Part shown: positions 1 to 64,000 of the stretch, piece after piece
How positions within the stretch are numbered: position 1 is the first letter of the stretch
How the letters are laid out: each line of letters opens with the position of its first letter
Origin: Lama glama
Lineage: Eukaryota
Assembly (NCBI GenBank): GCA_028534125.1
Contig: CM052826.1
Coordinates: forward strand, 19,530,001 to 19,594,000
Direction: 5' to 3'
Length of the DNA stretch: 64,000 nucleotides
Translations under genes and position numbers: made by a program
Notes under the pieces: model-generated
The model's database searches: none
What the model was told of the DNA's origin: nothing
The model's input: the letters and a program-made list of their open reading frames with translations, nothing else

Positions 1-585
1 GCCGCCACGGGGCCCTCCTTTCCCTGCCCTCCCTGCACCTGCCCTGGGCCCTGGCTCCTTAAAAGTCTTCAAACTCTTGCAGTAGATGCGTCTCCCACCT
101 AGAAATAGTTGCTTGGCCCTCAACCCCCTCGGGCTACAGCGCGCCCCTCCCTCCGCAGCCCGACTTCCGCCCAAAGCCCCGCCCCTGCCCCAAAACTGTG
201 GCCGAGCCCCCGTCACCAAATCCAGTGTCCATGTTTTCCTCCTGAGCTCCTTTCTGACCAAGGACCATGGTCTCCTGTCCAAACCCCCTTCCATATGCCT
301 TCACACTAGAGAAGAGCTTGCTTTGCTCTTTTCTGGGCCAGCTCTCAAGAAAGGTCCCTCGGTCTGAAATCTGAAACCCAGGTGTCATCCTCAGCTTGCC
401 CACAAACTAATGAGTCACCTAATCCCATCTCAGATGCACCTGTTTCTCCAGCCTCCTCCCTGGCCTCCCTGCCTCCAGCCTCACTCCTTCCAACCCATCC
501 CTGCTCTGAGCATTAGTTCTCCAATCCCAGGCATCTGCCCTAACTTCATTCCCCCAACACCTGGCCTCCCTCCCTCTGTCCCCAG

Positions 586-3500
586 GACTGTCCCCCAGGC
601 TCCCAGGACTTCAGGGAAATGCAGTGCTCTGAATTTGACAGCGTTCCCTTCCGTGGGAAATTCTACACTTGGAAGACGTACCGAGGAGGTGTGTGGGGCA
701 CTCCCAAGGCCTTGAGGCAGTGGAGGGTGGCAGCAGGTGGAGACAGCATCACGGGGTCTGTCCTGAGCCCTTGCCTCACCCAAGGAGCCAGAGTGCCCTG
801 GATAAGCCTCAGCAGAGCCTGGACTGAACGCTTGGGGCTCCCCTACTCTCTCTGCACAACCTGCCCCTCCTTGTTGGGTCTGGGGTCTGGCCCTCTTGGC
901 CTCACCTCCCCCAGGGAACCACCAGGGAGTCGCAGGATTACGGCATGGGATCTGATGGGGCCGTGCCCCCCCAGGGGGCGTGAAGGCCTGCTCGCTCACG
1001 TGCCTAGCCGAAGGCTTCAACTTCTACACGGAGAGGGCGGCGGCTGTAGTGGACGGAACGCCCTGCCGCCCAGACACAGTGGACATTTGTGTCAGCGGCG
1101 AGTGCAAGGTGGGAGGGACTCCCGGGGGTGGGGGCGGAGGGAGTGGGAGGTTCCCTGACAACTCCCCCCCACTGTCCTCCCCAGCACGTGGGCTGTGACC
1201 GCGTCCTGGGCTCTGATCTCCGGGAGGACAAGTGCCGAGTGTGCGGGGGTGACGGCAGCGCCTGTGAAACCATCGAGGGGGTCTTCAGCTCAGCCTTGCT
1301 TGGGGCTGGTGAGAGATTCCTGCTTCCCTCTCAGACTCCACATTTAGTGGCCGAAAGCCAGGCTCACCCCAAGTAGCCAAGGGGCCTGGGAGGGTTGAGG
1401 GACCCCAAATGGTCCTCGGGGTACAGCAATGCCCCAGGTCAGGGTCAGGAACTGGCTTGGGCTCTGGTGCCTGAACCTTGGTGATCAATGTGTCCAAGGA
1501 GGTGGGGGCCTAAATCTCTCCCCTCCCCCATCCTGAGGGCCTCATGCTGGGTCTTGCAGGTAGAGGGGCGGGGGATCACTCTCCGAGGGGGCTGAGGGTC
1601 TATGCTCAAGCCAAAGCTTACTAGGGGCGAGTGTATCTACAGGGTGTGGTGAATTTGAGTGCTTCCCAGCCTTGGGCTTTAGGCAAGAGACCCTAGGGAG
1701 TGGTGGCTGGGAAGGTGGGCTTAGGGGACCAAGCCCACCTTAGGGGACACACTAGGGGCCAAGTGTGGAGTTCAGGGGACAGTGTGGGGGTCCAGACAGA
1801 TAAACCAGTAGTCGTGGGGGGCACAGGTGGAAAGGGATAGAGAGTTCACAGGGGCCCAAGATCATACAGGTAGTAAGTGATAGAACCTCCTGCATCCTTG
1901 ACTCAGACTGCTAAACCACCACACCCATATCAGCGCCCCATGGTACCCCCTTCTCTGCCCAAGCCCAGCCCAGCTGCTGGTTGGGGGCGTAGGGGGTGGA
2001 TTAGACCATTCTGGTGGTTAGAGAGGTACAAAAATTTGGATTCAAATCCCAGCCTGGCTACTTCCTAGCCATAAAAGCTAGGTAAATTTCTTTGCCTCTC
2101 AGAGCCTCCATTTTGTCATCAGTAAAATGGGCACACTGACACATGTACCTCACAGCTCCAGAGCTCGGGATGCAGGGGGCTGTCCCTGTAAGTGCTTAGC
2201 ATAGAAATGGTTAGCTGCTATCATCAGGGACCAGGAATAAGGGAGGCAGGCAGGTGCAGGGGACAGACGGAGTGGGTGACATCTGAGCTCTGCTGTCCAG
2301 GATACGAGGAAGTCGTCTGGATCCCCAAAGGCTCTGTCCACATTTTCATCCAGGACCTGAACCTCTCCGTCAGTCACGTGGGTGAGCCAGAAGTGGGAGG
2401 GTGAGGACTGTGAGTTGGCAGGGGGGTCAGTGTAGCTGCGGTTCTGACCCCTGTGCTGTCCCCCAGCCCTGAAGGGGGACCAGGAGTCCCTGCTGCTGGA
2501 GGGGCTGCCTGGCACCCCCCAGCCCCACCGCCTGCCTCTGGCTGGGACCACCTTTCAGCTGCGACAAGGGCCAGATCAGACACAGAGCCTCGAAGCCCTG
2601 GGACCCATTAACACATCTCTCATCATCATGGTAACAGCAGGGCTGGGAACAAGGTGCAGAAGGATATTAGCATCCTCGTGGGGACTCAAGCTTGACTTCC
2701 ATTTGATGCCCGCCCTCTACTCCAGGTGTTGGCCCGAACAGAGCTGCCTGCCCTCCGCTACCGTTTCAACGCGCCCATTGCCCGAGATGCCCTGCCCCCC
2801 TACTCCTGGCACTACGTGCCCTGGACGAAGTGCTCAGCCCAGTGTGCAGGCGGTGAGGCTAGCATGGGATGGCGGGGGGACAGGCACTGGTCGCCGGGCT
2901 GACCTTCTGGGCCAGGCAGGGCTGAGCGGGCCTCTCGCCCGCCCCCAGGCAGCCAGGTGCAGGCCGTGGAGTGCCGCAGTCAGCTGGACAGCTCAGCCGT
3001 GGCCCCCCACCACTGCAGTGCCCACAGCAAGCTGCCCAGGAGGCAGCGTGCCTGCAACACGGAGCCTTGCCCACCAGAGTGAGTGCCGGTCGGGGTGCGG
3101 GGTCGGCGTGACAAGCCCCGGGGTGATATGCTCCCTAAGGCGAGATCAGGGTTCTCCCAGATTCAGAACCACGGTCCTCCCTAGTCAAGTCTGGGTAATC
3201 ATCTCCCCTTGGGGTGATGCACCTCCCCGCCCCCAATCTGGGTGCAAAATTTTGCTGTTCAAGTTCTGGATGGGAAGCAACAGGCATCCCGCTGCCAGTT
3301 TCCATAATGATGCTGGTTGTAAGGCAGGAGGACCTGTTAGTGCTCCAGGTTCAGGGGTCCCTGCCCTGCGTACTCTCAGACCCCCATCCCCCTCCCCACA
3401 GCTGGGTTGTAGGGAACTGGTCGCGCTGCAGCCGCAGCTGTGATGCGGGTGTGCGCAGTCGCTCTGTCGTGTGCCAGCGCCGCGTGTCGGCCGCCGAGGA

Positions 3501-4275
3501 GAAGGCGCTGGACGACAGCGCGTGTCCGCAGCCGCGCCCGCCGGTGCTGGAGGCCTGCCACGGCCCCGCCTGCCCGCCGGAGTGGGCCGCCCTCGACTGG
3601 TCGGAGGTCAGCCGCCCCTTCCCGCCGGCGCCCGACCCACTCCCCGCGCAGAGCCGGGCGGGGCCTGGGTGGCTCCCGTCGGGTGCCCACCAAGGCACCT
3701 CCCCACTCCCGCTAGCCCAAGTGAGCCCCCCTTGACTGGTCCAAAGTCAGCTGCACCGTCTTCACCTCCCACTGTACTAGCATCCTCCCTACTCCTTGGG
3801 CGAGCGGGGACAGGGACGCCCACTGAGCCTGAAACCCCCTCCTCCGACTGCAGTGCACCCCCAGCTGCGGCCCAGGCCTCCGCCACCGTGTCGTCCTTTG
3901 TAAGAGCGCAGACCACCGCGCCACGCTGCCCCCCGCGCACTGCCCGCCCGCAGCCAAGCCGCCGGCCACCATGCGCTGCAACCTGCGCCGCTGCCCACCG
4001 GCCCGCTGGGTGGCTGGCGAGTGGGGCGAGGTAAGCGCGTGTGCCCCGAGGGCCTGGGAACCAGGGTGGGGACGGTGGGACGGCCAGGTGGCGGCTCATC
4101 GCCCACTCCCCGCAGTGCTCTGCTCAGTGCGGCTTTGGGCAGCAACAGCGCCCCGTGCGCTGCTCCAGCCACACGGGCCAGCCATCACGCGAGTGCGCCG
4201 AGGCTCTACGGCCACCCGCCACGCAGCAGTGCGAGGCCAGGTGCGACAGCGCGCCTCCTGGGGACGGCCTGGAAG
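586..4275 (+). CDS. ADAMTS10: ADAMTS10 metalloprotease, 3' part (Cys-rich, spacer, TSR2-5). The final PLAC-domain exon is presumably in gap 5426-5557.
   Basis: GT-AG exons in continuous frame: 586-688, 975-1108, 1185-1308, 2301-2381, 2467-2630, 2726-2852, 2949-3078, 3402-3606, 3854-4030, 4116-4275. Peptides [63 protein letters not shown] and [15 protein letters not shown] match ADAMTS10. The 5' exons lie upstream of the window. Confidence 0.97.
2010..2215 (+). mobile_element. MIR SINE fragment. Similar MIR pieces at about 11800-11900, 12350-12540, 15830-15950, 38820-38930, 46900-47020, 54920-55080 and 62930-63090.
   Basis: MIR core 'ttcaaatcccagc...gcctctcagagcctccattttgtcatcagtaaaatggg...taagtgcttagc'. 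Confidence 0.7.
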
Positions 4276-4597
4276 GTATGTGGGGGCGGGAAGCCCAGAG
4301 GCACCAGCAGGGCCCTGTTCTGAGGCAGCCGTAGGAGAGAGTGGGGGTCCTGACCAGTCCTAGAACTTTTCCAATCCCTGAAATGCCTTTCTCTGTCTTC
4401 TCCAGACCATCTTTCACCCTCCCCTGCCTGCAAACGTGTATTAGATGCTGCCATGTGCCAAGCGTTTTAGGCACCTGATTTTTCTGGGGACCCGACCTCA
4501 GGTCCTTTCTCCAACCACCTCCATGACCTTCACCCTATTCTTTTCCATCTAGAACATTATTTGCCTAAGTTTTTTTTTTTTAATCTTTTCTTTAAAT

Positions 4598-4810
4598 CAG
4601 AGTGTCTCAGCCTCAGGCACCATTGATGTTGTAGACCAGGTGTCCTTTGTTGTGGGAATGCCCTGTGCATTGTAGGCTGTTCAGCAGGCTTGATCTCTAC
4701 CTGTTAGGTGCCATTAGTACCCCTCCTCCCAGTGGTGAAAACTGAAAATGTCTCCACACATTGCCAAATATCCCCAGGGAGACAAAATTGCATCCCCTTG
4801 TCAACCACTG
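4598..4810. mobile_element. MER20-like hAT-Charlie DNA transposon
   Basis: CAG...CACTG termini, body containing 'aaaatgtctccacacattgccaaatatcccc', and a perfect 8-bp TSD CTTTAAAT (4590-4597 and 4811-4818). Confidence 0.85.
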
Positions 4811-5425
4811 CTTTAAATATACCCCCCTTTTTTTTTTCTTCCTAAGCAAATTTATTTTTCATAAAGAGCAATATAGATTACTTACTCCAGGCATCGGAAT
4901 CAAACTGCCTGTATTCACTTTCTACCTCTGTGCCTTCATTTTCTTATGGGGGGGGTTAATATATTCACTCGGAGGAAGGGGGGTGCCACACTAGAGAGAG
5001 AGACTTAATCCACGTGAAGCCCTTTGTTAGCACCAGGCCCTGTCCTACTTCACTAACTGGTGGGTAGGTGGAAGCCTGCATCCCTTGTCATGAACAGCCT
5101 GCCAATGATCCTGAACACGAAATACACAAATATTCTGAAAGGGGTGAGCGCACTGGAGCTCGAGGTCCTGTCTGTTACAAAGGGTAACGAACAAGAATTA
5201 CAGCCCCAAAAGGATACTTGGAAAAGGAACACTTCTCTTATGATTTAATACGGTATCCAAATCCCAGACCTGCACTCTCTGAAAATTCTCTGAACAACCT
5301 AATGACGTAGTTACTATTGAAGCCCCCTTTGAGAGGTGAGGAAACCGAGGCCCGGAGAAGCTGGGAAGCGCGGTGAGGGCGGCGGTCGCTCCCTTGCGGA
5401 AGGGATACGCTGAGACATTTCCCTC

Positions 5426-5557
5426 NNNNNNNNNNNNNNNNNNNNNNNNNNNNNNNNNNNNNNNNNNNNNNNNNNNNNNNNNNNNNNNNNNNNNNNNNNN
5501 NNNNNNNNNNNNNNNNNNNNNNNNNNNNNNNNNNNNNNNNNNNNNNNNNNNNNNNNN
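5426..5557. other. Assembly gap. The others are 13749-14248, 18860-18989, 27605-27739, 44734-44873, 57574-57756, 60351-60570 and 60655-60810.
   Basis: Runs of N; several cover coding sequence. Confidence 0.99.
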
Positions 5558-6169
5558 CGGCCTTCGGAGCTACAGTTGAGCGCCAGCTGGGAGTGGGGGG
5601 ACCAGCCTGCAGCTGGCCAGCCCGAAGGAGCCCGAGGGGGCGGGAGCTGGGAGTGAAGGGTGAGATAGAGCCGGAGGTTATTTATTGGGAACCCCTGCAG
5701 GGCCCCCGGTGGGGGTTGGAGAGGGGCTGGCCATGCCCAGGGCCACTCCTCTGTCCCTCTCCCAGTTCATAGTGAGACCTCCCTCCTGGGTGGGTTTGAG
5801 GTGGGAACAACTGTTCACCCTAGCGCCCTTTCCACCCATCCTTAGCGAGTACCCAACACTACCCCCGCCTTTGATCGGAATACGTACTGTGAAGAGTGGG
5901 GGTGGGAAGGGGGTCAGCCATTGCCCTGGCCCCACCAGCACTGCCCTACCCCTCCACTTTGAGCGGGGGGGGGGGGTCTCTGTCCGCTATGGGGGAGGGG
6001 ATTAGCACCACCTCCCTGACTCCCTCCCCCTGACCAGACCAGCTACAGGGGTGACGAAGAGCTGGTTAGATCTGCCCCAGGGGGACCCCATCTTCCAGGC
6101 CTACCCCCATCATGGTGCTACAGGCCCTGCCCTGGGGCCCAAACACCCCTCGCCAGGAAGCCCTACATC

Positions 6170-6175
6170 AATAAA
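6170..6175 (+). terminator. ADAMTS10 polyadenylation signal
   Basis: AATAAA followed by a GT-rich downstream element (about 6205-6230), roughly 600 nt after the gap expected to hold the stop codon. Confidence 0.8.
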
Positions 6176-6751
6176 GTTCTGTCTTGTGTAGATTTCCGTG
6201 CGAGGTTGTGTGTGTGCGTGTGCGTCCGTGGTCACATTCAGCTGTCCCTCAACCCTCACCCCATCCTGGAAGCGGCCACAGCCGCTCACAGGTGGCCCCC
6301 AGCAGCCCAAAGGGGGATTTTACTAACACAGGCCGGAGCCCGGTGATTTTAGGTCAAAAATACAGCTTCTCACGGAGGCTCTCAAAGCAACCCAGTCTGT
6401 CGCCTGCCATCCCAGTGACCACACTCCTCGTCACTGTGCATATTCCAGCCGCACTAGACTCCTGGAAGTTCCTCAATCTCCCACCACCGTCCCATCTTGA
6501 GGCTTCTGCTAGAGCTGTTTCCTCTGCCAGAGGTATCCTCCCCTTCCCTCTTCACCTGGTGAACCCCCACTCACCCTGCTGTCTCAGTACAAACGGTGCC
6601 TCCACCCAGAAGCCTACCCTGATGCCCCCAACAAGGTGAGGTTCTTCACTCCTAGTGTCTAGAGGCGGTGTTGAGTTTTGCGAGAGCCAAGCCAGTCGGT
6701 TCAGCAAACTTGAGCGGGCGATCCGGGGAGAAACAGGCTCCTCCCCATGTG

Positions 6752-6770
6752 TGCCCACTAGGGGGCGCCG
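6752..6770 (+). promoter_or_regulatory. CTCF consensus site between the ADAMTS10 3' end and the MYO1F promoter
   Basis: TGCCCACTAGGGGGCGCCG matches the CTCF core consensus and lies in a CpG-rich patch. Confidence 0.7.
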
Positions 6771-7539
6771 CGGAGCGCCACCCTCCAGGCCGGATGCTGT
6801 GTGCCGCCCGGGGCTCAGGGATATCCCTAGCCGCCGGCTCTCCCCGGTCGGACTTCTGTCTCCGCCACCTCCTCGCTGGGTGGCACGAGGAGGTGATAGC
6901 CTCTCGGAACTGCCATTTCCTCAAATGCCTAGAGACCCGGACGTGGCCTGCTGGTCTCCCAAAGATCAGGAGATGGGCCAACACTGGATGGATCCCTTGT
7001 GTGCCGGGCGCTGCTGGGAGGGCCCCCGCCTCCGTTTTATGATGAGGAAATGGGGGAGATCTCGGAACTAGCAGAGCTGGGGGGCTTGGAATTCCAGTTG
7101 ACATCCAAAGTCTGGGACCTTCAGGGTGTCCCTGGGTCTTGGCACCCTCCACTCCCGCTGCCCTCCCCCTGACACCAACACAGGTGGCTCCCGGGTCCCT
7201 TCTGGAAGAAGGACCTGTAGAGGTGGCTCTGGAAGTGGGAGCTGGCTCAGGGATGCCCAGAACGGACACACACCCGAAGTGATTTCCAAGAGATCTCAGC
7301 AGCTCAGATGCCTCCTGGGGGTGCCCCTGGAGAGAGCAGTCAGTCCTGCAGCTAGCTGATCTGCATGCTGTTTGCTGCAGCCGCGACCTGGCAAAGTTGG
7401 AGATGCAGCTTTCTGGGGTCTGACAGCCGCTGCCATCGATTCTGACCTCTCCCTTCAGGCTCAGAGCCCCAGACAACCAGCTGCCTCGGCCCCATCTAGG
7501 CTCTCTCCCCGCCCCCAGGGCCCAGCTTCCCTCCTCTGT

Positions 7540-7723
7540 AGCCGCGGGCCCCTCCCGTCAAAGGAAGTGAGAAGGGGGCTGTTGTAAGAGGAACCAGGGC
7601 TGGGAGTCCGCTGAAAGAGCAGGAGCAGGGCCATGCCCGAGCCGCCCCCAGGAGCCCCCTGAGCCTGTACCCCCACCACCACCATTCAGGCTCCCCCCAG
7701 GGGCCCAGAAAACGACCCCCACC
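7540..7723 (+). promoter_or_regulatory. MYO1F promoter/5'UTR with ETS/PU.1 motifs
   Basis: AAAGGAAGTG (about 7560-7569) and AGAGGAAC upstream of CCACCATG|gtaagt. MYO1F is known to be haematopoietic-restricted. Confidence 0.6.
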
Positions 7724-38416
<30,693 letters not shown>

Positions 38417-38761
38417 GCTGGATGGGGCTCAGATCTGCCTGCCCTCCCGCTATCTGCCAGGCCCTGCAATGGGGTCTCGCTTGCCTTGGCTATGCTGGCC
38501 AGAGGTCCAGTCCTGGGGCCTCCAGCGCAGCCTAGCCCACACCCTGGGTCTAGGGGTCACCACTGTAGCCACCCACAGGGCCCTGGCCACCCAATCCTCT
38601 GTCATACCCATCTCCTCCTGTGCCAAACAGGGCAAAGAGCAGAACCTACCTCCCAGCTGCCTTGTGAACACAAAATGAGTTGTGTCCAGTAGGCAAATTG
38701 CCAGGCACAGTCAGGGGGACCTTGACAAGTGTGACTTCCCTCCTTCTCTCATCACGGAGGC

Positions 38762-38767
38762 AATAAA
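38762..38767 (+). terminator. MYO1F polyadenylation signal
   Basis: First AATAAA, about 350 nt after the stop codon. Confidence 0.7.
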
Positions 38768-40059
38768 TATTTGCCGGGTGAAAACATGAATTAACTGAGT
38801 GCCAACAAGGACTACCTCCTCACAGCCCTGTGAGGTAGGAGCCTTGAATATCCCATTTTACAGATGGAAAAATGGACCCGGAGAGCTTTAGTCACTCACC
38901 TGAGATTCTACAGAGCCAAGTCTTAAGCTCATTTATCCTCCTTTCCCTCACAAAGCTTGAGTTTGTCTCACCTGCCAGGTTCCAGAAGCTGCATGCCAGC
39001 TTTCCTGCAGAAAATGTTCCAGTGGGTCCCGTCAGCTTTGAATCTGTACCTCCAAAACCCATCTGGGAACCAACTGGACCCCATGGAAGGAGGCAGGTCC
39101 CACATGGCCTCCCACAATCCACTTGGGCCACCCCTGGACCCTGTCCCTCACCCTCTGTTTGTATGGAGCCAGATTGGTGGGGTCAGAGAAGGGACAGGGG
39201 CTGGACCAGGGGAGGGGGAGGCAGAGAGATTGTGGGGTTTTCTGGAGGAGCCAAGAAGGATGCAAAGGGTCAGTCCCACCAGATCTTGATGGCAAATACC
39301 ACCCACTGTGATGGGAGGACTTCAGGCAGGGGACTGGAGGATGGGAGATGCGGTATCAAAGAAAGACTGGTCTGCAGAATCTTCTGCAGGATCTGCACCT
39401 TGTCTCTTCTGCACCTACTTTGGGAAGCTGAGTGTGGCTGGAAAAAAAATAAAATCCCAATTTTGCAACTGGGTCTCAGCAGCCTTTTAATTAGCCAGTC
39501 ATTCTACAAAAGCATTTAACCAGTCCCTTGAATGTCCTTGGTTCCCTCCATCTCTGATTTTCGTCCCTCCACTGCCCAACCACCACTGAGCATTGCTCTC
39601 TGAAAGACTTAAGATTCGAGGACAGACTGGGCAAGGACTGTGGGAGCCACAACCTCATCAGCTGGGCATTTCCTGGTGCTACAGGGGGATGAGGGCCTCT
39701 GTCTCCCTTCTCTACCCTAGAACTCACCATGCAGGCTGCCCCCCACTCCTGGTACTTTGGGGTACAGCCCTGTGGCCCCACCGGCATGGCTGCACCCTAT
39801 TTGCAAGAAATAGGGCCTTTCCGGCAGGACAAATGGCTGAGATTCGGGCAGGGCACTGGGGATGAAGAAGGGAGTGGGTTTGACATATTCTACATCATCT
39901 TCAGACTGCAAACCTCAGTCACCTTGGCCCCACCCACTAGGCAACATCCTGTTGACTCTTTTACAAAATTTCTTAAGTCCAGGCCCTCCTCTCCCTTTCT
40001 TGGTTCCCTGTCCTTTCTGAGACCTCACCCCACCCTTCCCCAGGTTGCACCAGCCTCCC

Positions 40060-40061
<2 letters not shown>

Positions 40062-40099
<38 letters not shown>

Positions 40100-40102
40100 G
40101 CG
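40062..40102. repeat. (CA)n microsatellite ending in (CG)3; a second (CA)n at about 41060-41082
   Basis: Directly visible in the sequence. Confidence 0.95.
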
Positions 40103-40519
40103 CCTCCACCTCGCATCAAAATGATATGGTTTTTTTAATTAATGAGTTCTTAACCATATTAATGATAATCAAAAGAGAACAGTTTTTCAATTCCAGCAGC
40201 CCTTAAGTGTGAAAAATCTGTCTTCCCCTCACTCAAAAATTCCTGTCCCCCTCCCCAGTATGTTAATGTCTCCTTCTAATGGTAAACTTTGCATATAAAA
40301 GCAGGCTGGTACATAGATAGAAATACATTGCATATAAAGTCTATGCTTGCTGAGAACTTAACACCTCTTGAATGGTTAAATAATCTTTTATAGAGATCTG
40401 AGGTCAAAGATCCACTTTACAGTCCCCACAATAATCCGCCCTCCAAACAAACACCGGTGATCAGATGGTGTACCTCCTCCTGCCAAAAATTGAGTGGCTA
40501 GAATAGAGACCACACTTCT

Positions 40520-41000
40520 CTCTTTCCACGGTTCCCAAGGCCCCTGCATAAGCTTCCTTGCACCATGTTCACTTTCTGACCTCCTCACCCTGCCTCCACT
40601 CTGCTCCAGTAATGTGCTGATCATCTCACTGTTTCTTGAAAAAGACAAGCTGTCCCTCTCCAACTCAGGCCACTTGCACCAGCTATCCACTCTTCCCAGA
40701 GCACTCTGGCCACCTGAACTTCCATTGGCTCACTCCTTCCTGATCATCAGGCCACAGCTCAGAAGTCACTCACAGACTCACAGAGAAACTTCCCTGACCA
40801 ATCACCATCACATCCTTCTGTTTGTCTGTTTGTTTTCCTTGTAACACTTAATATAACATAAGATCGTTTTCTGCATTTGTCGATTCACTGTTCGCTTCCC
40901 CATTTTAAAATTGAGCGGCTCCTCAGGGAGTGGATGTCTGTCCTGTTCATCGCGAGGTCCCCAGCGCCTAGCACACAGTAAGCATTCAAGGATCGTAGGC
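40520..41000 (+). mobile_element. L2 LINE fragment. Further L2 pieces at about 18290-18450 and 50370-51000.
   Basis: L2 3'-end motifs 'ctcactccttcctgatcatcaggccacagctcag...cccagcgcctagcacacagtaagcattcaa'. Confidence 0.6.
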
Positions 41001-41439
41001 CGAATAGGTGACTCATTGTATGCTGGTACACCCAGTGTTCTCTGTCCATCCTCCTGGAAACACACACACACACACACACACACCTTTCCATCCTGTTCTG
41101 TTTGTCCAGAGGACGGACAGGTAGCTTGCTTCCTGCCCTTGGCTATCTCAACTGACCCATTCCAATTTCAGAACTAAGCGCATTGGGAATTTTGGCAATT
41201 TCCAATTTCGCTTCAAAGAGGCGGCTCACTCAGCAAGGCCTCTTTAAAAAACAAAACTGTTACCCCCTTTCCAGGTAGGGTGACAGGACGGGAGGGAATG
41301 AAGATGCTCACTTTGCAGACGAGGACACAGAGGCCCAGGAAGATTTTAATCGCAGACTTGTGCGCATAGACTCTGTTAAAAGTGCACCCCGAAGACTGCC
41401 TTTGGCTTGCAAGTCCGCACCTGCGAAGGCACTGCAGTC

Positions 41440-41900
41440 CAGGAGCATCCCGGCTCTCACGCCCCGCCCCTTCGCGGAGCACCGTACGCAGGCCCCGCCC
41501 CAGTTCTCGCGAGATCTGGAAGGCGAAAAATGGCGCCGACGTGAGCGCGAGCCCCCGGCCGTCAAAGGAATTGCCGCAGCCTTAGTTGGAGCCGCTGGAA
41601 CCGCGGGAACAAGAGGCCGAACGGGCCCGAGGATGGTGAGCGCGGCGCCGGGGGCGCGGACGCGGCGAACCAGCGGGGACTGGCGGGAAGCGGCCCTGTA
41701 GCGCACACAGCCTCTGGCCGACCCCGCCCCCACATCCGGGCCCTCGCTCGCCGCTGGCTGTCACTCGAGGAGCACCCTACCCCCTACTTCCGGTCCTGGC
41801 TTCGACTGGGCCACGCCCACAGGGCTCGGGCACCGCCCACCTGATCTTTATACAGCCAGGCCCCCAGCACCTCCAGTTCGCCTGCCCAGCTCGAGCCCGG
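41440..41900 (+). promoter_or_regulatory. ZNF414 CpG-island promoter
   Basis: High CpG density, GC boxes at 41461-41470 and 41492-41501, palindrome TCTCGCGAGA at 41505-41514, YY1-type AAAATGGCG at 41527-41535. Confidence 0.85.
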
Positions 41901-44900
41901 CGGGTAGATAATCTCCGTCCTCCAACAACCCACTTGGCCACTTCTGGCCCCTCCAGCATCTTCCTAGCTGCGCCCCTGCTCAAAGCCCCGCCTTTACCCC
42001 GCCTACTGAGCCACGCCCTTGCCTGGTAGGGGGCCTCCCACCTTTCCAAGTTAGGACCGAAGGCGCGCTTCTTTCATATGGGTAATTCCTGGAAAAGTAC
42101 CTCCTATATTTGCGACACCTCCCAGCTCCCTCCCAGAGGATGGGGACAGAGGAGGTGGGAGTTCAATCCATCCTCACTCCCTTCTTTCCATTGATGGTGA
42201 CTCCTTAGGATGGGGGCTGACTGGGTGATATCTCTGGGTCATTTGCTGCTTCAGGAATGTCCAGTGGTCTTGGTGGGGTGGAGGGGTTTCCATGGCTGGC
42301 CCCGGCAGGCCCTGGGCCCAAAGGGTTTCTCCCTACCTTTTTCCTTCCACCAGGAGGAGAAACCCTTGGGGCCCAGCCCGAACATGCCGGCCACTGCAGA
42401 GCCCAGCTCCAGTGAGACCGACAAGGAGGTGGTATCCCCAGTTGTGGCTGCTGTAGCCACCTCCTCTTCCATGGGGGAGGAGCCAGGCTCAGACCGGGCA
42501 GCCACACCCCCGGTGTGGGAACGTGGAGGGCCTGGAGGGACCCAGCAGGGTGCCTCTCCAGCCCCAGACAGTGGCCATCCTGGCTCTGGACCCAGCCTTG
42601 GCCTGACCAGCACAGTCTCCGGGACCAGCGAAGACCTGCGGCCTCCCAGACGACGCCCACCACCAGGTGACCTGTGATGGGGCCTTCTGGGGGAGCACAG
42701 GCCCTGGAACAATAGAAGTGAAGAATATAGAGTATCTCCAAACTTGGGACCCATCTAGAGGGAATCACCACTTACTGAGCACCAAATGTATGCCAGGCTG
42801 TGGTTACAGTGAAGAACCAGGCCAACTCTGCCCCTACCCTCTGGTGGGGGAGGCAGAGGGTAAAGGCCCCAGTAGGAAACCATAGGGTAATTCCAGCCCC
42901 ATATATGTCTCTCTGGGGCAGAGTCCTGGACAGTATGGGTGGAGAAGGGACAGTGACCCCCCCCCCTTCTGTGAATCCTGCAGGGAAGCAGATACCCTGT
43001 TCCAGCCCTGGCTGCTGCCTCAGTTTCCCCAGCGTTCGAGACCTGGCACAGCATCTGCGTACCCACTGCCCACCTACACAGTCCCTGGAAGGTAGGGCCA
43101 GGGTAGGTGGTCAGGGTGGGAGGCAGGTTAGAGTGGGAGGCAGGCAGAGCCTCCAGGCCAGTCTTTGCCACCCCCTCCACTCCTCTGTCCTTCATCCCTG
43201 CTCTGCCAGGCAAACTCTTCCGCTGTTCGGCCCTGAGCTGCACCGAGACTTTCCCCAGCATGCAGGAACTGGTGGCACACGGCAAGCTGCACTACAAACC
43301 CAATCGCTACTTCAAGTGAGACCCCGTCCACCCCGCCCTCTGCTGGTGCTTGGTAACCAGACTCCAGGCAGCTCCCCCCACCACTGATTTTACAGTCACT
43401 ATCTGGGGTCCGGGCTTTTCTCCCTAGTCAAGGGGGTTGTGTCTGGGAGTGGGCGTGACCTAGGGCAAGCCTTGCCCTTAGCTGCCCGGAAGAGAGACTG
43501 GTTGCTAGAGCAAGTTCCGGGGACCCGGAGGGCAGGGCTTGGAAAGGGGAGGGGCATACATGGCGTGGCTCCGCTAAGTCCCTGTGTCTTGCAAGATTAA
43601 AAACTGACCACCTAAGTCAGAATTAAGGCTTCCTTCCTCATCTTCCCGGGTCTGCGACCAGGAGGGGTCCGGAATGGTTGCGACCACAGTAGGGGGGCGT
43701 TTAGGGCAAGCTCCTCCCCCGCATGTGGGGAATCTGTTATTTGGACCCAGGCACCCTTACCACCCTCGAGCAGCGGCTACCCAGGTTACAATGGATAGGC
43801 CCCTTCCTTGCACCCTAGGAGACCCAGCCTAGCCCTGTGCTGCCCCCAGGTGCGAGAACTGCCTCCTGCGCTTCCGCACTCACCGCTCGCTCTTCAAACA
43901 TCTGCATGTTTGCGCTGAGCATGCGCAGAGCCCAGCCCCACCGCCACCCCCCGCCCTCGACAAGGAGCCACCGGCGCCCGATCGCCCACCGGAGTCCGAC
44001 CCTGCGTCGGCGCCGGGCCTGTCGTTTCCGCTGCTCGAGCCGTTCACGACTCCTGCTCCTGCCCCCACCGGGCCCTTCCTGCCCTACTTGAACCCCGCGT
44101 CCTTTGGCCTAAGCCCCCCACGCCTGCGCCCCTTCCTGGCCGCCGCTCCCGTGCCGCCCGCCTCCAGCGCTGCGGTCTGGAAAAAGAGCCACGGTGAGTG
44201 TGGGGGCAGGGCCGCCTGAAGAGTGGGCGGGGCTCAGTCTGACTTATGACCTTGACCCGCCTATTTACCGCAGGTGCAGGCGGCAGCCCGCGAAGACCCC
44301 AGGGCGGCTCCGACGCGCCTTCAGGTGCGTTCAGGTGACCACCAGGGAGGGTGGAGGGGATTTCTTTCCTGCGCCCTGCGGGGCCCAGAGGATGCGGGGA
44401 GGCAGCAGTGCCCACTCCCTTCCCAGGTGGCCAGAAATGTCACCCCCGAAATACAGGATTTTGCCTTAAAAGTTACTGGCCCCTGCTCCTTCATCTGCGC
44501 CGGCGTTTCCGTGAAAAACTCGCGCCCGGTTCCCGAGTCCCTCCCCTATGGTGGTTCAGGGGATGGGAAAGGGGAACGCGGATAAGTCATGTTTAGTGCC
44601 CTCCAATACAGGGGGAAATCAGCCAGGCCAGACCCTCGGCGTCCGCGAGCTGATGGGGAGGCGGGGAAAGGTCTGACCGCCCTCGCGCACGTCCACCGTC
44701 CTCGGGGGTGGATGGGTCCTCAGGGCTGAGGTCNNNNNNNNNNNNNNNNNNNNNNNNNNNNNNNNNNNNNNNNNNNNNNNNNNNNNNNNNNNNNNNNNNN
44801 NNNNNNNNNNNNNNNNNNNNNNNNNNNNNNNNNNNNNNNNNNNNNNNNNNNNNNNNNNNNNNNNNNNNNNNNNGACCACCGCCCCATCGCCCCCTCGACC

Positions 44901-45104
44901 CCGGCGCCCGGGCAGCCGCGCCCCGACGCGCCGGCGGGTAAGGCCCGGGAGCGCGCCGGCGGGGAGGGCAGGGGCCCAGAGGCGAGGGGCGGGGCCGAGG
45001 CTCAGGCGCCCCCTCCTCTGCCCCACCCAGACCTCGTCCCGCTGGCACCCCAGATGTCGCAGCTGCTGTCAGAGGGGGAGTGTCCGGTTTTCTCGCCGCT
45101 CTGA
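41633..45104 (+). CDS. ZNF414: Zinc finger protein 414 (C2H2)
   Basis: Exons 41633-41635 (ATG), 42354-42666, 42984-43091, 43210-43315, 43850-44193, then 44274-44338 for the short isoform (TGA, 312 aa). The long isoform uses 44274-44324, an exon partly in gap 44734-44873 that ends at 44937, and 45031-45104 (...EGECPVFSPL*). Fingers: CSSPGC..HLRTH, CSALSC..HGKLH, CENC..HLHVC. AATAAA at 45193-45198. Confidence 0.95.
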
Positions 45105-45603
45105 ACCCAGCCGCGTTGGTGGGGGTGGGAATGTGGGGTGTGGGTAGTTTTGTAATTTTAGGGGGGTCTCAGATGGTCGGAGTGGGGTACACAATAAAGG
45201 AGGCAGATGAGCCAGCCGGTGCTGTGTCTGCGTCCCTCGCCCCTCCAGTGCACAGTGAGAAGGCCAATCTGGCACTCCTGGGGCACTCCCACTGGGGGAG
45301 GGGAAAGGCCTCCCTCACAGCCCACCAGTGTCCCATGCACATCCCCTGTCACCTGAATGCTAGAACAGCTGTAGGTGGCCCTTTGTCCTGTCCCACCACT
45401 TTCAGAAGCCAGATAAGATGGAAGTTTTCCTGGTTTATTTAAAAAGCCCCAGGAGTTGGGAGCTGGCCCTGTTGGAGCACACTGCTCCCCTATCCTGAGG
45501 CCAGTGCTGACCCTCAAGGAGGTGACAGGGTGGGAGGCAGTCCTAGCAGTGGAAGGGCAGTGCCAGGGCCCCCAGGGCTGGGCACTCCGTGGCAGGCTGG
45601 TGT

Positions 45604-47994
45604 TCAGGCTGCATCGTCATCCTCCTATCTGACCTCTGGACTCTGTCTTCGGCTGCCCACTTCCCCTTCTCCCCCTGCCCCAGCTCTGAGGAGGAGGGTG
45701 GGTCAAGGCCAGCCCTGGAGAGCCTGGGACCCTCCCGCCTCACCTTTCCCCCATATACATCCTCTTCCTTTCCTTTGTGGGAAGTCAAACTTGGGCCAGG
45801 GTTCAAAATCTGGTGCCACACTGCTGTCACCAGAACCCGTGGGTCAGCCCAGCTGGGTACGGAAATTATTGGCAGCCACACTTCAGAGTTGGGTTTTACC
45901 TCCTGCATCTTGCTCCTCTCCAGCCCTGTGGTCCCCTAGCCCAGGCCTCTAACCTCTCCCCTGCCCAGAGCACCAGAGGCAACCCCTCCTGCCTTCCCTC
46001 CCAGCCTGAACGCCCCTGGAAACAGGGGTCTCCTCTGATTGTGCCCCTCCCCTGCCCAGTACCCTTCAATAGCTCCCCATAGCTCTCTGGATGAAGATCC
46101 TATTGTCCTAGTAGCCCGCAAGGCCCCATCTTAAACCTCTGTACCTCCTCCTAGGGCCATACTCACCACTTCCCTCTCTCCATCCGGTGAGCAAAAACCC
46201 CAGGACCAGGTCCCCAGCCCCACAGAACCCTGTTTCACTCCTTACCTCCAGTCCAGCTTCTGAGTCCTCATCAGAGTTGTCCTCTGTCACCTCTTCCTCA
46301 GTATCTGCAGCCAACAAGACACGCGTCACCCCTTGGGCGGAGTCCCCAGGCAGCTCCCTCAATCGCCACCCTCCCATCTTCTTCCTGCTCCCCTCATCAC
46401 CCCGACCAGTCCTCCTTGGAATCTTCGTTCCCCAGCGTGTTGGGCTCAGAGCTGGGCAGTCCCCAGCATCGAAGCCATCCAGGTAGCCGAGCTGGGGTAA
46501 TGGCTCAAACACCTGTGCAGCTAGTCCCACTAGTGCAGCTGCTGTGTCTCCTTGAAGTCGAACAGTTCCAGGTTCCGAAGGCCCTGCAGTTTCTCCTGGG
46601 AAGGGCAGTAAGGGAGATTGGGGCACCCGTAGGACCTGGCCCACCTGGACCCCACTGCCTGCGGCCTCACAAGGGGCCTCAGGGCTTCAGTGTCCTGGAT
46701 GGGGTCACAGCTGAGGCTCAGGTGGCCCAGGCTGGGTGTCCACTCCTCCAGCACCTCCAGGCCCCAACTCAGGCGGCTGTCACTCAGCACCAACTGTGGG
46801 GCATTCCCAGATGGGCCATGAGGGCACCCTGGGGCTCCAGGGCCTCCTGAGCTCCCCCTTCTCAGCCAGAAGCTTTGGAACCACCACTCTGTGATTGCGG
46901 GAGAGTTGAAACCTCTCTGCATCTCATTTTCCTAGTCCTTAAAATGGGTGTCAGGATGCTTGCCCTTTGGAGTTCTTGTGAGGATTCAGAGGGGAGGCGG
47001 CTTGGGAAATGTTTGCAAGTGGTTCCCAGCCCTCCTGCCACCAAGCCTGTGGCTGCCTGGGACCCTCGCAAGAACGTGGGGAGGAGGTAGGTCCAGGGGC
47101 CCCTTTTTACAGACAGAGAAGGTGAGGCCAGGAGGTATACTATGCACCCTGACTCTAGCCAGGCCCAGTTCCAAGTTACTCTGATTCTACACCACCCAGG
47201 AAGCTGGGCAGTTACCACTGATGAGAAAAGCCAGGCAGTGAGGCCCAAAGGGCACTGTCCCCTTTTCCTGCACTCCCAAGGCCCCAGACACCCTGGGAAA
47301 TATGCCCCTAAGCCCACCCTTCCATGCATCTCCAGGGACAAGGCTTGGTGTTCCATCTCCAGGGCACCAGAGTCCCGCAACCCCCAGTTTTCCCCATCAA
47401 GCCCCCTCATTCAGCCACCTCCACATCCAGACAGTGCCACTTCCTAGTCTGTCAGGATCTTTCCAGAGAAACCCAGAACCACCATCTTTCTTGGCCCAGA
47501 TACCTCCCCCGAATCCCATCACCCATGTAGACACAACAGCCCCTTCCATGGGTCCACAGTCCCTCCCAATCCCTGCACTGCCCTCTGGAGCAAGCTGAAG
47601 TTGCCCTGAGACCTAGGGTATTGGGTCACTCCAAAAACTGCCTCCTGTCCTCACCCACTCCCAAGTCACATCCAACCTTTGCTTGCCTGGGAAGCCTTAC
47701 TGCTCCCAGTGCCCTTTCTGGGCTCCTGCAGCCCCTGACTTCCCTCTGGTCAACCAGGCTGTGACCCCACATGGGTACCCCCCCTCCCACCCCCAGCTCC
47801 GGGATGCCTGAAAGCAGTGTCCTTTCTTGGCTCAGCCCAGCAGAGGGCGCACAGGAGTGTCAGTCTGAAGGGAGAGTGAACAAGGGCCCAGGCGTCCACA
47901 CAGACACCAAGCCGGGCAGGTTGGCCAGGGAGTGCAGGTTCACGTTGTCCATGCTCCAGGACACAGACCTGCCATCCCCTGCCTCCCAGGACTC
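45604..47994 (-). pseudogene. Unprocessed (intron-containing) ANP32-family pseudogene, avian-ANP32B/ANP32C-like
   Basis: Exon 2 remnant 47908-47994 (SMDNVNLHSLANLPGL). Exon 3 46671-46793, 123 nt, cag|...|gtgag (LVLSDSRLSWGLEVLEEWTPSLGHLSLSCDPIQDTEALRPL). Exon 4 from 46595 (EKLQGLRNLELFDF, stop and frameshift, then QVFEPLPQLGYLDGFDAGD). Acidic exon 46246-46304 (DTEEEVTEDNSDEDSEAGLE). Last exon from 45685 (GQGEKGKW, with EDDDAA* in a shifted frame). Minus-strand AATAAA at 45434-45439. Confidence 0.88.
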
Positions 47995-48234
47995 CTGTTC
48001 AGAGGGGGATTCACATTTGAGAAAGTGGCCCAGGGTGCATGTCTGTCCATGCTGGGACTGGGACGCACAGGCACGGACTCCCAAATTTCCAAGCTGTGCT
48101 GTAAAGGGGACATACAGGCAGAGTCATTTCCGACTGCTGCCTGTGGCCTTCCTGGCAGAGGCGAATGTAGGGTTCCTGCTGGGAATGCAATGCCCAGCCT
48201 CCTTCCCCGTCTCATCTAGATCTTTCTGGAAACC

Positions 48235-48520
48235 ACCTTGCTACTCGAGGGTACTCTAGGTATGATCCTTGGACCAGTAGAACGTGCATCACCTGGGACG
48301 TTTCAGAATCTGAGGCTCCACCATAGACCTGAGGCACAACCTACACTTTAAGGGGGTCTCAGGGTGATTTGTGGGCACCAGTGCCTCTCAGCTAAATCAG
48401 AATCACCCTGAGGGTGTGAAAGAAATCCCCAGGCTCAGGCCACACCCCAGACCAATTAAGTCAGAATCTTTTTCTAAACTCATCGAGGGATTCAGACGCA
48501 GAGCCAAACGGAGAATCAGG
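48235..48520. mobile_element. MER5-like hAT MITE remnants
   Basis: 'ggaccagtagaacgtgcatcacctggga', 'cagaatcaccctgaggg...caggccacaccccagaccaattaagtcagaatct'. Confidence 0.6.
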
Positions 48521-49399
48521 GCTCTGCACTCTCCCTTCATCTGGGAGCCCGAGATCACTGACCTCCTGGGGACTGAGCCCTGTGGTCAGGGTCAGGGCTC
48601 GCCCTTGTCTGGCCTGGCCTCACATCTTCACAGCGCTGGTCTTGGCCACCACCTTCAGTCCCTCTTCTCTGGCCTTCCAGGTGTCCCGATTTTCCTCCCT
48701 CCTTTGTCCTCTGGGAGCCTGGGGTGTCCTCAGTCTCCCTCCCTCCCTGGGGGACAAGGCCTTGGACACTACCCACCCACCCTCCACCAAATCGGCCATC
48801 CCAGCCGGGCGCACAGCCCATGATATATCTGCCCCTGTAACAGGGAAGTCCTGCTCAGAGCTTGGAATCAAACTGCAGGGAAGTGTTGAAATGAGGAAGG
48901 TGGGTGAGCCAAGAGCCAGCAGAAGGGCCTTCCTTACCTATCACATTTACTCAACTCCTGGGTCTCCTGGCCCAGAGCCATGCTCTGTCCCCACTGAAAA
49001 TTCCCCCTCCTGTGGAGGCCCTGGCTAGAGTTGGCCTTGGCCTGCCTCTGTTGGCAGGAGGTCCTCAGGGGCTGGCCCGAGGCCTCCCTGGAGTCCAAGG
49101 CCAGCACACAGCAGGGCAGGGGCTGGGAGTGAGGGGGACAGTAGCAGAGTCCAGAAACTAGTGCTGACATCCGAGGCACAAAGCACAGATGGGGCGACTG
49201 GCAGGACAGGAACTGAAGCGCCTGACAGGATCTGAGGACAGGCTGGGGCCGTCCCCACCTCCTTTCCTTCCTCCTCTGCCCTCCCTGCTGCACGGCCAGC
49301 AGACCCCACCCTGTGGAGCAGAAGCCACAGTCACTTCCTGAAGGCAGCAGCCCTGGCTCGGGTCCCACTCGGCCCTTGGCCCATCACCCGCCTGCAGCC

Positions 49400-52300
49400 A
49401 TGGTGAGTGAGTCCCCGAGTTCTGGGAGAGGCCTCCACTGGCCCGAGGCAAGGGATGCCAGAGGTGGAAATTGGAGGGCATACTCCAAAAGTGGAGCAAG
49501 TGGAAGAGGGGCAGGAAAGCTGTCTGGCACCGACACAAAGGCCCAGAGGCACCTGGGCCAGGACACACCTCGAGGACAGCTCGGGCTCCAAGGGGCCAGT
49601 GGCCGGCTGAGGCTGTGACTATAAGCGGGACAGGTGGGAATACCCAGATGCCTCCCCTCCCCCAGGTCAGCCTGAACAGCAACCTGGTAACAGGCAGCCA
49701 GGGTGAGCAGCAGGGGCTTCCTGTGGGTGCCAAAGTAGGTCATGCACCTGCTGCCTGCTCCCGACCCCAGTGGTTCCGAAAGGCATGACCTGCTGACCCT
49801 GAGCTGTCTGGCCCTGTGGGTCACCCCGGGGCCGCTGCCCCAACCCACCCGATGGAGGGGCTTTCACAGAAGTGTTTCAGGCCCCAGGCAGGAATCGCCA
49901 CCTTTCTTGTTCTCCGGATGGCGGGGAGAGTGAGGCACAGAGAGAGGCAAAGTCCATGAGGTCCTGCCCTTCCCCTCCCCCAGCCTCCTAGACCCCAAGG
50001 GAAGCCAGGCTTGGGGACCTGTGGCAGGGCCACCTCTGGGGTAATCTGTCGGTCAGAGCAGGCCTGACTTGCACGTCTCCTGTGTCTGTGACCGATGGTG
50101 GCCTGGGGCCAGTCAAGACGGTACCGGGATGGACTGTGTGTGCTTCAGATGGTGCGTGTGCCTGGCCAAGGTTGTGCTTGGGAGCCTGCCTGCCTGTCCT
50201 CGTGGGCAGCCGTGAATGTCATCCGGGTGTCTGGGACTGTGAAACCCTGGCACCCACATATGCCTCCAGGTCTCTGTCTTCTCCGTCTGTGTTTCTGTCT
50301 ACATGAGACTATGACAGTCAGACTGGATGCGACTGAGTATACACCTGTCTTTGTGCCTGGTATATTCTTTAGTTCAACAAATGTTTACTGAGCATCTACG
50401 GCGTGCCAGGCCCTGGGAGGACAGCAATGCATGGGGCTGGGGGAAGGGGCAGTAGAGAGACCCCCAAAACCCAAAACAAAACCATCAAGACACATTTACA
50501 AAACAGTATTAAGGAAAATCATTTGTGTGATACAGGGTGGCAGGTACTGAGAGAAAAATCATGCAGGTAGGGGAGGATGGAGCATACGGGAAGAGGGGTG
50601 GGGGTTTTGTTTTTGTTTTTTTTTAGTAATTAGGGTGGTCTGGGAGGAAGGCTTCTCTGATAAAGACTATGGGAGCAGAGACTTGGAGGAAGAGGAGAGG
50701 AGTTGGGGGAGTGTCCCAGGTAGGTCACGGGCAGAGTAAAGGTCCCTGAATTGGGGAGAGGCAGTAGCGGGGAGGGGGAGGTCGGATCTACCCCCTCAGG
50801 GCCTTCATGACTTGAGCTTTTATTGTTGGGAAATGAAAGAACACTGCCAGATTTTGAGTGGAGGGGCACCATCCAACTCCGAGCTAACAGATCTCTGGCT
50901 GCTGTGAGGGGACAGACCAGGGATCAGGGTGCAGGATGCAGGGGCAAGAGACCCTGGAGGAGCCTTTTACAATCCAGGCAACAGGGGACGAGCCCCTTTG
51001 GCCCAGGACAGTGGTGCAGGAGGGGCTGGAGGATGTTGGAAGGCACCACTGACTGAGGGGTAGGCCAGGTCCTGAGGGGGCGGGTGAGGTTGGGTGAGTC
51101 CAGGCCTAAGCAGGGAGGTCAGAAGGGTGTAATAGTTTACGGGAGCCTGGGACTCATGGGGAGGCTGGGAGTCTTTGGCCAACAGAGAAGAGGGCCAAGG
51201 GCAGAGGCGAGAGAGAGGGTGGGGAAGAGGAGCTCACAGAACGGGAGCTAGGAGAAGCGGGCTATGTGTCTGTGACTGTGTTCGTGTCCCGTGGCCATCT
51301 CTCCAGGACCGCTGTGTGTATGTCCCTGCCTTACTGACTCTGTGTCCCCTAGGGGAGTCATCAGGACTTTCGGAGCCTTCAAGCAAAGTTCCAGGCCTCT
51401 CAGCCTGAGACCAGCGAACTCCCCAAAAAACCCCCGAAGCCCGAGTTCAGCAAACTCAAGAAGTTTCCACAGCCTGGGCTAAGTGAGCACCCCAAGAAGC
51501 CCCCGCAGCCTGAGGTCACCGACCTGCCCAAGAAGCCCTCCAAGCTCGAGCTCAGTGAACTCTGCAGGAAGGCCCCGCAGCTCGAGGCCACTCGGATCCC
51601 CAGGAAGCCCTCGCAGCCTGAGGTCGGCGAGGCCCCTCCGACGGCCTCGCAGCCGGAGCCCAGCGCGCCTGACCAGAAGCCCCCACAGTCTGAGCTCGGC
51701 AACACCCCCAGGCCCTCCGTGGAGCCCAAGTTCAGTGCACGCGCCAAGAAGTTCCAGCAGCCCGAGGCCAGTGTGGCCGCCCCAAAGCCCTTGCAGCCCG
51801 AGTCCAGCACCTTTCCCAAGAAGCACCCCCAGCCTGAGTTCAGTTGGCTCCCCAAAAAGCCCCCACAGCCTCAGGCCGGTGGCCTCCCTAAGAAGTCCCT
51901 GCCGCAGCCCGAGCTCAGTGAGACCCCCGGGGCACTCCCCCCAAAGCCAGAGCCCAGTGAGCCCCACCCCTCCTCCTCACAGCCCAGCTTCAGCACCCTT
52001 CCCAAGAAGCCCCCGCAGCCTGAGTTCAGTGCAAACCTCAGAAAGCCCCCGCAGCCTCGGGTTGGTGGCTTCCCTAAGAAGTCCCTGCCACAGTCCAATT
52101 TCAGCGAGGTCCCTCAGGCACCCAACTCGAAGGCCGAGTCCAGGGACTCCTTGCAGCCTGACCTAAGTGCATTTCCCAGAAAGATCCCACAGCTTCAGCT
52201 GAATGACCTCCCCAAGCCTCTGCAGCCTGAGTTTGGTGACCTCACCAGGACGTCCTCAGAGCCTGAAGTCAACGTGTTTCCCAAGATGCCACAGCAGCCC

Positions 52301-55300
52301 GAATTCAAAGCGCTCTCCAAGAAGCCCCCGCAGCCTGAGCTGGAGCTGGGCGGCCTCCCCAGGACGTCCTCAGAGCCCGAGTTCAACCTGCTCTCCCCGA
52401 AGTTTCCACAGCCTGAGTGCCGGGGGCCTCCCCGCAAATTCTCACAGCCTGAGCCCAGTTCTCTGCCCAGGAAGCACCCACAGGCCGAGTTCCTCAAAGA
52501 CCTCCCTAGAAAGCCCCTACTTCCAGGCTCCGTTTCAGAGAGCTCACTGCCCACCGCAGTGGCAGGCTCCGGTGCTAGGTTCCTGCTCGGCCCGGGGTTG
52601 GGAGCCAGGCAACAGAAATTAGGAGCTCTCACCCGCAGTGAAGGGTCGAGGCTGGGCCTCAGACCTGGCCACCCACCCCGGAGGAGGCCTCTGCCCCCGG
52701 TCAGCAGCCTGGGCCCCCCTCCAGCCAAGCCACCACGGCCCCCGAGCCCCAGGGACATCCAGAGCTTTTGGAGAATCTCAGCAGCAGACACAGGTGGGTC
52801 AGGGCGGCCCAGGCAGAAAGGAACGGGTAGAGGCTCACAGGTAGTGTCTGCCTCCCTGATTCCCCACTGCTCTCATCTCTCCCCAGCTCTGCCAAGGGCC
52901 TCCTCTTCTGCTGGGATCCACGTCCAGGCTCGACACCTTGCAGACATCCCACAGTGAGTGTGGCAAGTCAGGGGGCATGGGCACAGGTCACAGGGCTGAC
53001 GGGCCCTCATTTCAGGTATCCCCACAGGGATGCAGATGAGGTCTACGAGCTGTATGATGACGTGGAGCCCACGGATGACTCCAGCCCCAGCCCCAGGGGC
53101 AGAGGTTTGTTGGTGATGGAGTGGGGCCCTCAGCCAGACCAGGCTGCCAAGGCACCTGGGGAACATTTGTCACCAGGGCATTTTCTGCCACGCTGCTGGT
53201 GTTAGGCCAAGTGACAGTCCATATCCCCGCTGGATTGAAGCAGTGCCAGGACAGAAAGCAGAAAGGGGGGAGGGCCTTTCAGAAAGATCACACCGGCTCC
53301 TGGTAGGTGGAACAGTGTGAGGAAGGGCAGCCCAGAGGCCAACAGCCTGACCACAACCAGGGCAGGTGTGTGGCCCAGGGTGAGACAGAAGGCATGGTGA
53401 GCAGTGGAAGAATCAGGAAGGGCACTTGGCGGTGTACTAACCAGGGATGAGAGTGAGCAAGCACATGACGTGGTCGAAGCCTGGGTTTCGAGCTGGGCAC
53501 CCGTGTGCAGAATAGGGGCATCCCTGAGTAAGGGAGACGAGTCAGGGTCCACCTGAAACCTGTTGTGTTGGGGGTGCCTGAGGGATGTCCAGGTGGGACT
53601 TGGGCCTGAACTCAAGAGGCACCGGCTGGAGACGGGGTGTGGCAGACACCTCACGTCTGCAGTCCCAGCTCCAGGGATAATACATTCACCAACCTGGTGT
53701 GAAAACAAAGCTGGCTCCCATGCCAGCCCCTTCCCGAACGTGCACCACACTCCACCCCTGAGGCGAGGTCATGCCCATCTTACAGACAGACGTGGGCGCC
53801 TGAGAACCAGGAGACCTGCCCCAGCTCACACAGCCAGTACGCAGTGGCCCAGGCCCTCTGCTCCCAGGCAGCTTCCCTGCCCCATCTTGGGAGGGGTCTC
53901 CTGCAGGGGAACCTTTCATCAGGGGTGCCTTTGGGACGCTACCACTCCTTCCTCACCAGCCCACTCCTCAGAGTCCGCTGCCTCTACAGCTGTTGCTCCC
54001 ACCTGCGCTCTGCTTCTCCCAGCCTTTCCCCAGGGGCTGCTTGCAACACTCCTGTTAGCACAGCACTTCCTGACGGGGCCCCTCCTGCTTCCGCTCCAGT
54101 GAGACACTGTGGCTTGGGTCTGGGGGCCACTCCTGGGGATGTGAACGTGGGGAGCACTTCTGGCCACTGCACTTCCAGCAGCCTTGCAAGCAAGGCCCAC
54201 CCTTTCCCTTCCCCCCCACACTGCCAGGAAGCCAGGCCACAGGAACACCAGGGTCTGCTCCACACTGCCGCACCCAGGGCTGTGCTCCAACGGCTGTGGC
54301 AGGTTTATAGGGTCCCTGGGGTAAAGCCAAGACTGCTCCCAGCTGAGTGACCATCTCCTGCCTGGGCGGCCTCTGGGAGAGGCAGGGGGAGCTTGAGGGA
54401 ATGTTCTGGGTGGGGCTGTGGTTGGCACTGTTATCCAAGCACCAGGCTGATGCTAGAGGCAAGCTTAGTGTCTGAAGGCGCAGGTAAGTGTCACCCTTCA
54501 GTGGGCAGCTTGACAGGAGGTTCTGCTAACCCAAAATGTCCAGAGTAGCACTTCAGGTCCCTCAGGAACGACTGCGAAAAGCTGGGGGTTTCAGCTTCTG
54601 GATCCTTCACTCACCTGGTTTTCATGAGGCTCTTGCTGAAAGCCAAACCCTTGGCGAGCAGGACTCAGACCTGGAAAGCTGGTCATTTGCCAGGAAGTCG
54701 GCCCTCACCTGGGAGCCCCCCCAAGTCCAGAGAACCTCATCACCAGCAAGGCCAGTCCAAGCACTCCATTCCAACAGCCCTTCTCAGAGGCGGACTTTGT
54801 TTGCCTTGGAAATGCTTTTCTTTGCCTTATTTTTTGACTTAAATCTCCTTTCAGTTCCCAGAACCTAACCTCTCTCTGAGGCAGGGGTGAAATGGCCTCA
54901 AAAGCTTAACAAATAAATCCTGCCTCTTAAACAGCTGAGTGACCTTGGGCAGGTTGCCTCACCTCTCTGAACCTTTATTTCCTACTCAGCGAGGTGGGAT
55001 GACCGTCATCAATAAAGCTGTTGTGAGTGTTGAAATGAGTGATAAACAGTTTCCGCCATGCCGAGTACGTGGCAGGAGTTGAGAAATGAAAGGGAATCCA
55101 CTAGAACTCACAACCCACGAGAAAGGCCCAGGGAGGTGGGGAGGGGACCGACGTCCTGAGAACTGACACAGGGAAGATCAAGCCACCAGGTCCAGAGGCC
55201 GAACCAACAGTCCCTGCCCTAACATGCCATTCTGACCGCCCCAGATGAAGTGCCATCTCCCCAGCAACCCCCCAGGAGGCCACCACAAGACCCAGAGCTC

Positions 55301-56248
55301 AGGTACCACAGGGCAAAGGGCATGGGACAGGGTGGGGCTGAGCTCCGGGAGGACAAGAAAAGGGGATCCCCAAGAAGCATGCCTTGCTCATGAGCACCCA
55401 ATTCCTTGGGGGGCTCAGGAAGGAGAAGGCCCTCCAGCCACAGCAGTTGATGCCCACAGACCTGAAGACCCTGAAGCAGATCCGGAAGGCAGAGAAAGCT
55501 GAGAGAGAGTTCCGGAAGAAGTTCAAGGTATGAACACCAAGCAGAGCAAGAGTCCCTGGGAGGGTTGGGCTTGACCAAAGCCCCACAGATTCCATCCTCA
55601 GAGAGAAGCCAGGGGTTCTTGGGGTGGCAGCAGAGGCAAAAACTCTTAACCAATGTCTCCCTCCCCAGTTTGAGGGGGAGATCGTGATTCAGACAAGGAT
55701 GATGATCGACCCCAATGCCAAGACTCGTCGTGCGGGTGGCAAGCATCTGGGGATTCGGCGTGGGGAGATCCTGGAGGTGATTGAGTTCACCAACAAGGAG
55801 GAGATGCTATGCCGGGACACCAAGGGCAAGTGTGAGTGAGCCCGGCCCGGGCAGCCCTGGGGAGATGGGCCACCACCATGGAGGGCGGAGAACTCACCCA
55901 CCCCTGCTCTCTTCACAGATGGCTACGTGCCCAGAACAGCTCTCCTGCCCCTGTGAGTAATGGCCCTGACTGGGATGGAGGATTGAGGTGGAGGGGTCAT
56001 AGACCAGGGTAACCCTCACTGACCCACCTGTTCTCTCTACCAGGGAAACAGAGGTGTACGATGACGTCGGTTTCTGGGGTATGTAGACTGGACGGGTGGA
56101 CTGGACGGATGACAGTGCCTTGGGAGGGGGAGGACCCAGCCCCACTGCCCCAGGGGCTGCTGTCTATCTGTTTATGGGAAAAGGGGTCAGTGTAGTCACT
56201 TCCTCAGCAGATCCTCAGGAGAGCCAAGCATTCCCCCGGGGACAATAA
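49400..56248 (+). CDS. PRAM1: PML-RARA-regulated adaptor molecule 1 (FYB/ADAP family: Pro-rich repeats, YDDV motifs, helically extended SH3), 674 aa
   Basis: Exons 49400-49402 (ATG), 51353-52793, 52887-52953, 53028-53104 (YELYDDV), 55245-55302, 55419-55527, 55669-55831, 55919-55952, 56044-56078 (VYDDV), 56211-56248 (TAA). Total 2025 nt, in frame. ETS motif CACTTCCTG at 49332-49340. Confidence 0.96.
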
Positions 56249-56867
56249 GGCTTGCAGGTGTAGGGATCCAGGACAACCCACCAGCCCGGCCACCTGCTAA
56301 CCCAAAGAACCATGGATTCCAGGTTGATCACCACAGAACTGCCCAGGCTCCTGTCTGACCATGTACACAGACCACATAAAGCCCCTCTTTTAAAGTGATG
56401 CCTGCTTCTTGTCTTTTCTTTCTCTCCGGATGGGCACAGTGGAGCCATGATCAAACACTTAAGGAAAATCTGTGGAGCCAAACCCCTCTTCCAAGGTCTC
56501 ACCCCTCAAGGATAAAGGCTCGGAAGGAGAAAGTAGGGCAGTGGAAGGTGGCAAGGTAGCTGGCACCTTGCTAGACTTTGAGATGGGAATCCTTGTGATG
56601 GTACCCTGTCAGCTGCCGGCCAGGGTGGAGAAGAGACGCTCTGTGACCCTCCACATCCAACATGACAAGCAGCAGCTACAGCTCTTCACAGGCTACCAAT
56701 AGCTGTCAAACCTAAGTGAACTTACGTATCAGGTCACATCTTTGGGGCAAGAGGGAATGTGACCCAGTTCTGACAGAGTTCAGGTATCAAGTTCGGCCTA
56801 ACCTTTGACATGACTAAATATGCTCAGAAATGCACACCCTGCTTGGTCTGTTTTAGCAAAGAAAAGC

Positions 56868-57240
56868 TGATAGACTCAATGTTTGTGTCCCCACTGCAAA
56901 AAAAAAAAAACAAACCCAAAAACAAACAAAACAAAACATTCCTGTGTTGAAAACCTAATGCTCAACGACAGTACGAGATGGGATGTTTTGGGAGGGATCA
57001 GGTCATGGGGGCAGAACCCTGACGAATAGGATTTGTGCCCTTATGAAAAAAGCCTGACAAGTTCCCTGGCCCCTTCTGCCATGTGAGGTTACACTAGAAG
57101 GTGCCATCAGGAAGCAGGATCGGGCCCTCACCAGGGACCAAATCTGCCAGTGCTTTGATCTTGTACTTCCCAGACTCCAGAACTGTTGAGAAATAAATGT
57201 TTCATATCAGCGGGAGCTGGCTGAGACAAAAGCCAAACTA
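56868..57240 (+). mobile_element. MaLR (MLT1/MST-type) LTR between the PRAM1 and HNRNPM 3' ends
   Basis: 'aatgtttgtgtcccc...gttgaaaacctaat...ttgatcttgtacttcccagactccagaactgttgagaaataaatgttt'. Confidence 0.75.
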
Positions 57241-57491
57241 GAAATTAGCCTAAACGCAGCCTCTGTGCCCCCACAGAATAACTGCACCGGAGGGAGACAG
57301 GATGGCTCTAACAGCCAAGAGCTCCATTTAGTTTCCATAGAGAGATTTTCCACAGCGGCCGGGGCCAGTGGCCTCCCACCCCCCAAGGGTCCACAGCTCC
57401 AAGGGTAGAAAGGAGTAGCTCCAGCTCCCCAAACCTCAGGTGGTTGCCCCACAACACACACGCAAAAGCAAGCAGCTTTCAGGAACTGGTA

Positions 57492-57497
57492 TTTATT
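57492..57497 (-). terminator. HNRNPM polyadenylation signal
   Basis: Minus-strand AATAAA (plus-strand tttatt) downstream of the last exon. Confidence 0.8.
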
Positions 57498-57756
57498 ATC
57501 AAAGTCATATTCGATGTCAACAAGATGCCACAACTACAAAAAAAATTGCGCACATTGCAATCCCAATGCAAACNNNNNNNNNNNNNNNNNNNNNNNNNNN
57601 NNNNNNNNNNNNNNNNNNNNNNNNNNNNNNNNNNNNNNNNNNNNNNNNNNNNNNNNNNNNNNNNNNNNNNNNNNNNNNNNNNNNNNNNNNNNNNNNNNNN
57701 NNNNNNNNNNNNNNNNNNNNNNNNNNNNNNNNNNNNNNNNNNNNNNNNNNNNNNNN

Positions 57757-60700
57757 AACATCAATCTCTCGGCCACTCAGCTTCATCCCATTCATCATCC
57801 GGCAGGCTCTCTCAGCCACCTCTGGCGACTCAAACTTAACCACACCGCACCCCTTGGACTTCCCATTCTCCATCTTGATGTCAGCATACAGCACGTGGCC
57901 TGGGCACAGGGAGGGAAGAAGAGACCACAACTCATCAGGCAAACCCAGAGCTCAGCCTCAGTCTGGGCTCCACTCAGTCCAGATCACCTGTTGGATTTCG
58001 GTTGATAGAGTCAAAAGGGAGAGTGGCCCTCGCGTCTGGCGCATGAATGTTCAGAACACAGCGGCCAGAACCCAGCTACTATGGCCCTCAGCTATGCTGC
58101 CATTCTTCTGCCAAAAGGACAACAATCTGAGCCACGAAGAGCAGTCCTGGTAGCTGCAAATGCACGCCTTTACACTCGAGAAAGTTATAAAGAAGCCCTG
58201 GGAAGCCAACTTCATAGGCAAATTTTAGAGAGGCTTCACTTTTAATACACTGTTCCGTTTTTACTAGGCCACTGCCAATACAGTGGACACTTCTGTACTG
58301 TCCAAATATAAGCCGTGTAATAATTAGCAGGCAGATTACACACATTCATTCAAGCTCCGGTTAAGGATCCAGGTATGTGTCAAGCACTGTGGAAACAATC
58401 TGCAAGGGAAGAGCCACAGAAACACAGAGCCAAGAACACACAGTGTAGCTAGTGCTGGCACCCTCAATTCGAGGGTCATCAACTCTGCCTGAGGGAAGGT
58501 CAACATCCCAGAAGGCTTCTCCCAGGAAAGTTCTAAAACAGCTTAAGGGAAGTCCAGCAGGAAGAAGACCCTTGCTGGTAACAGCTCACAACAGAGCACT
58601 TGTGGGCAACAGCACTGGCAAACTCGGGATTCAAGGACAGGAGGGAGAAGAAATGGGATGAGACTAAAGTTGTACAGAGGCTGGTGAGTTTCGGCTCCTT
58701 CTTGTCAGCAGAGGGGCACCTCCGGGCATCGGAGGCAGGGGCAGTGGCATGATCCAATTTGACTTTTCAGAATATCTACTACAATGTGGAAATGAAGGAG
58801 TAGGGAAAGAGGGCAATAAGGCAGGCTATGGCTCAATGGCTGACCCGAGAGAAGAACCAGGAGAAGCAGCAGTGGTGAAATCTGAGACACTTTAAAGCAA
58901 AAGGAAATGAGAAAACACTGAGGACGCCTTGATCCAGCAAGCCACCCAGACCCCTGGCTTAGGGCTGGGGCTCCCCTTGATGGTTAAAAGGACAGAAGTG
59001 GCAGGGGTGAGGGGCAGGGCCTCAGCTGGAGACAATTTCACTTCCTTTTGGCCACAAAGTAAGCCTTCCAGAATGGCTGCCCAGTGTGCTAGGAAACCAC
59101 AGAGACCCAGAGACCCTACCCTCATCCACACTGAAGCTGTGGGTTTGCCCAGAGCCTATGAAATCTCACCTGTGGGCCTGCTGGGTGAGTGCTCTTTGAG
59201 GCACAGACCAGTGGTGCTACTGTGGACAGTGACCCTGACTGAAATACATTTATTTGGCTCTGTCACCCAGAAGCCATGTGATCTTGGGAATGTGACTTTG
59301 CCTGATTCTAAAATGGGGACAACACTAGCTCCTTTCATAAACCAGAAAAGGAGAAAGAAAGAGGGAGGGAGGGAAGGAAGGAAGGGAAGGGAAGGAAGGA
59401 TGAGAGAAAAAATGAGAACACAGCTGACAAGTGTATGACACATAACGGGAAACTCAACGACCTGCTTGAGTATTTGCACAGGCAGAAAAATGGCAAGTCC
59501 CACCAGTCCTCCAGTCATGGAAAGTGTCTATGAAGACAAGGATGGAAGCTTGGCTGCATGACTCAAATGCATCACCAACAAGCTAAGATTTCTGAAGCCA
59601 CAACACAAGGAAGCACCTAGAAAGCCTTTCTCAAACACTTACCACATTCGTTGAATTTGTCTTTTAGCATCTTCCATGTAAAATCAAATGGGAGCTGAGG
59701 GTAAAAAAAAAAAAAAAAAAGGAGAGACTGGTGAGTGGTTCAACCAAATACTAATGCATAAACATTCCAATTGTCTCTGACTGTGGCTTCAAGATTTCTT
59801 ATTACAGAGAAACTGGCTGATCTTCAAACTAAGAAGGTCAGCAAGAGACAAAACAAGTTTGTCTGGATGAGGCTCTAAACTGGCACAGCAAGTTCCCTCC
59901 CTCCCTGGTGGCTCTGTCTATGGGAGAATCGCCCAGACAGCAGAACGCAGTTGCCTGTGGTGAGCAGCCCACAGAACCACTGAATAGTAGGTAAACTAAA
60001 GGTGGTCAATCTGGTGAAGGTAAGTCAGATACAGCCATTCTTCCCCTATTGAAATGTCAAGCCAAAGGGATTAAGAAATCAAGTTACTGATCAAGTCCTT
60101 CAGACCACCGTCTGTTTCATCTAGTAGTCAGAGAAGCCCAGGATTTCGCAAAACACACTTTTTGCTGCTTGACTGTTACTAAGCCCTCACATTCCCTCCT
60201 AATCCTAACACCAAACTTTGGGGCCAGTGGCAAGGTGGCCTTGCATCCTACTCAGCTCTCCTTCTGAGGGCATCACCTCTGACTCTGACCTGCCACCTTT
60301 CAGTCCTGTTGACTTTAGGTCTCCCTCCTTCCTCTGAGTGTTAACAGCACNNNNNNNNNNNNNNNNNNNNNNNNNNNNNNNNNNNNNNNNNNNNNNNNNN
60401 NNNNNNNNNNNNNNNNNNNNNNNNNNNNNNNNNNNNNNNNNNNNNNNNNNNNNNNNNNNNNNNNNNNNNNNNNNNNNNNNNNNNNNNNNNNNNNNNNNNN
60501 NNNNNNNNNNNNNNNNNNNNNNNNNNNNNNNNNNNNNNNNNNNNNNNNNNNNNNNNNNNNNNNNNNNNNNCGGGACCCATGCGCTCCAGGCTGTTGGCGC
60601 CCATGCGCTCCAGGCCCATGCGCTCCAGGCTGTTGGCGCCCATTCGCTCCAGGCNNNNNNNNNNNNNNNNNNNNNNNNNNNNNNNNNNNNNNNNNNNNNN

Positions 60701-63213
60701 NNNNNNNNNNNNNNNNNNNNNNNNNNNNNNNNNNNNNNNNNNNNNNNNNNNNNNNNNNNNNNNNNNNNNNNNNNNNNNNNNNNNNNNNNNNNNNNNNNNN
60801 NNNNNNNNNNCACCAGAGCCCATGCGCTCGATGGTCTGGCCCACGCGGTCAATGGGTGCGGCCATACGCTCGAGGCCAAAGCCCATGCCGGCACCCATGC
60901 GCTCCACGCCGGAGCCGATGCGCTCCATGGTCTGGCCCATGCGCTCGATGCTGGAGGCCATGTGGTCAAGGCCCAGTGGGCCCATGCGCTCGATGCCAGA
61001 GCCCATGCGCTCGACTGAGCCCATGCGGTCCATGACCAGGCCCATGCGCTCAATCTCGGAGCCCACACGATCCATTCCGTGGCCCAGGCCTGCGCCCATG
61101 CGCTCCATGCCGGCACCCCCAATGCGGTCAATGCCAGGGCCCATCCTCTCGATTCCAGGGACACTGCCCCCTCCTCCACCTAAAACAGACACAAAACAGG
61201 CCGATGTCAGGGACTTGAGGATCTGTGTGCACACCATGCCAGGAGGGTGACCTGGGTGCAGCGGCCTGAGCACTTCACACGCTCAACCACAGTTGATTAC
61301 CACAATAATTTATCATTAGACATGCCTCAAATGTTGACAACTGTTAAAGAATGAGTACATCATTCTTCCTACTTCTGTGCCACAGTTAAAATTTCCAAAA
61401 CAAAACATAAAAAGGAAAAAAACCCACCCTGGAGGAAGTTTGTCAATAACATTCTCCATGTTACTTTGGAAGTGCTCATACTTATGACAAGCTTTGTGAG
61501 CCAGGGGCATCAATTCCTGAAAACTCTGCTTCCCGACCACCAGACATCGATAAAGGCTCAGAAACCCCACACTGAAGCGGTCACCTGATGTAATGGATTA
61601 TATGGTGACAATTAAGATTGCTCACAACCTCTAGCCTCTCTCAATCTGTCTCTCTACGATGCCTTACTGGTAACCTTCTGGCTGCATTTCCTTAGCACCT
61701 CCACAGCATAGAGAAGTTAGTACATAGCCATGGAATCAGGAAGAGATACAGAAACAAACACCAACACCAATATCTTGGGTATAAATGAGCAGACAGCCAC
61801 TTTCAAGGAAGCTTACTCCGTCAGGGAAACTGCCCACCGCCTTTGCTATGTATTACTTTGCTGGCTTTGGAGGAAAAAAAGTCAATGGCACTGCAGAGTG
61901 GATTCTGAAAGAGGCCTGAGATCAGTTTCTTACTGCCATGGTTCAGCGGGACACATGTTGGCAGGTCAGCAGTGCACAGTGATCCTGTGATGCTTGCAAT
62001 TTTGAAGGAGGGTCTGGCTCCAGCCCCAAGGCCACCACCCACCAGGTTTTTCCACATGCAGAGCAGCTCAAGGGTCCCTCTCACGGTTCAATTCACCACC
62101 ACCTGCCTCTGAAAAAATGGGCAGTTGAGCCCTCAGCCAGCCCATTATTGAATCAAGCAGCCCAGGCCAAGATGCAAATTTAAGAAGAGGAAATCCAGCA
62201 GTTTCTTTAACTGATTTAACTAACTAGGTAAGATCTTAGACAAGTCACGCCACTTCTCTGTGCCTGCTTTTTAGCTGAGTAACAGCACACCAAATGGCGA
62301 AGTATGAACACAATTTTAAGAATATTAAACTTTCAGAGCAGAAATTTCTCAGAAACTATAAAAAAGGTAAGAGACCTAGAGAGGGTAGGTAGCATACCCA
62401 AGAGCATCAAAAATGAGGGTGATGGATATCCTAGGTGCCAAAAGCAGCAGAGAACTAGAAAGAAAACGGTACCCCTGTGGAGTTCTAGAATCAGCCCACC
62501 ATAAAAACAACTCCAGCCAGTGAAGTTACCAAGGAAATGCCATGATGCTCAGAGACACGAGGGGAAAAAAAAATCGAACTAAAAGAAGTACATTTAAACT
62601 ACCCATTACCAAAAAAAAAAAAAAAAAAGTGTATTAATGGAAGACTATATTCCAAAATATTTACAGCAGTCATCACTGGGCAATGAGATTTCAGGTTATT
62701 TATTTTCTTTGTAATTTTCTGAATTATTGTGAAAACACGTTTATATTCTAGTAAACATTTGTCATGATTAAATGTGTACTTTTATAATCAGGTAAAATAT
62801 TCACTTTTAGGAATTTACAATTTTATAGTATTAGAAAGAAGTCCCAAAATTACATGGACATTATAATTACAATGGCTAATGCGTACATAGTACATACGTA
62901 GGTCCTCTTTTATGTTATTAACTCATTTACTCTGCACAACAACCCTGTGAGGTAGGTACTATTATATCCCCATTTTACAGTGTGAAAAACAGAGGGGTTC
63001 AGTAACTTGCCAAATGCCACACAGCTAGAAGAGGCAGAGCTGGGTCCCCACCCCAGGCAGTCTATTTTAGAGCCCATGCTTTTCACCACTACACTCTACT
63101 ATCCCCAGCAATACAAGCCTATTCTAAAGATCAAAACATCAAAACTAAGCGTTTCCTACCTCCTCCCTGCTTTGCAATGATCTCTCCTCTCTTCAGTGCA
63201 TTACTTAGGATTT
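57757..63213 (-). CDS. HNRNPM: Heterogeneous nuclear ribonucleoprotein M, 3' exons (Met/Arg/Gly repeat region and RRM3)
   Basis: Exons 63160-63213 (EILSNALKRGEIIAKQGG); 61179 down into gap 60351-60570 (ERMG repeats, with a second gap 60655-60810); 59643-59694 (LPFDFTWKMLKDKFNEC); 57899-57757 (GHVLYADIKMENGKSKGCGVVKFESPEVAERACRMMNG). The stop codon lies in gap 57574-57756. Confidence 0.96.
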
Positions 63214-64000
63214 CTAAGGAAATCAGGAAGAAAAAAAAATTAGCCAAATTCCTCTATGGTAACAGAAATTTTTATTACAGATTCCAGAGCAGGAGTACTA
63301 CTAATTAAAAAATAAAAGAGGAAAGGGGAAGGGGTTGAGAAATATACACACAGACAAGTCATTTCACTGGAAAACTGCAAGAGTCCTTGATGATGGGGTC
63401 ATGATGCTACGGTCTCGTGTCGCTCCAGAGTCTGAGGCCCAGTTGGTAGGGCCTCTGGAAATGCACCCATGAGCTGAACTTGGAAAGTCAAAGCAAGAAT
63501 GGGGCCAGTAGCAGTTTCCTAAAGCTGGTACAGACCCCCAGTACTCACATGAAGCATGCACTCACCCATCCAGATCCAATCAACACCTCATGGTTATCCG
63601 TCAGCAACCTACTTCTGTAGCTACACTTAGAGCCCAAATCCTAAAACCCAGCAACTGCATGTAGTGTTGGAAATGTGACCTAATCCACAAGCTGTGCGAG
63701 GGAAGACCACAGCAAGCTGAGCCCACCCACCCACCAGCCCTGCCTGGAAGGAGCAAGTATGATGGTGACCAAGTTCTAAGCCTCAGGAAAACAAAACCCT
63801 AACGCTCTCAGCTATCCAGAACGGTAACACTGCTGCTCGCTTGGCTTTTCATACAAACCTCTTTGAAGTTTGTCTAATGCTATCATTAGCATTAGCTTTT
63901 AAAGGTTTCTTCTGGGTCTTTAATTACGTAGAAGAAACTTGTACCCACACCCTCTCTGGTCCTGAAATGTGCTCAGCAATGTGGACACCAGCCAGAGTAC

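Follow-up and report, generated by a model that had tools for sequence, protein, structure and literature searches.

Remains of an intron-containing ANP32 gene next to ZNF414 in the llama, probably a unitary pseudogene of a paralogue lost in placentals

Genes and features at the locus

The window analysed here is a 64-kb stretch of Lama glama DNA, and all positions refer to it. Pfam searches identified a ZNF414-type finger gene at 43.8–44.2 kb (zf-C2H2_8, E 2e-16) and a PRAM1-type hSH3 domain at 55.5–55.8 kb (E 1.6e-18), the two flanks that a sequence-only reading of the same DNA had named. Myosin head and SH3 domains occupy 17.8–37.8 kb, and MYO1F adjoins the ZNF414-type gene. On the PRAM1 side of the latter, at about 45.4–48.0 kb, sequence reading and tblastn across the window revealed a colinear series of ANP32-like pieces on the minus strand. 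The adjacency to ZNF414 and MYO1F that is expected of the avian ANP32B / Xenopus ANP32C clade is thus present in the window. Searches of the stretch for Rfam families and tandem repeats found nothing.

Bird ANP32B matched this one site in the 64-kb window, colinearly and with a summed tblastn E of 3.4e-13; ANP32A matched at the same site with E 7–8e-11. Full-length ANP32 queries gave no other place in the window below E ~0.4, and we rejected a second ANP32-like match at 40251–40192, as its score of 40 cannot be told apart from chance (background 38, 35 and 34). The series includes the leucine-rich repeat (LRR) domain sequence of the family together with its cap. Pfam searches of the single pieces, each too short and too degraded, matched no family. 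Each exon was searched and positioned individually, and the porpoise gene model described below is the only relic row with several exons. All six pieces that the sequence-only reading had proposed were recovered at its coordinates, and the relic is ANP32-derived.

The exon 2 remnant (47908–48015, minus) aligns with residues 131–167 of snake ANP32B (37 amino acids, 40.5%, E 0.055, tblastn). Its 3′ part, the LRR fragment SMDNVNLHSLANLPGL at 47955–47908, is well kept and 62.5% identical to bird ANP32B 31–46; its 5′ part is heavily decayed, and it is the snake alignment that carries the remnant out to 48015. The final five codons of exon 2 and a normal donor are not recognisable in the window sequence. 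Exon 3 (46671–46793, minus) follows after about 1.1 kb and is open over its 123 nt, covering the LRR 3–4 region. Its edges, cag/TTG...CTT/gtgagg, are the junctions seen in read-through open reading frames (ORFs) of real ANP32 genes (P0005–P0018). In a search among PDB sequences, exon 3 alone matched ANP32A 70–109 at E 5.7e-6, specifically for ANP32 and not for other LRR proteins. It is identical to bird B at 24/42 positions and to platypus A at 23/42, in line with the earlier estimate of about half identity to ANP32A.

Intron 3 (46596–46670, minus) is 75 nt long, runs gt...cag in phase 0 and lies at the EPL/KKL junction of the ANP32 family, the point at which read-through ORFs of genuine ANP32 genes pass out of and back into coding sequence (...EPL/V..., ...Q/KKL...; P0008 and others). 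Conserved phase-0 introns around a 123-nt exon 3, a feature of the family, are therefore kept. The first part of exon 4 (46533–46595, minus) reads EKLQGLRNLELFDFKETQQLH, with the cap region opening EKLQGLRNLELF..., and has L-H where ANP32A has residues 129/130. The LRR cap itself (46459–46512, minus), VFEPLPQLGYLDGFDAGD, stands in frame +2 relative to the exon start and has a weak but colinear PDB match to ANP32B 140–161. The start of the acidic tail (46373–46456, minus) reads PSSEPNTLGNEDSKEDWSG, two stops and GEQEEDG.

The remaining pieces are less distinctive. A candidate acidic exon (46246–46304, minus; (D)TEEEVTEDNSDEDSEAGLE) has cag/ and /gtaagg ends and is covered by the second of the bird B tblastn segments, although its low-complexity sequence is not significant alone. 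In the candidate terminal exon (45613–45710, minus), the frame shifts after ELGQGEKGKWAAED (compare GEKRKRxxED) to ...EDDD and then reaches a stop. Together with the acidic stretches, GEKGKWAAED...EDDD runs colinearly with GEKRKRxxED...DDD of the acidic, KRKR-bearing C terminus of the family, but alone this similarity is weak (tblastn E ~0.85). An AATAAA polyadenylation hexamer (45434–45439, minus) lies downstream. At the other end, a non-ANP32 stretch (48644–48721, minus) is the counterpart of the first coding exon in the porpoise RefSeq model and aligns with P0002 residues 3–28 at 61.5% (E 6e-7, tblastn).

Loss of coding capacity with introns in place

Codon listing of exon 4 shows two in-frame TAG stops, at 46532–46530, in a conserved Tyr codon, and at 46523–46521. 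They are followed by a frameshift directly before the LRR cap. A second frameshift after GFDAGD and the TGA-TGA at 46399–46394 (minus), within the start of the acidic tail, were absent from the earlier reading. Upstream, a search for exon 1 gave a best score of 11, below the shuffled-query median of 16, and there is no CpG island across the 3 kb upstream, where the CpG observed/expected ratio is 0.12–0.35 compared with 0.85–0.93 at the 5′ end of ZNF414; neither of these two absences had been listed in the earlier reading. With exon 1 and its CpG promoter lost, exon 2 half decayed, exon 4 carrying these lesions and the last exon frameshifted, coding capacity is gone. No intact ORF of a functional ANP32 member is left, and the relic cannot encode an ANP32 protein.

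The relic is not a retrocopy, because exon 3 and the 75-nt intron sit at intron positions of the ANP32 family, as the sequence-only reading had argued. The gap of about 1.1 kb between exons 2 and 3 and the gt/ag ends of intron 3 set it apart from processed pseudogenes, which are intronless and have a poly(A) tract. It has instead the marks of a unitary pseudogene: kept introns, lesions in place and functional counterparts in birds and snakes (P0213 and P0146).

Orthologous relics in other mammals

We found orthologous relics in camel, porpoise and two further species; together they form one clade in the tree (support 100/98). The named sources are a GenBank hypothetical protein of Camelus ferus (EQB78345.1) and an ‘ANP32A-like’ RefSeq protein of Phocoena phocoena (XP_065729904.1). 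Both are gene models on a relic orthologous to that of the window, and both are annotated as protein-coding. The porpoise model has 123 amino acids and a spliced exon 2-3-4 product, but takes a non-ANP32 first exon and stops inside exon 4, whereas the camel model reads through intron 3. Both entries are probably mis-annotated pseudogenes. The expectation that gene annotation would miss such a relic thus does not always hold.

Exon 3 of the window is identical to that of camel at 38 of 41 residues and to that of a cetacean-like copy at 28 of 41; exons 3–4a of this copy are identical to those of the porpoise model. Between the window and camel, amino-acid identity is no higher in the exons (58/62) than in the translated introns (66/71; p 1.0). 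Between the window and the cetacean-like copy, exons are better kept (43/62) than translated introns (32/71; p 0.005), a comparison biased by intron indels, and this difference could reflect either a later loss or merely the indel bias. We discarded the stop in the Tyr codon, the first in exon 4, as an ancestral lesion common to camel and porpoise, as some close cetacean-like copies have a Ser codon there.

Affinity to avian ANP32B and frog ANP32C

Nineteen columns separate bird B from ANP32A; the relic has the B state at nine and the A state at two (sign test p 0.033), which gives it the bird/snake-B residue at 9/11 of the columns that are still informative. B-type states include RT in E-RT-P, R in L-R-x-L, GFDA and a hydrophobic residue at 129. 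Residues specific to the avian ANP32B / Xenopus ANP32C clade, as against A, B and E, are present; in a visual comparison with human B and E, the relic is closer to bird B than to either. Bird B outscored ANP32A in local alignments of every piece (44 to 40 for exon 2, 109 to 103 for exon 3, 68 to 62 for the LRR cap and 39 to 38 for a further piece) and is the nearest non-relic row.

In a tree built without full-length mammalian ANP32B, ANP32E, Xenopus ANP32C or marsupial proteins, the best topology joins the relics to bird B, snake B and P0007, with weak support (79/0). AU tests do not reject relics grouped with A (p 0.16), with E (p 0.10) or with a B-type exon 3 (p 0.46). Protein searches had returned mostly ANP32A; an exon-3-heavy alignment gained one bird and one snake ANP32B and left the ranking unchanged. 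The earlier claim that the peptide resembles avian ANP32B more than mammalian A or B is accordingly borne out by the diagnostic columns and by eye against human B and E, whereas the phylogeny, in its best tree, points the same way without being decisive.

For bird, frog and marsupial synteny we relied on Long et al. (eLife 2019; PMC6548507), the window side being computed here. In that study, the avian, frog and marsupial genes sit in the ZNF414/MYO1F neighbourhood and placentals are inferred to have lost the orthologue of avian ANP32B, which agrees with the account of it in the sequence-only reading. From the diagnostic residues, the weakly supporting tree and this published synteny, we infer orthology between the relic and the avian-B / frog-C gene.

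Origin and fate of the relic

We consider it very probable that the stretch is a unitary pseudogene of the paralogue that placentals have lost but that birds and reptiles (as ANP32B) and Xenopus (as ANP32C) retain. It would represent the in-place remains of an ANP32 paralogue adjoining the ZNF414-type gene, opposite PRAM1, that has presumably drifted neutrally since its inactivation. Two Arg columns repeatedly show R, W or Q, as would be expected from CpG decay of CGG codons. On this reading the relic has no protein function; at most, the locus might yield a low-level, possibly spliced, non-coding transcript.

Open frames that are rich in GC and leucine might resemble LRR proteins by chance, and Pfam indeed finds no family in the single pieces, nor are the terminal and acidic exons significant alone. 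Such an origin is refuted by the exon 3 match in the PDB search and the summed tblastn E, as well as by the colinearity of four to six pieces, correctly ordered on a single strand, a match specific to ANP32 and conserved intron positions, and we regard it as having virtually no chance of being correct. One of mammalian ANP32A, ANP32B or ANP32E might instead have been copied to this site by a chance segmental (DNA-level) duplication and have decayed there. This would fit the AU tests, which allow the relics to group with A, E or a B-type exon 3, the matches of ANP32A queries and the two diagnostic columns in the A state. However, the locus is the very site of the avian, frog and marsupial gene, the diagnostic columns favour B by nine to two, and the relic is old, as a single clade of relics spans camelids, cetaceans and two or more further lineages. 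We therefore hold a duplicate of this kind to be very unlikely.

The relic might also be not wholly dead, but transcribed and spliced into a non-coding RNA or a short truncated LRR peptide. The stretch may be transcribed: five RNA-seq runs from two studies hold 0.29–0.36 of the words of 45400–48700, although the RNA contigs could stem from the ZNF414 3′ UTR or from read-through. Exon 3, intron 3 and the acidic exon still have intact splice dinucleotides, and the porpoise model has its spliced product; yet the window lacks the start codon of that model (T-P-Q where porpoise has M-S-K), its exon 2 donor region is altered and there is no CpG island. Translation would end at 46532–46530, ahead of the LRR cap, giving a product without N-cap, cap or acidic tail. 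The better conservation of exons than of translated introns between camelids and the cetacean-like copy would favour residual activity, but exons are no better kept than introns within camelids. On balance, residual activity seems unlikely.

The timing of the loss is a separate matter. It is conceivable, though also improbable, that the ANP32C-type gene remained functional until early in the history of some orders, as in the camelid–cetacean ancestor, and was then disabled independently rather than lost once in the placental stem. Late, repeated loss would explain why so much more of the gene is preserved in this relic than in human, why its exons are better kept than the neighbouring intron between camelids and cetaceans, and why some cetacean-like copies have Ser at the first exon 4 stop. 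If so, a copy that is intact or expressed might persist in some living placental, and the spliced RefSeq model of porpoise is a hint of this.

ANP32 proteins are host factors required by influenza polymerases, and host range is shaped by the set of ANP32 paralogues of a species and by residues 129/130. The relic shows that the lost gene carried a hydrophobic residue at 129, like avian ANP32B (Ile), and the lesions of the relics form a set that could be used to date the loss across mammalian orders.

Comparison with known systems

The fossil was known before, and the stretch is a more complete example of it. Long et al. (PMC6548507) had already published the loss and a human trace in 2019, reporting that ‘a very small part of an ANP32 gene remained in humans’. 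The sequence-only description of an unusually complete unitary pseudogene stands, on its lesions, introns and bird and snake counterparts, but the novelty claimed for it was overstated, and the known picture is unchanged because of that earlier report. As a second, much better preserved specimen, the relic physically confirms that placentals once had a fourth paralogue at the ZNF414 locus.

The human remnant resembles the relic in gene family, in its ZNF414/MYO1F neighbourhood and in the inferred placental loss. It differs in extent, being a ‘short stretch’, whereas the relic spans everything from exon 2 to the terminal exon and includes splice sites and a poly(A) signal; in position, as Long et al. 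(PMC6548507) placed the human fragment between ZNF414 and MYO1F and the relic is on the side of ZNF414 that faces PRAM1; and in species, as the relic is a camelid sequence with orthologous copies in cetaceans.

Avian and reptilian ANP32B and Xenopus ANP32C share with the relic the length and boundaries of exon 3 and an LRR cap followed by an acidic tail. Besides the RT, R and GFDA given above, the relic has the avian/reptilian ANP32B type residues M in SMxNV and P in S-D/E-P. At residue 129, birds have I and the relic has L, both hydrophobic, whereas ANP32A and B have N. Unlike the functional avian ANP32B and Xenopus ANP32C, the relic is without exon 1 and promoter and carries stops and frameshifts. 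Human ANP32C and ANP32D are, like the relic, derived from ANP32 but not canonical functional members of the family; they are intronless, ANP32A-like retrocopies, whereas the relic retains introns and does not resemble ANP32A at the diagnostic columns.

Anatomy and identity of a decayed ANP32 gene

The sequence-only reading proposed an intron-containing ANP32 fossil between ZNF414 and PRAM1, and all of its pieces are present when the minus strand is read across 45300-48800. An exon 2 remnant of about 36 codons reaches up to 48015; its final 16 codons are well preserved, and its normal 3' end and donor site have changed. Exon 3 (46671-46793, 123 nt) is open and bordered by cag| and |gtgagg, and is followed by a 75-nt intron 3 (gt...cag). 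Read-through ORFs of real ANP32 genes in other genomes match this exon and intron: they exit the coding sequence right after ...EPL, at a Val (GT) codon, and, ahead of both LELSD and KKL, resume it past a Gln (CAG) codon. By these junctions, the intron positions of the relic are those of the ANP32 family.

Exon 4 starts normally (EKLQGLRNLELF...) and then carries a TAG at 46532-46530, in the position of a conserved Tyr, a second TAG at 46523-46521, a frameshift ahead of the LRR cap VFEPLPQLGYLDGFDAGD and a second frameshift leading into the acidic tail PSSEPNTLGNEDSKEDWSG, which then meets TGA-TGA (46399-46394). Farther along the minus strand are a candidate 59-nt acidic exon with AG/GT ends (46304-46246), a candidate terminal exon that is frameshifted (GEKGKWAAED..., then ...EDDD and a stop) and an AATAAA (45439-45434), each colinear with the relic and none significant alone. 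Exon 1 was not detectable (best score 11, against a median of 16 for shuffled queries), and no CpG island was found over the 3 kb upstream (observed/expected 0.12-0.35, versus 0.85-0.93 at the ZNF414 5' end). Scans of 44900-48430 for Rfam families and for tandem repeats were negative. As a protein-coding gene, the relic is dead.

The ANP32 likeness of the relic is beyond chance. Searched by itself, the 41-aa exon 3 matches residues 70-109 of ANP32A at E 5.7e-6 among 177,635 PDB sequences, with significant matches exclusively to ANP32A or ANP32B. A tblastn search of the whole window with bird ANP32B (Heliornis fulica, NXP46026.1; P0213) returned the colinear segments 46796-46533 and 46533-46258, with a summed E of 3.4e-13, and additionally matched the exon 2 piece, which reaches 48015 with snake ANP32B as the query. 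ANP32A queries found the same site at E 7-8e-11, and full-length ANP32 queries gave nothing elsewhere in the window below E ~0.4. Single pieces matched no Pfam family, which is unsurprising for fragments so short and decayed.

Assignment to a paralogue

Alignment scores favour bird ANP32B over ANP32A slightly in every piece (44/40, 109/103, 39/38 and 68/62). At the 19 covered columns in which the two proteins differ, relic copies have the bird ANP32B residue in 9 and the ANP32A residue in 2, with 8 decayed (sign test, p 0.033). By eye, the relic agrees with bird ANP32B against human ANP32B at SDxR, GGLEVL, N/DPI, RT, L-R-x-L and GFDA, and against ANP32E at RT, I/L and A; at positions 129/130 it has L-H, where bird ANP32B has I-N and ANP32A and ANP32B have N-D. 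Two diagnostic columns hold R, W or Q among relic copies and Lys in ANP32A, B and E, a pattern that an ancestral CGG Arg codon would produce by CpG decay. In exon 3, five lineages show R, W, W, Q and W at the Arg column, as if a single CGG codon had undergone CpG decay in parallel.

In a maximum-likelihood tree, the relic clade groups with bird ANP32B, snake ANP32B and a same-type exon 3 ORF, outside ANP32A and ANP32E (85/86). Because the branch joining the relic clade to the bird and snake proteins is weak (79/0) and AU tests reject a grouping with neither ANP32A (p 0.16), ANP32E (p 0.10) nor B-type exon 3 (p 0.46), the tree is consistent with the bird ANP32B grouping and not decisive. Assignment to the avian ANP32B type is carried by the residues and by the location. 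The snake protein (king cobra, Ophiophagus hannah, partial ANP32B, ETE61418.1; P0146) itself contains a pair of partial ANP32B-like copies, one after the other, of which the first (LELTDTHISGG...) is diverged; this may reflect a tandem duplication or an artefact of assembly or annotation.

Copies in other genomes, constraint and transcription

When the open 130-aa frame spanning exon 3, intron 3 and the beginning of exon 4 was searched exhaustively, several predicted proteins from other genomes proved to be translations of this relic, all within a single clade of the tree (100/98). One cluster, 94% identical, includes Camelus ferus EQB78345.1 ('hypothetical protein CB1_000765038'; P0020), a gene model on the relic that corresponds to about 48015-48050 plus 46533-46793 of the window and connects a short ORF upstream with exon 3 before reading through intron 3 into exon 4. 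Two Trp codons in exon 3 of the window (46671-46793; SWGLEVLEEWTP) are Gly and Arg in the camel (SGGLEVLEERTP). The harbour porpoise (Phocoena phocoena) RefSeq protein XP_065729904.1 (P0002), labelled 'ANP32A-like', is a 123-aa spliced product of exons 2, 3 and 4 that terminates at the exon 4 stop; its first exon is non-ANP32, with a counterpart at 48644-48721. It is probably a pseudogene annotated as coding, and its label names the wrong paralogue. Two further lineages also have the relic, as does a cluster of cetacean-like read-through ORFs.

Within camelids, the translated intron is as well preserved as the exon pieces (identities of 66/71 versus 58/62). Between camelid and cetacean-like copies the exon pieces are better preserved (43/62 versus 32/71, p 0.005), although this excess is only a hint because intron indels bias the amino-acid comparison. 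The first TAG occurs in the window, in camel and in the porpoise model; because closely related copies of cetacean-like type have Ser at this codon, it cannot safely be called ancestral. The frameshift that divides exon 4 before the LRR cap agrees in phase between the two lineages, as a shared lesion would, although such agreement is no proof of one.

RNA-seq contigs of five runs from two studies, labelled 'reproductive system metagenome', contain 0.29-0.36 of the words sampled from 45400-48700. Host transcripts in these samples probably cover part of this interval, on either strand.

Gene order and the published loss in placental mammals

Gene order was read from long ORFs and then confirmed with Pfam. 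On the plus strand are ADAMTS-type TSP1 repeats, MYO1F (myosin head at ~17.8 kb, SH3 at ~37.6-37.7 kb), a ZNF414-type gene (zf-C2H2_8 finger at 43833-44216, E 2e-16; CpG island at 41.3-41.9 kb) and a PRAM1-type gene with a proline-rich 534-aa exon (51353-52954) followed by an hSH3 domain (55534-55836, E 1.6e-18); an HNRNPM-type gene with an RRM is on the minus strand. In this arrangement the relic and the ZNF414-type gene are tail-to-tail, with the relic upstream of PRAM1. MYO1F is compact in the window (17.8-38.6 kb region), with ~21 kb from the myosin head exon to the SH3 exon, and eight masked N runs of 130-500 nt each are dispersed across the window.

Avian ANP32B clusters with Xenopus ANP32C and unnamed non-placental mammalian genes, all adjoining ZNF414 and MYO1F, and the gene was lost in eutherians: 'A very small part of an ANP32 gene remained in humans' (Long et al., eLife 2019, PMC6548507). 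The companion Insight describes the placental gene as a non-functional pseudogene. The sequence-only reading described this work correctly; the relic itself had already been published. Among the papers of the collection searched, none connects ANP32 with PRAM1 in this sense.

The sole ANP32-like match between MYO1F and ZNF414, where Long et al. place the human fragment, is a 20-aa match to the exon 3 core at 40192-40251 on the minus strand (GGQEFLSEGKTDFSHLRAAG). It recurs with several queries, but its score of 40 is not distinguishable from the background (38, 35 and 34).

The pieces are thus confirmed, and the proposed reading of the relic as a unitary ANP32 pseudogene of the avian-B/frog-C type is supported. 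Whereas the human fragment of Long et al. (PMC6548507) lies between ZNF414 and MYO1F, the relic is on the opposite side of ZNF414. New here are its completeness in the Lama glama genome and its occurrence in camelids and cetaceans; it is an additional, more complete member of the case published in 2019.
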